This document shows positions 1 to 64,000 of a DNA stretch of 64,000 nt, piece by piece (positions within the stretch are counted from its first letter, which is position 1; each line of letters begins with the position of its first letter). The position numbers and the translations under genes are program-made. Under the pieces are notes generated by a model. It was given only the letters and a program-made list of their open reading frames with translations, made no database searches and was not told the origin of the DNA. Source of the DNA: a virus; the IMG/VR virus record IMGVR_UViG_3300024999_000048, positions 57,090 through 121,089 of that record; one strand, given 5' to 3'.

Positions 1-447
1 TCACAATGGAAAGATATGATTATTAGGAACACAATTGAAACTCTTGAATGTCTATTTGTAGATGAGAAATTTATTATCAAGGAGTCTGTGAAATTTGATA
101 TTATAATCAATCAAGTTGAGTTAAGAAAATCAATATCTAAAGTATGTTCTAACTCCTATGACAAATGTAGAAAGAAGTTAATAATTGAGAAAGATTTTGC
201 TCCTTATATTGCTAAGAAAAGTCTTTGGCATTGTATCAGAATATTATTATTTGGCATTCAATGTGCTAAGTATGGAAAGATTGTGGATTATTCTGAAGCA
301 AATAAATATTATAATGATATTGTGCTAAATGAAAGCAGTGAATGGGAATATTATAAATCTAATTGGCATGTGTTCTGTAATAATTTGAGAACTGAATTCA
401 GAAAGTATTCAGAGAAAGAGTGGATCAAGTGGAAAGAAACAAATTAA
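1..447 (+). CDS. Nucleotidyltransferase-like protein, C-terminal part (5' end off window)
   Basis: Frame is open from base 1; KKSLWHCIRIL helix resembles phage nucleotidyltransferase C-terminal domains. Confidence 0.45.
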   Translation, partial: SQWKDMIIRNTIETLECLFVDEKFIIKESVKFDIIINQVELRKSISKVCSNSYDKCRKKLIIEKDFAPYIAKKSLWHCIRILLFGIQCAKYGKIVDYSEANKYYNDIVLNESSEWEYYKSNWHVFCNNLRTEFRKYSEKEWIKWKETN

Positions 448-1352
448 TCATGATGATTGGAATTGTGGCGAGTGGGAAATCATTTTATGCTCAAGAATTA
501 GCACAAAAAGAAAATGCGGTTATACATTCTTCTGACCAATTAAGAATTGAGTTGTTTGGTGATGTTAATTTTCAGGATAAGAATGGAGAATTATTTGTAG
601 AGTTACACAGAAGGATTAAAAGTGATTTAAATAAAGGTAAAAATGTACTGTATGACGCTACCAATCTTAATTATAAGAAGCGTAAAGCGTTTCTTGAAGA
701 ATTAAAAAAGATTGATTGCGTTAAAGAATGTTACTTAGTGGCTACCCCTTATGAGAAATGCTTAGAACAAAACAGACAAAGAGAAAGAAAAGTTCCTGAA
801 TTTGTTTTGGATAGGATGTATAAGAGTATATTTATACCACAGTTTTATGAAGGGTGGTCGGATATACATATTATATGGAATACAAAGGGCTATAATTTTG
901 ATACTAATGAATTATTTAATGGTGAAAATGGATTGAATAAAATTGACCAACACAATCCATTTCACACTTTAACTATTGGAAAACATTGTTTAAAATGCTT
1001 TCAGATTTGTGAAGAATTACTTGATGATTTTGAATTAAATATGGCAGCTATGTACCATGACATTGGAAAGAGATATACTAAAGCATTTAAAAACTCTAAG
1101 GGTGAAGATACTGACACTGCACATTACTATAATCATAATAATGTTTCTGCATATGATAGTCTATTCATTTTTAATAAGCAAGATTTTGATATTGAAACAA
1201 TTTTACTGATTACAAATTACATACAATGGCATATGCAACCTTTCTTCAATAAAGATTCGGAAAAAGCAAAAAATAAGTTTATTAATTTAGTTGGTCAAGA
1301 ATTTTATGATAAATTGTTAATTTTGCATGAAGCTGATGTATTGGCAAAATAA
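420..1352 (+). CDS. AAA_33-type kinase fused to HD domain (polynucleotide kinase/phosphatase-like)
   Basis: Walker A GIVASGKS, DATN motif, RERKVP lid, C-terminal AAMYHDIGK HD motif. Confidence 0.8.
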   Translation: MDQVERNKLIMMIGIVASGKSFYAQELAQKENAVIHSSDQLRIELFGDVNFQDKNGELFVELHRRIKSDLNKGKNVLYDATNLNYKKRKAFLEELKKIDCVKECYLVATPYEKCLEQNRQRERKVPEFVLDRMYKSIFIPQFYEGWSDIHIIWNTKGYNFDTNELFNGENGLNKIDQHNPFHTLTIGKHCLKCFQICEELLDDFELNMAAMYHDIGKRYTKAFKNSKGEDTDTAHYYNHNNVSAYDSLFIFNKQDFDIETILLITNYIQWHMQPFFNKDSEKAKNKFINLVGQEFYDKLLILHEADVLAK

Positions 1353-1363
1353 TCCAACCTTAT

Positions 1364-1386
1364 AACCCTACTGTAACAAGGGTTTC
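1364..1386. repeat. 23-bp dispersed quasi-palindromic element, copy 1
   Basis: AACCCTACTGTAACAAGGGTTTC; reverse-complement relatives at 34358-34380 and 56648-56670. Confidence 0.6.
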
Positions 1387-1440
1387 AAAATCAACGATTC
1401 CCATTTTGTCCCATAAAAATCAAATTTTATGCTTTTTGGA

Positions 1441-1487
1441 AATTATAAAATAAATACTTGACTTATTATAACTTAATATGATATACT
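1441..1487 (+). promoter_or_regulatory. SigA-type promoter with conserved upstream AT box
   Basis: AATTATAAAATAAATAC, TTGACT (1458), 18 nt, TG-n-TATACT (1482). Confidence 0.7.
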
Positions 1488-1519
1488 AAATTGAGAAATA
1501 ATGTTTAAGGAGATGTAAA

Positions 1520-2419
1520 ATGGTTAAAAATATTAAATGCTTAGAGAGTTCAGAAGGTAATGTTTGGAAATACATATTTGACTTTGGAGATGCTATTGCC
1601 GAGGCCGTACTTTATCGCTATGGAACATTCGAAGAACGAACTGTAATATGTTGCTCTGTGCAGTCTGGATGCCCTGTAGGATGCCAATTCTGCGGTACTG
1701 GTAAGCATTTTGTTCGTAATCTTACTGTAGATGAGATTGTTGGTCAAATTGAATATATACTTAAGGACAAGAATATAGAATCTATTAATACCACTTGTGA
1801 AAAGTTTCAAATTATGTTTATGAGTATGGGCGAACCAATGCTTAACTGGTATAATGTGAAATATAGTATTCTCCAAATGTATCATGGTTTAAGATGGGGA
1901 AATGCTCAATATTTGATTTCTACCATTGGAGTAAATGATGATGAGGTTTTTGGTGGATTAATTGAATTATCTAAAGCTGTTCCAAACGTAGGTCTACAAT
2001 TCTCTATTCATCGTGGTTATGAAACAATGAGAGATATCTTAATTCCATTTAAAAATAAAATGAGTTTGAGAAAATTACGTGATGCTGGTATCATATGGTC
2101 TGAAGCTACAGGTAGAAAGGTATTTCTTAATTATTGTGTAACTGATGAGAATTCTTCATTAGATGAACTTGGAAGATTAAAAGATTTATTTACTTCACAT
2201 AGATTCAATTTTACATTTAGCACAGTTTGTACAGCAGATGAAACTATGAAACAAGTTGGAATTAGAGATTTAAGTAAGATAGAAAAGGTGGCAGAATCAT
2301 TTAGTATTGATGGATATAATACAAGAGTATTTAATCCTGCAGGTCAAGATGACATTGGAGGTGGTTGTGGTCAATTGTGGTATGTTCAAGAATGGTTAAG
2401 TAAATATGAAAATAAATAA
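1520..2419 (+). CDS. RlmN/Cfr-family radical SAM RNA methyltransferase-like protein
   Basis: SVQSGCPVGCQFCGTG (CxxxCxxC), MSMGEP and DDIGGGCGQL motifs; lacks the N-terminal helical domain. Confidence 0.8.
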   Translation: MVKNIKCLESSEGNVWKYIFDFGDAIAEAVLYRYGTFEERTVICCSVQSGCPVGCQFCGTGKHFVRNLTVDEIVGQIEYILKDKNIESINTTCEKFQIMFMSMGEPMLNWYNVKYSILQMYHGLRWGNAQYLISTIGVNDDEVFGGLIELSKAVPNVGLQFSIHRGYETMRDILIPFKNKMSLRKLRDAGIIWSEATGRKVFLNYCVTDENSSLDELGRLKDLFTSHRFNFTFSTVCTADETMKQVGIRDLSKIEKVAESFSIDGYNTRVFNPAGQDDIGGGCGQLWYVQEWLSKYENK

Positions 2420-2437
2420 ATTATAGAAGGTGATAAA

Positions 2438-3268
2438 TTGATTTGGTTAAACGACACGTTATTAGATTTCACCACATTCCCAAATGGGGAAACAAAAATC
2501 AATGAACAACAAATTAATAAAATTTTAGGAGGTGTTAATAATTCATTAACTACATTTAAATATCAATCAGATGCAGATTTGATTAAGTTATTATTCCTAA
2601 AGAAATACCTAGATCAATTAAAAGTAAAATCTGATCTACATATTATGTACATGCCATATAGTAGAATGGATAGATCGGAAGGAGGTTCAGCATTCACACT
2701 AAAATATATTGCAGAATTTATTAATGGTTTAGGATTTGATTATATTCACGTATTAGAACCACATTCTAATGTAACTCCTGCATTATTAAATAATTGTAAA
2801 ACTAGATTCTTGTCTGTTGATATATTTTATGATATTAAAGACAAAATTAATTTCAATAATGATACTGATTATGTGTATTATCCTGATGCCGGAGCAGAGA
2901 AACGTTATAGTAAAATGATTGCTGTTCCTAATCAATTAGTAGGATTTAAACACAGAGATTTTAAAACAGGTAAAATTACTAGTCTTCAAGTTTTTGGAGA
3001 TGTTAAGAAAAAAGGATTTAAAGTGGTTATGGTAGATGACTTGAGTAGTTACGGAGGTACATTTATCTTAGGAGCAAAACAACTTAGAGAGCTTGGTGCT
3101 TCAGAGATTTATCTTGTTGTTGGACATTGTGAAGAATCAATTTATAAAGGTGATATATTTAAGACAGATTTAATTGATAAAGTTTTCACTACTGATACTA
3201 TTATGAATGAATCTTTAAATAATAAAATTGAAGTATATAAAATTATGAATAAGAAAGAGGCAAAATAA
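2438..3268 (+). CDS. PRPP-synthetase-like protein (Adps-like, NARP1)
   Basis: FPNGE, YMPYSRMDR, YPDAGAEKRY, MVDDLSSYGGTF. Confidence 0.85.
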   Translation: MIWLNDTLLDFTTFPNGETKINEQQINKILGGVNNSLTTFKYQSDADLIKLLFLKKYLDQLKVKSDLHIMYMPYSRMDRSEGGSAFTLKYIAEFINGLGFDYIHVLEPHSNVTPALLNNCKTRFLSVDIFYDIKDKINFNNDTDYVYYPDAGAEKRYSKMIAVPNQLVGFKHRDFKTGKITSLQVFGDVKKKGFKVVMVDDLSSYGGTFILGAKQLRELGASEIYLVVGHCEESIYKGDIFKTDLIDKVFTTDTIMNESLNNKIEVYKIMNKKEAK

Positions 3269-3269
3269 T

Positions 3270-4979
3270 ATGAAAACAAATCCATTGTTAATGACAGATG
3301 CTTATAAAATTAGCCACCTCATTATGAGTGAAAAAGGTACAGAGAAAATCTATTCTACATTTACACCAAGACATTCAAGAATTGAAGGAATTAATGAAGT
3401 AGTATTCTTTGGATTACAAGGATTTATCAAGGATTATTTAATTGAAAATTTCAATGAAAATTTCTTCAATATGGATAAAGGAACTGTAATTGCAGATTAT
3501 AAAAGAATCATTAAGAATTCATTAGGAGATAATTGTGCTGATACTTCTCATATCGAAGCATTACATGATCTAGGATATTTACCTATTAAAATTAAAGCGG
3601 TAAAAGAAGGTACCCTTATTCCAATGAAAGTTCCTGTATTTACAATTGAAAATACTCAAAAAGAATTCTATTGGTTGACAAATTTTTTAGAAACATTGAT
3701 TTCTGCAAATATGTGGAAAGTAATTACTGCTACAACAATTGTAAAGAAATATAGAGATATTTGTGAAAAATGGGCTGAGAAAACATGTGATAGTAAAGAT
3801 CATATTCAATGGCAATGTCATAATTTTAGTTATAGAGGAATGAGTGGTCATGAAGATGCAGTTACTACAGGTGCAGGACATTTGCTGTATTTTACTGGAA
3901 CAGATACTTTGCCAAGTATTCAGTATTTAGAACAATATTATGGCGCGAATGTAGAGAATGACCTTATTGGTGCAAGCGTTCTCGCCACGGAACATAGTAT
4001 TCAATGTGGATATCAAGACGATCTGAGATATTTTAAGAGAATGATTACAGAAGTGGCTCCTAGCGGTATTGTTAGTATAGTTAGTGATGGATACGATTAT
4101 TTCAATGTTCTTGGTAATATTTTACCTACACTAAAAGATGATATTATGAGTAGAGATGGTAAGACCGTCATTCGTCCTGACAGTGGCTCTCCAGTGAAAA
4201 TTATTTGTGGGAATGTGATTGTTGAAGATTTAACCAATGAAGAATATTGTGATAATCTGGAAGATTGCAAGGAAATTATGTTGGAGAGAATGGTTGACGA
4301 TATAAGAAATTATACACCTCATGGAGAACATGGTATTTCTAGGCAAGATGCTATTTTTAAATTTCAAGATAAGCATTATGAAATTGTTATTGAAATTGAT
4401 TGGAATAGACATGACAAACAATATTATTATATTGATGGTGCTAATGTTTACATTTGTAAGGAAGCAGAGTTAACCTTAGAGCAAAAAGGTTCTGTAGAAT
4501 CTCTGTGGGATACCTTTGGAGGTACTATTAATAGTAAAGGATATAAGGTATTAGATAGTCATATCGGAATTATTTATGGCGATAGCATTAGTCCAGAAAT
4601 TGCTGAAGAAACTTTCAAACAATTAGAAGCAAAAGGATTCTCTTCTGAAAACATCGTATATGGAGTTGGAAGTTATTCTTTGGGTTATCACACCAGAGAT
4701 ACATTTTCGATGGCTTTAAAGGCCACTTACACGGTTATTGATGGAAAAGAGAAATTCATCTTTAAAGATCCTAAAACTGATATTGGTGGAATTAAAAAAT
4801 CTCAAAGAGGTATGGTTTCTGTGTTACAAGATCCTGATGATGGAGAAATATTTCTTATAGACAGATTAAATGCAGAGAAAAGAGATAATTATAATGGTCG
4901 TGATTTACTTGAAGATGTATTTATTGATGGGAAATTAGTAAGAGATGAAAGTTTAGCGGAAATTAGAGCAAGAGTTTAA
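3270..4979 (+). CDS. Nicotinamide phosphoribosyltransferase-like protein (NadV/Namat-like, NARP1)
   Basis: TDAYKISH, HNFSYRG, ATEHS, VIRPDSG, IYGDSI, TRDT, KDPKTD. Confidence 0.9.
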   Translation: MKTNPLLMTDAYKISHLIMSEKGTEKIYSTFTPRHSRIEGINEVVFFGLQGFIKDYLIENFNENFFNMDKGTVIADYKRIIKNSLGDNCADTSHIEALHDLGYLPIKIKAVKEGTLIPMKVPVFTIENTQKEFYWLTNFLETLISANMWKVITATTIVKKYRDICEKWAEKTCDSKDHIQWQCHNFSYRGMSGHEDAVTTGAGHLLYFTGTDTLPSIQYLEQYYGANVENDLIGASVLATEHSIQCGYQDDLRYFKRMITEVAPSGIVSIVSDGYDYFNVLGNILPTLKDDIMSRDGKTVIRPDSGSPVKIICGNVIVEDLTNEEYCDNLEDCKEIMLERMVDDIRNYTPHGEHGISRQDAIFKFQDKHYEIVIEIDWNRHDKQYYYIDGANVYICKEAELTLEQKGSVESLWDTFGGTINSKGYKVLDSHIGIIYGDSISPEIAEETFKQLEAKGFSSENIVYGVGSYSLGYHTRDTFSMALKATYTVIDGKEKFIFKDPKTDIGGIKKSQRGMVSVLQDPDDGEIFLIDRLNAEKRDNYNGRDLLEDVFIDGKLVRDESLAEIRARV

Positions 4980-4997
4980 AATAAGAGGATAAGATTG

Positions 4998-5034
4998 GAT
5001 TCTGAAAGTATATTAATATTTTGCTTTCAGAATC
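4998..5034 (+). terminator. Hairpin after the NAMPT-like gene
   Basis: GATTCTGAAAGTA...TGCTTTCAGAATC inverted repeat. Confidence 0.55.
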
Positions 5035-5147
5035 TAAAATCCAAATATTAAGGAGGCCAATACCTATGGAAGAACTTGATATCTTTAGTGTTAGCATGAA
5101 GAAAATAGAAGGAACTAAAAATTATTAATCAAGGGGATTTAAATTTT

Positions 5148-5381
5148 ATGAATTGGAATATTAATTTTTGTTCGAAGAAAGAGGATTTTGATTATTGTCA
5201 AAATAATTGCAATAAAACATGTCCTACTGTATCAAATTTCTGGTATGGGCATATTATAAATCCATTAATTAATTTATGGATGACTATCCAAAACAGATTT
5301 ACTAAATGTGATAAATTACCTACTAAATGTTCGTTTTTGTTTTGTAAAAAGTATTGTTCTTTACATAGGAGATGCAAGTGA
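5148..5381 (+). CDS. Hypothetical Cys-rich protein
   Basis: ORF with AAGGGG RBS. Confidence 0.5.
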   Translation: MNWNINFCSKKEDFDYCQNNCNKTCPTVSNFWYGHIINPLINLWMTIQNRFTKCDKLPTKCSFLFCKKYCSLHRRCK

Positions 5382-5584
5382 AAATACGAAAGAAGGTAAA
5401 CAATATGTTTTACGTCAAAAGCAAGAAACCTGAATCATGTTGTGATGAAGTATCAGGAACTCGTACAAAGAAAATAGTTTATGATATTCAATATAAGCGT
5501 GGTTATCCATTCTTTACTTTTTATGAGAACGGACAATGGATTACTAGAAGTGCAAAATATTATGAACCAGTAATTCAATCATAG
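5372..5584 (+). CDS. Hypothetical protein
   Basis: ORF track; real start is probably the downstream ATG after GAAGGT. Confidence 0.5.
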   Translation: MQVKIRKKVNNMFYVKSKKPESCCDEVSGTRTKKIVYDIQYKRGYPFFTFYENGQWITRSAKYYEPVIQS

Positions 5585-5622
5585 AGTTATTTAGAAGGAA
5601 TTCATAAAGGAGAATTGATTTC

Positions 5623-5829
5623 ATGAAAGATATTTTTAATTTTGAATTAGATGAAAAGAATAAAAAGCGTTTTTCTCATTGTGATTTTGTATTCAAAGCA
5701 GAGAAGGAAAATGATGGAAAATATAAAGTTACTTGGATTGAAGATGGAGAATTAGAGCAGTCATCTATAGAAGAAAAGAGAATGAAACATGGATTAGATG
5801 AAGGTTATTGGGTTATAAAACAAGACTAA
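5623..5829 (+). CDS. Hypothetical protein
   Basis: AAGGAG RBS. Confidence 0.6.
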   Translation: MKDIFNFELDEKNKKRFSHCDFVFKAEKENDGKYKVTWIEDGELEQSSIEEKRMKHGLDEGYWVIKQD

Positions 5830-5850
5830 TTAAAAGAAAGGATAATAAAT

Positions 5851-6081
5851 ATGAAAGAAATACCAAATTGTAGAATATGTCAATTAAAATGTTGTGGATG
5901 CGAAAGTTATGACACTTGCTTAATGCGTAAAGGTGAGAATGGTCATAAAATAGAAGATTGCACATTAATGGCTAGTAAATATTATTTGCTTACTGAGTAT
6001 TTAAGTTATGAGAAAGGTTTAAATATGAGATTATGTAATTACGATGTGGTGTGTAAAAGTTTAGTGGAAGCATGGAATTAG
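5851..6081 (+). CDS. Hypothetical Cys-rich protein
   Basis: AAAGGA RBS, CxxC motifs. Confidence 0.55.
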   Translation: MKEIPNCRICQLKCCGCESYDTCLMRKGENGHKIEDCTLMASKYYLLTEYLSYEKGLNMRLCNYDVVCKSLVEAWN

Positions 6082-6097
6082 GAAGGAGAAATGTAAT

Positions 6098-6430
6098 ATG
6101 GAAGATGAAATAGTGGAGTATTTTATTGTTAATAGTGAATTAAATATGTCTGCTGGTAAGGTGTGCGCTCAAATAGGCCATGTGGCGACGATAATTGCAG
6201 TAGATTATTGTGATCAAGATATCTTTTGGAAGTGGTATCAAAAAGATCAGAAGAAAATAATTTTACGTGGTGAACAAAAGGATTTAGAGAAATTAATTGA
6301 TGCAGGATTCTATTATATTAGAGATAATGGGTGCAATGAAGTAGAAAAAGGGTCATTGACCTGTGTAGGACTTGAACCTATGTTAAAAAGTGAAGCACAG
6401 AAATTTGTGAAGAGATTACAATTGTATTAG
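6098..6430 (+). CDS. Peptidyl-tRNA hydrolase, PTH2 family
   Basis: LNMSAGKVCAQIGH, QKKIIL, IRDNG-x-EV, SLTCVG. Confidence 0.85.
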   Translation: MEDEIVEYFIVNSELNMSAGKVCAQIGHVATIIAVDYCDQDIFWKWYQKDQKKIILRGEQKDLEKLIDAGFYYIRDNGCNEVEKGSLTCVGLEPMLKSEAQKFVKRLQLY

Positions 6431-6813
6431 ATTCCCAGAAAAGAATAGTTTTAAAGGCAAGAAAGGACAACAAAAATGTTTAAATTAGAATTGTCAAAAG
6501 TTTCAGGGATTTTAGTTAAGCAATCAAATATATTTGAGTGCGATTTAAAAACTGCTTGGGAAAAGTGGATGCATCCTGCTATTACGGAACAGTTTACATA
6601 TGAAGAAGTTAAATTGTTTATAGAGGGGAATAAAAGTAAGTGTAATAAGTATTAATTAATTTTAAAGAGGAGATTATATGCATAAAATAAAAGGATATTG
6701 GAGTAAATTTGTTTTAATTCAAATGATAGCAATAATACTTTTGTCTATAATTGGATTACCTAAAAGTAATTCCAGTATTTATTGGTGGATGGGAGTTACT
6801 TTGATTGATATGA

Positions 6814-7158
6814 TTGCTACTCATCCTGTATTTTATGAAGAGGAGTAAGATAATAATGGATGATGATATTATTGAATTTGAACCAGAAACTAAAATACCG
6901 TTATGGGGAAGAATTATATCATGGATATTTGGTGGAATTCTTTTAATAATTGCATTATCAATATTAGTGATTGGATCTTGGACTTTAGGATTAAGTATAT
7001 TAGAAGAAATGAAAATGTTTGGATTATTAAAGACTTTATTAACTTTAGGTGTAGGATCTTTGTTATTTTTGCTTTCTGCAATAATGATTGTTTTGTTTAC
7101 TGCTATTGTAAGGAGAATTATGAAGTGGGAATGGTTGAAGATTCCACCAATGGAGTAG
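6814..7158 (+). CDS. Two-TM membrane protein
   Basis: Two hydrophobic segments; likely start at MDDD after GAGGAG. Confidence 0.6.
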   Translation: MLLILYFMKRSKIIMDDDIIEFEPETKIPLWGRIISWIFGGILLIIALSILVIGSWTLGLSILEEMKMFGLLKTLLTLGVGSLLFLLSAIMIVLFTAIVRRIMKWEWLKIPPME

Positions 7159-7205
7159 GGGTTATTTAGTTGTTGAGTGATAGAAGAGAGGATAAAAGGA
7201 TGTGA

Positions 7206-7274
7206 TTGTAATGTAGAAATAAATATATGGTACAATGTATATTGGACAAATAATTGGTCATAATAATTATCACG
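7206..7274 (+). promoter_or_regulatory. Putative promoter/operator of MazF-like gene 1
   Basis: Extended -10 TG-G-TACAAT (7228-7236), imperfect palindrome GACAAATAATTGGTC (7245-7259), ATTATCACG (7266). Confidence 0.45.
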
Positions 7275-7303
7275 GAGTTAAATAAAAAGGAGTGATAATT
7301 ATT

Positions 7304-7708
7304 ATGCAAGTAGTAAATAAAGTTCAACAATCGCAACAGTTGGTTAGAGGTGGGATATACCTAGTTGATCTAGGTGAAGGAAGAGGATCTTTGCAAGGAA
7401 AGGTTCGTCCATGTGTGTTAATTTCGAACCGAATGGCTAATATCCACAGTTCAGTTTTGCATATATGTCCAGTGAGTTCAATTACTACTAAGTCAAAATT
7501 ACCGACGCATATTGGATTGAGCAAAAATAATTCTGGATTATTAAGGGATAGTATTGTACTCTGCGAACAAACACAACTGGTTACGAAGGATTCAATAGGT
7601 CGCATGGTTGGCCTTTGTTTGGAGGAAGATTTAATGAGAATTAATAGAGGAATTGCTATACAGTTCGGATTATCTGAAGTTAGAAATAATGTTGCTTATG
7701 CAAATTAA
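7304..7708 (+). CDS. PemK/MazF-family endoribonuclease-like protein 1 (no adjacent MazE)
   Basis: RGGIYLVDLG, GSLQGKVRPCVLISN, KSKLPTH, RDSIVLCEQ align with NdoA/MazF; ATG chosen after AAAAGGAG. Confidence 0.85.
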   Translation: MQVVNKVQQSQQLVRGGIYLVDLGEGRGSLQGKVRPCVLISNRMANIHSSVLHICPVSSITTKSKLPTHIGLSKNNSGLLRDSIVLCEQTQLVTKDSIGRMVGLCLEEDLMRINRGIAIQFGLSEVRNNVAYAN

Positions 7709-7727
7709 GAAGGAGAGATATAATTAA

Positions 7728-8630
7728 TTGAAAGAGTTTAAAGATTTAATTGGTCAAACGTTTAATAGATGGACTGTAATTGGCATATCTGATAAAACAA
7801 ATAAACATTATGATAGATATTGGTTATGTCAATGCAGTTGTGAAAATAAAACAATAAGAGAAGTTAGTGAACTTAGTTTGATAAAAGAGAGAAGTAAGAG
7901 TTGTGGATGTTATTCAAGTGAAGTAACGACTAAAATGAATAAAGATAGATCAATCAGAGATAAATATCCACATTACAAAAGAATATATAGTGTTTACGAT
8001 GGAATGAGAAAGAGATGCTATAATGAAAACAACGACAATTATAAATACTATGGTGCGAAAGGAGTTATTATATGTAAAGAGTGGTTAAGTGATTTTATGA
8101 AGTTTTATCATTGGTCAATAGAGAATGGATATAGTCCTGAATTGACTATAGACAGAATAGAAACACACGGTATATATGAACCAGATAATTGCAGATGGGC
8201 GACTCAAGAAGTTCAAGATTATAATAAAAGAAATACAGTATATCTTGAAATTGATGGAGAATCGAAAACTGTATTAGATTGGGAGAAGATATCAGGATTA
8301 TCTTATTCTGTTCTTTGGCAAAGATATAAAATATTTGGTTTTAGAACAAAAGAAGAAATGTTTAAACCTGTTAGACAAGTTACTAAGATAATACATAATG
8401 GCATAGAAAAAACATTAAGACAATTACATGAAGAGACAGGGTTAGGAATAGCTATTTTAGAGTGGAGAAATAAACAAGGATTAAAAGATGATGAATTAAT
8501 AAAACCAGCAAATAGATGGGCAGGACATGTAAAATCTACAGAAAAAAGAATTAGAAAGAAAAAGACAAAAAATGTAATAGATATACAAAACACAATAGAT
8601 ATAAGAGAAGAGGTGTTAACCATTGGTTGA
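7728..8630 (+). CDS. HNH-type homing endonuclease-like protein
   Basis: WLCQCSC/SCGC N-terminus, YGAKGVIIC, TIDRI...YEPDNCRWAT, C-terminal HTH-like repeats. Confidence 0.8.
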   Translation: MKEFKDLIGQTFNRWTVIGISDKTNKHYDRYWLCQCSCENKTIREVSELSLIKERSKSCGCYSSEVTTKMNKDRSIRDKYPHYKRIYSVYDGMRKRCYNENNDNYKYYGAKGVIICKEWLSDFMKFYHWSIENGYSPELTIDRIETHGIYEPDNCRWATQEVQDYNKRNTVYLEIDGESKTVLDWEKISGLSYSVLWQRYKIFGFRTKEEMFKPVRQVTKIIHNGIEKTLRQLHEETGLGIAILEWRNKQGLKDDELIKPANRWAGHVKSTEKRIRKKKTKNVIDIQNTIDIREEVLTIG

Positions 8631-9243
8631 AACCCTCATAGCATCACTGCTATTCTCTAAACTTCATCTTTACATAAAACTAGGCAAACTCCAAATACAC
8701 AAAGAATCATATCTAATAAAACCAATACTAAAACAATGGAGTTTCTATCCAGTAATATTTATGTCGATATTTTATGTCTATCTACAATACACAATAATGA
8801 ATCAGAATTACTATTTTCTTCAATATCAACATATAATAAAAAATGCTATATTAGGATCATATATGGTTCTAGGACTTGATGTTCTATTAAGGTATGAGAA
8901 GTATAAAGAGTATATTATTGCATGTTGTAGTCTCTTGTGTGGCTTTACATTGAATTATATTGTAATGCATTTTAATCAGGGGAAGATGCCGATTTTTCCC
9001 GATATCTCTTATTCAACTGGTTACACACAATATAATGTGATTATGAATGCTTCTAAGTTTAGCGATTTTCATGTTTTAGGTGATCACACAACAAGATTGA
9101 TATTTTTATCAGATATATTCGATATAGGAGGAAGTATTTGGTCTCCTGGAGATGTGCTTTGTAGATTATTTGCTTTTATAATCGTCTACTTTTCGGTTAA
9201 AGAAATTAGCAAAATACATATGAATAAAATAGAGAATCAATAA
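8623..9243 (+). CDS. DUF5317-like membrane protein
   Basis: LNYIVMHFNQGKMP, TRLIFLSDIF, WSPGD motifs; multiple TM segments. Confidence 0.65.
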   Translation: MVETLIASLLFSKLHLYIKLGKLQIHKESYLIKPILKQWSFYPVIFMSIFYVYLQYTIMNQNYYFLQYQHIIKNAILGSYMVLGLDVLLRYEKYKEYIIACCSLLCGFTLNYIVMHFNQGKMPIFPDISYSTGYTQYNVIMNASKFSDFHVLGDHTTRLIFLSDIFDIGGSIWSPGDVLCRLFAFIIVYFSVKEISKIHMNKIENQ

Positions 9244-9255
9244 ATAAAATAATAC

Positions 9256-9284
9256 TTGCGTTACGCCTTGTCTTATGGTATAGT
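9256..9284 (+). promoter_or_regulatory. SigA-type promoter for membrane protein 1 and agrD
   Basis: TTGCGT, 17 nt, TG-G-TATAGT. Confidence 0.55.
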
Positions 9285-9324
9285 TATTACAGGTTAAGAA
9301 ATGGATAAGAAAGAGGTAATACAT

Positions 9325-10140
9325 ATGCAAGGTGTAACAAATGCTTTATTAAACACAATTTTAGTTAGTATACCGGAGGAAGCTTTTATTGTGATTATGA
9401 CATTGGTTTTTCTAAAACGATTTGATATGTTGGACATACGAATGTGGAAACACAGTTTAAAATGGGTTATGGTTCCAACAATTCCTGTGGCAATGGTAAT
9501 AAATGTGTTTAGATACATAATAATCATACCAAAACCAACAATGTCTTTAATTGCTTTTATATTAATGAATGTACTAATCTTATATGTGGTTATAAAGAAC
9601 AGTTATAGTATTGATAAAAAATTAATTTTTAAAACAATAATTTTTACAGTTTTGAGTTTTATTATTGTTGGATTAATTGAATTGTTATATTATCCTCTTT
9701 CCCTTTCATTGCTACATAAGGAAATGAGTTTTTTTGATAATAAAATTATATACAATATAATAATATCACTTCCTGCAAGAATTATTGAAATATGTATTTT
9801 GACGTTTGTAGTAATAAAAAAGAACAATACAGTACAGGTAAATTTATTTAATACAATAGTCAAAAATAGATTTTTTACAAATAGTTTCTTAACTATAATT
9901 ATATCAATAGTGTCATTGATTATTTATATAGCAAAGTTAATAATTGTTGATAATATCATTATTCATATTAGTATTGTTGATCAGTTGATTTTAACTTCGA
10001 TTGTAATATCTGCACCAATAATATTGATCACATGGTTCTTAATGTTTATCAACTATTTGTTAACAAAAGAAAAACAAATACAACAGACTTATGAGAGTCT
10101 TGTTATGCAAGATGACATAATGCTTGATGTAGAAGATTAA
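9325..10140 (+). CDS. Polytopic membrane protein 1, AgrC-sensor-like, no kinase domain
   Basis: About 7 hydrophobic segments and a short acidic tail; paralogue of 12070-12921 (shared VSIPEEAFI, DIxMWK, LPAR); start set by RBS and paralogue alignment. Confidence 0.6.
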   Translation: MQGVTNALLNTILVSIPEEAFIVIMTLVFLKRFDMLDIRMWKHSLKWVMVPTIPVAMVINVFRYIIIIPKPTMSLIAFILMNVLILYVVIKNSYSIDKKLIFKTIIFTVLSFIIVGLIELLYYPLSLSLLHKEMSFFDNKIIYNIIISLPARIIEICILTFVVIKKNNTVQVNLFNTIVKNRFFTNSFLTIIISIVSLIIYIAKLIIVDNIIIHISIVDQLILTSIVISAPIILITWFLMFINYLLTKEKQIQQTYESLVMQDDIMLDVED

Positions 10141-10160
10141 CGTGAAAGGAGGTGAAATAA

Positions 10161-10277
10161 ATGAAAAAATACGCTATTATCGCTGGAGTAGTTGCCTTGT
10201 CTGCTACGATGTTCTCAAATGTTTTTGCATCATGGTTATTTTCACATCAACCAAAAACTCCTAATTGTATGAAATAA
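10161..10277 (+). CDS. agrD: AgrD-like cyclic autoinducing peptide precursor, 38 aa (not in ORF track)
   Basis: MKKYAIIAGVVALSATMFSNVFASWLFSHQPKTPNCMK; AAAGGAGGTG RBS; hydrophobic leader, SWLFS ring, HQPKTP tail as in clostridial AgrD. Confidence 0.9.
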   Translation: MKKYAIIAGVVALSATMFSNVFASWLFSHQPKTPNCMK

Positions 10278-10289
10278 TCTCACTCTACA

Positions 10290-10316
10290 TATAGGGAGGG
10301 TTTCAGCCTTCCCTAT
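10290..10316 (+). terminator. Hairpin terminator after agrD
   Basis: TATAGGGAGGGT-TTCA-GCCTTCCCTATA. Confidence 0.7.
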
Positions 10317-10344
10317 AATCATAATATAAATTAATAAGAAATCG

Positions 10345-10398
10345 CAAATAATTGTGTTGACATATTCATACATAGTAGGATATAATTATATTATCACG
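10345..10398 (+). promoter_or_regulatory. Consensus SigA promoter for MazF-like gene 2 and agrB
   Basis: CAAATAATTG (10345), TTGACA (10357), 18 nt, TATAAT (10381), ATTATCACG (10390). Confidence 0.75.
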
Positions 10399-10427
10399 TA
10401 AGGCAAATTATAAATATCTTATTAAAT

Positions 10428-11231
10428 ATGAAAAGGATGTGCATTACTATGTTCAACAAATTATTTGCTAAATCAACTACCTCTGAGGAAAACGTCAAAA
10501 AGGATTTTAAGAAATTAGCTAATTATGTACTCCATGCAAAAGGCCAAAATAGAACGATCAATGGATTTGCAGCAGATATGAAAACCGATTCTGAATACTT
10601 AACTCTTATTGCAACCGCTAAAATAAATTCATATCCACAAATTGATTTTCTTAAAATAATTGCAAACCATTCTCAAGGAAGGGTGTCTTTGCAAGAATTA
10701 ACGATGGCATGTGGGTATTCAAACTACACTAATAATGACATGGAACAGATAAAAAGTATTGAAGTTAGACGAGGGTGGTTCTGCTACGTAAACCTAGGTG
10801 ATGCTATGGACTCAGAATATGGAGGAAATCGAATGTGTTTAATTGTGCAAAACGACGTAGGAAACCATTTCTCATCGACCTCAATTATTTTACCTCTCAC
10901 CAGCAGACGAAAAACTCAACTCCCCACGCACGTTCAAGTCGGAATAAAAAATTGCGGCCTACCACAAGAATCAATTGTTAGTTGTGAGCAAATTCGTTGT
11001 GTAAGTAAACGGAGATTAATTCAAAGGGGAATAGTTCAGAAGGTATCTGAATGTCCTCCAGATGTAATGTTAAAGGTAGAGGTGGCTTTACTCAAGGCGC
11101 AAGGAGTTATACATCTTAAAATGAATGAACAGGAAGCTATTCAACACTTAATGAACATGAATACCCAGAAAACATTTCAGTATCAAAATAATTATGCAAG
11201 TGCAGGACAGCAGGTAGCCTATGCACGATAA
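10428..11231 (+). CDS. XRE-like HTH domain fused to PemK/MazF domain (MazF-like protein 2)
   Basis: N-terminal AKGQNRTINGFAADMKTDSEYLT...ELTMACGY (HTH-like); C-terminal RRGWFCYVNLG, SEYGGNRMCLIVQNDVGN, PLTS, LPTH, CEQIRCVSKRRL. Confidence 0.8.
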   Translation: MKRMCITMFNKLFAKSTTSEENVKKDFKKLANYVLHAKGQNRTINGFAADMKTDSEYLTLIATAKINSYPQIDFLKIIANHSQGRVSLQELTMACGYSNYTNNDMEQIKSIEVRRGWFCYVNLGDAMDSEYGGNRMCLIVQNDVGNHFSSTSIILPLTSRRKTQLPTHVQVGIKNCGLPQESIVSCEQIRCVSKRRLIQRGIVQKVSECPPDVMLKVEVALLKAQGVIHLKMNEQEAIQHLMNMNTQKTFQYQNNYASAGQQVAYAR

Positions 11232-11255
11232 AAGAAAGGAAGATTAAATAATTTA

Positions 11256-11897
11256 ATGAGTTTTATTGAATTTGTATCAAATCGTTCAGCTAAATGGTTA
11301 GCTAAAAATTACCCGAACAATGGCAAATATCCAACTGTAGAGGATCAAATAGAAGTTTTCACATATGGTTTTATGGTTATATGGGGTGCTATATTAAAGG
11401 GATTCATAATGGTATCACTAGCATCTATTTTCGGAGTAATACTTCCTGCTATGATTATCACATTAACCTTCAGTAGTTTAAGAATCATAGCAGGAGGATA
11501 TCATTTCGGTGAATATACAAAATGCATCACGTTTTCTACCATTCAATTCATAGGATCAGCATTAATAGTCAAGCACACACTTCAATATTGGTCACACCTA
11601 GACATACAAGGATTATTTCTATTTTGTTGGGCAATGGGATTATATATAAATTTTCGATATATTCCCAAAGACACACCAAACAAACTGATTACAGAACCAT
11701 TAGAAAGAGCAAAGTTTAAAAAATGGTCATTATTATACTTAATTTCATGGGTAACAATGATGACCATTTTATTATTCTTCAATCTAAAAATAATTGTTAT
11801 TGCAAGTTGTTTCGGATTATTATTAGAACTTTTCTCGATAAGCAAGGTTGGTTATGGTATATATTCTCTTGTAGATGGTATTAGTATACATAAATAA
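11256..11897 (+). CDS. agrB: AgrB-family peptide-processing membrane peptidase
   Basis: EVFTYG, LRIIAGGYH...KC (catalytic His/Cys), PKDTPNKLI. Confidence 0.92.
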   Translation: MSFIEFVSNRSAKWLAKNYPNNGKYPTVEDQIEVFTYGFMVIWGAILKGFIMVSLASIFGVILPAMIITLTFSSLRIIAGGYHFGEYTKCITFSTIQFIGSALIVKHTLQYWSHLDIQGLFLFCWAMGLYINFRYIPKDTPNKLITEPLERAKFKKWSLLYLISWVTMMTILLFFNLKIIVIASCFGLLLELFSISKVGYGIYSLVDGISIHK

Positions 11898-12069
11898 AAT
11901 CTCACAAACCTCACAACATCCCATCTTATCCCATAATTGCAATACTTTATTCAATTTAATTTCCCAACATTTATGATATATTTACAGCAATAAGTAATAG
12001 CACATAATAATTACACCCTTACTCAAAACAAACCAAAAACCTAATAATAGAGAAGGAAGGAAACCCTAT

Positions 12070-12921
12070 ATGCAATCTATTACTAATGCTGTATTAAACC
12101 TACTATTCGTTTCCATCCCAGAAGAAGCATTTATTGCAATCATAACTCTAACATTCCTAAATAAACTTGACAACTTATTCGACATCTATATGTGGAAGAA
12201 AAATCTAAAATGGCTTATGATAGCAACATTGCCCGCATCAATATTAGTTTGTGTTTTGCGATTTATGTTATTAGTTCCCCAAATTATTGTAATAAAATCG
12301 GTAATGGCACTCATGATCACATCAATGATATACATAGTAGTAAAAAACTCTGACAAAATAACTATTCTTTTAATATTTAAAACAGCAATGTTCACATTAG
12401 CAGGTTTTGTAATTACAGGAATATTGGAATATGCATATTGTCCAATAATATTTTCTCTATTACATAAACCTCAAGAATTCTTTAATAATGTTTTCCTCTA
12501 TAATTTTCTATTAGGATTACCCGCTAGAGTCCTCTATACTTGTGTTGTTGTTTTTATTATAATGAAGAAAAATGGCAAAGTTAAAGTTAATTTATTTGAT
12601 ATTTTAATTAAAAGCAAATTATTTATTGGCAGTTTTGTTGTTACAATATTGTCTGTAGTTTCATTAATTGTTTATATTGCTAAATTGGTAAAAAATGAAA
12701 GTATTTTATTTAGTTTCCAATTCATTGACCAATTTATCATTATTGTAATAATCACATCTGTTCCAACTATTTTAATTACTTTGTTATTAGTGGTTATTAA
12801 TTATTTAATATCTGGTGAGAGGAAGAATCAGCAAATGTATGAGAATATTGGCAATGAGGATGGTAAGAACAACGGCAACATTAATAATGAGGAAGATATT
12901 TATGACAACTATTATGAATAG
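12070..12921 (+). CDS. Polytopic membrane protein 2, AgrC-sensor-like, no kinase domain
   Basis: Paralogue of 9325-10140; about 7 TM segments; acidic/Asn-rich tail; no HisKA or HATPase motifs. Confidence 0.6.
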   Translation: MQSITNAVLNLLFVSIPEEAFIAIITLTFLNKLDNLFDIYMWKKNLKWLMIATLPASILVCVLRFMLLVPQIIVIKSVMALMITSMIYIVVKNSDKITILLIFKTAMFTLAGFVITGILEYAYCPIIFSLLHKPQEFFNNVFLYNFLLGLPARVLYTCVVVFIIMKKNGKVKVNLFDILIKSKLFIGSFVVTILSVVSLIVYIAKLVKNESILFSFQFIDQFIIIVIITSVPTILITLLLVVINYLISGERKNQQMYENIGNEDGKNNGNINNEEDIYDNYYE

Positions 12922-12945
12922 GGTGATTCTGTACACCTCCTATTC
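12916..12945 (+). terminator. Hairpin after membrane protein 2
   Basis: GAATAGG GTG...CAC CT CCTATTC imperfect inverted repeat. Confidence 0.45.
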
Positions 12946-12972
12946 TATTCACAACTATAAATAAATAACCAT

Positions 12973-13100
12973 TTGACAAATCTCAATGAACAATGTTATA
13001 ATCATAGAGATAAATAATTAAAGTAATTAAGCATCAACCTTGCATATCGGCATATATTATTATATAATGGTATCAATACATAGCAACTTAATTTGTTGCT
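12973..13100 (+). promoter_or_regulatory. Tandem SigA promoters and palindromic operator upstream of the repressor-like pair
   Basis: TTGACA (12973), 18 nt, TG-n-TATAAT (12997); TTGCAT (13040), 17 nt, TATAAT (13063); AGCAAC-N7-GTTGCT (13082-13100). Confidence 0.7.
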
Positions 13101-13124
13101 GATATGTCAAAGGAGGAAAATAAT

Positions 13125-14477
13125 ATGAAAAAAGATCGTCAAGTTCTTGAGGATGTTCTTGATTTAGTAATTGAGGACTATTCTAATGACAACAAGGTTA
13201 TGGAACATGTTATAGTTAAATTATTAGAAAGAGGTATCCCAAGAGGACTTACAACTGGTCTGTTTACCAAAGCTACGCCATTGGTTTATGCTTCAGAAAC
13301 CGAATTGTGTTTATTTACAAAGTACCTCTTTGGATATACTCACAGACCAGAAATAAATCCAGAAGAATTTTTTACAGAAATAGACTTATCTTTAGCAGAA
13401 TCGTATCAAAAACTAGAAAAGGACAAAGTTAAATATATTTTGTTGCATAATGTTGATCAACTTACTCCAACTCAATTTTTATGTACAAAAGAGACTTATC
13501 AAAATAATAGTGTTTATATGGGGAATGGATTATTAACTTATAATCCAAATACTCAAAGACAACTTCTGAAACGAAGAAGTGGAGACAAAATCATTGAATC
13601 AATTAATGTTGGTGGGAAAAAAGTTACAGAAATTACTTCATCAATGTTAGACAATACATTTTGCCCAAATGCAATCATATGGAACATTAGAAAGATAAAC
13701 GGACAAGAGAAGTTTAAATACGATGCAAAATCTAGAACCTTATTAATTGAACCTGACAATATCACAACTTTTGTGGACATAATCGATGGTGCAAATCGTA
13801 CTTGTGGGATGATTAAGGTTGTTGAACTTAAACCTGAAATTGATAGAATTACTTCGATATATATTCATCATGTCACGGAAGAACGAGCGAATCAAATTAT
13901 AAAACAAGAAAGTTTAGCTGCTCCTATTCAGACAGAATGGGTTGATTTTAAAGATACCGCAAATCCAAATATGGAAGTTGCTAAAGGTATTAATGATCGT
14001 CAAAGAGAAAATGAAATGTTTAATCGAGTAGGGTTAGATTCCAAGGAATTGAAATTAGAAAACAAACTGGTTATGTTTGATACATTATCAAAAGCTATTG
14101 AATTTGTTTATGATCTTAAAGAAAAACCTGTTATTAGACAAAGAGAAGTAATTGATGATTTGGTAGAATTATTTAATAATGTCATTGGACTTAATTTTTC
14201 AAAATTTAATACAGAATTATCAGATGCCAGAGAAAAAACTTATATGGCACATGACAACATGTTTATTGGGTATATTATATTGGGAGATTTGTTAAGGCAG
14301 AAATATGAAACAGAATGGAAATCTGAGTTGGTGAAGGTATTAAAGTCTTTAGATTTTGATAAGTCTAATAAAATTTGGAAGAAAATTGGTATTGAAAACA
14401 ATGTAAATTTATCTACTTTTAAAAAGATTTCAGAGTATTTTAAAGATATTGTCTCTGAAAAGGAGGTTGCTGTATAA
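13125..14477 (+). CDS. DGQHR/DndB-ParB-like protein resembling SPbeta YopQ (SroE)
   Basis: YNPNTQR, IIDGANR (DGQHR-like) motif; about 450 aa; coupled (TAATG) to a YopR-like gene; ATG after AAGGAGG. Confidence 0.65.
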   Translation: MKKDRQVLEDVLDLVIEDYSNDNKVMEHVIVKLLERGIPRGLTTGLFTKATPLVYASETELCLFTKYLFGYTHRPEINPEEFFTEIDLSLAESYQKLEKDKVKYILLHNVDQLTPTQFLCTKETYQNNSVYMGNGLLTYNPNTQRQLLKRRSGDKIIESINVGGKKVTEITSSMLDNTFCPNAIIWNIRKINGQEKFKYDAKSRTLLIEPDNITTFVDIIDGANRTCGMIKVVELKPEIDRITSIYIHHVTEERANQIIKQESLAAPIQTEWVDFKDTANPNMEVAKGINDRQRENEMFNRVGLDSKELKLENKLVMFDTLSKAIEFVYDLKEKPVIRQREVIDDLVELFNNVIGLNFSKFNTELSDAREKTYMAHDNMFIGYIILGDLLRQKYETEWKSELVKVLKSLDFDKSNKIWKKIGIENNVNLSTFKKISEYFKDIVSEKEVAV

Positions 14478-15493
14478 TGTCGTTCACTATCGAAAGAACT
14501 TTATTCAATGAAGATCAAAAGAATCGTTTTCTTAATGAAAAATATCCAAATGAAAGCACTCGAACGACTAATACTTCTATCTTAAGAAGTGTAGGTAGAT
14601 TTGAAAATGATAAAAACAAAGATTTGTGTAAATTTAGTTATGAAGAAGTAAAAGAATTATTGATTGGTATGAAAAAGAAATCTGTGAAATCATTGGGTGT
14701 TGCTTATACAATTATTATGCAGTATCTTGATTGGTGTTTATTCAACAATTACAGTTCAATGAATGTTTTGAAGTTGGTTGATAAAAAAGAAGACCTTCCA
14801 AAATATGTTCATCAAGTAGCTCAGAAAAATTCTTATATCTCTAGAGATCAAATGTATTCTTACTGTGACCGGCTCTATAATTATGCCGACAAAGCAATGA
14901 TTGCATTATTATTTGAAAATGTTAGAGGAAGAACAGAAAAAGGTCATTCGTATGAAGAAATGAGAAATCTAAAAATTAATGATATATTCCCTGAAACAAA
15001 TACAATTGCCATAACTAGGGATGTAGATGATAATGTAAAGAATGACGCAGAGACTCCAAACCCAAGAACAATTAGTGTAGACCCAAGAACTATGGATATT
15101 CTCGTTGCAGCAGCCATAGAAGACACCTATCATCGTAGTAATGGTGAAGCGGAAGGTAGATTCGCTATATCTCAAACCAAAGACACTCCCTACCTTCTAA
15201 GAACGCTGGACAGGAAGAGTAGCGCTGGAGATGATAGAATTACGGTAGGAAATATTAGTGCAAGATTTAAAAATTTCCGTCAATATACTGGCATCAAATT
15301 TCTAAATCCAACCCTAGTATTTCAAAGTGGAATGTTTGACCGATGTTTTAAAGAGGAAGCAGATATTGGCGAGTTGAGTTCAGATAATTTTCGATATATA
15401 CTCAGTGATTTAGAATTGGATGAAAGGGGTTGGCAAGGATTAAAAGAAACTTATGAAAGTTACAAACAAATACAGTCTACAGTCCCTAAATAA
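14477..15493 (+). CDS. Tyrosine-recombinase-fold protein resembling SPbeta master repressor YopR (MrpR/SroF)
   Basis: FNEDQKNRFL...FENDKNKDLCKFSYEEV N-terminus, LLFENVRG...EMRNLKINDI, FQSG in place of the catalytic HxxR. Confidence 0.7.
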   Translation: MSFTIERTLFNEDQKNRFLNEKYPNESTRTTNTSILRSVGRFENDKNKDLCKFSYEEVKELLIGMKKKSVKSLGVAYTIIMQYLDWCLFNNYSSMNVLKLVDKKEDLPKYVHQVAQKNSYISRDQMYSYCDRLYNYADKAMIALLFENVRGRTEKGHSYEEMRNLKINDIFPETNTIAITRDVDDNVKNDAETPNPRTISVDPRTMDILVAAAIEDTYHRSNGEAEGRFAISQTKDTPYLLRTLDRKSSAGDDRITVGNISARFKNFRQYTGIKFLNPTLVFQSGMFDRCFKEEADIGELSSDNFRYILSDLELDERGWQGLKETYESYKQIQSTVPK

Positions 15494-15507
15494 TGGGGCT
15501 GTAGACT
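15474..15507 (+). terminator. Hairpin ending the repressor-like operon
   Basis: AGTCTACAGTCCC-N8-GGGGCTGTAGACT. Confidence 0.65.
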
Positions 15508-15644
15508 TATATCCCAATTTAAGTTTGGAAAGGTGTGAGAGTATAAATATAATTAAATTATAAATTAAGTTATTTTGTCGAAAGAATGGTTATATACATG
15601 TAATTTTTGTTTTGCAATTTGATGGACAAAGTGGGATAATGTAA

Positions 15645-16133
15645 TTGAGCAGAGGGCGAATATGTGTTCCTAAAACAAGCTCAGAAAGGAACAAACATTT
15701 GGGTTCACTAAAAAATTATAAAGGGGTAGATGAATTGATAGCAGAACAGGAAGTATTTGTACTCAAAGACAGTAGAGGTAATTTTGTAGGAGTTAATTCC
15801 ATTTCGTATGATAAACGAAAAAGAAAAAATATCTATTCCTATTCGGAAATACATACGAATGGATACCGTACATATACAAATATAGACGATGCGAAAAAAA
15901 TCTTGTATCTCCTTCAAGAAAAGGGAACAAAAATAAAATTTGGAATCCATTTCCATATTGAAAAGGTAAATAGGCAAGAGGTAGTGAAAAATGAATATAA
16001 ATTGGGTATTATTAAAACTTGCCCATTTAAACACATGGTAATTGACGAAATAGAAATAGATCAAATAGTTAATTCTATAGGAATATCATGTATTTTAATG
16101 GATTATAGAACGATGGTAGAGGTGGGAGTATAG
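15645..16133 (+). CDS. Hypothetical protein
   Basis: ORF track; possible TTGCAA-17-GATAAT promoter upstream. Confidence 0.55.
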   Translation: MSRGRICVPKTSSERNKHLGSLKNYKGVDELIAEQEVFVLKDSRGNFVGVNSISYDKRKRKNIYSYSEIHTNGYRTYTNIDDAKKILYLLQEKGTKIKFGIHFHIEKVNRQEVVKNEYKLGIIKTCPFKHMVIDEIEIDQIVNSIGISCILMDYRTMVEVGV

Positions 16134-16198
16134 TTCTCCCTTTTCTCTTAGGGTTAATACAATAAATAAATATATCCATAAAAGAAAGCGAGCAAACA

Positions 16199-16774
16199 AT
16201 GAGGAAAATTACATTTACACACAATAAATTATTTGTCAGCATGATAAGTGTATTTATTCTCATCAGTAGTACAAATGCAAATCATGTGATAAATGAGGAT
16301 AAAAATATAAAATTTACTAATTATGTAAGGAGTGATGCTTGTGAAATATTAAATCAAATGAGAAAACAATACATAGTAAAAGTAAGCCCAAAAGAAAAAG
16401 TTATTATTAAAGAAGAAAACTTGTTTCTTGTCTCAGCCTACGACCTTTCATTTCAATCATGCCAGAAATCAAGAGGTAATTCTGAGTATGGTATTACTGC
16501 TTCAGGGTTTAATCTCAAAGGCCACACACTTCAATCTGCAAGGGTTATTTCTGTAGACCCTAGTATTATTCCATTAGGTAGCAAAGTAATGCTTACATTC
16601 AAAGAAAATGAATATAAAAGGTACAACGGTATCTATAAAGCTTTGGATGTCGGAGGTAGAATTAAAGGCCACAGGATTGATTTATTCTACGGAGATTTCA
16701 GTTCATCCAAACCAAATAGAAAGACAATTTCGTTCGGTTTAGCACATGCAATTGTAACAATTTTGAATGATTAA
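16199..16774 (+). CDS. Secreted 3D-domain (MltA-like) cell-wall protein
   Basis: N-terminal TM; GITASG, ISVDPSIIPLGS, ALDVGGRIKGHRIDLF. Confidence 0.85.
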   Translation: MRKITFTHNKLFVSMISVFILISSTNANHVINEDKNIKFTNYVRSDACEILNQMRKQYIVKVSPKEKVIIKEENLFLVSAYDLSFQSCQKSRGNSEYGITASGFNLKGHTLQSARVISVDPSIIPLGSKVMLTFKENEYKRYNGIYKALDVGGRIKGHRIDLFYGDFSSSKPNRKTISFGLAHAIVTILND

Positions 16775-16821
16775 ACATATTGTGAACAAATTAGTAAATA
16801 TAAAAATAAAATTTAAGGAGA

Positions 16822-17052
16822 ATGATAAAAATGGCAACTATATCAAGTATCACAGACTTTCCTGTAAAAAATGATTTTAACGCTATGATTGGTTTAGAAT
16901 ATCGTAATCTTAAAGATAGGATTGCTAAGACTGAAGCATTAGAAAGAGAAATGTTAAGAAAAAGAAAATTAGAGAAGAGGGATTTTAGAATTTCTTATGA
17001 GGATAATGGGATGTTATATTGTTGTTTTTGGGACAAAAGTATAATTTATTAA
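16822..17052 (+). CDS. Hypothetical protein
   Basis: AAGGAG RBS. Confidence 0.55.
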   Translation: MIKMATISSITDFPVKNDFNAMIGLEYRNLKDRIAKTEALEREMLRKRKLEKRDFRISYEDNGMLYCCFWDKSIIY

Positions 17053-17155
17053 TACATAAAACAGGACAAAAAATTAAATATTCTTAACCCACTGAATTTT
17101 TAATCTCAATTCGTATATACTTTTTAAGGGACAAACCAAATAAAGAGAAAAGAGA

Positions 17156-17626
17156 GTGAAGATTAATATGATTATTACTGAAAGTGTAGAGATTACAAGA
17201 ACTGAACAAATTGTAGTAGGCAAATTGTGTAACAAATGTGGAAATGTATTTAGCTCTTATGCAGAAAATATAAAAACATCAAATACTGATTTAGGTGAGT
17301 ATGGGAATTGTAAATCGGAAATATGCGATGACTGCTGGATAAAATTTATAAAAACTTTTTCTATTGTCCCATCAGGTTTTAAAAGTAACCCCCAATTTAC
17401 TTCATCTTTTGATTTAGACCATGATTTACATCAAAAATTATTTGTAGAGTGGCAAGAAACAAATGTATGGAATTGTGATGAAAATCCATGGAGAGATTAT
17501 TATAGTGAAGATAATTCAATTCAGGAATTTGAAGAGTATGAGGAATACACTGAAGAATATGAAGAGTTTTATGATGCTGTAGAGGATCGCAAACCCTTAC
17601 ATACTAATTTGAGATTAGTAAAGTAG
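17156..17626 (+). CDS. Hypothetical Zn-finger protein with acidic tail
   Basis: CNKC and CDDC motifs. Confidence 0.6.
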   Translation: MKINMIITESVEITRTEQIVVGKLCNKCGNVFSSYAENIKTSNTDLGEYGNCKSEICDDCWIKFIKTFSIVPSGFKSNPQFTSSFDLDHDLHQKLFVEWQETNVWNCDENPWRDYYSEDNSIQEFEEYEEYTEEYEEFYDAVEDRKPLHTNLRLVK

Positions 17627-17627
17627 A

Positions 17628-17906
17628 TTGAATTTTGAGATTTATTTCAATATTAAAGGAGGATTATATTATATGAAAAATAAAGAAGATACATTATTTG
17701 ACGTAACAACATTGAAGATAGGAGATATAGTCAATTATTTTTCTCATGATAATGGAAATTATTTTATTGAGCAGGGCGAGGTTAGAAGTGAAAATATCTA
17801 TAAGGATGGTGTAGAAGTTCATGGAGAAGGGTGGAGACAGTATGTAGGAAAATGGTTTATAAATAAAATTATAAGAAATGAGAAAGTAATATATGAACAA
17901 CAATAA
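17628..17906 (+). CDS. Hypothetical protein
   Basis: ORF track; likely start at MKNKE after AAAGGAGG. Confidence 0.55.
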   Translation: MNFEIYFNIKGGLYYMKNKEDTLFDVTTLKIGDIVNYFSHDNGNYFIEQGEVRSENIYKDGVEVHGEGWRQYVGKWFINKIIRNEKVIYEQQ

Positions 17907-17924
17907 TATTATAAGAATTTAAAT

Positions 17925-19784
17925 ATGAAGGAGATTAATAAAATGAGTGAAAATAAAGTTCAACTACAGGTAAATGTAATTAATCAATTAAAATTACTTC
18001 GACAAAGCACATTTAAAGACACCTTATGCTTCTTAGATGAAGATATTCAAAATGCTCAGAGAGCAAAGGCAACAGAGGTTAAAATAACAGTAGATTATTA
18101 TGAGAAAACAGTAATTATTGAAAACAATGGACAAATTTTAACCAAACCTCAAGCTCTATTTTCTATTGCTGAAAGTGAATGGGATGATGATATTAAGTCT
18201 ACAGAAAACCCCTTCGGCATGGGTTTCTTCAGTAATATTACAGTTAGTAATTTCATTCAAATATATACAGGTAATAAATTAATTACATTTGATGTGGAAA
18301 ACATGATTCAAACAAATGACACTGAAATCAAAGTTGAAAATATTGAGGATCGCTATGAGGGATTCAAATTGGTGTTAAATAATTTTGACTTTAATACTGC
18401 TTCCTCATCTAATATTCAAGAAAGAGTAAGATTATTGGGAAGATATATTCATGAGTTAGATATTTATTACAACGACACATTGCAGGAGAAAAAGGATTTA
18501 ACTCAAGGTGATGACAGTATCTATAAACTACCTATAGAAGACGCAGAAAGTTTTAAAGGTTGGATTGCACTCAACAATAATTATGGATGGGGAGATAATT
18601 TAAATATATTTTATAAAGGTAGATTAGTAACTAAACTAGAAAATACACCTTATCTAAAAGGTGATTTACATATTAGTGATAAAGCATTAAATTTAACTTC
18701 GCCAGACAGAAAAGATGTTATTAAGGATAGTAAATTTTATGATTTTAGAAATATAGTTAAGACTTATGCTGAAAAACTATGTGCGGAAACAATGCTTGAA
18801 GGTGACGAAGATGAAATTAATGAATTTACGAATGCAATTAGTTATTATGTAAACAAGAAAGAAATTAAAAATATGATTAAATTCCTTACATTTAAAAGTA
18901 ATGATAAAAATGATTTAGAATATTTAAGAGGTGTTGCCATAGCAAAAGGAAAAAATAAAGGAATTAATAATTTTAAAGATTATGAATTACACCTACGTAA
19001 AGAATCAAATCAACAAAATGAATCTAATTTTGAAGAAGTAACTATTGATGCTAAAATTAAAACTCAACCTCCAAAAGCAAAAGGAATTATAGTGCATCAA
19101 GGTAGCAGTTCTTATTCTGATGGATATGTAGAAAAACCAGAGATTAATGATAATGAAACAACTGTAAAACAAGGAGAAATTATTCTAAACAATGATCAAC
19201 CTGTATTTTATATTGGATTTTCAGAAGTTGAGAAATACGAATATAAACTCAATGTAGTAAAACACTATAATTTAAAAATAATTATTGCAAGAAATAAAAT
19301 TGAGGAAGAAATTCTTAAAAACATGAAAGATTCTGATAATGTATTACATATTTCAGAACTAATTGAAGATGTAATAATAACTGGAGTGTTATCAGATACA
19401 TCATTAAATATTAAAGAACATAGAGCATTAATGTTGTTTGATATGATTAGTAGGATGGTAGGACTATCTTATAATGCTTTTGTAATAGGTAATTTAGCCG
19501 TTACAAAAAATATAAAGGTAGAAAGTTTAGATATTAATACTCAGATTGTTGAAGATAATGTATTTGTAATTAGGAATATTGAAGCAAATAAAGTTTACGT
19601 AGATAGGAAAATTATTGATCAAACCAATTTAAGAGAAGATTTAGAAGTTAATTTGGATATTAGTGATTATAAATTTATTTTGGGCAATCTTTATAATATT
19701 GTTGAAGAACTTAGACTTTTGGAGCATAAAAATAAAGATGACTATATGAATACAATATTAAGTATTTTGGGAAGTTCAATATAA
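17925..19784 (+). CDS. GHKL (Hsp90/MutL/MORC-like) ATPase domain protein
   Basis: DEDIQNAQRA (E-x-x-Q-N-A), IENNG, PFGMGFFS. Confidence 0.7.
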   Translation: MKEINKMSENKVQLQVNVINQLKLLRQSTFKDTLCFLDEDIQNAQRAKATEVKITVDYYEKTVIIENNGQILTKPQALFSIAESEWDDDIKSTENPFGMGFFSNITVSNFIQIYTGNKLITFDVENMIQTNDTEIKVENIEDRYEGFKLVLNNFDFNTASSSNIQERVRLLGRYIHELDIYYNDTLQEKKDLTQGDDSIYKLPIEDAESFKGWIALNNNYGWGDNLNIFYKGRLVTKLENTPYLKGDLHISDKALNLTSPDRKDVIKDSKFYDFRNIVKTYAEKLCAETMLEGDEDEINEFTNAISYYVNKKEIKNMIKFLTFKSNDKNDLEYLRGVAIAKGKNKGINNFKDYELHLRKESNQQNESNFEEVTIDAKIKTQPPKAKGIIVHQGSSSYSDGYVEKPEINDNETTVKQGEIILNNDQPVFYIGFSEVEKYEYKLNVVKHYNLKIIIARNKIEEEILKNMKDSDNVLHISELIEDVIITGVLSDTSLNIKEHRALMLFDMISRMVGLSYNAFVIGNLAVTKNIKVESLDINTQIVEDNVFVIRNIEANKVYVDRKIIDQTNLREDLEVNLDISDYKFILGNLYNIVEELRLLEHKNKDDYMNTILSILGSSI

Positions 19785-19816
19785 ACGATTATAATAATTA
19801 GAAAGAAGGAAAATAA

Positions 19817-20191
19817 ATGAAAAAACAAAATGAAGATAAGTATCTCCCATACACTAAAAAAGATTTTAGAAAATATTGGTGTGATCCAGAATCTGAATTT
19901 CCAGAAATGCAAACATTTGAAGTCATCAGACCACTTACCGAAAAAGAGAAATCTGATTGGATTAAGGGAGAAGATTGTGATTATAATGAAGAAATGTATT
20001 TAATTAGAAATAATAATGGTGATGAACGTGAAGTCTTTGATGTAGAAATTCTTAATGAATATGAAATAGATTCAGAAACATGGAGATGTTGTGTGATAAA
20101 TCTATTGGAAAGTATGGAAGGTGAAAATGAAGGAATTATGGATTTTATAAGTGAATGTAAAATTGAACAATATGTTAAAAAACATTGTTAG
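19817..20191 (+). CDS. Hypothetical protein
   Basis: ORF with RBS. Confidence 0.6.
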   Translation: MKKQNEDKYLPYTKKDFRKYWCDPESEFPEMQTFEVIRPLTEKEKSDWIKGEDCDYNEEMYLIRNNNGDEREVFDVEILNEYEIDSETWRCCVINLLESMEGENEGIMDFISECKIEQYVKKHC

Positions 20192-20471
20192 AAAGAAGGA
20201 AATAAATATGTTAACACAAATTATCAAAGATGAAATTGAAACTATAATTCAAGAAAAAGGATTGGAGCAAATCATCAAAGATATTGTTCAAAAGAAAATG
20301 TCTAATGAAAATATTCAAAAGATAATTGAAATGGAAATTGACAAATTATTGCCAGAAGCAATTGCAGAAAGTGTTAGATATCAGCTCGTAGACGATGGAG
20401 AAGTAAATTACATGGTTCATGAAAGATTAAAAGAAATGGTTAAAAATAAGATTTCTGATTGGAAATTATAG
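20151..20471 (+). CDS. Hypothetical protein
   Basis: ORF track; likely start at MLTQ after AAGGA. Confidence 0.55.
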   Translation: MNVKLNNMLKNIVRKKEINMLTQIIKDEIETIIQEKGLEQIIKDIVQKKMSNENIQKIIEMEIDKLLPEAIAESVRYQLVDDGEVNYMVHERLKEMVKNKISDWKL

Positions 20472-20492
20472 AAAGGGAAGTGAGATTAAAAA

Positions 20493-20663
20493 ATGAGAGA
20501 TATAAATAGAATTGATGAAATCATTGAAGCATTGCGTGATTGTTGGAAACAATATCCTGATTTAAGATTAGGACAATTGATTTATAATCTTAATAAATCT
20601 GGAAATAGAGATATATTTTATCCAGAAGATGATATGTGGTTACAATGGATTAAGGGAGGATAA
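20493..20663 (+). CDS. Small phage protein, 56 aa (not in ORF track)
   Basis: MRDINRIDEIIEALRDCWKQYPDLRLGQLI, a recurrent small phage family; RBS AAAGGGAAG. Confidence 0.65.
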   Translation: MRDINRIDEIIEALRDCWKQYPDLRLGQLIYNLNKSGNRDIFYPEDDMWLQWIKGG

Positions 20664-21320
20664 TTGAATATGAAGAAATTCACTATCCTCTTGGTTGTTG
20701 GAGCTTTATTCACAGCAAATATTTATATGAAATATCATAACTTATCTGTACCAAAACCCATACCAACAGAACAAGTGCAACTAAGAGATTATCAAAAAGA
20801 TATTGAAAGAACAGCAGAATTAAAGAAAATGCAAGACCCAACTATAATTCAAAATGAAATAAGAAAGGTAGGTGAAATCACTTCATTAAAAAGTAAATAT
20901 AATTATTTTAGCAAAATAACTAATAAGGATAAGTTCTTTGATAAAATCACATTAAGAGAAATTACATTGAATTTTGAATATAATTTTGGAATTGGAGTCA
21001 GTAGTCTTGAATACATAAAAGTAACTAAAATTGAAAATGGGAAAGTTTATATATCTATCCCAAAAAATCGAATCCAACTTATTTATATAGAGCAAAATAT
21101 GCAGAACTCAAGAATTATAAATGAAGACAACATGTTTATGTTTGATCAATTTAGTCCTTCTGACACTCAAATATTATCTGCACAAGCACAGAAAAATGTT
21201 GTTAATGCAATTGGTAAAGATAAGAAATTGTTTAATGATGCAATGGTTAATTTGCAAGAAGTGGTAGAGGTGTTGGTTATTAGTTTAGGGTATGAGCAAG
21301 TTGTTTTTAATGTTATTTAA
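20664..21320 (+). CDS. DUF4230-like exported protein
   Basis: N-terminal TM, EIRKVGEITSL, final SLGYEQV. Confidence 0.55.
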   Translation: MNMKKFTILLVVGALFTANIYMKYHNLSVPKPIPTEQVQLRDYQKDIERTAELKKMQDPTIIQNEIRKVGEITSLKSKYNYFSKITNKDKFFDKITLREITLNFEYNFGIGVSSLEYIKVTKIENGKVYISIPKNRIQLIYIEQNMQNSRIINEDNMFMFDQFSPSDTQILSAQAQKNVVNAIGKDKKLFNDAMVNLQEVVEVLVISLGYEQVVFNVI

Positions 21321-21338
21321 GAGAAAGAGGGATATTAA

Positions 21339-21533
21339 ATGAAAGAATTTAAATTAATCCAATATAAAGAATGTCCATCATGTGGATTCAATATTAAACC
21401 AGAAGTTAAACATGCATATGATAATAATTGGTGTCCTCATTGTGGTTTTGGTTATAAAGAAACAATTCAAAGAAAAGAACCAGAATATTTTAGTAGTGGA
21501 TATGATAAAGCTGTTAGAAGTGGATTGCTGTAA
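21339..21533 (+). CDS. Zn-ribbon protein
   Basis: CPSC...CPHC. Confidence 0.6.
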   Translation: MKEFKLIQYKECPSCGFNIKPEVKHAYDNNWCPHCGFGYKETIQRKEPEYFSSGYDKAVRSGLL

Positions 21534-21549
21534 TTAGGAGTGATTAATT

Positions 21550-21795
21550 ATGTGCTATGGAACATGTTCTTTTGAAGAATACATGGGCGAATGCGGTGTC
21601 TATGGAATTAGTAATCAAATAAAATTTGAGTTAGGTTTTACTCCTTGTTTTATTGGTGGATATGTGACCTGTAAAGAAGAAGATGAATATTATCAAGGAT
21701 TATTAAAAGAAGGTAAAATTAAAGAGTTGAACAAAAAAGTATGGAATATGAGATTCCATGTAAAGGTTTCTAGTGCAGGATTTATGAATATTTGA
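21550..21795 (+). CDS. Hypothetical protein
   Basis: AGGAGTG RBS. Confidence 0.55.
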   Translation: MCYGTCSFEEYMGECGVYGISNQIKFELGFTPCFIGGYVTCKEEDEYYQGLLKEGKIKELNKKVWNMRFHVKVSSAGFMNI

Positions 21796-21809
21796 AAGTA
21801 TAAGGGAGG

Positions 21810-21902
21810 TTACTTAGTTAAATAATAAATCAATATGCCTATAAATGGGGTAGCAATAATTATTAAACCTAGAATTATAATCACAATTCTTCTAATGTTC
21901 AT
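21810..21902 (-). CDS. 30-aa hydrophobic peptide, type I toxin-like (not in ORF track)
   Basis: MNIRRIVIIILGLIIIATPFIGILIYYLTK; AAGGAAGGT RBS about 8 nt upstream on the minus strand. Confidence 0.6.
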   Translation of the reverse strand: MNIRRIVIIILGLIIIATPFIGILIYYLTK

Positions 21903-21930
21903 AATATCATACCTTCCTTGTTTTTCTAAT

Positions 21931-21959
21931 TAAAAAGACCCTGCCATAAAAGCAAGGTT
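21931..21959 (-). terminator. Hairpin with U-run upstream of the small minus-strand ORF
   Basis: Minus strand AACCTTGC-TTTTATG-GCAGGGTC-TTTTT. Confidence 0.5.
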
Positions 21960-22040
21960 AGATTTAGGACGAGAATGAATTTAGTACGAGATTATCATGT
22001 CCATGGTTAAGGATAATTATGTAGTAAGGAGAGTTAAATT

Positions 22041-22247
22041 ATGAAATGTGTATTGGATAAATGCCCTAGTATATTTGAATCAGATGGTAAGAATTGGTGT
22101 AATGTATTAAGCTATTATGTTTGGAATGATAACGAGTGTAAATTGCCTGATAAAATAAGAGAAATTAGAGATGAATTATTAAGAAAATGTGAATTATTAG
22201 AAACTATTTTAGAGGTTGATAACAACAAAATAGATGAAACTGTATGA
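22041..22247 (+). CDS. Hypothetical protein
   Basis: AAGGAG RBS. Confidence 0.55.
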   Translation: MKCVLDKCPSIFESDGKNWCNVLSYYVWNDNECKLPDKIREIRDELLRKCELLETILEVDNNKIDETV

Positions 22248-22429
22248 TAAAATTAGACCCGAATAATTGGCAAGATGCAGAATATTGGTTTGAAGATGAG
22301 GAAGAGGTATTTGAGTTTATGAGGGAAAATGAAGATATGATTGTGAAATATTCTTTAGAAAATGGAATGACGATTAGGGATGGAATTAGGTATTTATTTA
22401 AGGTGAGAGATTAGAGGAGGTAAAAGTTA

Positions 22430-22804
22430 ATGAACAATGTGAAACAGTATAAATGTCCAGAATGTAATAAATATGAAGATGCAAAATCATGGGATGAAGA
22501 AACATTAAAACACTATGACGAAGATGAAGACATTACATCTATTGAAGATGATAAAAACGGGTGTTATTTTTATTGTCCAAATTGTAAACTAGATATTGAT
22601 GGAAAGAATATAGAAACTGATGAAGAATTAATAAAACCATTAAATATTATTAAGGAAAAGATTGAAGAGGTATTGATGGAATATATGGATGGGACTTATA
22701 AAGGATTTGATGGAGGTAATTTAATAGACGATATTGATGTTTGCTCATTAAGGGATGATTTAATTAAATTATTCCAAGAAATAAACAAGGAGGTATATAA
22801 ATGA
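22430..22804 (+). CDS. Zn-ribbon hypothetical protein
   Basis: CPEC and CPNC; GAGGAGG RBS. Confidence 0.6.
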   Translation: MNNVKQYKCPECNKYEDAKSWDEETLKHYDEDEDITSIEDDKNGCYFYCPNCKLDIDGKNIETDEELIKPLNIIKEKIEEVLMEYMDGTYKGFDGGNLIDDIDVCSLRDDLIKLFQEINKEVYK

Positions 22805-22953
22805 TATTGATTCATTACACAGAACATTTTAGCCAAGACAGTCCAGATAAATATGTGTTCTATTCATATAAAGAATTCTTCAAGTTTTGGGAAAAGAATT
22901 TAAGAAATGGAAATATTAGATTAATAAGTCATAGTGAAATGGAGGAAAAATAA

Positions 22954-23175
22954 ATGAGTATTAAACCATTAATTGAATTAATAACTTGTGAATCAGGAGA
23001 TTTTGAAGTATTACAAGTAAATTTGGGTGAAGATTTCTTTTGTGAAGGACATAGAATTTCTAATCAAGATTGGATTAGATTGTTAAAGGAATTAGGTTAT
23101 CCAGTTACTAAGAAATGTTTGTCAGATGAAAATATGGAATATGGTGATTATAACGTGGAAGGGATTAATGAATAA
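22954..23175 (+). CDS. Hypothetical protein
   Basis: GGAGGA RBS. Confidence 0.6.
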   Translation: MSIKPLIELITCESGDFEVLQVNLGEDFFCEGHRISNQDWIRLLKELGYPVTKKCLSDENMEYGDYNVEGINE

Positions 23176-23421
23176 ATGATTAGTATAGAAGAATTTGAGA
23201 CTAATATGGTTTATAGACACTTTAAAGGTAATTATTATTATGTGATGGACTTAGCAGAGAACACAGAAACAAATGAATTGATGGTTGTATATCATGCTTT
23301 ATATGGTGATTATGAATGTTATGTAAGGCCATTTGCAATGTTTGTAGAAGAATTAGGTGATGTAGAAAAATTGTTATATAAGCAAGAATATAGATTTGTG
23401 CCTGTAACTATGAGTAAATAA
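23176..23421 (+). CDS. DUF1653-family protein
   Basis: YRHFKGNYY, ETNELMVVYHALYG, VRPFAMF, YRF. Confidence 0.85.
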   Translation: MISIEEFETNMVYRHFKGNYYYVMDLAENTETNELMVVYHALYGDYECYVRPFAMFVEELGDVEKLLYKQEYRFVPVTMSK

Positions 23422-23458
23422 AAGAGAAGTTTTATTCTAATTAAGAAAGGTAAAACAT

Positions 23459-23722
23459 ATGAATGTAAATCTATTTGATTTATCTAAAGCAGAAATAGTA
23501 AAACCCATTATTCATAAAAATAATGGTACACTTCGAGACGTAGGCAGTTCAGTATTAAGACATCCAAAGACTAAGGTATATTTAATTTATGAATTCAATT
23601 TTGATAATCAAGATATGGTAGTTATTATTGTGGAATATTGGGTTGGAATACGTGGAGAATATTCTAGAGAAATGTTGGTGGTGGATAGGAATTGTATTAA
23701 GAAAATTCCTAACAAATTGTGA
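23459..23722 (+). CDS. Hypothetical protein
   Basis: ORF with RBS. Confidence 0.55.
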   Translation: MNVNLFDLSKAEIVKPIIHKNNGTLRDVGSSVLRHPKTKVYLIYEFNFDNQDMVVIIVEYWVGIRGEYSREMLVVDRNCIKKIPNKL

Positions 23723-24180
23723 ATTTATTCTATGCGGAAGGATTAGATATGGATGAATTTGAAAAACTAAAATATGATGGCGATTATCACACTTATGGAT
23801 ATTTTAAAACTCATAAACTTAAAAATAGTCAGACAATAGGGATATATTTTTGGAAACATGAGCAAAGCAAATCTAATGATTATGTAATATTATTAGCAAT
23901 TGCAAATAAAAAGAAGCATCTCAGGCAATTAATATTAGGTGAAAAAGATATATTAACCGATCATGAAACTGGCAAATGTGGATTAGAAGGGTTGCTATGG
24001 GCAAAGAAACAGATAGTTGAATTTGAGAAGTCTAATTGTTGTAAAGATGGAGATTTTATTAGTGTTTATTGGACTGATAATAGAAGAAGAGATGTTTATG
24101 AATATGGATTGAGAAAAATGGGATTTGTGGTTGGGTATCGGGACGGTAGGAAATGTTTGAGTAAGAGAGTAGTAAAATAA
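23719..24180 (+). CDS. Hypothetical protein (possible GNAT-like fold)
   Basis: TGKCGLEGLLWAK, WTDNRRRDVY..LRKMGF. Confidence 0.5.
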   Translation: MNLFYAEGLDMDEFEKLKYDGDYHTYGYFKTHKLKNSQTIGIYFWKHEQSKSNDYVILLAIANKKKHLRQLILGEKDILTDHETGKCGLEGLLWAKKQIVEFEKSNCCKDGDFISVYWTDNRRRDVYEYGLRKMGFVVGYRDGRKCLSKRVVK

Positions 24181-24198
24181 AGAAAGAGGTAATTAATA

Positions 24199-24405
24199 AT
24201 GAATGAAATGAGTGAAACTATTAAAGAAAAATTAGATAAAGATCCAGGTTATCAAGCGTTTAGTAATTTGATGGATATGGTATTTGAGATTGCTGATGAA
24301 TTGCATAATAAAATTGAATTAACTAATGTTGAATATGAATTTATTGATGCTTTCGATGAATACATTGCTTCTATGATAGATGAAGAAGAGGATACTGTAG
24401 AATAG
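24199..24405 (+). CDS. Acidic hypothetical protein
   Basis: AAGAGGT RBS. Confidence 0.55.
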   Translation: MNEMSETIKEKLDKDPGYQAFSNLMDMVFEIADELHNKIELTNVEYEFIDAFDEYIASMIDEEEDTVE

Positions 24406-24412
24406 AAATTAG

Positions 24413-24466
24413 TTTTATAAATTATAAAATAAATATTTGACAATATGGGTTCGGATGTAGTATAAT
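24413..24466 (+). promoter_or_regulatory. SigA promoter of ligA with conserved upstream AT box
   Basis: TTTTATAAATTATAAAATAAATAT, TTGACA (24437), 18 nt, TATAAT (24461). Confidence 0.75.
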
Positions 24467-24519
24467 GTTAGTAGAGATGCAAATGAATCCATATTAATTT
24501 AAGAAAGAAGGAATAAGAA

Positions 24520-26487
24520 ATGAATAACATTAATCGCATACAAGAGTTAACCAATCAACTCAATATAGCCTGTAACGCCTATTACAACCTAAATAAACCC
24601 ATTATGGAGAATCGTGAGTACAATCTATTGTTTGAAGAATTAGAGTCCTTAGAGCAAGCATCAGGAGTAATCCTAAGTGATTCACCTACACAAAGAGCCG
24701 GATACAAAGTAGTATCAGATTTGCCAAAAGTAAAACATGAAATTCCTTTATTGTCATTAGATAAGGAAAAAGAAATACCTAAACTAGAAAAATGGTTGGG
24801 AAATAAACAAGGTGTATTGATGCTCAAGATGGATGGAGGAACTGGGGCCACACATTATAAGAAGACATTTAAACAATTAGTTACCAGAGGAGATTCAGAA
24901 ACAAATATTGGTGAGGATATTTCTCATAACGTACATAGCATAAAAAATATTCCATTAAGTATTGATGATAATAATAAAATTATAATTGTTGGTGAAAACT
25001 TTATGAAATATTCATCATTTAATGAAATTAATTCAAGAATACTAAACCCTGATGATAAATATGCAAATCCCCGAAATCTAGCTAATGGTTCTGTAGGATT
25101 GTTAGACAGTAAAATATGTAAGAATCGAAATATAGAATTTTGTGCATTCAATATTATTAAAGGAAATAAGTTTAAAACAAAACAAGAACAATTAGAGTGG
25201 TTGAAATCTCAAGGATTTTATACTGTACAATATTGGATGGTTACAAAGGATAATCTTAAGGAAATGATTGAACAGATTATTGAAGACATTCCTACTTTTG
25301 ACTTCCCGATTGACGGCCTAGTTTTATCTTTTGATGATATAGAATATGGATTATCTTTAGGTCAGGTAGCTAGATTTCCTAAACATTCAATTTCTTTCAA
25401 GTTTGAGGATTCATGGTTCAAAACTAAATATCTATATACCGAGTGGAATACAAGTAGACTTGGTAGGATTATTGGAACTGGAGTTTTTCAACCTATCAAT
25501 ATTGAAGGATCTGAAATAGCAAGAGCGACAACTCATAATTTAGACATATTTAGGAATTTAAAACTTGGTAAGGATGATATCATTGAAATTTCAAAACGCA
25601 ATAAAATTATTCCTGCTATTGAAAATAATATTACTAGAAGCAATACTGAGCAATTACCTACAGAATGTCCAACATGTAAAGGCGAAGTAGAAATAAGATT
25701 AGAAGCAAAAACCAATAACTTGTATTGTATTAATCCTAATTGTGAAGCAAAATTAACTCAGAAACTAAAATATTTTGTGAGCAAGCAATGTTTTAATATT
25801 TCAGACTTAGGAGAAGCGACTCTAGAAGCATTTATTGATAATGGATTTATTGAGAATTATATGGATATTTTCAAACTAGAAAGATACAAGAAAGAAATTG
25901 TGAAGATGAATGGATTTGGGGTTAAATCCTTCAATAAATTAATGATTGCTCTAGAAAATGCAAAACAAATTAGTATGACATCACTAATTGCATCTCTTGG
26001 TATAAAAAATGTAGGATTTGGATCATCAAAGAGACTTACGAAACATTTTAATAATGACATTGGTTTATTTTTAGAAGCAACAAAATCATATAGAAATTTT
26101 GTAAATATTGATGATTTTGGAGATATTACTGCCAATTCAATTTGTGATTATTTCCAAGATGAAGAGAATATGAAAATGTTTTTGGAATTATTGGAATGTG
26201 TGAATATCAAAAAAGAAGAAAAGAAGGAGGATAAAGGTATGAATAGTCTTGAAGGAAAAACATTTGTGGTAACTGGGAAGGTGACTACTTTCAAAAATAG
26301 GGATGAAGTAGGAGAACTAATAACTTCTCTTGGTGGGATATTATCAGGTTCAGTAAGCAAAAATACTTCTTATCTTTTGAATAATGATGTGACATCTACA
26401 TCTGGGAAAAATAAAAGAGCTCAAGATTTAGGTGTTGAAATTATCAGTGAACAACAATTCAATGAAATGATAGGGAGAGTAGTGTAA
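24520..26487 (+). CDS. ligA: NAD-dependent DNA ligase
   Basis: KMDG adenylation motif, NPRN, PIDGLV, ATTHN, CPTC Zn finger, C-terminal BRCT. Confidence 0.95.
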   Translation: MNNINRIQELTNQLNIACNAYYNLNKPIMENREYNLLFEELESLEQASGVILSDSPTQRAGYKVVSDLPKVKHEIPLLSLDKEKEIPKLEKWLGNKQGVLMLKMDGGTGATHYKKTFKQLVTRGDSETNIGEDISHNVHSIKNIPLSIDDNNKIIIVGENFMKYSSFNEINSRILNPDDKYANPRNLANGSVGLLDSKICKNRNIEFCAFNIIKGNKFKTKQEQLEWLKSQGFYTVQYWMVTKDNLKEMIEQIIEDIPTFDFPIDGLVLSFDDIEYGLSLGQVARFPKHSISFKFEDSWFKTKYLYTEWNTSRLGRIIGTGVFQPINIEGSEIARATTHNLDIFRNLKLGKDDIIEISKRNKIIPAIENNITRSNTEQLPTECPTCKGEVEIRLEAKTNNLYCINPNCEAKLTQKLKYFVSKQCFNISDLGEATLEAFIDNGFIENYMDIFKLERYKKEIVKMNGFGVKSFNKLMIALENAKQISMTSLIASLGIKNVGFGSSKRLTKHFNNDIGLFLEATKSYRNFVNIDDFGDITANSICDYFQDEENMKMFLELLECVNIKKEEKKEDKGMNSLEGKTFVVTGKVTTFKNRDEVGELITSLGGILSGSVSKNTSYLLNNDVTSTSGKNKRAQDLGVEIISEQQFNEMIGRVV

Positions 26488-26729
26488 TCTATTCTTCCTC
26501 AATTCAAATATCGAATTCGAGGGATATGTTGAAAATGAGTTGATTAAAAATGAGTTTCTGGATAGATGAAGGATTAATAGGTTCTATATGTAAAAAATGT
26601 GATCGTTGTATATTTTATGATTGGTATTTATGTGAATTTGCACCAAACGATAAGAATGAAGATGGGGCATTATCTCTTCCGATTTTAGAGTGTGAAAATT
26701 TTAAATTAAGAAAGGAAGCATAAAACAAT

Positions 26730-26966
26730 ATGAACACTAAATGGGTTGATTTTATAATTTTAGATTTAACATGGGATGAAGAAACTATTTTTACTAAAGA
26801 ATATTTTGAGGAATATGTTAATGATAAATTTGTTGCAGTTAAATTAAATGAAGATGGTAAACCTTTATATATTTGGACAGAAAAATATTGTTTTACAATT
26901 ACTACATTTAAAAAGATAGTAATAGGTAGTCCTGCTATGATTGGAATACCCAGAAATCCAGAGTAA
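26730..26966 (+). CDS. Hypothetical protein
   Basis: ORF with RBS. Confidence 0.55.
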   Translation: MNTKWVDFIILDLTWDEETIFTKEYFEEYVNDKFVAVKLNEDGKPLYIWTEKYCFTITTFKKIVIGSPAMIGIPRNPE

Positions 26967-27013
26967 GGGTAATACCAAGAAATACCAATTTGCTAGGATA
27001 AGGAGATTATAAA

Positions 27014-27223
27014 ATGGATTTTGAAAATATGACGAAAGATGAATTATTAGAAGTTTTAAAAGAAAGTTATATGAAATTAGTTCATCTTATACCATATAGT
27101 CCAACTTTTAAAGTCGGGAACTACTACAGATGTGCACAAACAGGAGACGATGAGATAAAAATATATGGAGATGTTATTTTATATTTAACTTTTGAAGAGA
27201 CAGATAAATATTTTAGGAAGTAG
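27014..27223 (+). CDS. Hypothetical protein
   Basis: AAGGAG RBS. Confidence 0.55.
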   Translation: MDFENMTKDELLEVLKESYMKLVHLIPYSPTFKVGNYYRCAQTGDDEIKIYGDVILYLTFEETDKYFRK

Positions 27224-27718
27224 GATAAATTATTAATTAATTTAAGAGTAAGAAAGGAGGACATATTATGCATAAATTTACTGATGAAGATATGAAGAAA
27301 TATACTTTAATGAAAGTTAATGATAAAAAAGGATGTACAATGTGTTATAACCAAACAGAGCATATTGACTATATTTGCGAAGACAGAATGTGTGGTACGG
27401 AATGTTCAGAAATGTTTTTATGCACAAATGAATAAATGTGAATAAAATTGTTTAATTTAGAAAGGAAGCGTAAAAGAATATGATTAAATATTATTGGAAA
27501 GTTATTATGAGAAATGGAAATGGTTATTATATTGAATCTGAAGTTAATAATATTGAAGAACTTATTAAAAATAGTTTTAATAAGTTTCTCAAGATAGTTT
27601 TGCTGTATTTAATTTACATAGTTACAACTCTATAACGCAAGAAAATAAAATATTAATTAGATATTCTGAAATTTCAGAGATACTATGGAATGGAAAGTAG
27701 AAAAGAAAGGATGATAAA

Positions 27719-27994
27719 ATGAAAAAACTAACCCTGTTAGGTTTATTGTTATGTGTCTCTATAGGTTTAGTAGGATGTGATTCAAATGCAAAATTTGTAA
27801 AAGATGATAATAAAAAGTTAATTAATATTTCTGGATTACTTAGCTACGACATTGATACTAGAATAATTTATTATTATTTTAAAGATTCTGCTGGAAACGC
27901 AGGTTATGGATTTATGTCTCCTTACATATCTGAAAACGGATACTTTTGTAAATATGATGTAAATGAAAGAAAAATAATTGAATTGAAGAAATAG
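27719..27994 (+). CDS. Lipoprotein
   Basis: Lipobox LVGC after a hydrophobic signal. Confidence 0.7.
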   Translation: MKKLTLLGLLLCVSIGLVGCDSNAKFVKDDNKKLINISGLLSYDIDTRIIYYYFKDSAGNAGYGFMSPYISENGYFCKYDVNERKIIELKK

Positions 27995-28039
27995 GATCAA
28001 TGGATTATTTGAATTAAAGAAAGAAAGGAAGTAATTTAA

Positions 28040-28195
28040 ATGGGATTTTGTAAATACGTAGAATGCATAATTACTCAAGATTACATTTGTTGTTTGGAAT
28101 GTGATAAATTGCAAGAATGTAAAAATAAATGTTATTGTTGTAATGCGATAGATGTATACGATCATCCAGGAGATTGTAGTGAATATTCAAAATAA
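28040..28195 (+). CDS. 51-aa Cys-rich protein (not in ORF track)
   Basis: MGFCKYVECIITQDYICCLECDKLQECKNKCYCCNAIDVYDHPGDCSEYSK; AAAGGA RBS. Confidence 0.55.
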   Translation: MGFCKYVECIITQDYICCLECDKLQECKNKCYCCNAIDVYDHPGDCSEYSK

Positions 28196-28229
28196 AATTA
28201 AAATACAATAAATTTAGGAGGAATAAAAT

Positions 28230-28718
28230 ATGAGCAACAACAAACAAGAAATTTCTATTGATCGCGTAAAACAAATCACCCAAGAGGAATTACAAAGATA
28301 TGTAAAAGGAAATTTCTCAGAAGAAAGTTTAAGAGCGACCATCCAAAGTCAATTAGAAAATTCTGGGACAGAAATAGTTTTCAAACATTTAGGTCTGAGA
28401 AAAGATTCATGGAGTAGTAAATGGGAATTAAATGGTGGATACGGAGGTCTTAATCAAATAGTAAAAAATCAAGAACTTCTTATTAATGAAATTGGATCAA
28501 AAGTAATCCAAGAAATTGTTAAAGATGTTACACCAGAAGACGTTCTATCTTCTTTAACCAAGCAAAATATACAATCACTAAAAAAGATTTACAGAGAAAC
28601 ATTATTTGATTATTTTAAAGATGAAGTTAGAAATCTTGCAATTGAAAATGGGAAAGAACAGGCTCAAACACTGTTTAAAAAGTATTTATACGAAGAAGAT
28701 AATTCCGAGGAAATTTAA
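28230..28718 (+). CDS. Hypothetical protein
   Basis: AGGAGGA RBS. Confidence 0.65.
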   Translation: MSNNKQEISIDRVKQITQEELQRYVKGNFSEESLRATIQSQLENSGTEIVFKHLGLRKDSWSSKWELNGGYGGLNQIVKNQELLINEIGSKVIQEIVKDVTPEDVLSSLTKQNIQSLKKIYRETLFDYFKDEVRNLAIENGKEQAQTLFKKYLYEEDNSEEI

Positions 28719-28756
28719 CTTTTAATTGAATAGATATAAATAAGGAGAGATAATAT

Positions 28757-29140
28757 ATGATATTTTTTACATATGATGAGGATAATTATGATAGTGAAGA
28801 GGTTAGAGAATCGGTAAAATACGAGGAATTAAGAAAAGTCAAAGGAATATGGATTGATAGGAGATATGCTTCTTCACCAGAAGACATACCTTATTATAAA
28901 GGAAATAAAGAATGGGCAGACAAAGAGTGGTATGGAGAAGGAAAAAATCATAGGGTTACTGATGGTATGATTGAAAGAGATTTTGAGGAAGAATTTTCAA
29001 TCATTGAACTAAATTCTTTAGATGATTTATTGGAATTTCAGAGAAAATATGATACTAACGCAAGTATTAGTATTGGAAGTCATTATTTTTACAATGGTGA
29101 ATTATTAAATACATTTAATTATGACTATCATGTGGAATAA
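28757..29140 (+). CDS. Hypothetical protein
   Basis: AAGGAG RBS. Confidence 0.6.
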   Translation: MIFFTYDEDNYDSEEVRESVKYEELRKVKGIWIDRRYASSPEDIPYYKGNKEWADKEWYGEGKNHRVTDGMIERDFEEEFSIIELNSLDDLLEFQRKYDTNASISIGSHYFYNGELLNTFNYDYHVE

Positions 29141-29577
29141 TATTTTAAATTTATGGTTTCGTTCTAGAAAGGAGATTTATAACATTGATCATTTATCCAG
29201 ATAGAGACTACTCACACATCTTATTATCTCAAGGAAGACAATGTGGAAAAACTAATATACATCTTGCTATTTTAGAAGCAGTTATGGAAAGTAAATTAAC
29301 TAATAAACCTGTAAAAATAAGTTTTGGTATGAAGTTAATGAGAATAGAAGATTTATAGGAGAAATACAAATGAATTTAGAAGAAAAGATTAGTGAATTAA
29401 GAATGGCACTAGAATGTCTAAAAGACGAATATATTCAATATGTTGATAATGCCTGTCATTGTGATGAATATGATGATAATGAAGAATGTCCATATTGCTA
29501 TGCTAAAAGAGTATTAAGGGAAACTAAGTAAAAAAAAGAATAATTTAACCAAATAAAAGAAAGGAAGTATTAAAATT

Positions 29578-29961
29578 ATGAGTGTAGATTATTATTCATG
29601 TGATTATTGTGGAGAAAGTGCCTATGAAGAATTTGTAAAAAGTTGTGAAAAATGTGGTCACAGTATTTGTACAGAATGTGTAGTAAATGATGATATAAAT
29701 TCTGAATATGCAAGTAGATATCGTGTTAAATATGATGGTTCTGAAGAACAAAAAGAGAAATATGGAATTACTGAAGAAGATATAGAAAAAGGATGGATTG
29801 AAATAGGTAAACCTATTCAGGATACAGGTGTTGATCCAAAGTATTGTCCTTTTTGTAATGGGAAAATGATTCATAATAATGATTTATTAGACTATTTATT
29901 GAACAAATATAATCTAACTAAAGATGAAGTTAAAAAAGAATATTTAGGAAGGAAGTTGTAA
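29578..29961 (+). CDS. Zn-finger hypothetical protein
   Basis: Four CxxC motifs. Confidence 0.65.
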   Translation: MSVDYYSCDYCGESAYEEFVKSCEKCGHSICTECVVNDDINSEYASRYRVKYDGSEEQKEKYGITEEDIEKGWIEIGKPIQDTGVDPKYCPFCNGKMIHNNDLLDYLLNKYNLTKDEVKKEYLGRKL

Positions 29962-29962
29962 A

Positions 29963-30325
29963 ATGAAAATTGTAAAAAATATTATACATAATAGAGAACC
30001 AATTTATATTGTAAAAATGTCTGGAGATTATAATGATGGAGATTATTCGTATTCCGAAGAAGAATTTGTTGAGTCAGCATTTAATGAAATTGCAGAATGT
30101 TTATTAGAAATTGATAAATTGGTTGGAAGGGATTATGTGAATGGGGATTATGGATATGAATATGTAGAACGACATATTAGAAAGTTACAAAAACAATATA
30201 AAATGTATTTTGATTATCCTTTAGGAGATACTGCTTCTGATGCACCGATTCATAGCTTAGATAGTTTGGATATTCAATTTATTGATATCGATGGTCGAAT
30301 ATATGATGTTAGTTTAGAGGATTAA
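29963..30325 (+). CDS. Hypothetical protein
   Basis: ORF track. Confidence 0.6.
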   Translation: MKIVKNIIHNREPIYIVKMSGDYNDGDYSYSEEEFVESAFNEIAECLLEIDKLVGRDYVNGDYGYEYVERHIRKLQKQYKMYFDYPLGDTASDAPIHSLDSLDIQFIDIDGRIYDVSLED

Positions 30326-30339
30326 AGGAGAAGAAAAGG

Positions 30340-30555
30340 ATGTTTAAAATGAATAAAGATTATTTAATAATTATTGGTGCATTGGCAAAATTAATTGGAG
30401 AAGCTGGATTAGCAGAAAAAGTAAATTTATTAATATCAGAAGAGAATGCTAATAAATATTTAGACCAACTTGATGAATATGGTAACAATACAACTAAGGA
30501 AGAAAGGGAATCTCATTTAATGGATTTATTCTTGAGTAATTTTTCAAAACTATAG
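30340..30555 (+). CDS. Hypothetical protein
   Basis: AAAGGAG RBS. Confidence 0.55.
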   Translation: MFKMNKDYLIIIGALAKLIGEAGLAEKVNLLISEENANKYLDQLDEYGNNTTKEERESHLMDLFLSNFSKL

Positions 30556-30583
30556 AATTGCATATTTAATTGAATGAAGGGAG

Positions 30584-30778
30584 GTGATATATTTAATGGA
30601 TGCATTTAAATTTGTCAATATTACTAGAAAATATAAGAAATGTCCAAACTGTGGAAGTAGTTGGAAAGATACAAAATTACAAGTAAGTGTAAAAGATGAA
30701 ATTGTAACAATCAGTTGTGAATGTGGTTTCTTAAAATTGGTTGATGAAAATAATAAAGAAATTAAAGGAGGAGAATAA
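30584..30778 (+). CDS. Small Zn-ribbon protein
   Basis: KKCPNCG...ISCECGF. Confidence 0.6.
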   Translation: MIYLMDAFKFVNITRKYKKCPNCGSSWKDTKLQVSVKDEIVTISCECGFLKLVDENNKEIKGGE

Positions 30779-30779
30779 A

Positions 30780-31826
30780 ATTAATAGTACAATATTTTTA
30801 CCTAAAACCATTAAAGTAGGTTATCAAAATCGTTCTGATACATACACAGGCCAATTAGCATATGTTATTTATTATGACCAAAAGAATGTTCTTAGAAAAA
30901 GTAAATCATGGGAATCATGGCGTGACAAAAAGATTGAACCACAAGAATTTGAAAATGTCCCTACAAGTGGATTTGTACTTAATAAGAAAGTAGGAGACTA
31001 CAATTCGGGATGGGATCATCGAAAATCATATTGTAGAGTATTTGACCCTCGTAACTTTGAGATTGAAGTGTCTATTGAAAACCTTCTCTACATTCTTGAA
31101 AATGCTAGTTCTATCAAAGGTAAAGGATTAGAAGGAGAATTCGTTTACGGTTGGAATAATAAAGATATCATTTTAATTCCTGTTGATTCTCCTGATTATA
31201 AAGAGTTATCAGAATTAAACAACCTAAGACACGAGAAGAAGAAATTTGATGGTAAGGATTTAATATTAGGTGCAACATATAAATCCAATTCTAATAATGA
31301 ATTAATTTATTTGGGTAGATTTTATGAGAATAATGATGATAAAAAGGAAACTAAAACTTATTTTTTCTATGATAGAAACGCCAATTATAGAAAAATTGAT
31401 TCAATAAAATCTTTAACGGGAAATATAATTGATATCATAGATGAAAATTGTGTAGAAGATTATTCTAATTTGATAGATGAATTATTAAAGAGCAGTAGTT
31501 ATTCTGCTAGAGAGCCTAAGTATGATACTTATTTAGATTACACATTGGCAGAATTTAAAGAATCATTAAATAAAAATAATTATTGGCATACTAAATGCTA
31601 TGTTCAAATTAATAATAAATATACCAAATATTATATAGAAAGGTATAGATCATATTCTTATTATAGTAATAGAGACAATGGTTATAATGTTTACACTACA
31701 GACAGAGGACATAAAGATGAAACATTAATAAGAGAAGCGTCTCCTGAAAGAATATTTAATGAAATAAACCCTAAATATTTAGTAACATACAATTCAAATA
31801 AAGAATTAATAAAGGAGTGGAAATAA
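30780..31826 (+). CDS. Conserved phage protein, probable ATT start
   Basis: AAAGGAGGAG RBS precedes ATT at 30780; KVGYQNRSDTYTGQLAYVIYYD...DPRNFEIEVSIENL. Confidence 0.65.
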   Translation: MNSTIFLPKTIKVGYQNRSDTYTGQLAYVIYYDQKNVLRKSKSWESWRDKKIEPQEFENVPTSGFVLNKKVGDYNSGWDHRKSYCRVFDPRNFEIEVSIENLLYILENASSIKGKGLEGEFVYGWNNKDIILIPVDSPDYKELSELNNLRHEKKKFDGKDLILGATYKSNSNNELIYLGRFYENNDDKKETKTYFFYDRNANYRKIDSIKSLTGNIIDIIDENCVEDYSNLIDELLKSSSYSAREPKYDTYLDYTLAEFKESLNKNNYWHTKCYVQINNKYTKYYIERYRSYSYYSNRDNGYNVYTTDRGHKDETLIREASPERIFNEINPKYLVTYNSNKELIKEWK

Positions 31827-32233
31827 AAATGGCAAATAAAACTAACGATCAAAAGATTATGGAATTAAAAAAGCAAATCGAGGAAAAGAAAATTAAGTTA
31901 GGAAAGTCTCAAAAGTTCACACCAATTACTAATTGTTCAATTGAACTAGACGGTGTAAGAGTTAATATTCAAGTTCTTAATAAAGAGCAATTAACTTATC
32001 TATTAGTTAAACTTAATTCATATGCGAAGTCTGCAAAAGAATTGGAAATTGATTTTGTTATATCTGGATATCATGTTGTGGATTGGATTACTGATATTAA
32101 ATCTAAATTAGATTTTGTAAGTCGCAAAGAAGAAGAGAATAAACTAAAAGTGATGGAATCTAAATTGCATCAATTGCTTTCTAATGAGAAGAAAGTTGAA
32201 CTTGAGATTGATGAGATTATGAAGAGTTTGTAG
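31817..32233 (+). CDS. Coiled-coil phage protein
   Basis: ITNCSIELDG; adjacent to the previous gene. Confidence 0.65.
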   Translation: MEIKMANKTNDQKIMELKKQIEEKKIKLGKSQKFTPITNCSIELDGVRVNIQVLNKEQLTYLLVKLNSYAKSAKELEIDFVISGYHVVDWITDIKSKLDFVSRKEEENKLKVMESKLHQLLSNEKKVELEIDEIMKSL

Positions 32234-32328
32234 TAAGTCGAGAAGTGAAAGTGCCTTGTAGCAATGGTTACAAGGCATGACATTTCCCTTAAAGTGAATA
32301 TTTGCACGGATTAGAGAGGAGATAAATT

Positions 32329-32637
32329 ATGAAAATTGGAGATAAGGTAGAAATAATTAATATTGAAGGTATGTGGGATAAAGAAATATATTATCATGGT
32401 TGGGGATTGACGGATAAAGAAACTCTAAAAGATTATAATGTTGAAGTGCCTGAATTTAATAATATTGAATATTTTGAAAATGGAGACATCGCTATAATTA
32501 TTCCTTCTGGTTCAGAGATTATTGAAGATAGTTATATGTTAGAGATTGAATTGACAGATAATAATGGAAATGATTTTAAATGCCATTCTCAAACTTATTC
32601 TTTAGATGAATTAAAGTCTTTTTGTGAGATCAATTAA
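32329..32637 (+). CDS. Hypothetical protein (KOW/SH3-like start)
   Basis: MKIGDKVEI. Confidence 0.55.
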   Translation: MKIGDKVEIINIEGMWDKEIYYHGWGLTDKETLKDYNVEVPEFNNIEYFENGDIAIIIPSGSEIIEDSYMLEIELTDNNGNDFKCHSQTYSLDELKSFCEIN

Positions 32638-32680
32638 AAAATCTGTTTTAATGGAGAAATAAAAGAAAGAGGTATTAAAT

Positions 32681-33011
32681 ATGATTCATAAAATTGGTGA
32701 AGAAATTCGTGTTGTTAGAGATTATGAAATTGAAACAATTTTAAGTGAAAATAAATTACAAGTTAAAGAAGGCGACAAAGGTTTTATAGATAGTAGTGGT
32801 AGCATTCACTATACTTCTAGTCAAGCGAGAGGTAAAATTCATTGTTTAAACGAACCTTGAGGTTGAAGGATATGACTATGAAAATATTGCTAAAATGTTG
32901 TGGAATAGGTTGAAAATACAGTTTGAAATTGAAGAGTTTCTTGGAGATTATGATGTTAGTGAAAAAGATGTTCTTGAAGAACTAGAAGAAGTTTTAAGTG
33001 ATATTTTGTAA
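32681..33011 (+). pseudogene. Frameshifted hypothetical gene
   Basis: MIHKIGEEIRV... stops at TGA near 32858; the shifted frame continues LEVEGYDYENIAK...SDIL*. Confidence 0.5.
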
Positions 33012-33031
33012 GAAAGAGGGATGAATTAACA

Positions 33032-33364
33032 ATGAAAAGATTTAAAACAAAAGTAACCAGAATCGATGAATACATAATTGAGATTGATGAGAATGTAATT
33101 GACGAACAATGGATGGATGATTTTAGACATGTATTTTTCTCACTTTATGATCATTATGAACATGCCGAACATCTTGCACAAATTAGAGCTAGACTTGGAG
33201 AAGGTTTTATCGAAGGTTATGGCAATGTAAAAATTAATGGCAAAGTGCCTTGGTATGTTACTAAAACAGAAATAGAAAAGCGTTTGCCATGTGAGGATGC
33301 TTTTAATATTATTATCAAAAGTGAAGATCAAGATTGTGAAGTTGAAGTGGAGGAGATTAAATAA
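33032..33364 (+). CDS. Hypothetical protein
   Basis: FIEGYG motif, RBS. Confidence 0.6.
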   Translation: MKRFKTKVTRIDEYIIEIDENVIDEQWMDDFRHVFFSLYDHYEHAEHLAQIRARLGEGFIEGYGNVKINGKVPWYVTKTEIEKRLPCEDAFNIIIKSEDQDCEVEVEEIK

Positions 33365-33873
33365 TGGAAAATTATTATGAAGTAACTAAACAATCACCAT
33401 TACATAAAGAATATATGGATTATATAGTAAGTGATAAAATAATGAGGGAAATTTCCCATGAGTTTTTATCTAACAATAATATTAACACAAAAGAATATGC
33501 TTCAACTAAAGATACTTTTTATATTATTCCAAATGAAAAAGATATTGAGGACTTTGGTAAACTGCTTAATAAAGAATTAGAAAATGGTTTAAGAGCATTT
33601 AAAGCAAAATCTAAAATAGGTAAAGCATGGAAAGATACTCTTAAAGAGAAAGGAGTACAACCATTACATAAACCAATGTTAATGCTATATTTTAATGTTT
33701 ATGGTGAAACACAAAGTAGGTTATTTGCCATTGAAGATAAGATATATTGTTCTTTTAAGAGTGAGCATAATTTTGAAAATCCTGAAGGATTTATTGAATT
33801 AAAAGCAAGTGAATTTTATAAAATCGTAGAAGATGAAAATGAAAGAAGGAAAACAAAGCATGAAAATAACTAA
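33364..33873 (+). CDS. Hypothetical protein
   Basis: Coupled ORF; ELKASEFYK C-terminus. Confidence 0.6.
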   Translation: MENYYEVTKQSPLHKEYMDYIVSDKIMREISHEFLSNNNINTKEYASTKDTFYIIPNEKDIEDFGKLLNKELENGLRAFKAKSKIGKAWKDTLKEKGVQPLHKPMLMLYFNVYGETQSRLFAIEDKIYCSFKSEHNFENPEGFIELKASEFYKIVEDENERRKTKHENN

Positions 33874-34312
33874 ATATAATACTAAAGGTGCTGTATGGTA
33901 TAAACATAAAGAGTTAGATAAAGAAGGCAAAATGATTTCTATATCTAACACAGGAAGAAAAGAACCTGATTATTTTAAAACAATCAGAAGAGAATTTAGT
34001 GATTTAGATCCATATAGGAGTGAACCAGAAGAAGTTGAAGATTTCATTTATTATCTCAATAAAGAAGTAGATTTAGAGGAAAATGCTTATGATTTTGATA
34101 TGCCATTACCTGACAGTACAAAAGAATATTTTTTAATCTTTAATGATAAGATTTGGCTTTACATAGTTATATCTGATGAATATACGGGAAGTGGAGAATC
34201 TTCAACTTATGCTCATATTAATAGTATTTTAGTTCCAGAAGGTACAGACATTGAAAAGGTCAGAGAAATTAAGGATTGGTTAATTAAGGGTGGATTTAAG
34301 TTATTGGAGTAG
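33833..34312 (+). CDS. Hypothetical protein
   Basis: ORF track. Confidence 0.55.
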   Translation: MKMKEGKQSMKITKYNTKGAVWYKHKELDKEGKMISISNTGRKEPDYFKTIRREFSDLDPYRSEPEEVEDFIYYLNKEVDLEENAYDFDMPLPDSTKEYFLIFNDKIWLYIVISDEYTGSGESSTYAHINSILVPEGTDIEKVREIKDWLIKGGFKLLE

Positions 34313-34343
34313 GAATTTCTTGAAAAATACAAAGTAAAATATA

Positions 34344-34396
34344 ATATTGTGTTTTCTGAAAGTGTTGCTACAGTAGGCTTTTAGAAAACACAATAT
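34344..34396. repeat. 14-bp perfect inverted repeat enclosing copy 2 of the 23-bp element
   Basis: ATATTGTGTTTTCT [GAAAGTGTTGCTACAGTAGGCTT] TT AGAAAACACAATAT. Confidence 0.65.
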
Positions 34397-34441
34397 GGCA
34401 TAAGACTAATCATTTAAAGGATAAAGAAAGGTGATGTAGAT

Positions 34442-34684
34442 ATGACTTTAGAAGATGCTATTATTCATGCAGAGGAAACAGCTAAAGAAAACCTTTGTAA
34501 TGCATGTGGAGATAATCATAGGCAATTAGCTGAGTGGTTAAAGGAATTAAAAGAATACAAATTTCATTTTGGAAACGACATGGCGAAAAAGAAATTAACA
34601 AATTGCGGTTATTGGGATGGATTAAAATCAAGAAAAGATCATAATGCATCTATAAATATTATGGACGATATGATAAAAGAATAG
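34442..34684 (+). CDS. Hypothetical phage protein
   Basis: MTLEDAIIHAEE...HRQLAEWLKELK. Confidence 0.65.
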   Translation: MTLEDAIIHAEETAKENLCNACGDNHRQLAEWLKELKEYKFHFGNDMAKKKLTNCGYWDGLKSRKDHNASINIMDDMIKE

Positions 34685-34731
34685 GGTGTTAAAATTAACC
34701 TTTCATTCGGTTAGAGAAAGGAGTTAAGAAA

Positions 34732-34932
34732 ATGATTTGTAAATCATGCAGCGGTAAATCTGTAGCAAGAGGAATAAAATTTATTAATTGTTTTAGATGT
34801 GGTAAAAAGAAAGTAGTTAATTGTCTTTATCAAAATTACTGCGAAGACTGTTCAAACGAATTACAAAAATGCCAACGCTGCGGTGAAAAGATAATCGCAG
34901 AAACATCAAAGGAGGAATTAAAGGATTGTTAG
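34732..34932 (+). CDS. Zn-finger protein
   Basis: Four CxxC motifs. Confidence 0.6.
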   Translation: MICKSCSGKSVARGIKFINCFRCGKKKVVNCLYQNYCEDCSNELQKCQRCGEKIIAETSKEELKDC

Positions 34933-35456
34933 ATATAGCTAATAAATATGAAGAAAAACTACAATTACTATTTGCTAATATTACATTTGATGATAAATAC
35001 AAATTCTTATCTGGCTCATCTTACCGAGATAAATATAAAACAACTGATAGTACATGGTCAAAGCATGAATTTGTAAGTATACATAAGGAAGAGATTATTG
35101 GGTATTTAAGTTATGCAATTGACAGAGATTCTAATACTGCATGGGGAATGCAAATAGTCAACTTCAAAAAACCAAATATAATATTTGCAAAAGATTTAAA
35201 GCAATTCTTAACAGATATTTTTGAGAAGTTTAAATTTAGAAAATTAAAATTTGCTGTATATGTGGGTAATCCAATTGAGAAGTCCTATGATAAAATGTGT
35301 AAAAAATATGGTGGGAGGATTGTAGGGACTTATATAGAAAACGATAAATTAATAGATGGCAATTATTATGATTGTAAAATGTATGAGATTATGAGGACTA
35401 GTTATCTAAGTGTTAAAAACAATGACGAAGAGGATTCATGGGATAATATCTTTTAA
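34926..35456 (+). CDS. GNAT (RimJ/RimL-like) acetyltransferase-like protein
   Basis: IIGYL, FEKFKFRKL, GNP, YGGRIVG, DGNYYD. Confidence 0.6.
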   Translation: MLDIANKYEEKLQLLFANITFDDKYKFLSGSSYRDKYKTTDSTWSKHEFVSIHKEEIIGYLSYAIDRDSNTAWGMQIVNFKKPNIIFAKDLKQFLTDIFEKFKFRKLKFAVYVGNPIEKSYDKMCKKYGGRIVGTYIENDKLIDGNYYDCKMYEIMRTSYLSVKNNDEEDSWDNIF

Positions 35457-35506
35457 AATACAAAGGAAATCAAAAACTGATTTGCTAGGAAAGAAGTGAT
35501 AAAATA

Positions 35507-35722
35507 ATGCCATATGATTGTTCAATTACAAAAAGAAAAGGTTGTAATTATTGTATAAGAGGTAAGGAATTATCAGAAAATAATAACTTATCTTTTTGGA
35601 TTAATGATAATGATTGTAAAGGAAATGCAAGAATTAAAATCAGAACTGTAGCAGGAGTGAATTCTATGAATGAGCATATCAATATTAATTATTGCCCTAT
35701 TTGTGGTAAAGAATTAACTTAA
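35507..35722 (+). CDS. Zn-ribbon protein
   Basis: CNYC...INYCPICG. Confidence 0.6.
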   Translation: MPYDCSITKRKGCNYCIRGKELSENNNLSFWINDNDCKGNARIKIRTVAGVNSMNEHININYCPICGKELT

Positions 35723-35739
35723 AAGAGGAGTTTGATTCT

Positions 35740-35940
35740 ATGTTTAAAATAATATGTAGTACATGTAGAAATGAAGTAAATCTAATTAGGCCAAAAGATA
35801 AAGAAGAGCATTCATATAATGAAAGTGAAGGTTGGTATGTCACAGAAGATAACTTATGAAGTTTTGATATTCTTGGCGAACATGATCAAATTTGGATAAC
35901 TTGTAATGGTTGTGATGCAAAGGTTTGGATGTTTACATAA
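35740..35940 (+). pseudogene. Zn-ribbon gene with in-frame TGA
   Basis: MFKIICSTC... TGA at 35857, frame continues to ITCNGC...TAA. Confidence 0.5.
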
Positions 35941-35989
35941 TCAGCTCAAAACTCATGATTGATGTTATTAAAGAAAGGAATGATGTACA

Positions 35990-36745
35990 ATTTTAAAATT
36001 TAACGAAATACATAATCAGGATTGTATTAATTATATGAAATCATTACCAAATGATTGTGTTAATTTAATAATAGCAGATCCTCCCTATTTTGAAGTTGTA
36101 AAACAGAAGTGGGATAATCAATGGAAAACTGAACAGGATTATCTTGATTGGACATATAATTATCTTAAAGAATGCAATCGTATTTTAAAATCTAATGGCA
36201 GTATATATATTTGGGGATTATTTCCTACCTTTCATTCAGTGGTTCATTTAGCAAAAACATTATTTACACCATTACAAGAAAACATATGGTATAAACCAAA
36301 TGGCAACCCGATAGGAGGTAAGAATAAATTTAGACAACTTTATGAAAATTGTGCCTCTTTTGTGAAAGATAAAAAGAATTATACGTTTAATTCTGATGAT
36401 GTTCGTGAACCGTATGTAGATAGTTATGAAAAAGTATTGAAGAAAAGAAACAAAAAGGATATAGAAAGAGGTTATACTCCTGATCCAAGAGGTAAACTAA
36501 GAAGCAATGTATGGATTTATGGCAATCAAAATAAACAAGGTCATTTTACTCCAAAACATTCTGATGTTTGTGATAATATTATTAAAGTTGCAAGTAATGA
36601 AAAGGATTTAGTTTATATACCATTTGCAGGCAGTGGTTCAGAAATTTTATCATGCATAAATAATAATAGGGATTATATAGCGACTGAAATAGATAAATCA
36701 TACATAAATGACATTATATTACCAAGAATAAATAATTTTGTATAA
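35990..36745 (+). CDS. N4-C/N6-A DNA methyltransferase (beta class), probable ATT start
   Basis: IHNQDCINYM N-terminus, IIADPPY, HFTPK, PFAGSGS; ATT at 35990 follows AAAGGA with an in-frame stop just upstream. Confidence 0.85.
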   Translation: MLKFNEIHNQDCINYMKSLPNDCVNLIIADPPYFEVVKQKWDNQWKTEQDYLDWTYNYLKECNRILKSNGSIYIWGLFPTFHSVVHLAKTLFTPLQENIWYKPNGNPIGGKNKFRQLYENCASFVKDKKNYTFNSDDVREPYVDSYEKVLKKRNKKDIERGYTPDPRGKLRSNVWIYGNQNKQGHFTPKHSDVCDNIIKVASNEKDLVYIPFAGSGSEILSCINNNRDYIATEIDKSYINDIILPRINNFV

Positions 36746-36972
36746 CACATAAAAATACCGATTCTAGTTAATTTGAAAGGAGTAGATTAATAATGATTAG
36801 AAAGACTCCGTATTATTGCGAAATATGCAAGAAGCATTTTGATAAACCAAACATTGTTAAAGAAAATCATTGTGAATATAACGTATGCCCTCACTGTAAC
36901 AGTAAATGGATTTCACGACCATGTTTTATTAATTCTCGATAACTCACTGTTTCTTAGAAAAGGATGTGATTA

Positions 36973-37182
36973 ATTATAATAAGAGGTAAAAGAAGATTAA
37001 TAAATTGTTATGAAGATTCATGTCGCGAAGACATAATATCAAGTATTAAAGCATCTATGTCATTTGAAGGTTTAGAACCTAGTGATTATGCTGTTAGTTT
37101 AATTGACCAATATGCAGATGGTAAAATTACAGTGGAAGAATTTATAAGTAAGATAAAAGAAAAACATAATATTGGCAATTAA
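36973..37182 (+). CDS. VbhA-family antitoxin-like protein, ATT start (not in ORF track)
   Basis: REDIISSIKASMSFEGLEPSDYAVSLIDQYADGKITVEEFISKI with the SxxxEG motif; AAAAGGATGTG RBS. Confidence 0.7.
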   Translation: MIIRGKRRLINCYEDSCREDIISSIKASMSFEGLEPSDYAVSLIDQYADGKITVEEFISKIKEKHNIGN

Positions 37183-37184
37183 AA

Positions 37185-37544
37185 ATGCTAGTTTATAGGA
37201 GGATTTATATGGATTGGAGAGGCAGAAAATATTATGTCGCCAATTTTTCACCGGAATCTTATGACATGAGGATTAAAATACTTAAAAATATTAATGAAAT
37301 TAAGTTGTACAATCCAACAAAATATGATTTTAATATAAAACTTCCAGACGAGAAAGAACCAAGAGGGTATTATCATGTTCTAATTGGATGTAGAATTAAT
37401 AAAAAAGATATAGTGGAGTTTGAACTAAGGAAAGCCGAGAGAAGAGATGAAAATTCAAATTGGAAAGAGATTCAGAGAGATGTTAGTAAAAAATATTTTG
37501 ATATATATATGGTCAAGAAATGCCATATAGAAAATGTGACTTAA
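37185..37544 (+). CDS. Hypothetical protein
   Basis: Likely start at MDWRG after AGGAGG. Confidence 0.55.
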   Translation: MLVYRRIYMDWRGRKYYVANFSPESYDMRIKILKNINEIKLYNPTKYDFNIKLPDEKEPRGYYHVLIGCRINKKDIVEFELRKAERRDENSNWKEIQRDVSKKYFDIYMVKKCHIENVT

Positions 37545-37628
37545 ACCCAAGCAAAAGATGCAATCATTGTATGGGTTGTTAATATCCGTTAAATCACAAA
37601 TTTTAAAGTAAAACATTAGGAGGTCAAT

Positions 37629-38075
37629 ATGAATAAATTTAAAAAGTGGTTACAAATAAAACTAAAAGATTTTCTAGATATAGGAAATATAGAATCAAAT
37701 TTTAAAGACCATGAGACATTTAATAGCATCAGATTTTCAGATATTGAAAGCGATATACATGATAAAACTTCATATCTAAGAAACCTTATAAATAATAATG
37801 TAAATGATATCTCACATTGCCAAGAATCAGTAAATATATTACATAATACAATTGAGAATATAGTGCATATTGGAACCGATGTATATAAATCAAATCAAGG
37901 TCATAGTTGGGCTATTGTATGTGTAGAAGGTAAGATGAATTTAGTTAAGTTTGTTGATTTAAACAGACAGGACGGTAGAGAAGTATTAGACTTTTTGAAG
38001 AGATATGAAGCAGGAAGACACTGTATAGACACTCCATATAAAGAAATGTTTTATGACGGGTTATTTAAATTCTAG
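37629..38075 (+). CDS. Hypothetical protein
   Basis: AGGAGGT RBS. Confidence 0.6.
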   Translation: MNKFKKWLQIKLKDFLDIGNIESNFKDHETFNSIRFSDIESDIHDKTSYLRNLINNNVNDISHCQESVNILHNTIENIVHIGTDVYKSNQGHSWAIVCVEGKMNLVKFVDLNRQDGREVLDFLKRYEAGRHCIDTPYKEMFYDGLFKF

Positions 38076-38101
38076 TATTCGTTCTTAAATTAATAAATAA
38101 A

Positions 38102-38150
38102 TACTTGACTTAATAGCACAAAATATTATATACTGTTATTAAGTCAAGTA
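38102..38150 (+). promoter_or_regulatory. Promoter embedded in a 17-bp inverted repeat
   Basis: TACTTGACTTAATAGCA...TGTTATTAAGTCAAGTA; TTGACT (38105), 18 nt, TATACT (38129). Confidence 0.65.
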
Positions 38151-38196
38151 ATAAAACACACAAATAAATAAATAAAAAAGGAGATGTTTAAAAATA

Positions 38197-38499
38197 ATGA
38201 AAAAGTTAATTTCTATATTACTTTTATCAACTCTTGTATTGTCCGGTTGCGGAGCCAAATCTAATAAAATTCAACAACCTCAACAGCAAGTTCAAACCGA
38301 TGATGAAGAAGAAATGTCTTGGTTTGAAGATGAAGTTTTGGATATGGACGACTGGGGAGAAACAAAACATAAGAAAAAAGTTGTGCCTAAAACTGGCGTA
38401 ATTGCTCCTAGTGTAACAAAACCATCTACTAATGTTAAACCTTCTACTCCTTCCAAATTAAATACAAATACTAAATCTAGCATAACCAAAAAGAAATGA
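38197..38499 (+). CDS. Lipoprotein with acidic then Lys/Thr/Pro-rich segments
   Basis: Lipobox LSGC. Confidence 0.65.
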   Translation: MKKLISILLLSTLVLSGCGAKSNKIQQPQQQVQTDDEEEMSWFEDEVLDMDDWGETKHKKKVVPKTGVIAPSVTKPSTNVKPSTPSKLNTNTKSSITKKK

Positions 38500-38508
38500 G
38501 TTGATTAA

Positions 38509-39831
38509 ATGGCATACCCAGGACATGCGGATTCCAAAATGATGTTTTATCCTACACAAGAAATAGAAACTCATAGATTATTAGGATTGCTTGGTAGGAT
38601 AGAAATTGACTGGTTAAAGAAAAATGCTCTTAAAGATTATTATACAAAAGAAGGTATTTACCAAGAGTTGGCAATGAAAAGTTTAGATAATCAAGTTCCT
38701 ATAGAAATAATTTATTATGACCACTGGTTAAACACAAATCAATATGACATGATAAAAAAGAATTGTGAGTTCAATATTGGATTTCATAATGAACATCCTG
38801 TGGTCATAGCTGATTTATGGGCTGGTGAGGGAAAGTGGTTAGACTGTTTCTCTTCAATTATAGATAGGAAAAATACAAGCAATAATTTTATTCAAATTGC
38901 TAATGAAATTGTTGAAAATAGATACAAAATCATTTCTGAGAATCCAAATATCTATGATTCATATAATGAAGCATTTGAGACATTAAAACAAATTCCAAAA
39001 CAATCAATTTCATTATTGCTTTTTAATCCTCCATATGGAATGGTAAATAAAATTCGCTCAATTCGTTTCTATCTTCAAAGTGTTATTGATAAAAAATTAC
39101 TCTATAACCCAACAACATTAAAAGACTACAAATCAGGTTATATAGCATTTGTAATCAGAAAAGATGATTTTCTTGATTCATTAGACATACTATCTCAAAA
39201 CTTCGACATTCTTAAAAACTCAATCTATAAAACAAATCTAGAAGAATACGCTAAATTCAAACAATATATCTTCGTAGCTCACCTTAAACGCCATCCATAT
39301 GACTTATCAAATACTATGCAAGCAATGGATTTTACTAAACAATATAATGAAATCAAAGAAATAATCCTCTCAGAACCAGAATTTAAACTATCCCAATATA
39401 ATATTTATCAATCAATGAATTATCCCTACATCGACTATGATACTGCAAAAGAAAATAATAAATATACTGAATCTCCTGAAACTCATATTAGCAAAAATGA
39501 TTCTATATGGAAATGGGTCAAGGGAATTACTGAGTTAAAAGATTTAGGTGAGGAAAAGTTAGTAGTTCCTAAACCATTAAAATTAGGTGAAATTAGTAAT
39601 CTCCTAGCATCAGGAATGATTAATGGTGAAATATCATTAGAAGATGGTACTGGTAGACATGTTGCTATTGGAGGAACTAAGTCAATTGAAAAGAAAGAAA
39701 TAAGTAAATATAAGGATGATAATGGCGAGAGTATTACAGAAACAAAGATTATTAAAATGAGTCTACCATATTTAAATATTTTATGTTCAGATAATGGAAA
39801 ACTTATTATTAAAGAATTTGGAGGTGAGTAA
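38509..39831 (+). CDS. SAM-dependent adenine methyltransferase-like protein (DUF6094-like)
   Basis: FYPT, DLWAGEG, LLLFNPPY, KFKQY. Confidence 0.7.
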   Translation: MAYPGHADSKMMFYPTQEIETHRLLGLLGRIEIDWLKKNALKDYYTKEGIYQELAMKSLDNQVPIEIIYYDHWLNTNQYDMIKKNCEFNIGFHNEHPVVIADLWAGEGKWLDCFSSIIDRKNTSNNFIQIANEIVENRYKIISENPNIYDSYNEAFETLKQIPKQSISLLLFNPPYGMVNKIRSIRFYLQSVIDKKLLYNPTTLKDYKSGYIAFVIRKDDFLDSLDILSQNFDILKNSIYKTNLEEYAKFKQYIFVAHLKRHPYDLSNTMQAMDFTKQYNEIKEIILSEPEFKLSQYNIYQSMNYPYIDYDTAKENNKYTESPETHISKNDSIWKWVKGITELKDLGEEKLVVPKPLKLGEISNLLASGMINGEISLEDGTGRHVAIGGTKSIEKKEISKYKDDNGESITETKIIKMSLPYLNILCSDNGKLIIKEFGGE

Positions 39832-39836
39832 TTAAT

Positions 39837-42407
39837 TTGATACCATACTTGAGAACAACTGATAAAAATACTATAAACTGTAATGCTGATTTAATTATAT
39901 TAGACAGTAACGAATCAATATTAATTTCTCTATGTGATTTACATATTAAAAACAGGAAAATATGTTCTGATATTATCTCTCATTCTTATCACATTTCTTT
40001 GCGAGATAGAGAAGATATTTTCTTTGAGCAAACTTTATATGGTAGAGAAAATCATTATCGTTATAAGTCAGATAGAATGGAAAATGATTTGACTCATACA
40101 ATAATCTATAATACTAAAATAAATGATTATTGTATTAATTGGAACAATGAAGATAAGAATGAGATTCTTACAAAATATTTGAGGAATATTCATTATTTAC
40201 CTGTAACAAGTGAAATTGTTAAAATAATCTTAGATAAAGAAGAAATAGAACAAGCTAAATATAAAAGTAGTTATAGTAATTATGGTTGCATTAGTGAATG
40301 CACTGTTTATACCAATAATCCAATGTATACTGATTTGAAAGTTTATAAGATTAATGTAACTTATTTTAAACAAAGTTTAAATGCTTTAACTTTAATTGGA
40401 TATGAGGAAGATTTTGATTGGAGTAAAATTGAAGATATAGAAGATTATATATTTGCTTTTTTACAACCAATTAAAGAAAGATTGAAGCAGAATGTAAGAG
40501 TTTTGTTTGATCCTAATAAGATTAATCAGAAAATGTTTGAAGGTAAGATAGTTCCATCAAGTGGTCAGATTCCAGTTATTCAAGGTGGTTTAGAATTACT
40601 AAAAATAGATAGGACTGTGTATTTTGCATCAGAAGCAGGTTTTGGCAAAACTTCCATATCATCTAAAACTAATCATTGTCATTTATATCCTAATAAAAAT
40701 AATTATGTAACATTAATTGTTGCTCCTGCAATTACGCTGACTCAATGGAAAGATGAAATAAAATTCAGTATTGCTGATAAAGTAGATATTCATATTATTA
40801 AGAAGACATCTGAATTTATTAATATATATAATAAAAATCAGTTAAATTTCGATAAACCTACATATTTTCTAGTTGGAAAAGAAACATTTAAACTTGACGC
40901 AAAAAGAGTCTCTGGCGTAAATATTAAAACAATGGAAATAAAGCATAAAAAAGAGGTTCAAAGTGGTGGTTATTATAGTTACTCAACAATTAAAGAAGTT
41001 AAAGAGAAAATTACTATAGCATGTTGCCCTGACTGTGGTAAACCACTTCAGAACGAATTAAGAAAAAAGGAAGATGTATTCTTTACAGAGAAAGATTTTG
41101 AAGGTAGTCCTAAAAAGTCAACTTATAAATGTTCAAATTGTAATGCTGTATTATGGCAATCAGTTTATGACAAAACAAAGAAAACAAGTTTAATTCGATT
41201 TATTAAAACAAAAAACATTCATTTTGATAGCATAATCTGCGATGAAATCCACGAGCAAAATAATGGAGAATCAATTATTGGCAACGCAACTAGAACATTA
41301 TTTAATTATGCAAAAAAGATAATTTTGCTCTCTGGTACAAGCAATAATGGGTATGCTTCGTCAATGCACAATCTATTATTAGGAATAATGCCAAACAAAC
41401 TCAAGGCCAATGATGTTATGGATATGCAAGCATTTATAAAGACGTATGGAACATTAATGGCTGTTAGTAAAAGAAAAGATGGAGAATACCATCGTTCAGG
41501 AAGAAGTGAGATTAAAGATAGCGAGTTTAAAGAGATTGAGGGAATCAATCCAATTATTTTTAGTAAATATTTAGTTCAAAATTATATCTTTTCTACTTTG
41601 TCAGATTTGGGTAAAGCTTTACCTGATTTAAATGAAATATATGTTCCTATTAATCAAAGTGAAGAAATGGAGCGAAACGAATATTATTTATGGAGTGAAA
41701 TTAAATCAGCAAATGCTTTTAATGCAAAGATGTATGAGAGTTCTATTATAAAGCATTATATTAACAATCCATTTAAATGGGATAATATTGAAATTAATAA
41801 AGGAGAGGCTTATATTTCTGTTCAACCAAGATGTATTACAGAATGTATTTTACCCAAAGAACAAAAATTACTAGATATAGTTTTAAAAGAAATATCAGAA
41901 GGTAGAAAGTGTTGTATTTATATTGATTTTAATAATGGTGGTAAATATATGCAAGATGATACAATTTCTAAAAGAATTGAAACATTATTGAAATCTAATA
42001 ATATTAAATGTTTTACATTAAAATCTTCCGTTACCACTCATAATAGAAAAGAGTTATTAGACAAAAAGAAAGATGATTTCCAAGTATTAATAACCAATTC
42101 AATGCTTGTAAAAGTTGGTTTGAATTTAACGTATATTCCTAGTTATATTAACTATATGCCTAGTTATATGGTTAATGACGTAAGTCAAAGCAATAGACGT
42201 GGATATAGGCATAATAGCATATTAGAAAATAGAATTTATCATCTGTATTATGAGAATTCATGCGAAAATGGAATTGTCAAAAGGTATCAACGTAAGAATG
42301 CAGAAGCTAAAGCCATTGAGGGTAAATTTAATGTGTGTTTAGAGAATGATGATACTATCCGAACTGCTAGTAAACTCGGTAAGAAGATTAGTGAAGGAGT
42401 TGTATAA
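39837..42407 (+). CDS. SF2/SNF2-like helicase with Zn-ribbon insert
   Basis: SEAGFGKT, CPDC/CSNC, ICDEIH, LSGT, VGLNL, QSNRRGYR. Confidence 0.8.
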   Translation: MIPYLRTTDKNTINCNADLIILDSNESILISLCDLHIKNRKICSDIISHSYHISLRDREDIFFEQTLYGRENHYRYKSDRMENDLTHTIIYNTKINDYCINWNNEDKNEILTKYLRNIHYLPVTSEIVKIILDKEEIEQAKYKSSYSNYGCISECTVYTNNPMYTDLKVYKINVTYFKQSLNALTLIGYEEDFDWSKIEDIEDYIFAFLQPIKERLKQNVRVLFDPNKINQKMFEGKIVPSSGQIPVIQGGLELLKIDRTVYFASEAGFGKTSISSKTNHCHLYPNKNNYVTLIVAPAITLTQWKDEIKFSIADKVDIHIIKKTSEFINIYNKNQLNFDKPTYFLVGKETFKLDAKRVSGVNIKTMEIKHKKEVQSGGYYSYSTIKEVKEKITIACCPDCGKPLQNELRKKEDVFFTEKDFEGSPKKSTYKCSNCNAVLWQSVYDKTKKTSLIRFIKTKNIHFDSIICDEIHEQNNGESIIGNATRTLFNYAKKIILLSGTSNNGYASSMHNLLLGIMPNKLKANDVMDMQAFIKTYGTLMAVSKRKDGEYHRSGRSEIKDSEFKEIEGINPIIFSKYLVQNYIFSTLSDLGKALPDLNEIYVPINQSEEMERNEYYLWSEIKSANAFNAKMYESSIIKHYINNPFKWDNIEINKGEAYISVQPRCITECILPKEQKLLDIVLKEISEGRKCCIYIDFNNGGKYMQDDTISKRIETLLKSNNIKCFTLKSSVTTHNRKELLDKKKDDFQVLITNSMLVKVGLNLTYIPSYINYMPSYMVNDVSQSNRRGYRHNSILENRIYHLYYENSCENGIVKRYQRKNAEAKAIEGKFNVCLENDDTIRTASKLGKKISEGVV

Positions 42408-42423
42408 ATGGTAAAATAATTAT

Positions 42424-42452
42424 TTGACTTTATAGTATACGCATGTTATAAT
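42424..42452 (+). promoter_or_regulatory. SigA promoter
   Basis: TTGACT, 17 nt, TG-n-TATAAT. Confidence 0.7.
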
Positions 42453-42654
42453 GAATACATAAAAGAAAGGAGATAAAAATACATAAATGCAACAAAAAGT
42501 TAAAGCAAAAATCAAAGGTACATTTTGGGGAACTGCTACAGTGATATTAGACCATGATGGAACAATTATTGAAGTAGAAGAAGTGGAAGACCTTGATGAT
42601 TTCGATGATTGTGAAGTTAGAGAAATTCTTTATAGGATTGGAGGATAAATACAT

Positions 42655-43113
42655 ATGAAATATCGAGAAGGAGATAAGGTAGAAATCATTGATCAATTTT
42701 CAGAGTTTTACAAAAAGAAAGGTTATGTAATGATAAAGCGAGAAATCAATGACAAAATATGGATTGCTTTTCCACCTGCCAAATCAACTGGAAATGGTTT
42801 TGAGTTAGATCAAATTAAATTTATAAAGAGTTCAATTAAGGGTAAAGAAGTTGAGCCTTGTGGATGTTGTTTGTCAAGCACTGGTTATATATCGGCTAAT
42901 GTATTGCTTGAAGAATGTCCAATAAAGAGAAAATTAGGACAACATGAAGATTCTATTGATATGAATTTCAAAGATAAAGTTATGGTATGTACTTGTATAA
43001 ATTCTAATTACTCTTGGGGTGTACCAACTTGTGAATATTATAAAGGACTTAGGGAAGTAATTCGTGGTGGAAGAAAAGTATGGAGAGTATTTTGTGATGC
43101 CGTAGAAGTTTGA
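42655..43113 (+). CDS. Hypothetical protein
   Basis: GGAGG RBS; KOW-like start, Cys-rich C-terminus. Confidence 0.6.
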   Translation: MKYREGDKVEIIDQFSEFYKKKGYVMIKREINDKIWIAFPPAKSTGNGFELDQIKFIKSSIKGKEVEPCGCCLSSTGYISANVLLEECPIKRKLGQHEDSIDMNFKDKVMVCTCINSNYSWGVPTCEYYKGLREVIRGGRKVWRVFCDAVEV

Positions 43114-43143
43114 TTATATAAATTTGAGGAGAGTGTTTAATTA

Positions 43144-43440
43144 ATGAAAAAGAAAATTACACTTAAATATAAAACACCATTAGAGTTTGTTGCTACATAC
43201 ACAAGAGAGGAATTTTTTAGAGGAGAATATGATAGTGAAAGAAAATGGTTAGAAACGGATGCAGGAATGCCTATATTAGATATTATTGCAAAAATTACAA
43301 CGGGTAATTATGATCAACTTATTGTGAAAACTTTTGATAAATTTGCTCCAAAAGTAGGATTTTTGTATTGTAGAGAGCATGATATCTTTCACGAGTATGA
43401 AAAATGTCCATTCTGTCAATTAAATATAAGAATTAATTAA
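43144..43440 (+). CDS. Hypothetical protein
   Basis: GAGGAG RBS. Confidence 0.55.
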   Translation: MKKKITLKYKTPLEFVATYTREEFFRGEYDSERKWLETDAGMPILDIIAKITTGNYDQLIVKTFDKFAPKVGFLYCREHDIFHEYEKCPFCQLNIRIN

Positions 43441-43468
43441 TAAAATAAATATTAGGAGGAATACATAA

Positions 43469-43731
43469 ATGGAAGAAAGAAAATTATATAAATTTAATGA
43501 TGGTGATTATGAGCATTGGATTTTAGCAAACAATCTTGTTCAAGCAATTGATTACTTTATGATTATTGTGGAGAAGATGAATCACAATTTGAATATGGAT
43601 TTACTATTAATTTAGTTGATAGTGAAACATTGGACATTGAATTCGAAGATGAAGGAGAAAAGACTTCTTGGAGAAAGATTATGAATGAATGTGAAGTTAT
43701 ACCAATCTGTATTGGAACAAATGTAGATTAG
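43469..43731 (+). pseudogene. Frameshifted hypothetical gene
   Basis: MEERKLYKF... strong RBS; coding-like sequence switches frame near 43560 (DYCGEDESQFEYG...GTNVD*). Confidence 0.45.
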
Positions 43732-43749
43732 GAAGGAGGTTGGATCACA

Positions 43750-43956
43750 ATGAAAGGTTATTCAATAAATGACAATGTAGTTAAGGAACTTGCTAAAGAA
43801 TATAAGATGCCATTAGAGGATGCACAGAGATATATGAATGATACCTTAAAATATAATGAAGTGAGTTTAATAACTTGTGTAAATTGCAACATAATCAATT
43901 GCGAAGAATGTTGTGATAAATGGCATATAAATTATAAGAACTTGGTTCTAGAATAA
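43750..43956 (+). CDS. Hypothetical protein
   Basis: AAGGAGG RBS. Confidence 0.55.
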   Translation: MKGYSINDNVVKELAKEYKMPLEDAQRYMNDTLKYNEVSLITCVNCNIINCEECCDKWHINYKNLVLE

Positions 43957-44002
43957 AAAGTCGAGTTTAAAGGAAATAAAATAAAGAGGAGAAAATTAAT
44001 AA

Positions 44003-44728
44003 ATGGATTACGATGAATTTGAGAATTATTATGAACAAAGCGAAGTAGATCAATTAGTTGAAGAATTTAAGGATAAGATTAGAGAGCATTTATTACCTAA
44101 TATTCGTGAAGAAATTGAACGTCTCAATAAATTAAATTTTGAACTCAAGCAGAAGAATGAGAAATACAAGAAAAGAGAGTCAGAAATAAACGCAAAAGAA
44201 AGAGACTTAAAATATAAAGAAGAAAATCTTAAAAGGGAAGTTGAAAAAGAATTTTATGAAAGCAACATAGGAGATACTTTAAAAGATTACATTGAAAAAT
44301 CAGAGGTATATTTCGCTGATAGCAAAGGGTTACGTCAAGATAAGTGTTCTCTATGTAATGGTAAACGTAAATTAGTTGCCAATTTTCCAAATGGTAAAAC
44401 AACAGAAACAAACTGTGATTGTAGCAATTTAATACATAAATTTGTACCAGAGGCATCAGAACTATCTCTAATTAAATTCAATAAAAGAGATAGTCGATAT
44501 CAATCAGAAAGAAAATTTTATATATCAAAAACTTATATCCCATCAAAAGATTCTAGTTATAGAGATGATTATAGTTATAATGAATTTAAACTTTGTCAGA
44601 TAGTAAATGAATTTAATGAAGATAGTAAGGGGTTACATGAAACTAAAGAATATGGTACGAAAATCGGATTTAAAACCAAAGAAGAATGTCAAAAGTATTG
44701 CGATTGGTTAAATACTACAAAAAATTAG
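44003..44728 (+). CDS. Coiled-coil/Zn-finger phage protein
   Basis: Coiled coil, CSLC..CDC, FKTKEECQKYCDWLN. Confidence 0.65.
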   Translation: MDYDEFENYYEQSEVDQLVEEFKDKIREHLLPNIREEIERLNKLNFELKQKNEKYKKRESEINAKERDLKYKEENLKREVEKEFYESNIGDTLKDYIEKSEVYFADSKGLRQDKCSLCNGKRKLVANFPNGKTTETNCDCSNLIHKFVPEASELSLIKFNKRDSRYQSERKFYISKTYIPSKDSSYRDDYSYNEFKLCQIVNEFNEDSKGLHETKEYGTKIGFKTKEECQKYCDWLNTTKN

Positions 44729-44769
44729 TTCTATCGTATGATGAAAGGATGAAAGGATGAAAAATAATA

Positions 44770-45042
44770 ATGAACTACACAGGTAAAAGGGTAAAAATAA
44801 TCAATTTAGATGGATGGAAAGATACTAACTACCAAGAACTTGAAAGTTATTTAGGAAAAATCGGAACAGTTAAACATGATTGTAATCCTGGTGGAACTGG
44901 TTATAGATTAGAACTAACTTATGATGATGGTTTTATGGCAGAAATTGATAAACGTAATGGAAGATTATGTTTTAGGGAAGAAAATATTGAAGTATTGGAT
45001 GATACATATAATTACGAAAAACAATCTAAACCACACCACTAG
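44770..45042 (+). CDS. Hypothetical protein
   Basis: ORF with RBS. Confidence 0.55.
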   Translation: MNYTGKRVKIINLDGWKDTNYQELESYLGKIGTVKHDCNPGGTGYRLELTYDDGFMAEIDKRNGRLCFREENIEVLDDTYNYEKQSKPHH

Positions 45043-45203
45043 GTGTTATGCCAAAGCAGATATTTGAATGACATAGAGTTATAGAATTATGTAGAGCATT
45101 GCATGAATATAGTTTATATGAAGATGTTGATCAGAATCTTATGATTAAATGGTCTGATGAGTTAAATGATAGACTATATGGATTGAAAGGAGATGTTGAA
45201 TAA

Positions 45204-45521
45204 ATGGAAATAAAGCAGAGTATTTTTGACCAAGGAGTAAATATTAATGGGAGATTATGTGCATTTAAAATTGAAACATATGAAACTAGACACAAATTAG
45301 ATGGAGTATATGGTGTTTCTGGAGCAGAAAGAAGTAAAGAAGATGAATACATAAAAACAAACACATCTAGAATCTTAGGATATTTTAATGAGGACACAGG
45401 AGTTATTAAAACTATTGGTGTGTATGGATCTGAATACAATATAAAAAATTCTGATAGGTTAAAAGTATTAAATGTTAAAATAATTGATCAGGGAAAGTTA
45501 TTGCAAGATATAGTATTTTAG
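45204..45521 (+). CDS. Hypothetical protein
   Basis: AAAGGAG RBS. Confidence 0.55.
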   Translation: MEIKQSIFDQGVNINGRLCAFKIETYETRHKLDGVYGVSGAERSKEDEYIKTNTSRILGYFNEDTGVIKTIGVYGSEYNIKNSDRLKVLNVKIIDQGKLLQDIVF

Positions 45522-45586
45522 TCTATCTGGAAAATTCCATTTTAAAGTGTAATAAAATAAATTTATGAAAGAAAGAGGTTTTATTA

Positions 45587-46186
45587 ATGAAAAAGAAATT
45601 AATCGGAAGTATTATTGGATTAACAGCTATATCTACAATTCTAACAGGATGTAATCAAACAGATGCTCAAAAAGTAATGGCACAACAAAATGCAAATAAA
45701 CAAACCCAAGCAGCTAGTATGATGACTCAAACTCCTACTCCTAATTTTAATCGTAGTTTAGAAAGAGAAAATATTATCAATAGACTTAAAAATACCAATG
45801 ATCCAAATCAATTAACATGGATTTATCCAATGAGTGCAGGGAGAGTAATTGGGAGATTCCCAGTTAGAGGGAAAATTACTTCTGGAGGTAAAAGATTAAC
45901 TTCTACACAACAATGGATTCCTAGTCAAGTTGGTGAAGGTTATGCTTTAGGTGAAGCACCAGATGAAATGGGTGCATATGGTTCTAGTGGCGATTATGTT
46001 TTTTGGTTTGATCCTGCTGGTAGAGGCCCATTTCAACATAGAGGTGATTATTTTGTAACTCCTGTACCTTATAAAATTGATTTAGGATATGGAACAATTA
46101 CTTATGAAGTTGATTCAACTGAAGAATCAAAAAGAAGTAATTATGAAGAACAAATTAAAAAGAATCAAATAAATGGAGGTAAATAA
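45587..46186 (+). CDS. Lipoprotein
   Basis: Lipobox LTGC; SLERENI, GKITS, PDEMGAYGSS. Confidence 0.7.
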   Translation: MKKKLIGSIIGLTAISTILTGCNQTDAQKVMAQQNANKQTQAASMMTQTPTPNFNRSLERENIINRLKNTNDPNQLTWIYPMSAGRVIGRFPVRGKITSGGKRLTSTQQWIPSQVGEGYALGEAPDEMGAYGSSGDYVFWFDPAGRGPFQHRGDYFVTPVPYKIDLGYGTITYEVDSTEESKRSNYEEQIKKNQINGGK

Positions 46187-46189
46187 TAA

Positions 46190-46660
46190 ATGAAAAGTTT
46201 AGGTAAAATATGGTTATTAGTTTTAGGAATGTTTGTTGCCATTGGCGTAGTTGGATTCATAGGGAAAGTTGTTTTATTCCCTGTTCATGTATTAGATAAA
46301 ACTGCTGAAACTGGTTATGGAATTGTGGATAAAACTTTGAACGCCGATAATGTATTATTTAACTATGAACAATTTCATGATCTTTATCAAGGTTCAAAAC
46401 AACAAGCAGTTAATATTTCTAATAGTAAAACTCAAATTAATAATTTAAAAGAAACCTATGGCGAAGATGCTAGTAAGTATCCAAAAGATGTACGAAGCGA
46501 TTTATCTTTTCAACAACAAAATTTAGAAGGATATTTATTGCAATATCAAAAAATTGTATCTGAGTTTAATTCAAACAGTAAAAAGTTAAATAGAGAATTG
46601 TTTAAAGCAAAAGAATTGCCTTATCAGTTACCACTTGATTATAAAGAGTTAGGTATTTAA
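46190..46660 (+). CDS. Membrane-anchored coiled-coil protein
   Basis: N-terminal TM; NYEQFHD. Confidence 0.65.
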   Translation: MKSLGKIWLLVLGMFVAIGVVGFIGKVVLFPVHVLDKTAETGYGIVDKTLNADNVLFNYEQFHDLYQGSKQQAVNISNSKTQINNLKETYGEDASKYPKDVRSDLSFQQQNLEGYLLQYQKIVSEFNSNSKKLNRELFKAKELPYQLPLDYKELGI

Positions 46661-46672
46661 AGTATGGTGTCA

Positions 46673-46729
46673 AGTTTTAGGAAGTTGCAATTTTATAAAA
46701 AGGTTTCAAAGTTGTAGCTTCCTAAAATT
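46673..46729. terminator. Long hairpin
   Basis: AGTTTTAGGAAGTTGCAATTTT...AAAGTTGTAGCTTCCTAAAATT. Confidence 0.55.
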
Positions 46730-46774
46730 AAATATTTAATCAAAAAATAATATGAAAAGGTGGTTTGAAAAATA

Positions 46775-46996
46775 ATGAAATATCAATATGCCCAAGTTTA
46801 TCAAGTCGGAGATGAAATATATATTTATGATGGAATAAAAGAATCAGAGGTAGAAAATGCCAATAACTATATTAAAGCACTTAATATTTTAGGTAGTGCT
46901 GGATGGAAAGTTGTCAATGCCGTAAATGAATTTCATCCTGCTGGTTTTAGTGGTTATAGTTCTATGGGTAAAACTATCGTAGAAAGACAATTATAA
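46775..46996 (+). CDS. DUF4177-like small protein
   Basis: ALNILGSAGWKVV. Confidence 0.5.
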   Translation: MKYQYAQVYQVGDEIYIYDGIKESEVENANNYIKALNILGSAGWKVVNAVNEFHPAGFSGYSSMGKTIVERQL

Positions 46997-47098
46997 AATA
47001 AGGGAGTGATAATAAATATGGAAATATTAAATCTACACGATCACGTATATGATACTTACACAAATAAAGTAAAAGGTAATAAACTACTATCATATTAG

Positions 47099-47335
47099 AT
47101 GGTTCAGCAAAAACTTACCAGAAACTATCACCTATCAAAGAAAGTAAAATTAGGCTCACAGGAATTATGCCTTTACGGATGTCTTACTTTCCTAGTAGGA
47201 GAAAATTGTGTCTTATGGTTAAAGAATTACATAGGAACTGATACCTCATGGTTTGAGAAAGACATGAAGAAATATGAGAAACTTAATGAGCAATTAGGAA
47301 TCGACAATAATTCAAAAGAATTAAAGTTTGACTAA
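47099..47335 (+). CDS. Hypothetical protein
   Basis: ORF track; true start may lie upstream. Confidence 0.4.
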   Translation: MVQQKLTRNYHLSKKVKLGSQELCLYGCLTFLVGENCVLWLKNYIGTDTSWFEKDMKKYEKLNEQLGIDNNSKELKFD

Positions 47336-47375
47336 ATGTAAAAATAAATATATAATAAAGAGAGGAAGTAAATAA

Positions 47376-47909
47376 TTGAACAATATGAATAAAATGATGA
47401 TGCTTAAAGCAAATAGCCCTGCTATACATAAATTAGGTGATATTGGTCGCAATATTGATGACAAAATTAGGATTCATTCAGAAGATGATACACATTACAT
47501 AGGAAGTTTCGAAGAAGGTTTTGGATTTATTAATGTAAAATTTAACAAAGCAGATTGTAGGCCATTGACTCAAATGGAAAGAGAAAATATTAATGGTAAT
47601 TGGTATACAATTAATAGCAATCCTTTGTATAGAATCTATATTGACGAAGAAGGAAATGTGGTAAATGGTAAAGTTTTAACTGTAAAAGGTGTTATCATTA
47701 AAGTTACTGATTCATTAGGCAATGATAAACATAGTGATTTTGTTAATTTGTCAGTTGAGTTTGGAAAAGATATTTTAATTGGTAGAAGTTTGGTAATGTT
47801 AGTTGGTAAAGGTGCTATTACAACTTCAAGAGTGACTAATGTTGATATTAGTGAGAAGCAATATATAATTTATACAAGAAATAGTATTTATTATATAGAG
47901 GTAAAATAA
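47376..47909 (+). CDS. Hypothetical protein
   Basis: TTSRV...TRNSIYY C-terminus. Confidence 0.6.
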   Translation: MNNMNKMMMLKANSPAIHKLGDIGRNIDDKIRIHSEDDTHYIGSFEEGFGFINVKFNKADCRPLTQMERENINGNWYTINSNPLYRIYIDEEGNVVNGKVLTVKGVIIKVTDSLGNDKHSDFVNLSVEFGKDILIGRSLVMLVGKGAITTSRVTNVDISEKQYIIYTRNSIYYIEVK

Positions 47910-48823
47910 TGGCTGAAAAGATTGTGGCATATCTCAAACAAGAAGCAGATAAAGAAGTTGCAAGAAAAACTAAAGATATTAATTCTTATTTTAGTAAATG
48001 TTATTATAAGCACAATTTAAGGCGTAGGTAATAATACATAAAGTGCTATTTTAAAGGATGTGTAAAAACATGACATTATACTGGGTTGCGTGGTTTACAG
48101 GTGGTACTATAGGATTATTAGGAGGAATATATTGCTTATATTATGCAATTAAATACCTATAGATTTAAGAATTTAAGTGGAAAGGAGTAGGTAGAATGAC
48201 TAAAAAAGAATTAATAGATTTGCTACAGAATGACAATTCTCCTGATGATACACCTGTAAATATAACTTTAGAATGTACTAATAATGATGAGTGTATTGTT
48301 GGTGAAATTTCATAAAATTGAGATGTACATAATTGATTATAATGATGATTATAGCACACTAGAAGATATAATTAGTGATATGGAATTGGCAACAAATTCA
48401 ATTATAAATTGCTTCGATACTAAAGAAGTTAATATTGAATGGCATGATGATATAGGGTTTTAGAAAGGAGGAATAAATTTGGAATACTGGATTTGGATTA
48501 TAATTGTTGGATTTTGGGCAATGGCAAGTATGGTCAACAAATATCAATGGCGTAGAGCATGGGAAGCATATTATAAAAGACCACTAACTAATGGCGAAGA
48601 TCATAAACCACCAGATTACAAAAAAGAAGAAGTTAAGGTTGAGGAATAAAATGAAAAACAAGATTCATTGTATTTAAGGAGGTGAAAACAAATGTATTTT
48701 GGCATTGGTGTTGGAACTTTTGTAGAATGGATCGCTATAGCTTTGGGAGTTGGTTTTGTACTTGGAAGTGGATTAACACTATATTTAAAAAGAAACAAAA
48801 ATAAATAATCTTACATAAATTAA

Positions 48824-49024
48824 TTGAAAGGAGGTGATATAATTTTGAAAGTATTAGAAATATTTTTACGAAGTGGACACACAATCAATGTTCAATGTAA
48901 AGATTGGTCTTTTGAAACGGACGATGTTACAGGCGAATTCACTGGTTATAATTTTGTTGATTTAGAAAGACCTTCTACATTAGAAATTGTACCTTCACAA
49001 ATTGTTGGTTATATTCAAATATAA
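48824..49024 (+). CDS. Hypothetical protein
   Basis: AAAGGAGGTG RBS lies within the 5' part, so the true start is slightly downstream. Confidence 0.5.
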   Translation: MKGGDIILKVLEIFLRSGHTINVQCKDWSFETDDVTGEFTGYNFVDLERPSTLEIVPSQIVGYIQI

Positions 49025-49075
49025 TTGTATAAATCTTGATTAGTAAAATAAATTTAATATTAAGGAGACAAAATA

Positions 49076-49726
49076 ATGAAACAATTTAAAATATTGTGGA
49101 TTACGCTAATAGTATTTATGTTGGCGTTTGCACCTACTATTACATTAGCAGGGACATCAAGCAGTTCTAAAAGTAGCAGTAATAGTAGTTCAAAATCTAG
49201 TAGTAAACCATCTACTAGCACTTCTACAAAATCAAGCACACCTAGTACATCAACAAGTACAACACCTAAAAGTTCAATTGATTTAAGCAAAAAATCAACA
49301 CCATCTAGTACATCCACTTCAACTCCATCAACCTCAAATAGTGTAAGTAAAAGTGTTCCTTCTACAAGTGGATCAACTAGTGTATCAAATTCAAAAACAG
49401 CAACAAACAATGCTTCAAAATCCTTACCTAGTAATACAACTGTAACAAAGAAAACATTTTTAGGATCTACATATAGCAATGGTAATAGCACATCATTTCA
49501 TTTCGGAGGAACACCTTATTCATATGGCTATCATCCAAGATTTGCTCCAGGTTGGTATTCACCATATTGGTACAATCCATACTATTACACACATCCTGCT
49601 CCTGTAATTGTAACGAATGGTGATTTTGGTTTTAGTTTCTTGATTATGTTAATTATCTTAGGGGCAATTGGTTATGGAGTTTATAGGTTTATTAAGCGAA
49701 AAAATTCTTTAAACAATATTAAATAA
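49076..49726 (+). CDS. Secreted Ser/Thr-rich protein with C-terminal TM anchor
   Basis: Signal peptide, long S/T/K low-complexity tract, aromatic-rich segment, TM plus basic tail. Confidence 0.7.
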   Translation: MKQFKILWITLIVFMLAFAPTITLAGTSSSSKSSSNSSSKSSSKPSTSTSTKSSTPSTSTSTTPKSSIDLSKKSTPSSTSTSTPSTSNSVSKSVPSTSGSTSVSNSKTATNNASKSLPSNTTVTKKTFLGSTYSNGNSTSFHFGGTPYSYGYHPRFAPGWYSPYWYNPYYYTHPAPVIVTNGDFGFSFLIMLIILGAIGYGVYRFIKRKNSLNNIK

Positions 49727-49819
49727 ATATAATTATTTATATTGAAGATGTGATGAAGATTGCTTGTGACGAATTAATCAGTCACAAATATTAAATTAAA
49801 TAATTTTAATAAAAGGAGA

Positions 49820-50590
49820 ATGAATTTAATGGGATTTTTCAGTAATTTATTTAAAAAAGCAGAGGATACAAAACCAATTCCAGTGCAAGTTGAAATTCCA
49901 ACTAATATTATCAAACCACAAGTAGATCAGGTTAAGAAACTAGATTTAAGGAAAGAAATATTTAAAATTTCATTAGAGAAAAAATCACTTCAACATGTAA
50001 CTGCAAGAGTAGCTTTAGTAATTGATAAATCTGGCTCCATGGAAGATTTATATAGAAATGGAACAGTTCAATCAGTAGTAGAAAGAATACTCCCTATAGG
50101 ACTAAAATTTGACGTAGATGATACATTGGATGTTTGGGTATTCAACAACAATTGTAAAAGAGCAAAATCAGTTACAGAAAATACATTCCACAATTATGTT
50201 GACCATGAAATTGTAAAGTATTCATGGGGAGGCACAAGTTATGCTCCTGTAATCAATGATATTATGAAAAAGTATGTTGTTGAAGACCCATCAAATATTC
50301 CAACATTCGTAATTTTTATTACAGATGGAGAAAATAATGATCGTATAGAAGCAGAAAAAGCAATTATCAAAGCATCAAATTACAATATCTTTTGGCAGTT
50401 TATCGGAATTGGACATGAGGATTTTAAATTCCTTAAGAAATTAGACAAAATGGAAGGTAGATTAATTGACAATGCTAATTTCTTTGAAATAAAAAATATT
50501 AATGAAATTATTGATGAAAAACTTTATGATTTATTGCTTTCAGAATATCCATCTTGGGAGAAGTTAGCAAAGATTAATGGATTGATCTAA
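49820..50590 (+). CDS. vWA domain protein (TerF-associated type)
   Basis: VALVIDKSGSM MIDAS, GGTSYAP, FITDG, IFWQFIGIG, IDNANFF. Confidence 0.8.
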   Translation: MNLMGFFSNLFKKAEDTKPIPVQVEIPTNIIKPQVDQVKKLDLRKEIFKISLEKKSLQHVTARVALVIDKSGSMEDLYRNGTVQSVVERILPIGLKFDVDDTLDVWVFNNNCKRAKSVTENTFHNYVDHEIVKYSWGGTSYAPVINDIMKKYVVEDPSNIPTFVIFITDGENNDRIEAEKAIIKASNYNIFWQFIGIGHEDFKFLKKLDKMEGRLIDNANFFEIKNINEIIDEKLYDLLLSEYPSWEKLAKINGLI

Positions 50591-50634
50591 ACTATATTAA
50601 CACCATAAATAAAAATATAAAGGAGTATGATAAA

Positions 50635-51213
50635 ATGTCATCAATCAATTTAATTAAAGGTCAAAAGTTAGATTTAACAAAAGGCGTATCCTTAAAAAAC
50701 ATTAAAGTAGCTCTAGGATGGGATGCTCAAGCAAATAATGGAGATGAATTTGATTTAGATGCTTCAGTGTTTTGTTGCAATGAAAAAGGAAAAAGCATTA
50801 ATGATACTGACTTTATTTTCTATAAGAATTTATCTCATCCTTCAGGAGCAATTATACATACTGGTGATGATTTAACAGGTGAGAAAGACGGAGATGATGA
50901 AGTAATTATTGTTAATCTTTATGAAATTCCTCCTAGTATTAGTATTCTTGATTTTGTGGTAACAATTTATGATGCTGAAGATCGTAGGCAAAACTTTGGT
51001 CAAGTAAATAATGCCTATGTTAGATTGCTTGACATGGACAAGAATGACAAAGAATTGCTTAGATTTGACTTAGGAGAAGATTTTAGTTTAGAGACAGGAG
51101 TTTCGGTTTGTAAAATTTATCGTAAAGATAAGGAATGGAAATTTGAAGCAGTGGGCGCAGGTTATAATAATGGTCTTTTTGGTTTTGTTAAAGATCATGG
51201 ATTGGATGCGTGA
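50635..51213 (+). CDS. terD: TerD-family stress protein
   Basis: LGWD, FDLDAS, HTGDDLTG..DGDDE, QNFGQV, WKFEAVG. Confidence 0.9.
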   Translation: MSSINLIKGQKLDLTKGVSLKNIKVALGWDAQANNGDEFDLDASVFCCNEKGKSINDTDFIFYKNLSHPSGAIIHTGDDLTGEKDGDDEVIIVNLYEIPPSISILDFVVTIYDAEDRRQNFGQVNNAYVRLLDMDKNDKELLRFDLGEDFSLETGVSVCKIYRKDKEWKFEAVGAGYNNGLFGFVKDHGLDA

Positions 51214-51947
51214 TTAATATGAATGAATTTATAAATAATATTCTTATCAATCTACATCATTTCAATCTTACAGAATTAAAAATGGTATTCCAAAGTCCTG
51301 CTGATATATTTCTGATTCTTTCCTTAGTTATTATGGAGGTTATTTTATCAATTGATAATGCTCTGGTGTTGGCGATCATGGTGAAAAATCTTCCGAAGAA
51401 ACAACAAAAATTGGCGTTAACTTTGGGTATTGCTGGTGCTTATACATTTAGGTTGATAGCAATCGTTTTAGGAGTATATTTAGTTAAGATTGCTTGGATT
51501 AAATTAGTTGCTTCATTGTATCTTGCTTACATAGTGTTTAATTTCTTTAGGAATAGGGATGAAAATCACGATGAAATTAATGACACTTTACAAAAAGGTT
51601 TACTTGCAACAATCGTATCAGTAGAACTAGCAGATATTGCTTTTAGTATTGATTCAGTAGTTGCAGCATTCGGAGTATCAGATATACCTTGGGTAATATT
51701 AATTGGTGGAATGGTTGGAATATTATGCATGAGAGAAGTAGCACAAGTATTTGTTAAATTAATTGAGCGTGTTCCAGAATTAAACTATACTGCTCATATT
51801 TTGATCGGTATTGTAGCATTGAAAATGTTTGCTGGCGTATTTGGTTTTGAAGCCCCTGATTGGTTATTTCTAAGTACGCTATTTACTACTTTTATTGGAA
51901 CATTTGTAGTTCATAAATTTAGAAAATCTTCTATAGGGGTGTCATAA
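51210..51947 (+). CDS. terC: TerC-family membrane protein
   Basis: EVILSIDNALVLA, VELADIAFSIDSVVAA, GILCMR. Confidence 0.9.
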   Translation: MINMNEFINNILINLHHFNLTELKMVFQSPADIFLILSLVIMEVILSIDNALVLAIMVKNLPKKQQKLALTLGIAGAYTFRLIAIVLGVYLVKIAWIKLVASLYLAYIVFNFFRNRDENHDEINDTLQKGLLATIVSVELADIAFSIDSVVAAFGVSDIPWVILIGGMVGILCMREVAQVFVKLIERVPELNYTAHILIGIVALKMFAGVFGFEAPDWLFLSTLFTTFIGTFVVHKFRKSSIGVS

Positions 51948-52154
51948 ATGATACACAAACTTAAAACAATCTTCTTAATTATGTTGGGAGTAATGTTAAC
52001 ATTCTTAGCAATAAAATTGGCATTCTTTTTAGTACCCATATTTATTAAAGCAACAATTACATTAGTGATTATTTTGTGTATAGGTGGAATGCTTGGAATA
52101 GGTTATTTAATCAATAGATTGAGAAAGGTTATGTTTAGGCGTGAGAAGGATTAA
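51948..52154 (+). CDS. Small two-TM protein
   Basis: Two hydrophobic segments, basic C-terminus. Confidence 0.55.
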   Translation: MIHKLKTIFLIMLGVMLTFLAIKLAFFLVPIFIKATITLVIILCIGGMLGIGYLINRLRKVMFRREKD

Positions 52155-52243
52155 TGAAATGGATTTAAGGATGTGATGATAACTTGCTTGTAGTTTAACA
52201 TTATACATATAAGAATATCTTTCAGAAAATATAAAAATACAAC

Positions 52244-52576
52244 ATGAGAAGAAAGAAGGAAATAAATATGTTTAATAAATTAATTGAAATGATAATGTCA
52301 AATCCTAAATTAGCTAAACCAATGGTGAGTGAGTTAGTAGATCAATACAAACCTTTGTTATATGGAGTTGCTGAAGAACTATTTAATATGTACAAAGATT
52401 ATGCGAATAATACAGAATATTTTGCTACTACTGCAATTGCTAAAAAGAATCAATTTGATGCTTATGTTAATGTAGGATTTTCAGATGAGCAATCTATGAG
52501 TTTAGTGTTAAATGATGCTAAGAAATTAGAAGATAGGTTAAATAAATTATCTTCTGGTGCTAAATCGAAGAAATAA
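52244..52576 (+). CDS. Hypothetical protein
   Basis: Likely start at MFNKL after AAGGA. Confidence 0.6.
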   Translation: MRRKKEINMFNKLIEMIMSNPKLAKPMVSELVDQYKPLLYGVAEELFNMYKDYANNTEYFATTAIAKKNQFDAYVNVGFSDEQSMSLVLNDAKKLEDRLNKLSSGAKSKK

Positions 52577-52588
52577 TAGTTATGATGG

Positions 52589-52609
52589 TGGGGGAGTTAA
52601 TTCTCCCCA
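52589..52609 (+). terminator. GC-rich hairpin
   Basis: TGGGGGAG-TTAAT-TCTCCCCA. Confidence 0.55.
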
Positions 52610-52644
52610 TATTAAAAATATTAATTTTTTGGAGGTGATATTTA

Positions 52645-52866
52645 ATTAAAATTGAATTTAAAAATGGAAGTACAATAGAATGTTTTGAATCAACTGCTAA
52701 TAGTAGAGGATATAGGAGTACATTAATAAGTTTTTATTGTTTACAATGTCAAACTGTCCATGAAGATTATCCAATATCTAATATTATGTCTATTAGTGAA
52801 TCATTTGAAATATGTAAAGAAAGTTATGAAAATATACTTAAAACATATTTAAATGAAAAAAATTAG
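52645..52866 (+). CDS. 73-aa protein with probable ATT start (not in ORF track)
   Basis: GGAGGTG RBS; IKIEFKNGSTIECFESTANSRGYRST...CLQC. Confidence 0.5.
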   Translation: MKIEFKNGSTIECFESTANSRGYRSTLISFYCLQCQTVHEDYPISNIMSISESFEICKESYENILKTYLNEKN

Positions 52867-53090
52867 AAAGGAGAATAAATATGAACTTAAAGAAGGTTCA
52901 GGCAACTAAAAGTGGAGTCATACATATCGCATATCTAAAGTCTAACATGAGTTTATGTTTACAGTATGTTGGTGAAGATATTCAAAATATTCAAGATAAG
53001 AACGTTACTTGTAAAAGATGTATAAAGGCATATGCTAAAATAGAAAACAAATAACTCAAAGAACATTTATTTGAAAGGAGAGAATAAGCA

Positions 53091-53402
53091 ATGTTAAATT
53101 TAACTCAAGTAGTAGTTATTAATCAAGAAACATTAAATGAATTAATCAATGAAGGTGAATGTACGTCAATTGACGATGTAAATTTTAGTGATGCTCAATT
53201 CGGAGATTACGCACAAACTGCTCTAATTGATGAAGATCAAAAATATGTCATATATTGGAATGATAACATTCATGGGAATCCTGACGATTTTATGGATGGG
53301 TTTTCGAGTGCTCTGCAACATTTGGATATTGAATATTCATTAGAAGAGGAAGTTAAATTGGAAAATGATATGAAAGAGTATAAAGGAGTTACATATCGAT
53401 AA
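53091..53402 (+). CDS. Acidic hypothetical protein
   Basis: AAAGGAG RBS. Confidence 0.6.
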   Translation: MLNLTQVVVINQETLNELINEGECTSIDDVNFSDAQFGDYAQTALIDEDQKYVIYWNDNIHGNPDDFMDGFSSALQHLDIEYSLEEEVKLENDMKEYKGVTYR

Positions 53403-53627
53403 CTTGAAAGGATATTTTTATGTGATAATAAGGGAGGAATTTAATTGACAATGATCCATTGCAGAAACTCAGATTGTAAATATTATTGGGAGGATTCTTG
53501 TACAATTGCTTTAGAAAGCAGAAAATTAATTACACTCGATGAGGACGGTAAAATGCGAATCTCAAGAAGATGGAATTAGTGACTGGTATAAAGATGAATA
53601 AAAGTTATTAAATACTAAAATAAAATA

Positions 53628-53683
53628 TTGACATATGGTTGTGAAAATGCTATAATTAATATGTGGTTAAGAAATAAATAATT
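53628..53683 (+). promoter_or_regulatory. SigA promoter with leader motif shared with 56832
   Basis: TTGACA, 17 nt, TG-n-TATAAT; GGTTAAGAAATAAATAATT at 53665. Confidence 0.7.
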
Positions 53684-53707
53684 AAGAATCGAGGTGATTA
53701 CATATAA

Positions 53708-54271
53708 TTGAGTTTCAATAGACCAAAGAATGAAACCGAAACACATTTTCTATTAAAAGAAATATCTAAATACATATTGTTTGGTTGGGGTTATAAAATG
53801 TTAGCCACTGAGGTAGGTGGCATGTGGGACTTGGATATTGGCAAAAAGAGAAAAGAAATAATTGATTGTGTAGGAATTAAAAAGGTTAGAATAGCACCAA
53901 GAAAATACCATTATGACATGAATGGTATAGAGGCTAAAGCAAGTCTGAGTGATTATAAGAATGGGTTCTGCTGCGCTCCTGCATTTAGTTACATAATCTG
54001 TCCAGTAAATACTATTCCTTTAGACATTCTACCTGATACAATTGGCTGTATAGAGGTTGACCTTGATATTTTCGAATTAAAGAAATACTCACAGAAAATA
54101 TCGGACATGAAAGGCGTTTCTTTGGTAATGAAAGCAAGAAAGAGAATTGATTCAAGATTTAAGTCAGAAGAAAAGTATAGAAAATGGTGTGCAGATAGTT
54201 TGGAGAGAATTGCTTATAGAAGTAGTAGTGAATTGTTATTTTGGAGGAATTTTATTGAGTTTATTAAATAA
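53708..54271 (+). CDS. PD-(D/E)XK-fold (MmcB-like) nuclease-like protein
   Basis: ATEV, IDCVG, IEAKASLSDY, YIICP. Confidence 0.55.
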   Translation: MSFNRPKNETETHFLLKEISKYILFGWGYKMLATEVGGMWDLDIGKKRKEIIDCVGIKKVRIAPRKYHYDMNGIEAKASLSDYKNGFCCAPAFSYIICPVNTIPLDILPDTIGCIEVDLDIFELKKYSQKISDMKGVSLVMKARKRIDSRFKSEEKYRKWCADSLERIAYRSSSELLFWRNFIEFIK

Positions 54272-54303
54272 GAAAATAAATATAGGAAAGTAGGGATTAT
54301 TAA

Positions 54304-54651
54304 ATGAAAGTTGGAGATAAAGTATTAATTGTTGACAATCTAGAAGAACTCATGGAAAAATATGATATTGCTGATGAAATGCTAGAATATGCTGGAAAGG
54401 AAACTACTGTTATAGAGTTAGGAGATCATTATTGCTATTTAGATATTGACGAAGGACTTTGGTCGTGGGAATATATTTTGCTCAAGCCAATTGAAAATAA
54501 AATTGAAGAAGCGATTAAATTACTTCACGAAAATGGATATGTAGTAAAGAAAATGACTAAAGAAATGCAAGAAGACGCAGACAAATGTGAAGAACAAGGT
54601 TATAAAGGAGATTGCATGGGTTGTTCTTGTAGTGTTTGTTTGATGCAATAG
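54304..54651 (+). CDS. Hypothetical protein
   Basis: MKVGDKV start; Cys-rich end. Confidence 0.6.
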   Translation: MKVGDKVLIVDNLEELMEKYDIADEMLEYAGKETTVIELGDHYCYLDIDEGLWSWEYILLKPIENKIEEAIKLLHENGYVVKKMTKEMQEDADKCEEQGYKGDCMGCSCSVCLMQ

Positions 54652-54674
54652 AGTTGTAAGGTTTTTAAAAGGAG

Positions 54675-54863
54675 GTGATATTATTGCAAAAACTAGTATT
54701 TCTAAAAGATTATTACACATTTAACAAAGATACATACAGAATAATTATGAAAGAAGATTCTGAGTATTATTATATTCAAAATGATTTGCATAATGGTAAT
54801 GAATTGTTCAAGTTTCACAAGAGTAATAATGGTGTGTTGTTTAGAGTAGTGGAGAGGAGTTAA
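54675..54863 (+). CDS. Hypothetical protein
   Basis: AAAGGAGG RBS. Confidence 0.5.
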   Translation: MILLQKLVFLKDYYTFNKDTYRIIMKEDSEYYYIQNDLHNGNELFKFHKSNNGVLFRVVERS

Positions 54864-54912
54864 AATATTAACTTATATAAAATAAATTATAAATGAAAGA
54901 GGTAATGTTAAA

Positions 54913-55200
54913 ATGAAGAAATTATTTAAAAAGAATGTCGTAGTAACAACTTTAACACCTTCTATGATGATTGAAAAAGCAGTAGGAGTAGTTGATAATG
55001 CAGTATCTATGTTTAAGCAAGCAGTTCAAGAAATTGACAAAGCAAACGAGATGCTAAATCAATCTAAAATTCAGAGTCAAGAAAAAATTCATGCGTTAGA
55101 ATTAGAGCTGGTCAATACACAGCAGGTTAAAAATGAAGCAGAAGCAAAAATTAATACACATTTGGAATTAAGAGAGAAATTGAGTCAATTTGCTCAGTAA
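54913..55200 (+). CDS. Coiled-coil protein
   Basis: Heptad pattern. Confidence 0.6.
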   Translation: MKKLFKKNVVVTTLTPSMMIEKAVGVVDNAVSMFKQAVQEIDKANEMLNQSKIQSQEKIHALELELVNTQQVKNEAEAKINTHLELREKLSQFAQ

Positions 55201-55229
55201 GAATTTATTATAGAAAGGAGTTAGATAAA

Positions 55230-55940
55230 TTGAAAAGAGAACATGTTATTGTGGGAATGAAGGTAACTCCTCATTCAAAAAGTTATTGTGGAAATTTAGA
55301 TGGTAGTATCGAGTGGAAGTATGCACAGAGTGAAAACCAACCATATTTATTCGTATCAGAGATTTGTTCTCATTATATCGTTTTAGAATCCACAGAAAGA
55401 TCAAATAAAGGTGATTTTTTCTTACCAGAAGATTTTGAACCATACATAGAAAATGAAGTAAACGCAAATCAAGAGAATAATAATGAAAGTAGGAATGTTA
55501 AAATGAAGAAATTTGATTTAAATAGTTCTATGTTGTTTAAAATGAGAAATGGAGTTCTATTCGCTTTATTGAATGACCTTGAAGGTGATTTTATCTTCTA
55601 TGATAAAATTGATATAGCGGAAGGATACAGTGGTGATGGAATATCATTAGATGATTATAACGAAGAATTAACTCCAGAAAATGATGATTGGGACATTGTA
55701 GCTATTAAACAACGTAATGGTTGCGTAAGAGTTATTTCTGATGTTTTAGGAGATAATGAACCAGAAGAATGGGATTGGGTAGAAGAAGTTGAGAAAGATG
55801 AAGAAAATGTAAAAGAATCTAAAACTCCCATTATTAATAATATTACAATCAATTTAACTCTAGATTCCAATGATGATCCTGCACATTTTCTGAAACAATT
55901 AAATGATGCTCTTGAGAAAATTAAGAAAGAAGGAAAATAA
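55230..55940 (+). CDS. Hypothetical protein
   Basis: AAAGGAG RBS. Confidence 0.6.
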   Translation: MKREHVIVGMKVTPHSKSYCGNLDGSIEWKYAQSENQPYLFVSEICSHYIVLESTERSNKGDFFLPEDFEPYIENEVNANQENNNESRNVKMKKFDLNSSMLFKMRNGVLFALLNDLEGDFIFYDKIDIAEGYSGDGISLDDYNEELTPENDDWDIVAIKQRNGCVRVISDVLGDNEPEEWDWVEEVEKDEENVKESKTPIINNITINLTLDSNDDPAHFLKQLNDALEKIKKEGK

Positions 55941-55941
55941 T

Positions 55942-56565
55942 ATGAAAAACAATTTAACTGAAATCGTCTTTATCTTAGATCGTTCTGGTTCTATGGATTC
56001 TCTAGTCGCTGATACAATTGGAGGTTTTAACTCATTTATTGAAACTCAAAAGCAAGAATATGGAGAGGCATTATTAACTACAATTCTATTTGATGACCAA
56101 TATGAAATTCTACACAATGGAATAGATATTAAAACAGTGAAACCAATGACTACTAAGGAATATTCAGCTAGAGGTATGACTGCTTTATTAGATGCTATTG
56201 GAAAAACAATTAATACTGTAGGAGATAGACTTAATAAATTGAACGAAGACAATAGACCAAGTAAAGTAATCTTTGTTATTACTACTGATGGTCAAGAAAA
56301 TCAGAGTAAAGAATTTAATCGAAAGCAAATTAAAGAAATGATTGAACATCAAACTAATACATATAATTGGCAATTCTTATTCTTGGGGGCAAATATTGAT
56401 GCTGTAGGAACTGCTCAGAGTTTTGGTATTAGTGGACAATTTGCTTCAAATTATACTGCTAATAGTATTGGTACGGATTCTTTGTATACTAGTTTAAGTA
56501 AGTCAGTATGTAATTATCGAAGTGTAGGAGCTATGGATACTAGTTGGAAAGATGATATTAAATAA
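55942..56565 (+). CDS. vWA domain protein
   Basis: IVFILDRSGSM, GMTALLDAIG, ITTDGQEN, WQFLFLGANIDA. Confidence 0.85.
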   Translation: MKNNLTEIVFILDRSGSMDSLVADTIGGFNSFIETQKQEYGEALLTTILFDDQYEILHNGIDIKTVKPMTTKEYSARGMTALLDAIGKTINTVGDRLNKLNEDNRPSKVIFVITTDGQENQSKEFNRKQIKEMIEHQTNTYNWQFLFLGANIDAVGTAQSFGISGQFASNYTANSIGTDSLYTSLSKSVCNYRSVGAMDTSWKDDIK

Positions 56566-56647
56566 CCTCAAGAAATTTTCGTTTTATAGGTTTATGCTTA
56601 AAATGACCAAAAACTCTAATTCTCATAAAAATGGTTAAAATAGTCCT

Positions 56648-56670
56648 GAAACTGTTGTGACAGTAGGGTT
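56648..56670. repeat. 23-bp dispersed element, copy 3
   Basis: GAAACTGTTGTGACAGTAGGGTT; 20/23 identical to the reverse complement of 1364-1386. Confidence 0.6.
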
Positions 56671-56767
56671 TGCGGTCATTAAATAGGTATAAATAATTAT
56701 GTTATATATTACATCCTATGAAAGTGAGATTTCGAAGGATTATGGAGAAAATGAAGATGTGAAATAT

Positions 56768-56850
56768 TTTTATAAATTATAAAATAAATACATTTGACAT
56801 CAGTATGAGTAGTATGGTATAATGATTAAGAGGTTAAGAAATAAATAATT
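56768..56850 (+). promoter_or_regulatory. SigA promoter of the replication block with conserved AT box and leader motif
   Basis: TTTTATAAATTATAAAATAAATAC, TTGACA (56794), 18 nt, TG-n-TATAAT (56818), GGTTAAGAAATAAATAATT (56832). Confidence 0.75.
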
Positions 56851-56874
56851 TATTAAGAAGAAAGGAGTAAATAG

Positions 56875-57450
56875 TTGGATAGATTAGATATATTCAAAAC
56901 AGAACTATCATACATATTAAATCCTAAAATTAAAGAGTTTACAGAGAAAACATTAAATACTTTACCAGAATACTTTTTCTCAATTCCTGCATCATCTTCA
57001 GGAAAATATCACCCAAATTATGCTTTAGGAGAAGGAGGTTTGGTTAGACATACCCAATCAGCAGTAAGAATCGCAGTAGAAATGTTTAGGTTGGATATTT
57101 TTAAATACACAGAAGATGATAAAGATATAATTGTTTCATCTTTAATATTACACGATAGTTATAAATCAGGTATAGAAAATAGTTCTCATACAGTCACAGA
57201 ACATCCTTTAATTGCTGCAAAAATGATTAGGTCTAATACAGAAATAAATAGTTGTATAGATGAAAATGTATTAAATATGATTGTTGACAATATTGAGTCG
57301 CATATGGGGCAATTCATATTTGATTACAAAACTAAAAAAGAAGTTTTACCAAGACCAAAAAGTAAAATACAACATTTTGTACATTGGTGTGATTATTTGG
57401 CTAGTAGAAAGTGCCTAGAATTTAATTTTGATGTAAAAGTTATACGATAA
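56875..57450 (+). CDS. HD-domain phosphohydrolase
   Basis: PASSSGKYHP, GGLVRHT, ILHD, SHMG, HWCDYLASR. Confidence 0.8.
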   Translation: MDRLDIFKTELSYILNPKIKEFTEKTLNTLPEYFFSIPASSSGKYHPNYALGEGGLVRHTQSAVRIAVEMFRLDIFKYTEDDKDIIVSSLILHDSYKSGIENSSHTVTEHPLIAAKMIRSNTEINSCIDENVLNMIVDNIESHMGQFIFDYKTKKEVLPRPKSKIQHFVHWCDYLASRKCLEFNFDVKVIR

Positions 57451-57680
57451 TAAAAAATAAAGGAGTAGAAAAATATAGGAACTAGAATTACTAATATCAA
57501 TGCGGTATATAAATACAATCTTAGTGTAGATATTTTATTTAAGGAGGTGTTAGTATAAAAAACAAAAGAAAGTATAGAGTCCCTATTAAACGCGGATTAA
57601 GTCCACCTTCTTTCAATATATTTTCAAACTACTTGTGTTCTAAATAATAAAATAAAAATATTGAAAGAAGGAATTAAACA

Positions 57681-58586
57681 ATGACTGAAAACAATGCAAA
57701 TACACTACTTAGAGAAGCTGAAAACAAGGTGATTATCGAAGGAACAGTATCAGAAATCAATATTGAAGTAAAGCAAGTACAAGGCAAGGAAGCTATAACC
57801 GGAGAGGTCGTTATTCAAACAGAGGAAAACTCAATTCATACGGTTGATGTTTTCGCTTATAAATTGAAAAAAGATGGAAACGATAATTCAGTATTCAAGG
57901 GATTGACAACAATAATGGATGAGTACAAATCCATTGCAAAGGTAGGCAAAGAAGAAGCTGATAAAGTAAGAATTACTGGAGCAAAATTAGTGGTAAACGA
58001 TTATTACAATCCTGCTGGTGAGTTAAAGTCTTCTATTAAAATTAATACAAACTTTGTTAATAGGTTAAAACCTGGAGAAGAGTTTGAACCAAAAGCTGAG
58101 TTTGAGGTGGAAGTATTCATACATAAGATTAATGATGAAATAGATAAAAAAACTGGTGATTTAACAGGAAGAAAAATCATTAGTGGATTAGTTCCAATTT
58201 ACGATGGAAAAGTTGTTCCAATGGAGTTTATCGTAGCAGACAAAGAATATATTGATGCTGTAGACTCTATGTATGAAGCAGGTCAAACAATTAAAATTTT
58301 TGGCGACTTAATTAATACAGTATTTACAAATAAAAAAGTGACTGCGGTTGCAATTGGGAAACCAAAAGAAACTACAACTACTATTACAACAAGAGAAATG
58401 ATATTTACTGGTGGCACAGAGCCGTATATCGAAGACAGTCCCTTGTTGTTTAGTGTAGAGACTATCAAAAATGCAATGACCGTAAGAGCAGAGCATCTTG
58501 AAGAGTTAAAAAATAAAAAACCTAGTAGTTCTGGTGCAAAGACTGCATCTTCCACTCCCAAAAGTGGCAAAGATTTACCATTTTAA
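57681..58586 (+). CDS. Single-stranded DNA-binding protein, double OB (YorF-like)
   Basis: NKVIIEG, AEFEVE, flexible tail ending DLPF. Confidence 0.7.
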   Translation: MTENNANTLLREAENKVIIEGTVSEINIEVKQVQGKEAITGEVVIQTEENSIHTVDVFAYKLKKDGNDNSVFKGLTTIMDEYKSIAKVGKEEADKVRITGAKLVVNDYYNPAGELKSSIKINTNFVNRLKPGEEFEPKAEFEVEVFIHKINDEIDKKTGDLTGRKIISGLVPIYDGKVVPMEFIVADKEYIDAVDSMYEAGQTIKIFGDLINTVFTNKKVTAVAIGKPKETTTTITTREMIFTGGTEPYIEDSPLLFSVETIKNAMTVRAEHLEELKNKKPSSSGAKTASSTPKSGKDLPF

Positions 58587-58624
58587 AAGTTAAAAAATTG
58601 AATTAATTAGTGAATAAGATAATA

Positions 58625-58648
58625 AGGATAGGTGATGTCACCTATCCT
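58625..58648. terminator. Near-perfect palindrome between SSB and AAA genes
   Basis: AGGATAGGTGA-TG-TCACCTATCCT. Confidence 0.5.
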
Positions 58649-58672
58649 CCAAATTGAAAGGAGATTATTATA

Positions 58673-59653
58673 TTGGATATTTTTAACCCACAAGTATCAG
58701 TTGTTGCAAAAGGTTTAGAGGGAAAAACAATTATGGTTTATGGGGGCAACAATTTGGGCAAGACACTACAGGCAACAAGAATGAAAAAACCACTATATCT
58801 CCCATTTGAAAAAGGTTTGAATGCTATTTCAGGAGTTCCGCATGTTCCAATTAATTCATGGGCAGATTTTAAGAAATGGAATAAACAATTAACTAGCGTT
58901 GCTACTGTAGGTAAAGCAAGAGATTTATATTGTACTATTATCTTTGATGAAGTTGAGGCATCTGCAAAATACTGCCAAAAGTATATCAATAGTGTGTATG
59001 GTGTCTCTCGATTAAAAGATGGTAACGAAGGCTTTGGTTTATGGAAAGAATATGAAACTGAATATTGGACAGAGATTAATCAATTAACTGGTGCAGGATA
59101 CACGGTTATATTTATTGCACACAAAACCGAAAATAAAAACGGACTAACTCTTCCAAAAGGAGACAAGAGAGCATTAGAACCAATTATCGATAACTGTGAT
59201 ATTGTTGTATATCTAGAATCAAATGGTGTAGACGAAGATAAAAAAGTAATAAAATCATCTGGATATCTTGCTCAAACAGACACTTATTTTGCTAGAAGTA
59301 GATTTGATTACATTGATACGTATATCAAAGAATTTACAGCAGAAAATCTTGAAGAAGCTATTATTAAAGCGATTGAAAAACAAGAAGAGGCAGAAGGGAT
59401 TAAAGCAGTTTCTTTTCAAGAGCAAAAAACTACATTTGAATCAGAAGTGTTGGATTACGATCAATTAATGTCTGTCATTGGAGCAATTGGTGAGAAATTC
59501 ATTAACTCTGACAATGTTACTCAACTTGTAGAAATAGTAGAAAAATATCTTGGGAAGGGTAAAAAAGTAAGCGAATGTACTAAATTACAAGTAGAAGTCA
59601 TGTCTGTTATCTACGGCGATTTAGTAGACAAAGCAAACGAACTATCGCTATAG
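58673..59653 (+). CDS. AAA_24/Sak4-like ATPase (YorG-like)
   Basis: YGGNNLGKT, FEKG, IIFDE, FIAH, ARSRF. Confidence 0.8.
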   Translation: MDIFNPQVSVVAKGLEGKTIMVYGGNNLGKTLQATRMKKPLYLPFEKGLNAISGVPHVPINSWADFKKWNKQLTSVATVGKARDLYCTIIFDEVEASAKYCQKYINSVYGVSRLKDGNEGFGLWKEYETEYWTEINQLTGAGYTVIFIAHKTENKNGLTLPKGDKRALEPIIDNCDIVVYLESNGVDEDKKVIKSSGYLAQTDTYFARSRFDYIDTYIKEFTAENLEEAIIKAIEKQEEAEGIKAVSFQEQKTTFESEVLDYDQLMSVIGAIGEKFINSDNVTQLVEIVEKYLGKGKKVSECTKLQVEVMSVIYGDLVDKANELSL

Positions 59654-59723
59654 TATAAACTTGAAGAGTGGGCAGGTATTAATATATTATGCCTGTCCAC
59701 TTAATGTATTGGAGTTGATTTCA

Positions 59724-60314
59724 ATGGGAAGAGGAAGACCATGTATATGTCCTTTTTGTAAAATGACTGTAAAAAAAGAAGATGCATTTGAATATAAAAA
59801 TAAATATTACCATGTAGATTGTTTCGGAGCAATGTCTAAGCAAACTACCAAAATAGAAAAAAATAAGCAAAAGCAACAAGTAGAAAAAGTAAAAGACAAA
59901 CTACAAAAGGAAACTCATATTCAACCCGAAGCAGAGATTTCTGATGAAGAAATACTAGCTAAAGATGCTCTGTTTAATTATTTAAAAAGTCTACTGAAGA
60001 TACCAAAACTTAATGTAAAAACATACAAACTATTAAAAGATTATTATAATACTTATAAATTTAGTTATAAAGGTATGCTGACTACGTTAAAATATTTTTA
60101 TGAATTGCAAAATAATCCTATTGTATCTGATTGTGTGGGAATTATTCCCTATACATATGCAGAAGCACATGAGTATGAACAAAGGAAAAATGAAATTATC
60201 AAGCAAGCAGATGGTTTAAATATGACTGAAGCAGTAATACCCAAAGTAGTTAAAATAAAAAAATATGTTGAAAATACAGACAGTAAATTAATTAATATTA
60301 ACGATTTGAGGTGA
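59724..60314 (+). CDS. Zn-finger replication accessory protein (YorH-like)
   Basis: CPFC...YYHVDC, LKYFYE, GIIPY; ATG after GGAG. Confidence 0.6.
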   Translation: MGRGRPCICPFCKMTVKKEDAFEYKNKYYHVDCFGAMSKQTTKIEKNKQKQQVEKVKDKLQKETHIQPEAEISDEEILAKDALFNYLKSLLKIPKLNVKTYKLLKDYYNTYKFSYKGMLTTLKYFYELQNNPIVSDCVGIIPYTYAEAHEYEQRKNEIIKQADGLNMTEAVIPKVVKIKKYVENTDSKLININDLR

Positions 60315-61918
60315 ACACACTGAGTCTATCATGTAAGCGAAGCTACCTTCAAATACTAGGTTGTTTATTACAAAATCCTGAACTATTAAGTGATAGTAGA
60401 TACACTGTTGATAGAGATGATTTTGAAGAAATATTTCATAAGATGATTTTTGCTTCAATACACAATTTATATTTACAAGGCGTAAAGAGTATTGATTACA
60501 TAGCGATTGACAATTATTTATCTCCATATGAACTACAGTATAAAATATTTAACGAGAATAATGGAATGGATTATATTATCGAGTGCAAAGATAATAGCAA
60601 TCTTAATAATTTTGATTATTCTTATGAAAGAATGAAGAAATTCAGTTTGCTAAGAACTTTTATTGAACAAGGAATTGATATTGATGAAATTTACAATGAA
60701 ACAATTGTTGAACCAAAAGAACAAGAAAAAATGCAAGCAAAATTTGACAATTTGTCTGTTCAGGATATTTTTAACATAATTGAAAAAAAAGTTATAGATA
60801 TTAAAAATAAGCATTTAATGAACATAAACAATCAAGGTCAAAAAGCAGGAGAAGGGTTATATCAATTAAAAGAAAAATGCAAAGAAGCACCTGACATGGG
60901 TATTCCAATGGCAAGCAATATAATGAATACTATCGCAAGAGGAGCAAGATTAAAAAAGTTTTATCTAAGATCGGCACCAACTGGTTTGGGGAAAAGTCGT
61001 TTAGCAGCAGGAGACGCATGTAGTTATGCTGTACCTTACATATGGGATTTAAAAGAAAAGAAATGGATGTATAGAGGCGTATCAGAACCTACTCTCTATA
61101 TTACAACAGAATTAGAAATTGAAGAAGTACAAACGATGCTTGTGGCCTATACTAGTGGAGTTGAAGAGGATAAAATATTAGATGGTAAATACAAAGGAGA
61201 TGAAGAGGAAAGAGTAAATCAAGCAATAGAATTTATTGAACAATCTCCATTGTGGATTGAATATATGTCTGATTTTAATATTGAAGACATCGAAACAGTT
61301 ATAAGAAGATATCAAATTGAGAATAAAGTACAATATATATTATTTGATTATCTACATACATCCATGAAACTTATGGCTGAGATTGCAAACATATCTAAAG
61401 GTATGAAATTAAGAGAAGATCAAATATTATTAATGTTTTCAGACAGATTAAAAGCAATGTGTAATAAGTTTAATGTTCATATTGATAGTTCAACCCAAAC
61501 AACTGGTGAATACAAGAATGTAAAAGATGCTGACCAAAACGTACTTCGTGGAGCCAAGGCAATTGCTGATAAAATTGATCTTGGAATTGTAGCATTGGAG
61601 CCTACTGCTTCAGATTTAGACTCATTAAAACCCATACTATCAAAAGGAATATATCCTGTGCCCAACATGGTTTACCATATTTATAAAGTAAGGCGTGGCA
61701 AACTTTCAAGAGTGAAGTTGTGGTTGTATGTTAATCTTGGCAATATGCGATTGACGGAATTATTCCTTACAAATAATAAATACGAGGTTATTCCTGTTGA
61801 ATCTACAAAAATTGAAATGATTGATGCTATACTTGATGAACATTCAGTTGATGAGAAAGAACTAGTAATAGATAAGGAAGACGAAGAGAATTCAACTAAA
61901 GCCCTCTTTAGTTTTTAG
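60311..61918 (+). CDS. Replicative DnaB-like helicase (YorI-like)
   Basis: SAPTGLGKSR, ITTEL, FDY, LRGAKAIADKID, YKVRRG. Confidence 0.85.
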   Translation: MNTLSLSCKRSYLQILGCLLQNPELLSDSRYTVDRDDFEEIFHKMIFASIHNLYLQGVKSIDYIAIDNYLSPYELQYKIFNENNGMDYIIECKDNSNLNNFDYSYERMKKFSLLRTFIEQGIDIDEIYNETIVEPKEQEKMQAKFDNLSVQDIFNIIEKKVIDIKNKHLMNINNQGQKAGEGLYQLKEKCKEAPDMGIPMASNIMNTIARGARLKKFYLRSAPTGLGKSRLAAGDACSYAVPYIWDLKEKKWMYRGVSEPTLYITTELEIEEVQTMLVAYTSGVEEDKILDGKYKGDEEERVNQAIEFIEQSPLWIEYMSDFNIEDIETVIRRYQIENKVQYILFDYLHTSMKLMAEIANISKGMKLREDQILLMFSDRLKAMCNKFNVHIDSSTQTTGEYKNVKDADQNVLRGAKAIADKIDLGIVALEPTASDLDSLKPILSKGIYPVPNMVYHIYKVRRGKLSRVKLWLYVNLGNMRLTELFLTNNKYEVIPVESTKIEMIDAILDEHSVDEKELVIDKEDEENSTKALFSF

Positions 61919-61933
61919 GGGGTGTGAATAATA

Positions 61934-63064
61934 ATGCTTGATAAAGAAAGAATCAAACAAGAATTAGATGAACAAGATATAATAATGCTCCTTAAAGATT
62001 TAGGTAGTGAAACTTCACATAGAGATAAAGACAACAATTTATTATTTCAAACTGTTTGTCACAACAGTAGTGGAGGATCATATAAATTACATTACTTTAA
62101 AGATAGTAAGACATTTCATTGTTATACTGCATGTAGTGATACTTTTGATGTTTATGAATTAGTAAGACGTTCTAAACTAAACCGAAATATTAAACTTAGT
62201 TTTTACGAATGTATCAAATATGTTGCTGCACTTACTAATAAGAATATCCATATGTCTTCAATATTCTCCAAACTTGATAAGGATTATATTATAGATGATT
62301 GGGATTGGATAAAGAAATATAAAAGGGTTTTAAAACCAATAGTAAAATTACCTGTAGTAAATAATACCGTCCTTGATGTATTTCAAGAAATATATTACCA
62401 ATCATGGATCGATGAAGGTATATCAATTAAAACAATGGAGAAGTATGGAATCAAATATTACATTAAAGATGATAAGATTGCAATTCCTCATTATGATATA
62501 AATAATAATTTAGTAGGCATTAGAGGTAGGGCATTAAGAGAGGATGATATATTAGCTAAAAAGAAATACATGCCTTTAATAGTAGAAAAACAGCAATATA
62601 ATCATCCATTGGCATTAAATTTATATGGGTTGAATCATACTCAAGAGGCCATAAAAAAAATAAAAAAAGTAATAATATTTGAGGGGGAAAAAAGTTGCCT
62701 TAAATGTGAGGATTTTTATGGTGAAAATAATTTTTCTGTTGCTGTATGTGGTATGTCAATCTCTCCACAACAAAGGAATATGATATTATCTCTTCAACCT
62801 AAAGAAATATTTATTGGATTTGATAAACAATTTAAGGACACCAATAGTAACGAAGCTTATAAATTTGCAGAAAAACTTCTTAAAATAGCAATGCCATTTA
62901 CACCATATTGTCAAGTATATATATTATGGGATGATGCAAATTTACTTGATCACAAAGATAGTCCATGTGACAAAGGAAAAGAAATTTTAGAGGTTTTAAT
63001 GAAACATAAATATGAAATAAAAACAAAAAATGGGGAGGAAGTTCAACCATGCAATATTTCGTAA
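61934..63064 (+). CDS. DNA primase (YorJ-like)
   Basis: TVCH...FHCYTAC Zn finger, GIRGR, NLYGL, IFEGEKS, GFD Toprim. Confidence 0.85.
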   Translation: MLDKERIKQELDEQDIIMLLKDLGSETSHRDKDNNLLFQTVCHNSSGGSYKLHYFKDSKTFHCYTACSDTFDVYELVRRSKLNRNIKLSFYECIKYVAALTNKNIHMSSIFSKLDKDYIIDDWDWIKKYKRVLKPIVKLPVVNNTVLDVFQEIYYQSWIDEGISIKTMEKYGIKYYIKDDKIAIPHYDINNNLVGIRGRALREDDILAKKKYMPLIVEKQQYNHPLALNLYGLNHTQEAIKKIKKVIIFEGEKSCLKCEDFYGENNFSVAVCGMSISPQQRNMILSLQPKEIFIGFDKQFKDTNSNEAYKFAEKLLKIAMPFTPYCQVYILWDDANLLDHKDSPCDKGKEILEVLMKHKYEIKTKNGEEVQPCNIS

Positions 63065-64000
63065 GTGATTCAAAATTTAGTTACAGTAGGTTAGATTTAT
63101 TTGACCAATGTGCTTATAGATATAAGTTAAAATATATAGACGAGCATCATTCTGATAAATCAGCATTAGCATTAGAGCTTGGCACTTTAGGTCATATGGG
63201 AAAAGAAAAATGGGGACAATATTTAATTGATGACGAAGAGCCTGATTTTGGGTACATTCAAAAAATTATTGAAAATGGATTAGAGATACATAAGATAGAA
63301 ATTCTAAATGGTATAGAGGTAGAAAACGAAATTGAAGATATACTTGGAATTAAAGACATAAAGAAAAAATACTTTGATACTTATTCCGAAATATGCAATA
63401 AATCAGGAATGACATATGATGAAAAAATAAGTCTATATTTAGATCATTTAAAAACTATGCCGTTAGAAAATGGTTGGAGTGTATTAGCAGTAGAGAAAGG
63501 ATTTAGTTTTACGTATAAAAATAAATATACTATTCGCGGATTCATTGATAGGATTGATATTAACGAAAATGGAGATTTAAGAGTAGTTGATTATAAAACA
63601 TCTAAAGCAATATATCCAGATAATAAAGTAGTAACACCTTTACAAATGTTTATATACGCAATGGCATGTGAAAAATTATATGATAAATTACCAATCGAAT
63701 TTATTTATGACTTTATCTTCATAGGAGCGAAACAAAAAGCATGTACAAAAGGTTATTATAATAGAGGAGTAAAGAAACTAGATAAATTATTCGCTAAACT
63801 TGAAGAGTGTTTAGAAAAAGACGAATATATTCCAAAACCAACTCCTTTATGTTATTGGTGTGATTTTTCAAACAATACTCCATTGGCAGATAAAAACCTA
63901 AAACATTTATGTCCATATTATTCTTTATGGACACCTAATAATAAAACATTTGATGTAAATAAAAAATATGGTGAAAAGATTGAAATCAATAATGAAAGAG
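63049..64000 (+). CDS. PD-(D/E)XK nuclease (AddB/Cas4-like), 3' end off window (not in ORF track)
   Basis: FSYSRLDLFDQCAYRYKLKY, GTLGH, RGFIDRID, VVDYKT, CYWC...CP. Confidence 0.85.
   Translation, partial: MQYFVSDSKFSYSRLDLFDQCAYRYKLKYIDEHHSDKSALALELGTLGHMGKEKWGQYLIDDEEPDFGYIQKIIENGLEIHKIEILNGIEVENEIEDILGIKDIKKKYFDTYSEICNKSGMTYDEKISLYLDHLKTMPLENGWSVLAVEKGFSFTYKNKYTIRGFIDRIDINENGDLRVVDYKTSKAIYPDNKVVTPLQMFIYAMACEKLYDKLPIEFIYDFIFIGAKQKACTKGYYNRGVKKLDKLFAKLEECLEKDEYIPKPTPLCYWCDFSNNTPLADKNLKHLCPYYSLWTPNNKTFDVNKKYGEKIEINNER

Follow-up and report, generated by a model that had tools for sequence, protein, structure and literature searches.

Among the known systems closest to the one considered here are the arbitrium of the phages SPbeta and phi3T, the canonical agr system (AgrB-AgrD-AgrC-AgrA) and the agr3 locus of the Clostridioides difficile phage phiCDHM1. 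In phi3T the chief task of the arbitrium is control over MazF, whose action favours lysogeny (PMC10769878, in the part of the paper available); the premise of the initial annotation, that the decision of phi3T is routed through MazF, is to that extent in print. The locus described below belongs to a large uncultured Clostridium-type phage, whose virus record (121 kb) is rated 72% complete, and it lies in the window, i.e., the whole stretch of 64,000 nucleotides that was analysed. In our reading, to which we assign a probability of roughly 55%, it is a conserved phage cassette joining agr-type cyclic-peptide signalling to phage MazF RNases ahead of yopQ/yopR, at the lysogeny switch. Literature searches found no paper on an agr-MazF-yopQ/yopR cassette, which is a strong candidate for another way, distinct from arbitrium, in which phages may communicate with one another.

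The ten genes all lie on the + strand, in the order given by the initial annotation, and family searches agree with its identification of two PemK/MazF proteins, an HNH endonuclease, a DUF5317 protein, AgrD, AgrB, a YopQ-like and a YopR/MrpR-like protein; the remaining two genes encode paralogous seven-helix membrane proteins (TM1 and TM2) outside known families. Probable starts, where they differ from the open reading frame, are based on orthologue alignments and ribosome-binding sites. The features are the following:

7292..7708, + strand: MazF1, single-domain member of the PemK/MazF RNase family (PemK_toxin, E 1.8e-20)
7728..8630, + strand: HNH homing endonuclease (PHROG 374, E 2.6e-67; no Pfam match)
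8623..9243, + strand: DUF5317 polytopic membrane protein (PF17248, E 6.3e-19)
9301..10140 (probable start 9325), + strand: TM1, seven-helix membrane protein, candidate partner of AgrD (from agrD linkage and ring co-variation)
10161..10277, + strand: AgrD precursor, 38 aa (TIGR04223, 22.8 bits against a cut-off of 19)
10290..10317, + strand: hairpin 3' of agrD, possible terminator (inverted repeat of 11 nt, 91% complementary, 6-nt loop)
10357..10386, + strand: promoter before MazF2, sigma-70-type consensus (TTGACA-18-TATAAT, 12/12)
10428..11231 (probable start 10449), + strand: HTH-MazF2, XRE-like N-domain, MazF domain and C-terminal tail (PemK_toxin, E 2.3e-21, residues 115-222)
11256..11897, + strand: AgrB peptidase/cyclase (PF04647, E 7.2e-34)
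12070..12921, + strand: TM2, accessory paralogue of TM1 (45% identity)
12973..13002, + strand: promoter of the yopQ-yopR operon, consensus (TTGACA-18-TATAAT, 12/12, with TG)
13104..14477 (probable start 13125), + strand: YopQ (SroE)-like DndB/DGQHR protein (DndB, E 5.8e-9; PHROG 5732, E 6e-61)
14477..15493, + strand: YopR/MrpR (SroF)-like integrase-fold repressor (MrpR_N_CB, E 4e-18; MrpR_C_cat, E 2.4e-7)

The assignment of the last two genes as YopQ and YopR/MrpR homologues, on which the proposal of lysogeny control depended, is confirmed both by these domains and by tblastn matches to yopQ (E 2e-14) and yopR (E 8e-24) of phi3T; the best phage matches of the YopR protein are Clostridium phage c-st first and then yopR of SPbeta/phi3T. 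The promoter of the operon is kept in L006, L007 and L011, and in L027 its hexamers are identical with a spacer of 17 nt. The components reported as missing, namely an AgrA-type regulator, a kinase, MazE and AimR, are indeed absent when the search is extended to the whole 121-kb record: HATPase_c_5, HATPase_c, LytTR, Response_reg and MazE_antitoxin (PF04014) have 0 matches each, and AimR, AimP, AimX, phi3T_92 to 95 and phi3T_99 of phi3T gave no hit by tblastn at E <= 0.1. AimR was likewise not found in four related phage records, in which HATPase_c_5 has no match (0/4) and LytTR none above the family cut-off; Response_reg is found in 0/5 phage records, of which two have a completeness rating of 100%.

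The synteny expected of related phages is conserved: in viral loci seeded on TM, MazF1, DUF5317, TM1, AgrD, HTH-MazF2 and AgrB lie just upstream of yopQ in 12/12 (four of these loci being identical, and all phage loci being uncultured metagenome contigs, several apparently from related samples), and yopR follows yopQ in 11/12, the exception, L005, ending before yopR. Loci seeded on the YopR of the window carry the cassette in 9/9. A wider YopR-seeded survey found TM1, MazF2 and AgrB together in 18 of 30 relatives and a PemK gene upstream of yopQ-yopR in 29/30; the other part of this picture is that 10/30, including c-st, have the PemK gene only, with no agr genes. Since these ten exist, a phage MazF beside yopQ/yopR is the general feature, to which agr looks like an added input, and the switch itself can do without the peptide. 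The reading of the initial annotation, according to which a cyclic peptide, membrane receptors and phage MazF effectors have replaced arbitrium in controlling lysogeny, is thus supported in part, by the synteny, the homologies and the absences; that arbitrium was "replaced" is doubtful, and the plural in its "membrane receptors" needs revision.

The agrD gene is preceded by a GGAGG ribosome-binding site and followed by a hairpin without a strong T run; its product has a predicted SWLFS ring, followed by HQPKTP. In 18 compared loci there are 18 different rings, of five residues and built on Cys or Ser, within a conserved frame of leader and follower (the latter Q-P..P), and the G-x-H-x6-C motif of AgrB is kept in 18/18. 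Neither AgrB nor TM1 of the window has a match among 50,697 GenBank phage records. Across the 18 loci, ring identity correlates with that of TM1 (r 0.56), AgrB (0.53), MazF2 (0.46) and DUF5317 (0.38), although, for genes lying side by side, such co-variation is in part an effect of linkage and of one deep divide between the two gene orders; it is uncorrelated (r -0.08 to 0.10) with MazF1 (-0.01), TM2 (0.10), YopQ and YopR. The correlation with TM1 persists when MazF2 (r 0.37, p 0.0005) or AgrB (r 0.26, p 0.02) is controlled for, and that with MazF2 vanishes once TM1 is controlled for. TM1, moreover, is directly upstream of agrD in 18/18 loci. Of the membrane receptors claimed initially, TM1 is the one that co-varies with the peptide, whereas TM2 does not. 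The TM2 copies form a single clade (support 100/100); the gene is intact in 9/18 loci, missing in 8 and, in L015, interrupted by an endonuclease gene.

TM1 and TM2 belong to no family in Pfam, NCBIfam, PHROG or PADLOC; their seven helices are predicted in a low-confidence structure model (pLDDT 58), for which no fold match was found. The family comprises 178 representatives, each of at most 326 aa; TM1 has a short tail after helix 7. The family profile aligns with the N-terminal sensor parts of 21 AgrC-type kinases with a probability of 45% (P 2e-4), compared with 0.2-0.6% for the AgrB, DUF5317 and Rce1-like families, a likeness that is weak (12% identity) and falls to a probability of 1% with the narrower profile A1. 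The family is not phage-specific and pairs with agrD in Clostridia chromosomes: in species genomes an AgrD-like reading frame adjoins the TM gene in 11/13 loci, AgrB in 6/13 and a divergent XRE gene in 7/13, and in an independent class-wide sample AgrD adjoins it in 12 of 15 further loci. Because 12 of the 13 TM-bearing species genomes have AgrB somewhere, the TM gene need not replace AgrB.

Both MazF domains align lengthwise with solved MazF/EndoA proteins, the best relatives being S. aureus MazF for MazF1 (E 3e-16) and B. subtilis YdcE/EndoA for MazF2 (E 1.2e-18), and both keep the Arg of G-G-x-R and, aligned with the catalytic position, either Thr or Ser, which we take to be the catalytic residues; conserved extra tails are found at both C-termini. 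MazF1 is present in 16/18 loci. Ahead of its PemK_toxin domain, MazF2 carries some 110 residues which, judged by profile comparison, appear to be XRE-like, aligning with the XRE regulators that accompany the TM gene in bacteria (hhalign probability 62%, P 7.7e-5; controls 0.2-0.3%) and having SinR as top PDB profile matches (E 0.06-0.1). The perfect promoter preceding MazF2 is identical in L005, L007 and L015. No antitoxin was identified in the record for either MazF, and none adjoins MazF1. In the yopQ-yopR operon the motif cut by MazF, UACAU, shows no significant depletion (3 sites; 31% of windows of the same length have as few).

The HNH gene, TM2 and DUF5317 are not part of the core of the system. 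The first is a variable homing-endonuclease passenger, its position being occupied in other loci by no gene or by a different zinc-ribbon gene of 530-600 aa. DUF5317 is found in 16/18 loci (absent in L101, cut in L099) and in 0/12 chromosomal TM-agrD loci; the phage-type module L027 has it.

In the mechanism that we propose, AgrB would cut and cyclise AgrD to a five-residue (thio)lactone ring, here Ser-based (SWLFS), and the exported peptide would accumulate as infected or lysogenic cells become more numerous. We infer that the kinase-less, seven-helix TM1 is the receptor and acts on HTH-MazF2, whose RNase activity or DNA binding it would alter upon binding the peptide; the MazF proteins would be the effectors, the activity of MazF2 and MazF1 probably biasing the decision in favour of the YopR repressor and of lysogeny, as the MazF of the host does for phi3T, so that lysis-lysogeny would be the output.

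The same genes could instead be directed at the host, the peptide talking to, or jamming, host agr kinases, with MazF proteins serving as addiction or superinfection-exclusion toxins that hold a plasmid-like prophage, and the nearness to yopQ/yopR reflecting only co-expression in the lysogen. [quoted passage not shown] We nevertheless hold this explanation to be unlikely: each of the 18 loci has its own ring, co-varying with a phage membrane protein, which suits a private channel more than an imitation of host signals; every locus found has the cassette attached to the repressor operon, as opposed to the lysis/moron placement in phiCDHM1; and a PADLOC scan of ten proteins (those of the cassette without AgrD, and a 114-aa reading frame at 6814-7158) gave no match to a defence family.

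TM1 might also be a maturation, export or self-protection factor of AgrD, in the role of MroQ or PrgY, sensing being left to a host protein or to TM2. Its gene is the one most tightly linked to agrD, as would also suit an enzyme and its substrate, the Pro-Glu(-Glu) motif in its first helix is nearly invariant, and AgrB, whose role in processing is known, co-varies with the ring too. MroQ is a member of the Rce1/CPBP family, to which TM1 shows no similarity (probability 0.6%, P 0.09), and the family alignment contains no conserved His, Cys or Ser pointing to a protease. Even though AgrD requires a second, leader-removing step (PMC8251862, in the part available), we regard this role as quite improbable, the AgrC sensor domains being the sole non-trivial profile match and the XRE regulator beside the TM gene in 7 of 13 bacterial loci giving a signalling-type context. 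Finally, homing-endonuclease genes are inserted at several places, and the shuffling of MazF1, TM2, YopQ and YopR is independent of that of the agr block, as in a loose mosaic in which unrelated mobile genes (membrane proteins, a TA toxin and an agrBD moron) have gathered without shared function where recombination is frequent, ahead of the repressor operon; such a mosaic is very hard to reconcile with the same set of genes being kept, in two gene orders, across loci whose proteins are only 25-45% identical, and with HTH-MazF2 lying inside the agr block, and co-diverging with it, in 18/18 loci.

Returning to the preferred reading of a signalling cassette at the lysogeny switch, a close parallel is the arbitrium of SPbeta/phi3T: in both, a secreted-peptide module immediately precedes yopQ-yopR in the same orientation, and the peptide differs strongly from phage to phage; the MazF RNase, which in phi3T is the downstream lever (available part of PMC10769878), would have that part here too. 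The arbitrium peptide, however, is a linear hexapeptide and its receptor a cytoplasmic TPR protein, whereas here a ring cyclised by AgrB is predicted and the candidate receptor is a membrane protein; homologues of AimR, AimP, AimX and phi3T_92 to 95 are absent, and MazF, supplied there by the host, is phage-encoded in two copies, one of them HTH-fused. With canonical agr the cassette shares AgrB and AgrD as true family members, the five-residue Cys/Ser ring with its Q-P..P follower, and a hypervariable peptide whose membrane partner varies along with it; it differs in having no histidine kinase or LytTR response regulator in five phage records and a membrane partner ending in a short tail, the relation of the latter to AgrC sensors being weakly supported. 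The agr3 locus of phiCDHM1 likewise combines phage agrD and agrB without a response regulator, but, according to the available part of PMC3901668, it has an AgrC-type kinase gene, adjoins an endolysin gene rather than a repressor and includes no MazF. In c-st and its relatives a PemK-family gene is similarly placed just upstream of yopQ-yopR homologues, and, among named phages, c-st supplies the best match to the YopR of the window (27.6% identity, E 1e-21); however, the 21 kb examined contain no AgrB, AgrD, TM or DUF5317 gene, and the PemK extension is C-terminal there and N-terminal in MazF2. The MazF domains align with solved members of MazEF/EndoA-EndoAI (E 1e-18 and 3e-16), but the cassette has no MazE gene, one of its MazF proteins is fused to an XRE-like domain and both carry the extra tails. 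The LytTR regulatory systems HdrRM and BrsRM consist of a membrane inhibitor and a transcription factor, with no kinase; they resemble the cassette in logic only, no homology being claimed, as a polytopic membrane protein paired with a small DNA-binding regulator without phosphorelay, the regulator domain of the cassette being instead of XRE type and, in the phage, part of the same protein as an RNase.

The window makes up the right-hand 64 kb of an IMG/VR virus record that comprises 121 kb and is rated 72% complete; the G+C content of the window is 27-32% and nearly every gene lies on the + strand, including ten co-oriented genes between 7292 and 15493 which form the cassette.

Genes of the cassette, in order along the window
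First of the ten genes, + strand: MazF1, a single-domain PemK/MazF protein (PemK_toxin PF02452, E 1.8e-20)
7728-8630, + strand: HNH endonuclease (PHROG 374, E 2.6e-67)
Third gene, after HNH, + strand: DUF5317 protein (E 6.3e-19)
Fourth gene, before AgrD, + strand: membrane protein TM1 (no family match)
Fifth gene, after TM1, + strand: AgrD (TIGR04223, 22.8 bits against a cut-off of 19)
Sixth gene, after AgrD, + strand: HTH-MazF2, a fusion protein of 267 aa (PemK_toxin PF02452 over residues 115-222, E 2.3e-21)
Seventh gene, after MazF2, + strand: AgrB (PF04647, E 7.2e-34)
Eighth gene, after AgrB, + strand: membrane protein TM2 (no family match)
Ninth gene, stop at about 14477, + strand: YopQ-like protein (DndB, E 5.8e-9; phi3T YopQ by tblastn, E 2e-14)
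14477-15493, + strand: YopR/MrpR-like protein (PF22822, E 4e-18, and PF22823, E 2.4e-7, both above cut-off)

The stop codon of yopQ, which lies directly upstream and in the same orientation, overlaps the start of yopR at 14477; by tblastn the YopR protein of the window matches the yopR of the SPbeta group (E 2e-19), the YopR of Clostridium phage c-st being likewise matched. The initial annotation had taken these two genes for YopQ/YopR homologues, and the DndB and MrpR domains, together with the tblastn matches to phi3T and the SPbeta group, bear this out. The two predicted seven-helix membrane proteins, TM1 and TM2, are 45% identical to each other and have no family in Pfam, NCBIfam, PHROGs or PADLOC, the last of which returned no family match for any of the cassette proteins scanned. 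Perfect TTGACA-18-TATAAT promoters are predicted at 10357 in front of the MazF2 gene and at 12973 in front of yopQ, and agrD is followed by a hairpin, which suggests that the cassette may be read as three transcription units; a look for sequencing runs turned up 15 DNA data sets and no RNA data set. Just upstream of MazF1, at 6814-7158, an ORF for a membrane protein of 114 aa has no family match, PADLOC included, and occurs in three other loci (L004, L005 and L013) at 48-96% identity.

With the TM family as seed, IMG/VR yielded 12 loci, four of them identical to each other, and in all 12 MazF1, DUF5317, TM1, AgrD, HTH-MazF and AgrB lie directly upstream of yopQ; yopR comes next in 11, the sequence of L005 ending earlier. 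Two gene orders are found, AgrB being placed either after MazF2 or before DUF5317. Seeding on the YopR of the window gave nine loci, every one with the cassette, and a broader YopR alignment gave 30, of which 18 carry TM1, MazF2 and AgrB, ten (phage c-st among them) a PemK gene alone before yopQ-yopR, one MazF1 and DUF5317 only, and one neither; the conservation of agr-MazF genes beside yopQ/yopR, presupposed by the initial annotation, is found with each of the three seeds, with the broadest in 18 of 30 loci. Since a PemK/MazF gene stands beside the repressor operon in 29 of these 30 loci, a phage-borne MazF is the general feature of this clostridial branch, and agr genes are often added to the MazF-repressor arrangement. 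HNH, TM2 and DUF5317 are non-core parts: of the 18 loci compared, only nine have an intact TM2; L101 lacks DUF5317; and the HNH gene belongs to a set of homing-endonuclease inserts scattered over the region. Homing-endonuclease-like genes (HNH or zinc-ribbon proteins of 520-600 aa) occur at differing points of the cassette (7728-8630 in the window, 4822-6420 in L004, 7094-8707 in L015, 7030-8595 in L027, and others), TM2 of L015 being split by such an insert.

YopQ and YopR come in two types separated by a deep divergence, with identities to the window's proteins of about 75% and about 25% (L004-L015, L027, L085-L108), and because these types recombine freely with the agr block, MazF1 and TM2, the region amounts to a mosaic in which at least four units can be exchanged. 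An ORF of 162 aa without family (15645-16133 in the window) co-varies with the YopQ/YopR type: loci whose YopR shows about 75% identity have it at about 70%, and those with YopR at about 27% have it at about 30%. Its position also moves, from downstream of yopR in one type to between TM2 and yopQ in the other, and it may act as a dedicated partner of YopQ and YopR.

The HATPase_c_5, HATPase_c, LytTR, Response_reg and MazE_antitoxin profiles have no match in the 121-kb record. An AgrC-type kinase (HATPase_c_5) is likewise missing from four related phage records, two of them rated 100% complete, and across the window's own and four related records no LytTR domain rises above cut-off and Response_reg has no match in any of the five. 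By tblastn, neither phi3T AimR, AimP and AimX (at E <= 0.1) nor yopM-yopP (phi3T_92 to 95) and phi3T_99 (Sar) match the 121-kb record. MazE (PF04014), absent from this record, gave a single match among the relatives, in the related record G001, about 10 kb away; an antitoxin of a fold other than that of MazE may be present. The absence of kinase, AgrA-type regulator, MazE and AimR, which had been noted for the window, thus extends in profile searches and tblastn to the whole 121-kb record. TM1, TM2 and the AgrB of the window have no relative in GenBank phages or PLSDB plasmids, no phage record covers at least 80% of HTH-MazF2, and a contig search with the narrow TM profile found no close relative; in the literature no description was found of agr genes beside yopQ/yopR, of the TM family or of the HTH-MazF fusion, and nothing on DUF5317.

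The AgrD frame is composed of a conserved hydrophobic leader, the ring and a follower of the form [HYNF]-Q-[PS]..P, the pattern [S/C]xxxx-[HYNF]Q[PS] being kept in all of the 18 non-redundant loci, which encode 18 different predicted five-residue rings (15 Ser-first, 3 Cys-first), that of the window being SWLFS, predicted as a lactone or its rearranged cyclic form; AgrB keeps in all 18 the motif G-x-H-x6-C, whose His and Cys we take to be its catalytic residues. When pairwise ring identity was compared with partner identity over the 18 loci by Mantel tests, correlations, inflated by linkage and by the deep split between the two gene orders, were found with TM1 (r 0.56), AgrB (0.53), MazF2 (0.46) and DUF5317 (0.38), and none with MazF1, TM2, YopQ or YopR (-0.08 to 0.10). 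The link between TM1 and the ring remains with MazF2 controlled (r 0.37, p 0.0005) or with AgrB controlled (r 0.26, p 0.02), and that between MazF2 and the ring is gone once TM1 is controlled. In the tree, the TM2 copies cluster tightly in a single clade that bears no relation to ring type, and the TM1 copies, on long branches, are grouped by ring type; along TM1, variability shows no clear concentration in particular segments. The co-variation of ring and TM1 points to TM1 as the candidate partner of the peptide, and is suggestive rather than proof.

A profile search of 1.84 billion representatives returned 178 members of the TM family, all of 326 aa or less and therefore none fused to a kinase; those looked up are annotated "hypothetical". 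Species genomes, namely Clostridia MAGs and that of Ruminiclostridium hungatei DSM 14427, contributed 13 loci, one of them a phage-type module in a Clostridium sp. MAG; an AgrD-like ORF adjoins the TM gene in 11, AgrB lies just upstream of it in six and a divergent XRE/HTH_3 gene just downstream in seven. AgrB is found somewhere in 12 of the 13 TM-carrying species genomes. Of 300 evenly sampled Clostridia genomes, nine carry the family; at 15 of the 17 places concerned (two already known being left out) the AgrD-like ORF is adjacent in 12, and six have AgrB. This adjacency in both genome samples makes the TM family an agrD companion in its own right. DUF5317 was considered as a leader peptidase, a reading for or against which no evidence emerged and which was set aside; the protein is absent from the 12 chromosomal TM-agrD loci as well as from L101. 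In L019, a Bacillota MAG, three TM-family and two AgrD genes stand in a row (6675-10144) with no AgrB nearby, two AgrB genes lying on other contigs. The small gene after the bacterial AgrB-TM-AgrD/XRE cassettes is Spo0E-like in L020, L023 and L028 (by Pfam match in L028 only, E 1.2e-9, and by near-identical sequence in the other two), and in L016 and L022 the cassettes are followed by a protein of 104-120 aa with a weak DUF6809 match, hints that the bacterial cassettes may be tied to sporulation control; in R. cellulolyticum, Rc-AIP1 controls endospore formation (PMC8251862).

Both MazF cores align over their full length with the MazF structures solved for B. subtilis and S. aureus (E 1e-18 and 3e-16); in both, the Arg of G-G-x-R is retained and the aligned position is occupied by Thr or Ser, presumably the catalytic residues. 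Of a MazEF pair, the MazF/PemK fold is present and an adjacent MazE is missing. The N-domain of MazF2 is conserved; it aligns with the XRE regulator adjoining the bacterial cassette in L021, reaches 62% probability when compared with the cassette XRE proteins (P 7.7e-5; controls 0.2-0.3%), and has its best PDB profile matches in SinR (E 0.06-0.1). All three comparisons point towards an XRE-like HTH; the domain is probably of this type and may descend from the regulator of the bacterial cassette. Both MazFs end in a conserved extra tail absent from canonical MazF (7660-7708 and 11180-11231 in the window; orthologues in L004-L108), which reads ...NNVAYAN in MazF1 and ...QQVAYAR, ...QVAFA or ...RVASLA in MazF2 and loosely resembles the tmRNA tags ANDNLALAA, AKNDNYALAAA and AKNDNFALAAA (ARAGORN, three TM-carrying Clostridia genomes); it might serve as a degron or for docking. 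Of the candidate MazF cut motifs, the yopQ-yopR operon contains three UACAU sites and one UACAUA, which is no significant depletion (31% and 35% of same-length windows are as low), and yopR alone has no UACAU, 14% of windows being equally low. Over the whole record UACAUA occurs 115 times on the coding (+) strand versus 61 on the other, nearly twice as often, and it is enriched in the cassette (11 sites at 7292-12921, as many being found in only 2.9% of same-length windows).

What is established directly is the set of parts and how it is conserved; from position and parts we propose, at a probability of roughly 0.55, that AgrB would make a ring peptide, that the ring would act on TM1, that TM1 would in turn act on HTH-MazF2, together with MazF1, and that the resulting MazF activity would bias the phage towards YopR-mediated lysogeny. 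In phi3T, the major function of arbitrium is the control of MazF activity and MazF promotes lysogeny by an unknown mechanism (PMC10769878), and YopR is the master repressor, SroF/YopR being a repressor with an integrase fold (10.1101/2025.11.27.690993).

The tight pairing of TM gene and agrD, with AgrB at times elsewhere, resembles that of a receptor and its ligand, and could also be that of a dedicated maturation or export factor. Compared by hhalign with the N-terminal sensor regions of AgrC-type kinases, 21 in all and from the same genomes, the broad TM alignment gave a probability of 45% (P 2.2e-4) at an identity of only 12%, with controls at 0.1-1% and the AgrB, DUF5317 and Rce1-like families at 0.2-0.6%; with the narrow profile the probability is just 1%. 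A relation to the Rce1/CPBP proteases, of which we take MroQ to be a member, was not found, either by profile (0.6% against 19 Rce1-like proteins) or by the EExxxR and His motifs, and the family alignment has no conserved His, Cys or Ser, its near-invariant feature being Pro-Glu(-Glu) in helix 1. The AlphaFold2 model of the TM protein, built on the narrow alignment, has a pLDDT of 57.9 and, being too poor to inform on the fold, gave no Foldseek match in the PDB below E 2; the predicted complex of TM1 with HTH-MazF2 scored 0.00, 0.62 and 0.00 in three runs, which counts neither for nor against binding. That TM1 is a maturation or export factor, with sensing elsewhere, appears improbable to us.

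A host-directed agr moron carrying addiction-type MazF genes we consider unlikely, if slightly less so than a maturation role for TM1. A mosaic without function is very hard to credit. Returning to the peptide-MazF-YopR chain, a bolder option would make the TM family a new class of receptor. TM1 would then be the founding member of a group of seven-helix receptors without a kinase, which in Clostridia as well as in their phages would sense cyclic peptides of the agr type and signal to XRE-type regulators rather than through a phosphorelay; in phages, the XRE domain fused to the MazF RNase would form a peptide-gated lysis/lysogeny switch, a second, independently evolved phage communication with private ring-coded channels. 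This extended proposal we advance tentatively, as somewhat doubtful.

To our knowledge, arbitrium is so far the sole described peptide language among phages and is confined to phages of the Bacillus group, and the "orphan" agrBD loci of Clostridia, which lack a known receptor, are a long-standing puzzle. If the cassette works as proposed, phage communication would have arisen on at least two occasions at one and the same place in the genome, the second time through AgrB-made rings, which are another chemistry, and through another kind of sensor. The route from MazF to lysogeny known from phi3T would then be so general that clostridial phages bring along a MazF of their own, and the unnamed membrane family accompanying agrD in Clostridia would gain a function; the bacterial cassettes, such as that of Ruminiclostridium hungatei DSM 14427 (locus L020), make the system accessible in culture.

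With canonical agr the cassette has AgrB and AgrD in common, and it falls outside that system because AgrC and AgrA are missing; with arbitrium it shares the genomic position and the MazF logic, and it falls outside because it is without AimR, AimP and AimX; of the SPbeta-type repression module it has the YopQ and YopR homologues without yopM-yopP. The known agr-carrying phage phiCDHM1 has a kinase gene, an agr locus near the endolysin and no MazF (PMC3901668), whereas the cassette of the window is kinase-less, carries MazF and lies beside the repressor. Closest in kind are the peptide-communication modules found at phage lysogeny switches, of which the cassette, by its proposed working, would be a variant.

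Follow-up and report, generated by a model that had tools for sequence, protein, structure and literature searches.

To our knowledge, agr signalling has always been described as a path that leads from the peptide to the AgrC kinase and from the kinase to AgrA. AgrC has VirS as a relative, and in the staphylococcal agr groups both the sensor and the peptide core are hypervariable. A different arrangement is found in the LytTR regulatory systems, for example, HdrRM and BrsRM of Streptococcus mutans, which are composed of a membrane inhibitor protein and a transcription factor. Among phages, phiCDHM1 reportedly has a complete agrC kinase gene together with agrB and agrD. The presence of agr quorum-sensing genes in this Clostridioides difficile phage has been described (PMC3901668). 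In a full-text literature search neither a kinase-less AgrC-like protein nor a phage agr-MazF cassette was found described.

The window analysed here, the whole stretch of 64,000 nucleotides, belongs to a large Clostridium-type phage whose record has 121 kb and a CheckV completeness of 72%. It contains a phage-owned peptide quorum sensing cassette. Two sensor-only membrane proteins of seven helices take the place of the customary sensor kinase there, next to a DNA-binding protein fused to MazF, a make-up that points to peptide sensing without phosphorylation. The first-pass annotation had described two open reading frames on either side of agrD and agrB, and both exist as described: TM_A, the position-1 paralogue (9325..10140, plus strand, 271 residues), and TM_B, the position-2 paralogue (12070..12921, plus strand, 283 residues). 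Open reading frames and Pfam and NCBIfam matches showed that they flank agrD, a gene for an HTH-MazF fusion, and agrB; the same two libraries recovered agrD, agrB, and the two PemK/MazF proteins that had been claimed. The agrD gene (10161..10277, plus strand) encodes a precursor of 38 residues (TIGR04223, E 7.6e-5, score 22.8 with a cut-off of 19), and agrB (11256..11897, plus strand) encodes the membrane peptidase that processes AgrD (PF04647, E 7.2e-34). The locus, having the AgrB peptidase and the AgrD precursor together, is of the agr type. The ring-forming position of AgrD is Ser and not Cys (ASWLFS followed by HQPKTP), and Ser is present in 14/14 phage-type AgrDs.

The paralogy proposed for the two membrane proteins was confirmed by BLASTP, which aligned them end to end with 45% identity and 70% positives over 265 residues (E 1e-80); the alignment takes in VSIPEEAFI, MWK, LPAR, VNLF, and QQxYE. 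Ribosome binding sites are located just 5' of both ATG codons, AGAGG for TM_A (9325) and GAAGGAAGG for TM_B (12070), and for TM_A the start at 9325 was favoured over the ATG at 9301 because most homologues begin with MQGVTNALLN. The AlphaFold2 model (pLDDT 84.2) has seven long helices, in agreement with the number of about seven TM helices per protein that had been read from the letters, and its last helix continues into the tail. The mean content of K+R near the loops in 28 sequences of alignment A1 was 10.1 for odd and 4.7 for even loops, a bias that fits a predicted topology with the N-terminus outside, the C-terminus inside, and the tail in the cytoplasm. The tails are acidic, as had been noted, and end in ...LVMQDDIMLDVED and ...NNEEDIYDNYYE; TM_A combines a conserved juxtamembrane motif with its acidic tail, and the TM_B tail, of a protein of the same fold family, is different, being acidic and aromatic. 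The motif KEKQIQQTYENLVxQDDVMLDVED of the TM_A tail is kept across A1, where the tail is better conserved than the TM body; the TM_A of locus L008 has no acidic tail. The hallmark residues of TM_A are S15, P17, E18, E119, P124, P150, and R152. Prompted by the PEE motif, a CPBP or MroQ-like protease was also considered; CPBP proteases are defined by a conserved His and an EExxxR-type motif, and since the invariant columns contain neither, this candidate was rejected.

Both proteins fit an unnamed family of kinase-less 7-TM proteins of agrD loci, designated here by its SIPEE motif. Its traits are a length of approximately 250-340 residues, an N-terminal (V/L)SxPE, E119/P124, P150-x-R152, and agrD immediately 3'. 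TM_A and TM_B each carry all the motifs; agrD is directly 3' of TM_A, and TM_B is the position-2 copy, placed after agrB. The family has 221 representatives at 50% identity, is unannotated, and the best 150 of these 221 all have 326 residues or fewer. It is carried by at least 13 phage contigs and gave a strong match (E < 1e-10) in 11 of the 400 Clostridia genomes sampled. Ruminiclostridium hungatei DSM 14427, R. cellobioparum, and Anaerobacterium chartisolvens DSM 27016 are cultured, non-pathogenic carriers, which makes the system open to direct testing. Comparisons were made between 14 phage-type loci, the window included, and 26 bacterial loci. An AgrD-like ORF was directly 3' of the TM gene in 14/14 and 26/26 of them, that is, in 40/40; a class survey, which partly overlaps this set of loci, found it at 10/12. 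In the bacterial loci, the TM gene was adjoined by an XRE-type HTH gene in 16/26 and by agrB in 12/26, and in those scanned by no MazF or LytTR gene. The HTH-MazF fusion was present in 14/14 phage-type loci. A full position-2 copy was found in six of the 14 (the window, L005, L007, and L008-L010), with a fragment in L012. The position-2 copies fall together in a single clade (100/99) that is nested within the phage copies.

Searches beyond the family returned little. Neither protein matched PHROGs or PADLOC, Pfam gave no match for 24 distant members, and the A1 profile gave none among PDB sequences. Of the phage collection, searched by megablast and tblastn, no record matched in DNA or protein. 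A word-index search with the A2 family profile recovered the phage clade alone among 8000 candidates scored. In the protein atlas, outside the own cluster of the protein, one cluster automatically named "putative Sensory transduction protein kinase" was reached with a score of 0.89, which is below the trusted level and serves as a lead only.

The relationship with AgrC-type sensor domains, postulated from the letters together with the lack of any phosphotransfer module, was supported by profile matches and by Pfam. In the genome search with hmmsearch, A2 matched three kinases in their N-terminal sensor; all three contain SPOB_a and HATPase_c_5 and adjoin LytTR regulators. By hhalign, A2 aligned with one of the three over 139 columns (Prob 92.7, E 4.3e-7) and, with a score of 43.7 (Prob 81.8, E 1.1e-5), with AgrC from a locus of the order agrB-agrD-agrC, the controls for the latter being 18.1 for the reversed profile and at most 16.1 for 22 column shuffles. 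The motifs VSxPE, E..xxP, and LP are common to the family and the kinase sensors at matching positions. The matched kinases have their H-box (RHDFYNHL or RHEYKNHL) about 30 residues after TM7; the TM protein, which has no H-box histidine, reaches its end about 27 residues beyond TM7, and the tail position in A1 has a conserved Tyr (QQTYEN) and no phospho-accepting histidine. Neither HisKA nor HATPase was found in TM_A or TM_B by Pfam and NCBIfam, as had been claimed, nor was any further domain, and SPOB_a/HisKA and HATPase_c_5 are absent from both by Pfam. Genes for a HATPase_c_5 kinase or for LytTR were not found in the 121 kb of the record, which is 72% complete.

Taking into account the variation among loci, the window was compared with L007. 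Identity was 82% for DUF5317, 92% for AgrD, 82% for HTH-MazF, 84% for TM_B, and 42% for TM_A, and the two AgrDs differ in the core alone (SWLFS versus SMFFS). The clades of TM_A match the AgrD core classes. TM_A and the AgrD core vary together while the flanking genes are conserved, like an agr specificity group. TM_B is better conserved than TM_A and does not vary with the peptide core. The first-pass suggestion that one receptor is for the phage peptide and the other for the host peptide fits this pattern of conservation.

The remaining elements of the cassette surround these genes. MazF1, a short MazF/PemK endoribonuclease (7292..7708, plus strand; PF02452, E 1.8e-20; phrog_1936, MazF-like), has no canonical antitoxin gene alongside and ends in ...NNVAYAN; a C-terminal ...VAYA tail, a candidate protease degron, is present in both MazFs. 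In L004 and L016 the MazF1 gene and the 5' end of the DUF5317 gene overlap. The DUF5317 gene (8623..9243, plus strand; PF17248, E 6.3e-19) encodes a polytopic membrane protein and belongs to the cassette as a conserved upstream gene, located directly 5' of the first TM gene in 11/13 viral loci and also in L016 and L017; D164, D167, and G176-D177 are invariant in 12 sequences. Just after agrD there is a conserved stem-loop (10291..10316, plus strand) for which RNAalifold on 11 loci gave 10 pairs, five compensatory and none broken. It is likely a terminator or an RNA-stability element that separates two transcription units. It is followed, 5' of the HTH-MazF gene, by a sigma-70 promoter, TTGACA-18-TATAAT (10357..10386, plus strand), with a 12/12 match to the consensus. 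Promoter-like sites in general were not above the shuffled sequences (49 versus 48.4), so the call is based on the perfect match and on the conservation of the -35 and -10 elements across 11 aligned loci. The HTH-MazF fusion (10446..11231, plus strand) has an XRE-like N-terminal domain and a MazF domain at residues 115-222 (PF02452, E 2.3e-21); its ORF opens at 10428, and the alignments indicate 10446 (MFNK...) as the probable start. By hhalign, its N-terminal domain aligned over 94 columns with the stand-alone XRE regulator of bacterial L018 (Prob 96.4, E 1e-9), which matches HTH_3 at 4e-7. In Foldseek the fused MazF domain matched MazF of B. subtilis and S. aureus (E 6e-12, TM 0.88, approximately 35% identity). 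A phage transcriptome resistant to MazF was considered and discarded: no strong depletion of 5-mers or 6-mers was seen on the plus strand of the window, where UACAU occurs 138 times and its reverse complement 131 times.

The explanation that we prefer, with a confidence just short of even, is that TM_A and TM_B serve as receptors for the autoinducing peptide (AIP) and pass the signal on through contact with another protein, which would most likely be the HTH(-MazF) regulator. They would be stand-alone AgrC-type sensor modules, with seven TM helices and the N-terminus outside, and a cytoplasmic helix of about 27 residues would stand where AgrC runs into its kinase. Considering their families, AgrB would turn AgrD into a lactone AIP, and this would bind the TM bundle from the exterior, as the homology to kinase sensors and the covariation with the AgrD core suggest. 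With no kinase, the signal would pass through protein-protein contact of the conserved tail. The most likely partner of the tail would be the XRE-type HTH regulator that accompanies the receptor family, stand-alone in bacteria and fused to the MazF RNase in these phages; depending on the occupancy by the peptide, HTH-MazF might then be retained at the membrane or be free to bind DNA and cut RNA. TM_A would be the cognate receptor for the own peptide of the phage, and TM_B probably responds to a different signal, a host peptide for instance, or drives a different output. A receptor is preferred because the family profile matches AgrC-type kinase sensors with controls far lower, because agrD is directly 3' of the TM gene in the 40/40 loci compared, and because TM_A varies with the AgrD core as a specificity group does. 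Signalling through the tail is proposed because its conservation across A1 exceeds that of the TM body and a cytoplasmic location is predicted for it, and the HTH partner because XRE genes adjoin so many of the bacterial TM genes and a homologous HTH is present in the phage fusion. That no kinase takes part is argued by the short length of the best 150 of the 221 representatives and by the absence of a kinase domain or LytTR.

AgrD is the invariant partner of the family, above AgrB or XRE in the bacterial loci, and the covariation with the peptide core would suit an enzyme or an exporter equally. The TM proteins could then be maturation, export, or immunity factors for the AgrD peptide, handling, for instance, an intermediate after AgrB. 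We consider this unlikely: histidine kinase sensor domains are the only relatives detected beyond the family, the invariant residues include no conserved Cys/His or protease-like motif, and two paralogues for a single AgrD are harder to account for. Even less probable, in our opinion, is that they are decoys or dominant-negatives, in which a kinase-truncated AgrC soaks up the peptide or pairs with the host kinase and blunts host quorum sensing. The protein does end where the kinases run on into the H-box, and genes for complete AgrC-type kinases are also present in those carrier genomes that were examined. However, the family is widespread on bacterial chromosomes with its own AgrD in 26/26 loci and often its own XRE gene, which looks like a self-contained system and not an interference device, and a pure sink would not need a strongly conserved tail.

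The first-pass annotation had suggested an antitoxin role, in which the tails mimic the MazE C-terminus and each receptor sequesters one MazF. By blocking the RNA groove in MazF1 and/or HTH-MazF, the tails would keep the toxin at the membrane in an inactive state until the receptor is changed by the peptide. The resemblance to MazE is one of acidic composition; by sequence, neither tail matched any solved chain, MazE included. Two MazF genes without a MazE/AbrB or RHH antitoxin (PF04014, PF01402) in the 121 kb record speak for such a role, but the record is 72% complete and an antitoxin gene could sit in the missing part. In the phage clade, where HTH-MazF is always present, the distal acidic tail is conserved. 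MazF1 is in one gene string with DUF5317 and TM_A, its gene being immediately 5' of the TM gene in L011. Against this, the pairing of one receptor per MazF fails in six of the 14 phage-type loci, which have both MazFs and a single TM protein (L003, L004, L006, L011, L014, and L016), and L012 has both with only a fragment of the second TM gene. Moreover, the TM_A of L008 lacks the acidic tail, and the bacterial relatives function without an adjoining MazF. The complex prediction of two HTH-MazF chains with TM_A 232-271, run without controls, gave an ipSAE of 0.00 in both runs, below the mark of 0.32, and counts neither for nor against binding. We regard the antitoxin role as doubtful, less so than the decoys and more so than the maturation factors.

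Returning to the kinase-free receptors, a wider proposal, which we find possible though rather improbable as a whole, is a phosphorelay-free branch of agr in which a sensor-only relative of AgrC responds to a lactone peptide and controls an XRE regulator by direct gating. In the phage, the XRE-MazF fusion would let a virus-made peptide time the cutting of host and viral RNA and the expression of the neighbouring recombinase module, and TM_B would hear a different peptide, possibly that of the host. The AgrC sensor is kept and the kinase dropped across a family of 221 cluster representatives. If these proteins are receptors, phages gain a peptide channel that is connected to a toxin with RNase activity, and sensing is accounted for at "orphan" agrD/agrBD loci without agrCA. 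R. cellulolyticum is reported to have four agrBD pairs; the passages on these pairs do not mention the membrane protein, whose gene could be in the supplementary tables (PMC8251862).

By comparison with AgrC (HPK10-type), the TM proteins are polytopic sensors with profile homology in a locus with agrB and agrD, and here too the sensor and the peptide core appear hypervariable. AgrC has an H-box, SPOB_a/DHp, HATPase_c_5, and a LytTR partner, whereas the TM proteins have no H-box histidine, SPOB_a/DHp, or HATPase_c_5 and there is no LytTR regulator in the locus or in the phage record, and the gene order is TM-agrD here and agrD-agrC in AgrC loci. With MazE-MazF type II pairs the locus has in common genuine MazF nucleases and, in the TM proteins, acidic C-terminal tails; however, MazE has a DNA-binding domain, no AbrB/RHH-type DNA-binding dimerisation domain is present in either 7-TM protein, the tails are unmatched to the solved MazE sequence, and one of the two MazFs forms a fusion with an XRE domain. 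The LytTR regulatory systems are an analogy of function only, a membrane protein controlling a DNA-binding protein without phosphotransfer; both protein families differ from those of the window, and no agr-type peptide ligand is known in them. With phiCDHM1 the window phage has phage-borne agr genes in common. Unlike what is reported for phiCDHM1, the receptor of the window phage is kinase-less, it is present as two paralogues, and HTH-MazF lies between agrD and agrB.

The proteins encoded at 9325-10140 (TM_A, 271 aa) and 12070-12921 (TM_B, 283 aa) aligned from end to end, with 45% identity and 70% positives over 265 aa (E 1e-80), and both start codons have an upstream ribosome-binding site. 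No domain was detected in either protein by Pfam and NCBIfam scans. The AlphaFold2 model of TM_A, obtained with 28 homologues (pLDDT 84.2), presented seven long helices, the final one extending into the tail. The paralogy, the approximately seven transmembrane segments and the absence of a kinase put forward in the first-pass annotation were thus borne out. Since basic residues are concentrated by loops 1, 3, and 5 (mean of 10.1 against 4.7 in the even loops of 28 aligned sequences), the N-terminus of TM_A would be outside the cell and its tail inside.

The observation of kinase-less, receptor-like proteins proved to be real and more general than that annotation could show. A word-index search retrieved 40 family proteins of 154-283 aa, none with a Pfam domain and named, where any name was given, "hypothetical protein". 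When 1.84 billion representatives were searched exhaustively with a profile, 221 matched at E <= 0.001; the best 150 of these 221 were all of 326 aa or less, with no kinase-fused form among them, and the 24 distant members checked against Pfam contained no real domain. Three helices contain the hallmark columns of the family: TM1 (S15-x-P17-E18), TM4 (E119 and P124), and TM5, at whose start P150-x-R152 is found. Conservation within the phage clade is higher along the juxtamembrane and tail segment (KEKQIQQTYENLVxQDDVMLDVED) than along the TM body; in place of this segment, bacterial members of ~290-340 aa carry a helical cytoplasmic extension of ~55 residues. A relative of 394 aa that adjoins agrB in a Clostridia genome (L097:4310-5494) has a C-terminal extension of ~150 aa without Pfam domain and may be another kinase-less output variant.

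Both sequence profiles and locus position supported the likeness to AgrC sensors. When the HMM of the wider family was run over 400 Clostridia-class genomes, matches appeared in 47 at E <= 0.01, the best E being below 1e-10 in 11, and all matches with E < 1e-10 fell in open frames of 150-343 aa. Among the weaker matches were the N-terminal ~230 residues of three 436-453 aa proteins, each with SPOB_a, HATPase_c, and HATPase_c_5 and with adjoining Response_reg-LytTR regulators, in which VSVPES, LAEGISVPLL, and TLPHL occupy the positions of the family motifs. By hhalign, the family profile matched one of these kinases with Prob 92.7 (E 4.3e-7, 139 columns), and the sensor-half alignment of a Ruminiclostridium kinase, whose locus consists of agrB, an AgrD-like peptide, and the kinase, with Prob 81.8 (E 1.1e-5, score 43.7); as controls for the latter, the reversed profile scored 18.1 and 22 column shuffles scored 16.1 at most. 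The PDB offered nothing informative for a structural comparison of the family with AgrC sensors.

The window is the final 64 kb of a 121 kb virus record (CheckV: 72% complete, linear), with ~28% GC, and almost every ORF of >=110 aa is on its + strand; the cassette region matched no record of the phage collection at DNA or protein level. The order TM, agrD (10161-10277), long MazF (HTH-MazF, ORF 10428-11231, for which the alignments suggest a start at 10446), and agrB (11256-11897) was kept in 13/13 viral loci and in two phage-like contigs found in bacterial assemblies (L016 and L017). Directly upstream, 11 of the 13 viral loci and both contigs have a gene for a DUF5317 membrane protein (8623-9243), and the short MazF1 (7292-7708) is farther upstream in most phage-type loci. 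A second TM copy 3' of agrB was limited to the window, L005, L007, and L008-L010, apart from a fragment in L012. In all 26 bacterial loci the TM gene is directly followed by an AgrD-like ORF that ends in [C/S]xxxx..QP[K/R]xPK, and agrB adjoins in 12; an XRE HTH gene, nearly always convergent and right after agrD, adjoins in 16, and no regulator gene was nearby in the remaining 10.

Over its N-terminal ~100 residues, the phage long MazF shows homology to a bacterial XRE protein, that of L018 (hhalign Prob 96.4, E 1e-9), and its C-terminal part is a true MazF, ~35% identical to those of B. subtilis and S. aureus (Foldseek E 6e-12, TM 0.88). Therefore, the phage carries the regulator of the receptor family fused to an RNase. 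Both MazFs end similarly (...NNVAYAN in MazF1, 7680-7708; ...GQQVAYAR in the long MazF, 11190-11231), the last Ala being invariant across 14 long-MazF homologues; we take these tails to resemble SsrA-type degradation tags of Bacillota, and by this analogy both toxins may be short-lived by design.

Immediately 3' of agrD there is a stem-loop (10291-10316; 10 pairs, 5 compensated and 0 broken in 11 loci), with a CUUCGG loop in many copies, which is probably a terminator or an mRNA-stabilising element for the peptide message. It is followed by a perfect promoter, TTGACA-18-TATAAT (10357-10386), conserved across loci. Given these two signals, the cassette appears to be transcribed as two units, (MazF1)-DUF5317-TM_A-agrD and HTH-MazF-agrB-(TM_B).

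Several flanking features accompany the cassette. An HNH homing-endonuclease-like gene (7728-8630; phrog_374, E 2.6e-67) separates MazF1 from DUF5317 in the window and is located after agrB in L003; it is a mobile insertion outside the cassette proper. In L004 and L016 the DUF5317 start overlaps the MazF1 end, and D164, D167, and G176-D177 are invariant in 12 DUF5317 sequences; as pure speculation, this protein could be an intramembrane aspartyl protease removing the AgrD leader, or a MazF1 partner. Slightly upstream lies a phage-encoded PTH2-type peptidyl-tRNA hydrolase (6098-6430; PF01981, E 1.4e-18). After the cassette, in most related phages, come genes for a DndB-like protein (13104-14477, PF14072), preceded in the window by a second perfect consensus promoter with extended -10 (12973-13002), and for an MrpR-type tyrosine recombinase (14477-15493, phrog_5830 "integrase"). 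The output of the quorum-sensing cassette may go to a module for integration or plasmid resolution.

Compared with the window proteins, those of L007 were 82% (DUF5317), 92% (AgrD), 82% (HTH-MazF), and 84% (TM_B) identical, TM_A only 42%, and its AgrD differs in the core alone (SMFFS versus SWLFS). The L003, L004, and L016 proteins showed 34-64% (DUF5317), 67-70% (TM_A), 69-82% (AgrD, cores SWLGA, SWLFT, and SWLWS), and 65-80% (HTH-MazF), TM_B being absent. In the tree, TM_A clades correspond to the core classes SWLxx, SxFxx, and SA.W, and the position-2 copies form a single clade (100/99) inside the phage clade (100/100). TM_A and the peptide core therefore co-vary independently of the flanks, a pattern also displayed by the AgrC sensors and AgrD of staphylococci; no such tracking of the core is seen for TM_B. 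This fits a receptor, although a core-specific processing factor would behave alike. The ring position is Ser in 14/14 phage-type AgrDs and Cys in most bacterial TM-linked ones (ASWLFS|HQP versus ACFWGL|HQP), so a lactone rather than a thiolactone peptide is predicted.

The signalling mode of these proteins is something we infer. The acidic tails had been proposed to act like MazE on MazF, which is a possible reading given that the record holds two MazFs and yet no MazE/AbrB or RHH gene, and that the acidic tail is retained across the phage clade. However, two MazFs accompany a single TM protein in six phage-type loci, TM_A of L008 is devoid of the distal acidic tail, the tails matched no solved chain, and no MazF adjoins the bacterial relatives; we rank this reading below a general model of receptor-regulator contact.

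The widespread family is an AgrC sensor minus the kinase, tied to its own AgrD and frequently to an XRE regulator, which phages fused to MazF. A full-text literature search found no description of a kinase-less AgrC-like family or of a phage agr-MazF cassette. Three defining features of the AgrC kinase family were looked for and found to be lacking, and for this reason we place the system within agr quorum sensing, as a novel variant, and outside the AgrC kinase family.

Follow-up and report, generated by a model that had tools for sequence, protein, structure and literature searches.

The window, a stretch of 64,000 nucleotides, probably carries a phage-borne, self-contained agr-type peptide-signaling cassette that is kinase-less. 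Its genes run in the order DUF5317, TMa, agrD, XRE-MazF fusion, AgrB, TMb (Table 1), where TMa and TMb are paralogous seven-helix (7-TM) membrane proteins and agrD encodes a peptide with serine at the ring position.

The window belongs to an IMG/VR virus record of 121,089 bases that is estimated to be 72% complete, has a GC content of about 29%, and places nearly all of its long open reading frames on one strand. As its PHROGs matches comprise NAD-salvage genes, an NAD-dependent ligase, a DnaB-type helicase, a primase, a Sak4-like protein, and MazF-like "growth inhibitors," the gene content identifies the record as a large phage. Near-identical DNA was found in 15 sequencing runs, all of DNA and all from groundwater or soil metagenomes, with no RNA run among those listed for the locus. 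A scan of viral contigs with the TMa alignment yielded 14 loci; TMa, the MazF fusion, and AgrB occur together in every one, DUF5317 in 13, and AgrD was detected by BLAST in 13, the AgrD of L009 being seen by eye. The contigs of two further cassettes, L017 and L018, were binned with MAGs, one of Clostridium and one of Bacillota. Across related phage-type loci, the XRE-MazF fusion is present in 16 of 16, and BLAST places DUF5317 upstream of the 7-TM gene in 15 of 16 (not found in L007). Megablast with the 4.1-kb cassette returned no match in GenBank phages or PLSDB plasmids, tblastn with AgrB or TMa returned none among 50,697 GenBank phage records, and a literature search whose coverage lay outside subscription journals found no published account of the cassette or of the 7-TM family.

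Table 1. Coordinates of cassette features in the window
Feature	Position	Strand	Details
DUF5317 membrane protein	8623-9243	+	PF17248, E 6.3e-19; first conserved cassette gene
TMa, seven-helix membrane protein	9325-10140	+	271 aa; directly 5' of agrD
agrD ribosome-binding site GGAGGTG	10148-10154	+	6 bases 5' of ATG; kept in 7/7 aligned relatives
agrD	10161-10277	+	38 codons
agrD leader	10161-10229	+	ends VFA
agrD ring codons S24-S28	10230-10244	+	SWLFS
agrD follower	10245-10274	+	HQPKTPNCMK
Stem-loop 3' of agrD stop	10290-10317	+	12-bp stem; -18.2 kcal/mol, z -3.7
Sigma-70-type promoter TTGACA-18-TATAAT	10357-10386	+	12/12 consensus; 5' of XRE-MazF gene
XRE-type HTH + MazF/PemK endoribonuclease fusion	10428-11231	+	267 aa; PF02452 at residues 115-222, E 2.3e-21
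AgrB membrane peptidase/cyclase	11256-11897	+	PF04647, E 7.2e-34, 117 bits
TMb, TMa paralogue	12070-12921	+	283 aa; 45% identical to TMa, E 2e-80; no agrD behind

The agrD gene and its probable processing enzyme

The strength of the assignment of agrD comes from combining profile, evolutionary, and database evidence. Its translation, MKKYAIIAGVVALSATMFSNVFASWLFSHQPKTPNCMK, contains VFA-SWLFS-HQPKTP and matches the NCBIfam model TIGR04223 (AgrD, cyclic lactone autoinducer peptide) with 22.8 bits against a curated cut-off of 19 (E 7.6e-5). In a six-frame search of the 121-kb record the same model scored agrD at 20.9 bits and matched nothing else. The pN/pS ratio over seven loci is 0.30 overall, with 0.30 in the leader, 0.24 in the follower, and 0.47 in the ring. 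This pattern indicates a translated gene in which the ring is freer to change and, judged by these ratios, agrD is under purifying selection that is more relaxed over the ring. In a public protein collection, the exact peptide is recorded as a gene call on 18 contigs, one member of its 90% cluster bears the name "cyclic lactone autoinducer peptide," and NCBI uses that name for relatives in the bacterial genera Ruminiclostridium and Anaerobacterium as well. From these comparisons, 10161-10277 is assigned as encoding a genuine AgrD-type quorum-signal precursor. A sequence-only reading of this DNA had proposed such a 38-residue frame with a perfect ribosome-binding site; the coordinates, the translation, and the conserved GGAGGTG all bear this out, and its description of the gene as unannotated is right only in part, given the existing gene calls and the named cluster member.

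It is very improbable that the frame encodes some other secreted or membrane peptide, such as a linear signal or a bacteriocin-like product, whose likeness to AgrD has no functional meaning. The leader does resemble an ordinary signal peptide ending in VFA, Pfam gave no significant match to the 38-residue peptide, and a synthetic version of a related Clostridium thermocellum peptide inhibited growth (PMC5322536). Against this stand the TIGR04223 score above the curated cut-off, the sharing of a cassette by AgrD and an intact AgrB in 17 of 17 phage-type loci, and the conservation of the Cys/Ser position and of a QP..P follower across 42 loci.

All 12 aligned relatives keep the stem-loop 3' of the agrD stop, with compensatory double changes at 5 of 10 pairs and no broken pair, in an alignment that excludes L008 and L018, where different hairpins occur. 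Because the stem-loop is without a U-tract, the terminator scan made no call; it is likely either a terminator or an RNA-stabilizing hairpin. The "own terminator" of the sequence-only reading therefore stands as a conserved stem-loop, to which the terminating role is attached by inference. The TTGACAT box of the promoter downstream is conserved in the alignment of relatives and, taken together, stem-loop and promoter indicate that agrD is the last gene of one transcription unit and that the next gene opens another.

The only AgrB of the record is not adjacent to agrD, as its gene starts 979 bp downstream, beyond the XRE-MazF gene. Its residues His83 and Cys90, seven residues apart, are invariant in 17 of 17 aligned AgrBs, and on this conservation the enzyme appears catalytically intact and is expected to process AgrD. 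In bacterial genomes that hold an orphan TM-agrD pair, AgrB is encoded elsewhere in five of five.

Searches for HATPase_c, HATPase_c_5, and LytTR found none in the 121-kb record (estimated 72% complete), which thus shows neither the AgrC kinase nor the AgrA LytTR regulator of a canonical agrBDCA system. A local HMM built from nine AgrC-type kinases matched 0 of 42 TM-family loci, although in the bacterial genomes concerned it does match next to AgrBs of another, distant clade. Pfam searches of 63 open reading frames from 11 bacterial TM loci gave neither a kinase nor a response regulator.

The ring serine and the predicted mature product

Related loci give additional insight into the ring position. 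An AgrD-type frame starts between -22 and +104 nt from the stop of the TM gene in 42 of 43 TM-family loci, and the residue equivalent to Ser24 is found five residues before [H/Y/N]QP and right after an Ala-type leader cut site. At this nucleophile site, the 17 phage-type cassettes carry serine (16) or cysteine (1), and the 26 other genome loci carry serine (10) or cysteine (15), with no peptide found in one. The distance from Ser24 to Pro34 is 10 residues, and a cyclizable Cys or Ser 10 to 11 residues before a conserved follower proline has been described as universal for AgrDs (PMC8251862, Fig. S13 legend). By alignment, Ser24 stands where relatives carry the ring cysteine. The earlier proposal of an AgrD with serine instead of cysteine is thereby supported, both by the alternation of the two residues at this site and by the TIGR04223 match. 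Residues 2 to 5 of the ring are hypervariable, with 15 distinct rings among the 17 cassettes. The follower residue Cys36 was considered as ring nucleophile and discarded, being downstream of the cleavage site and missing in many bacterial relatives; moreover, the same PKC motif is found in ordinary cysteine-ring clostridial AgrDs (PMC8251862 supplement).

A serine-type AgrD peptide is an already known kind, as clostridial examples have been published and are annotated automatically. The closest comparison is with Clo1313_2818 of C. thermocellum, given as SSA-SFFIF-YQPKTP in the supplement of PMC8251862, which has the same arrangement of an Ala-ended leader, serine plus four residues, and then [Y/H]QPKTP. 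For that organism, a tail-less, serine-closed peptide of five residues was identified in supernatants by LC-MS/MS against a synthetic standard and reported in the lactone form (PMC5322536). In contrast to the gene studied here, Clo1313_2818 is a chromosomal orphan with no agrB, agrC, or agrA nearby, according to the authors (Verbeke et al. 2017, PMC5322536), whereas the agrD of the window is phage-borne and shares its cassette with an AgrB, an XRE-MazF fusion, and two 7-TM proteins.

By analogy with this relative, a five-residue SWLFS ring is plausible. A six-residue ring that includes His29 (SWLFSH) is conceivable in principle. As the ring of Ruminiclostridium cellulolyticum has six residues and its follower nonetheless starts with YQ (PMC8251862), SWLFS is the likelier core. 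Extrapolating from the known mechanism of AgrB and from the C. thermocellum relative, AgrB would cut off the follower HQPKTPNCMK and join the new C terminus, Ser28, to the side chain of Ser24, after which host signal peptidase would cleave behind VFA23. The secreted product would then be a tail-less SWLFS macrocycle, a lactone at first and perhaps later an all-amide ring. The residue preceding the ring Ser or Cys is Ala in nearly all relatives, which fits a product without a tail.

The form in which such a product persists deserves separate consideration. Tail-less clostridial thiolactone autoinducing peptides (AIPs) turn into lactams by spontaneous rearrangement; in R. cellulolyticum it is the lactam that acts as the true signal, and the authors left the fate of tail-less serine lactones for clarification (PMC8251862). 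Given this known rearrangement, a lactone is expected to form first and need not be what finally persists. It is a serious, if minority, possibility that the mature signal is not a lactone at all: once the leader is removed, the free amine of Ser24 would attack its own side-chain ester, and the O-to-N acyl shift would give head-to-tail cyclo(SWLFS), or else the amine would be capped by an enzyme. The behavior of the thiolactones and the Ala before Ser or Cys are both consistent with such a fate, and P. polymyxa, whose agrBD has been expressed in B. subtilis 168, possesses an additional gene, agrE, by which the N terminus of the AIP is acetylated and its potency raised (PMC12180512). The lactone reported for C. 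thermocellum against a synthetic standard argues the other way (PMC5322536), although, with lactone and lactam equal in mass, it does not separate the two forms. As such, the five-residue ring of the predicted cyclo(SWLFS) lactone agrees with the C. thermocellum precedent, and the word "lactone," as a statement of the final form, goes too far.

A proposed seven-helix partner and an XRE-MazF fusion

TMa lies in a family with 227 representatives at 50% clustering, which the source databases call hypothetical proteins. The 150 members listed of these 227 are 47 to 326 aa long, and none has the length of a kinase or a match in Pfam or NCBIfam. The family is rare: of 300 genomes sampled from the class it occurs in 4, including two that were already known. 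A second family copy at the place of TMb is also found in L006 and in L008-L013. Searches of Pfam, NCBIfam, PHROGs, and PADLOC gave no family match for TMa or TMb. An alternative ATG for TMa at 9301 is also open, and the start at 9325 agrees with relatives.

The AF2 model of TMa (pLDDT 85.9) has seven long helices and a long C-terminal helix, and the charge distribution suggests that the N terminus is outside and the C terminus inside. A sequence profile of TMa found no match in the PDB, Foldseek gave none at E<=0.001, and the best hit of a wide structure search, with a Z of 8.0, was to an unrelated helical protein and within the noise range for helical models. Alignment of the family with nine AgrC-type HATPase_c_5 kinases from three clostridial genomes reached an hhalign probability of 3%, which neither shows homology to AgrC-type sensor domains nor disproves it. 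An Atlas neighbor named "putative sensory transduction protein kinase" at 0.89 may be taken as a lead only. Conservation is concentrated in TM1, cytoplasmic loop 1, and the C-terminal helix, with TM3-TM7 and the outer loops varying most. Six membrane-embedded polar residues (E18, D37, E119, N144, R152, and K204) are invariant, and no His or Cys is. TMa was also considered as an AgrD cyclase that replaces AgrB; the lack of an invariant His or Cys and the presence of AgrB elsewhere in all five genomes with orphan pairs led us to reject this.

No gene of the cassette diverges more than TMa, whose mean pairwise identity is 42% against 49-54% for the others. Comparison of the window with L010 illustrates this at the nucleotide level, where the flanks are 77-96% identical, the TMa core (9450-9975) 43-52%, and the first half of AgrB 47-51%. 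The two AgrDs are 92% identical; one difference lies in the leader and two in the ring, which reads SWLFS in the window and SMFFS in L010. At the protein level, TMb is 84% identical between these phages and TMa only 42%. Similarly, L004 and L017 share an identical AgrB (100%) and a MazF fusion of 97% identity, yet identity drops to 57-76% over a single block that runs from the TMa core through the ring and stops immediately behind the ring codons. Across the 14 loci compared, identity in the ring correlates best with identity in TMa (r 0.63; partial r 0.47-0.50 when neighbor genes are controlled for) and does not correlate with AgrB identity (partial r 0.08-0.20), values that are indicative only, as the loci are related, mosaic, and non-independent. 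We infer from these comparisons that TMa has been exchanged together with the ring between related phages, as a ring-specific partner. Two observations qualify individual pairs: in L004 and L017 a single divergent tract contains both the TMa core and the ring, which means that linkage alone could explain that pair, and between the window and L010 the N-terminal half of AgrB is swapped along with TMa.

What such a partner does can be approached from the same pattern. A variable core joined to conserved cytoplasmic parts, swapped together with the ligand in a system from which the kinase is missing, is what would be expected of a receptor, and a ring-specific exporter fits as well. We tentatively lean toward a kinase-less receptor, a reading just short of being probable, with export or maturation as a possible but less favored role and some room left for a different function. 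Against the receptor reading speaks the place of TMa ahead of agrD in one predicted transcription unit, the arrangement expected of a biosynthetic partner.

A fuller version of the second role, in which TMa is a dedicated maturation or export factor, such as a transporter or a helper in leader removal, and a system of the host senses the peptide, is somewhat unlikely. It would account for the constant position of the TM gene directly upstream of agrD, within one transcription unit and at the short spacing described above. It would also suit the AgrB found near the TM gene in 14 of 28 genome loci, there often in the order AgrB-TM-AgrD, and the invariant polar residues in the membrane could serve an enzyme or a transporter. 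Moreover, how the AgrD intermediate crosses the membrane and which clostridial enzyme removes the leader are given as unknown in PMC8251862 (Fig. S1 legend). Several features are difficult to reconcile with such a factor, however. The known membrane peptidases of the pathway use His or Cys, neither of which is invariant in the family; no TM-family member accompanies the canonical kinase-linked agr loci of the same genomes; TMb has no peptide gene of its own; and conservation of cytoplasmic loop 1 and the C-terminal helix around a variable helical core would be unusual if that core were catalytic. In the self-contained cassette favored here, TMa would be transcribed with agrD and would serve as the ring-specific partner.

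The gene between agrD and AgrB encodes a fusion protein. Both profile and fold place it, as predicted from sequence and model, with the MazF/PemK endoribonucleases, its model aligning with Bacillus subtilis MazF/YdcE in Foldseek with an E value of 3.6e-12, a TM score of 0.89, and 36% identity. Pfam gave nothing significant for the N-terminal 114 residues. Residues 27-94 form five short helices and align with the XRE neighbors of bacterial loci at an hhalign probability of 91% (E 1e-6), and it is from this alignment and the fold that the XRE-like nature of the N-terminal domain is derived. In the bacterial loci, an XRE-family HTH gene lies directly behind the TM-agrD pair, on the opposite strand, in 7 of the 11 scanned. 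Thus the phage keeps the bacterial triad of TM, AgrD, and XRE, with the XRE part joined to a toxin-type RNase. The fusion would then correspond, in the phage, to the XRE repressor genes found beside the bacterial versions and would carry the output of the signal, which is speculative; a complex prediction for TMa and XRE-MazF, run without controls, scored 0.00, below the mark, and speaks neither for nor against this link.

Known agr systems and implications for phage signaling

Staphylococci are well known for cross-inhibition between AIP types, and the sequence-only reading had envisaged that the phage peptide, orthogonal to host thiolactone agr or interfering with it, alters sporulation or toxin production. 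This is quite unlikely. In its favor, beyond the staphylococcal behavior, TMb is well conserved between phages of differing TMa and ring and could listen to a constant host signal. On the other hand, the only sources at hand are groundwater and soil metagenomes, with no host agr locus to compare, the cassette brings its own AgrB and a ring-matched partner, and 15 distinct rings in 17 cassettes look like private channels and not like mimicry of one host signal. The variable partner protein of its own instead points to a self-contained phage system, so that the envisaged interference with sporulation and toxins finds no support here.

The published phage agr systems that we found are that of Clostridioides difficile phage phiCDHM1 and a remark on Brevibacillus phages, both in PMC3901668 and within a coverage that lay outside subscription journals. 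The agr3 locus of phiCDHM1 resembles the present cassette in having a phage agrD and agrB without a response regulator (Hargreaves et al. 2014, PMC3901668). It has an AgrC of 453 aa with a kinase ATPase domain (PMC3901668), whereas the record studied here is without a kinase domain. The Brevibacillus phages Davies, Emery, and Abouo are mentioned there for their agr genes (PMC3901668). In Davies (KC595518), two paralogous kinase-less membrane proteins, gp44 and gp45 (219 and 222 aa), accompany the AgrB gp46 and the gene of a 39-aa cysteine-free peptide, gp47, which follows the same logic as TMa and TMb with AgrB and AgrD. Comparison of gp44 and gp45 with the TM family gave no HMM match and an hhalign probability of 0.3%. 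Davies also differs in being a small temperate phage with another gene order and no MazF fusion.

The staphylococcal agr groups, with their hypervariable agrB-agrD-agrC, offer a second parallel, as they too combine a variable ring, a conserved leader and follower, and allelic blocks with a membrane partner, and the lactone AIP of S. intermedius likewise has serine for cysteine, as related in citing papers. In contrast to these groups, the variable partner in the window is a stand-alone kinase-less 7-TM protein, and AgrB may stay identical while ring and TMa change. A third parallel is the AIP of R. cellulolyticum, which is tail-less and has an AgrD follower that starts with YQ (Molloy et al. 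2021, PMC8251862). Bacterial TM-family members in Ruminiclostridium genomes adjoin AgrDs of this type. The R. cellulolyticum AIP differs from that predicted here in its cysteine, its six ring residues, the kinase Ccel_2125 in its locus, and its proven lactam form (PMC8251862).

Taken alone, the peptide is one more serine-type AgrD, and the newer part is its context in a phage cassette, which is set apart by an uncharacterized 7-TM partner, pherotype-like allelic blocks, and the XRE-MazF fusion. With at least 15 ring variants in 17 cassettes, it shows that a group of large environmental phages has maintained agr-type signaling genes and diversified them in the manner of pherotypes. As the most constant neighbor of this AgrD subfamily, the 7-TM family is a testable candidate for the readout or completion of agrBD systems without AgrC and AgrA, and its rarity (4 of 300) means that it cannot be the general answer for them. 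Finding XRE and MazF fused inside a signaling cassette suggests that a secreted peptide is connected with a toxin-type RNase, a connection undescribed for agr.

A more far-reaching proposal, which we regard as unlikely, is that large phages of anaerobic Firmicutes hold private peptide channels in which the TMa receptor senses the cyclic AgrD-type peptide and gates XRE-MazF, forming an arbitrium-like circuit of growth arrest or lifestyle that is governed by the density of infected cells. If this were true, TMa would represent a new class of kinase-less 7-TM receptor, TMb might hear a constant signal, for example that of the host, and the bacterial AgrB-TM-AgrD-XRE loci would be an ancestral, kinase-independent agr pathway.

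Genes flanking the cassette

A stand-alone MazF/PemK-like gene, upstream of the cassette, constitutes a second copy of MazF; BLAST detects it in 10 of the 16 related phage-type loci. Neither for this copy nor for the XRE-MazF fusion was an antitoxin gene identified. At the upstream edge of the cassette, the end of the HNH endonuclease gene (position 8630) overlaps the start of the DUF5317 gene (position 8623), and in the related phage-type locus L003, a related HNH gene is located after AgrB instead. The HNH gene may encode a mobile endonuclease that shifts its place around the cassette. On the other side, the DndB-like gene is also found after the cassette in 10/16 related phage-type loci. 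Further from the cassette, a PHROGs search assigned the NAD salvage pair as ribose-phosphate pyrophosphokinase (phrog_619, E 7e-71) and nicotinamide phosphoribosyltransferase (phrog_448, E 7e-189).

Features of the window and of the comparison loci
Feature	Position	Assignment or remark
NAD salvage gene pair, phage-borne	window 2438-4979	ribose-phosphate pyrophosphokinase + nicotinamide phosphoribosyltransferase; PHROGs
Stand-alone MazF/PemK-like gene, 138 aa	window 7292-7708	PF02452, E 1.8e-20
HNH endonuclease gene	window 7728-8630	phrog_374, E 3e-67
Cys36 codon of agrD	window 10266-10268	follower cysteine
Perfect sigma-70-type promoter	window 12973-13002	ahead of DndB-like and MrpR-like recombinase genes
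DndB-like protein and MrpR-like tyrosine recombinase	window 13104-15493	PF14072; PF22822/PF22823, phrog "integrase"; directly after cassette
NAD-dependent DNA ligase	window 24520-26487	PHROGs
R. cellobioparum genome loci	L061 2276-2701; L026 5959-7061	AgrB / TM-family / agrD arrangements
Two membrane proteins, AgrB and 39-aa peptide gene	L066 26243-28283	Brevibacillus phage Davies

AgrD followers and bacterial relatives

Of the 17 phage-type AgrDs, 16 carry the follower cysteine, within P-[NKS]-C or L-K-C, and most Ruminiclostridium-type relatives lack it; the same PKC motif occurs in AgrDs of other clostridia (Table S1, PMC8251862). The Ruminiclostridium cellobioparum genome carries AgrB followed by a fragment of the TM family (7-TM membrane proteins) and, elsewhere, a separate orphan TM-agrD pair, together with three canonical AgrB-kinase loci whose AgrBs belong to a distant clade. 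AgrB Ccel_0955 and AgrD Ccel_0957 have one unlisted gene between them (Table S1, PMC8251862), possibly a TM-family member.

A comparable arrangement in phage Davies

Like the window cassette, Davies combines two paralogous, kinase-less membrane proteins with AgrB and a small peptide gene, whose product is cysteine-free. Davies is a small, temperate phage unrelated to the window phage, and homology between its membrane proteins and the TM family was not detectable. The common logic of the two gene sets may reflect convergence.
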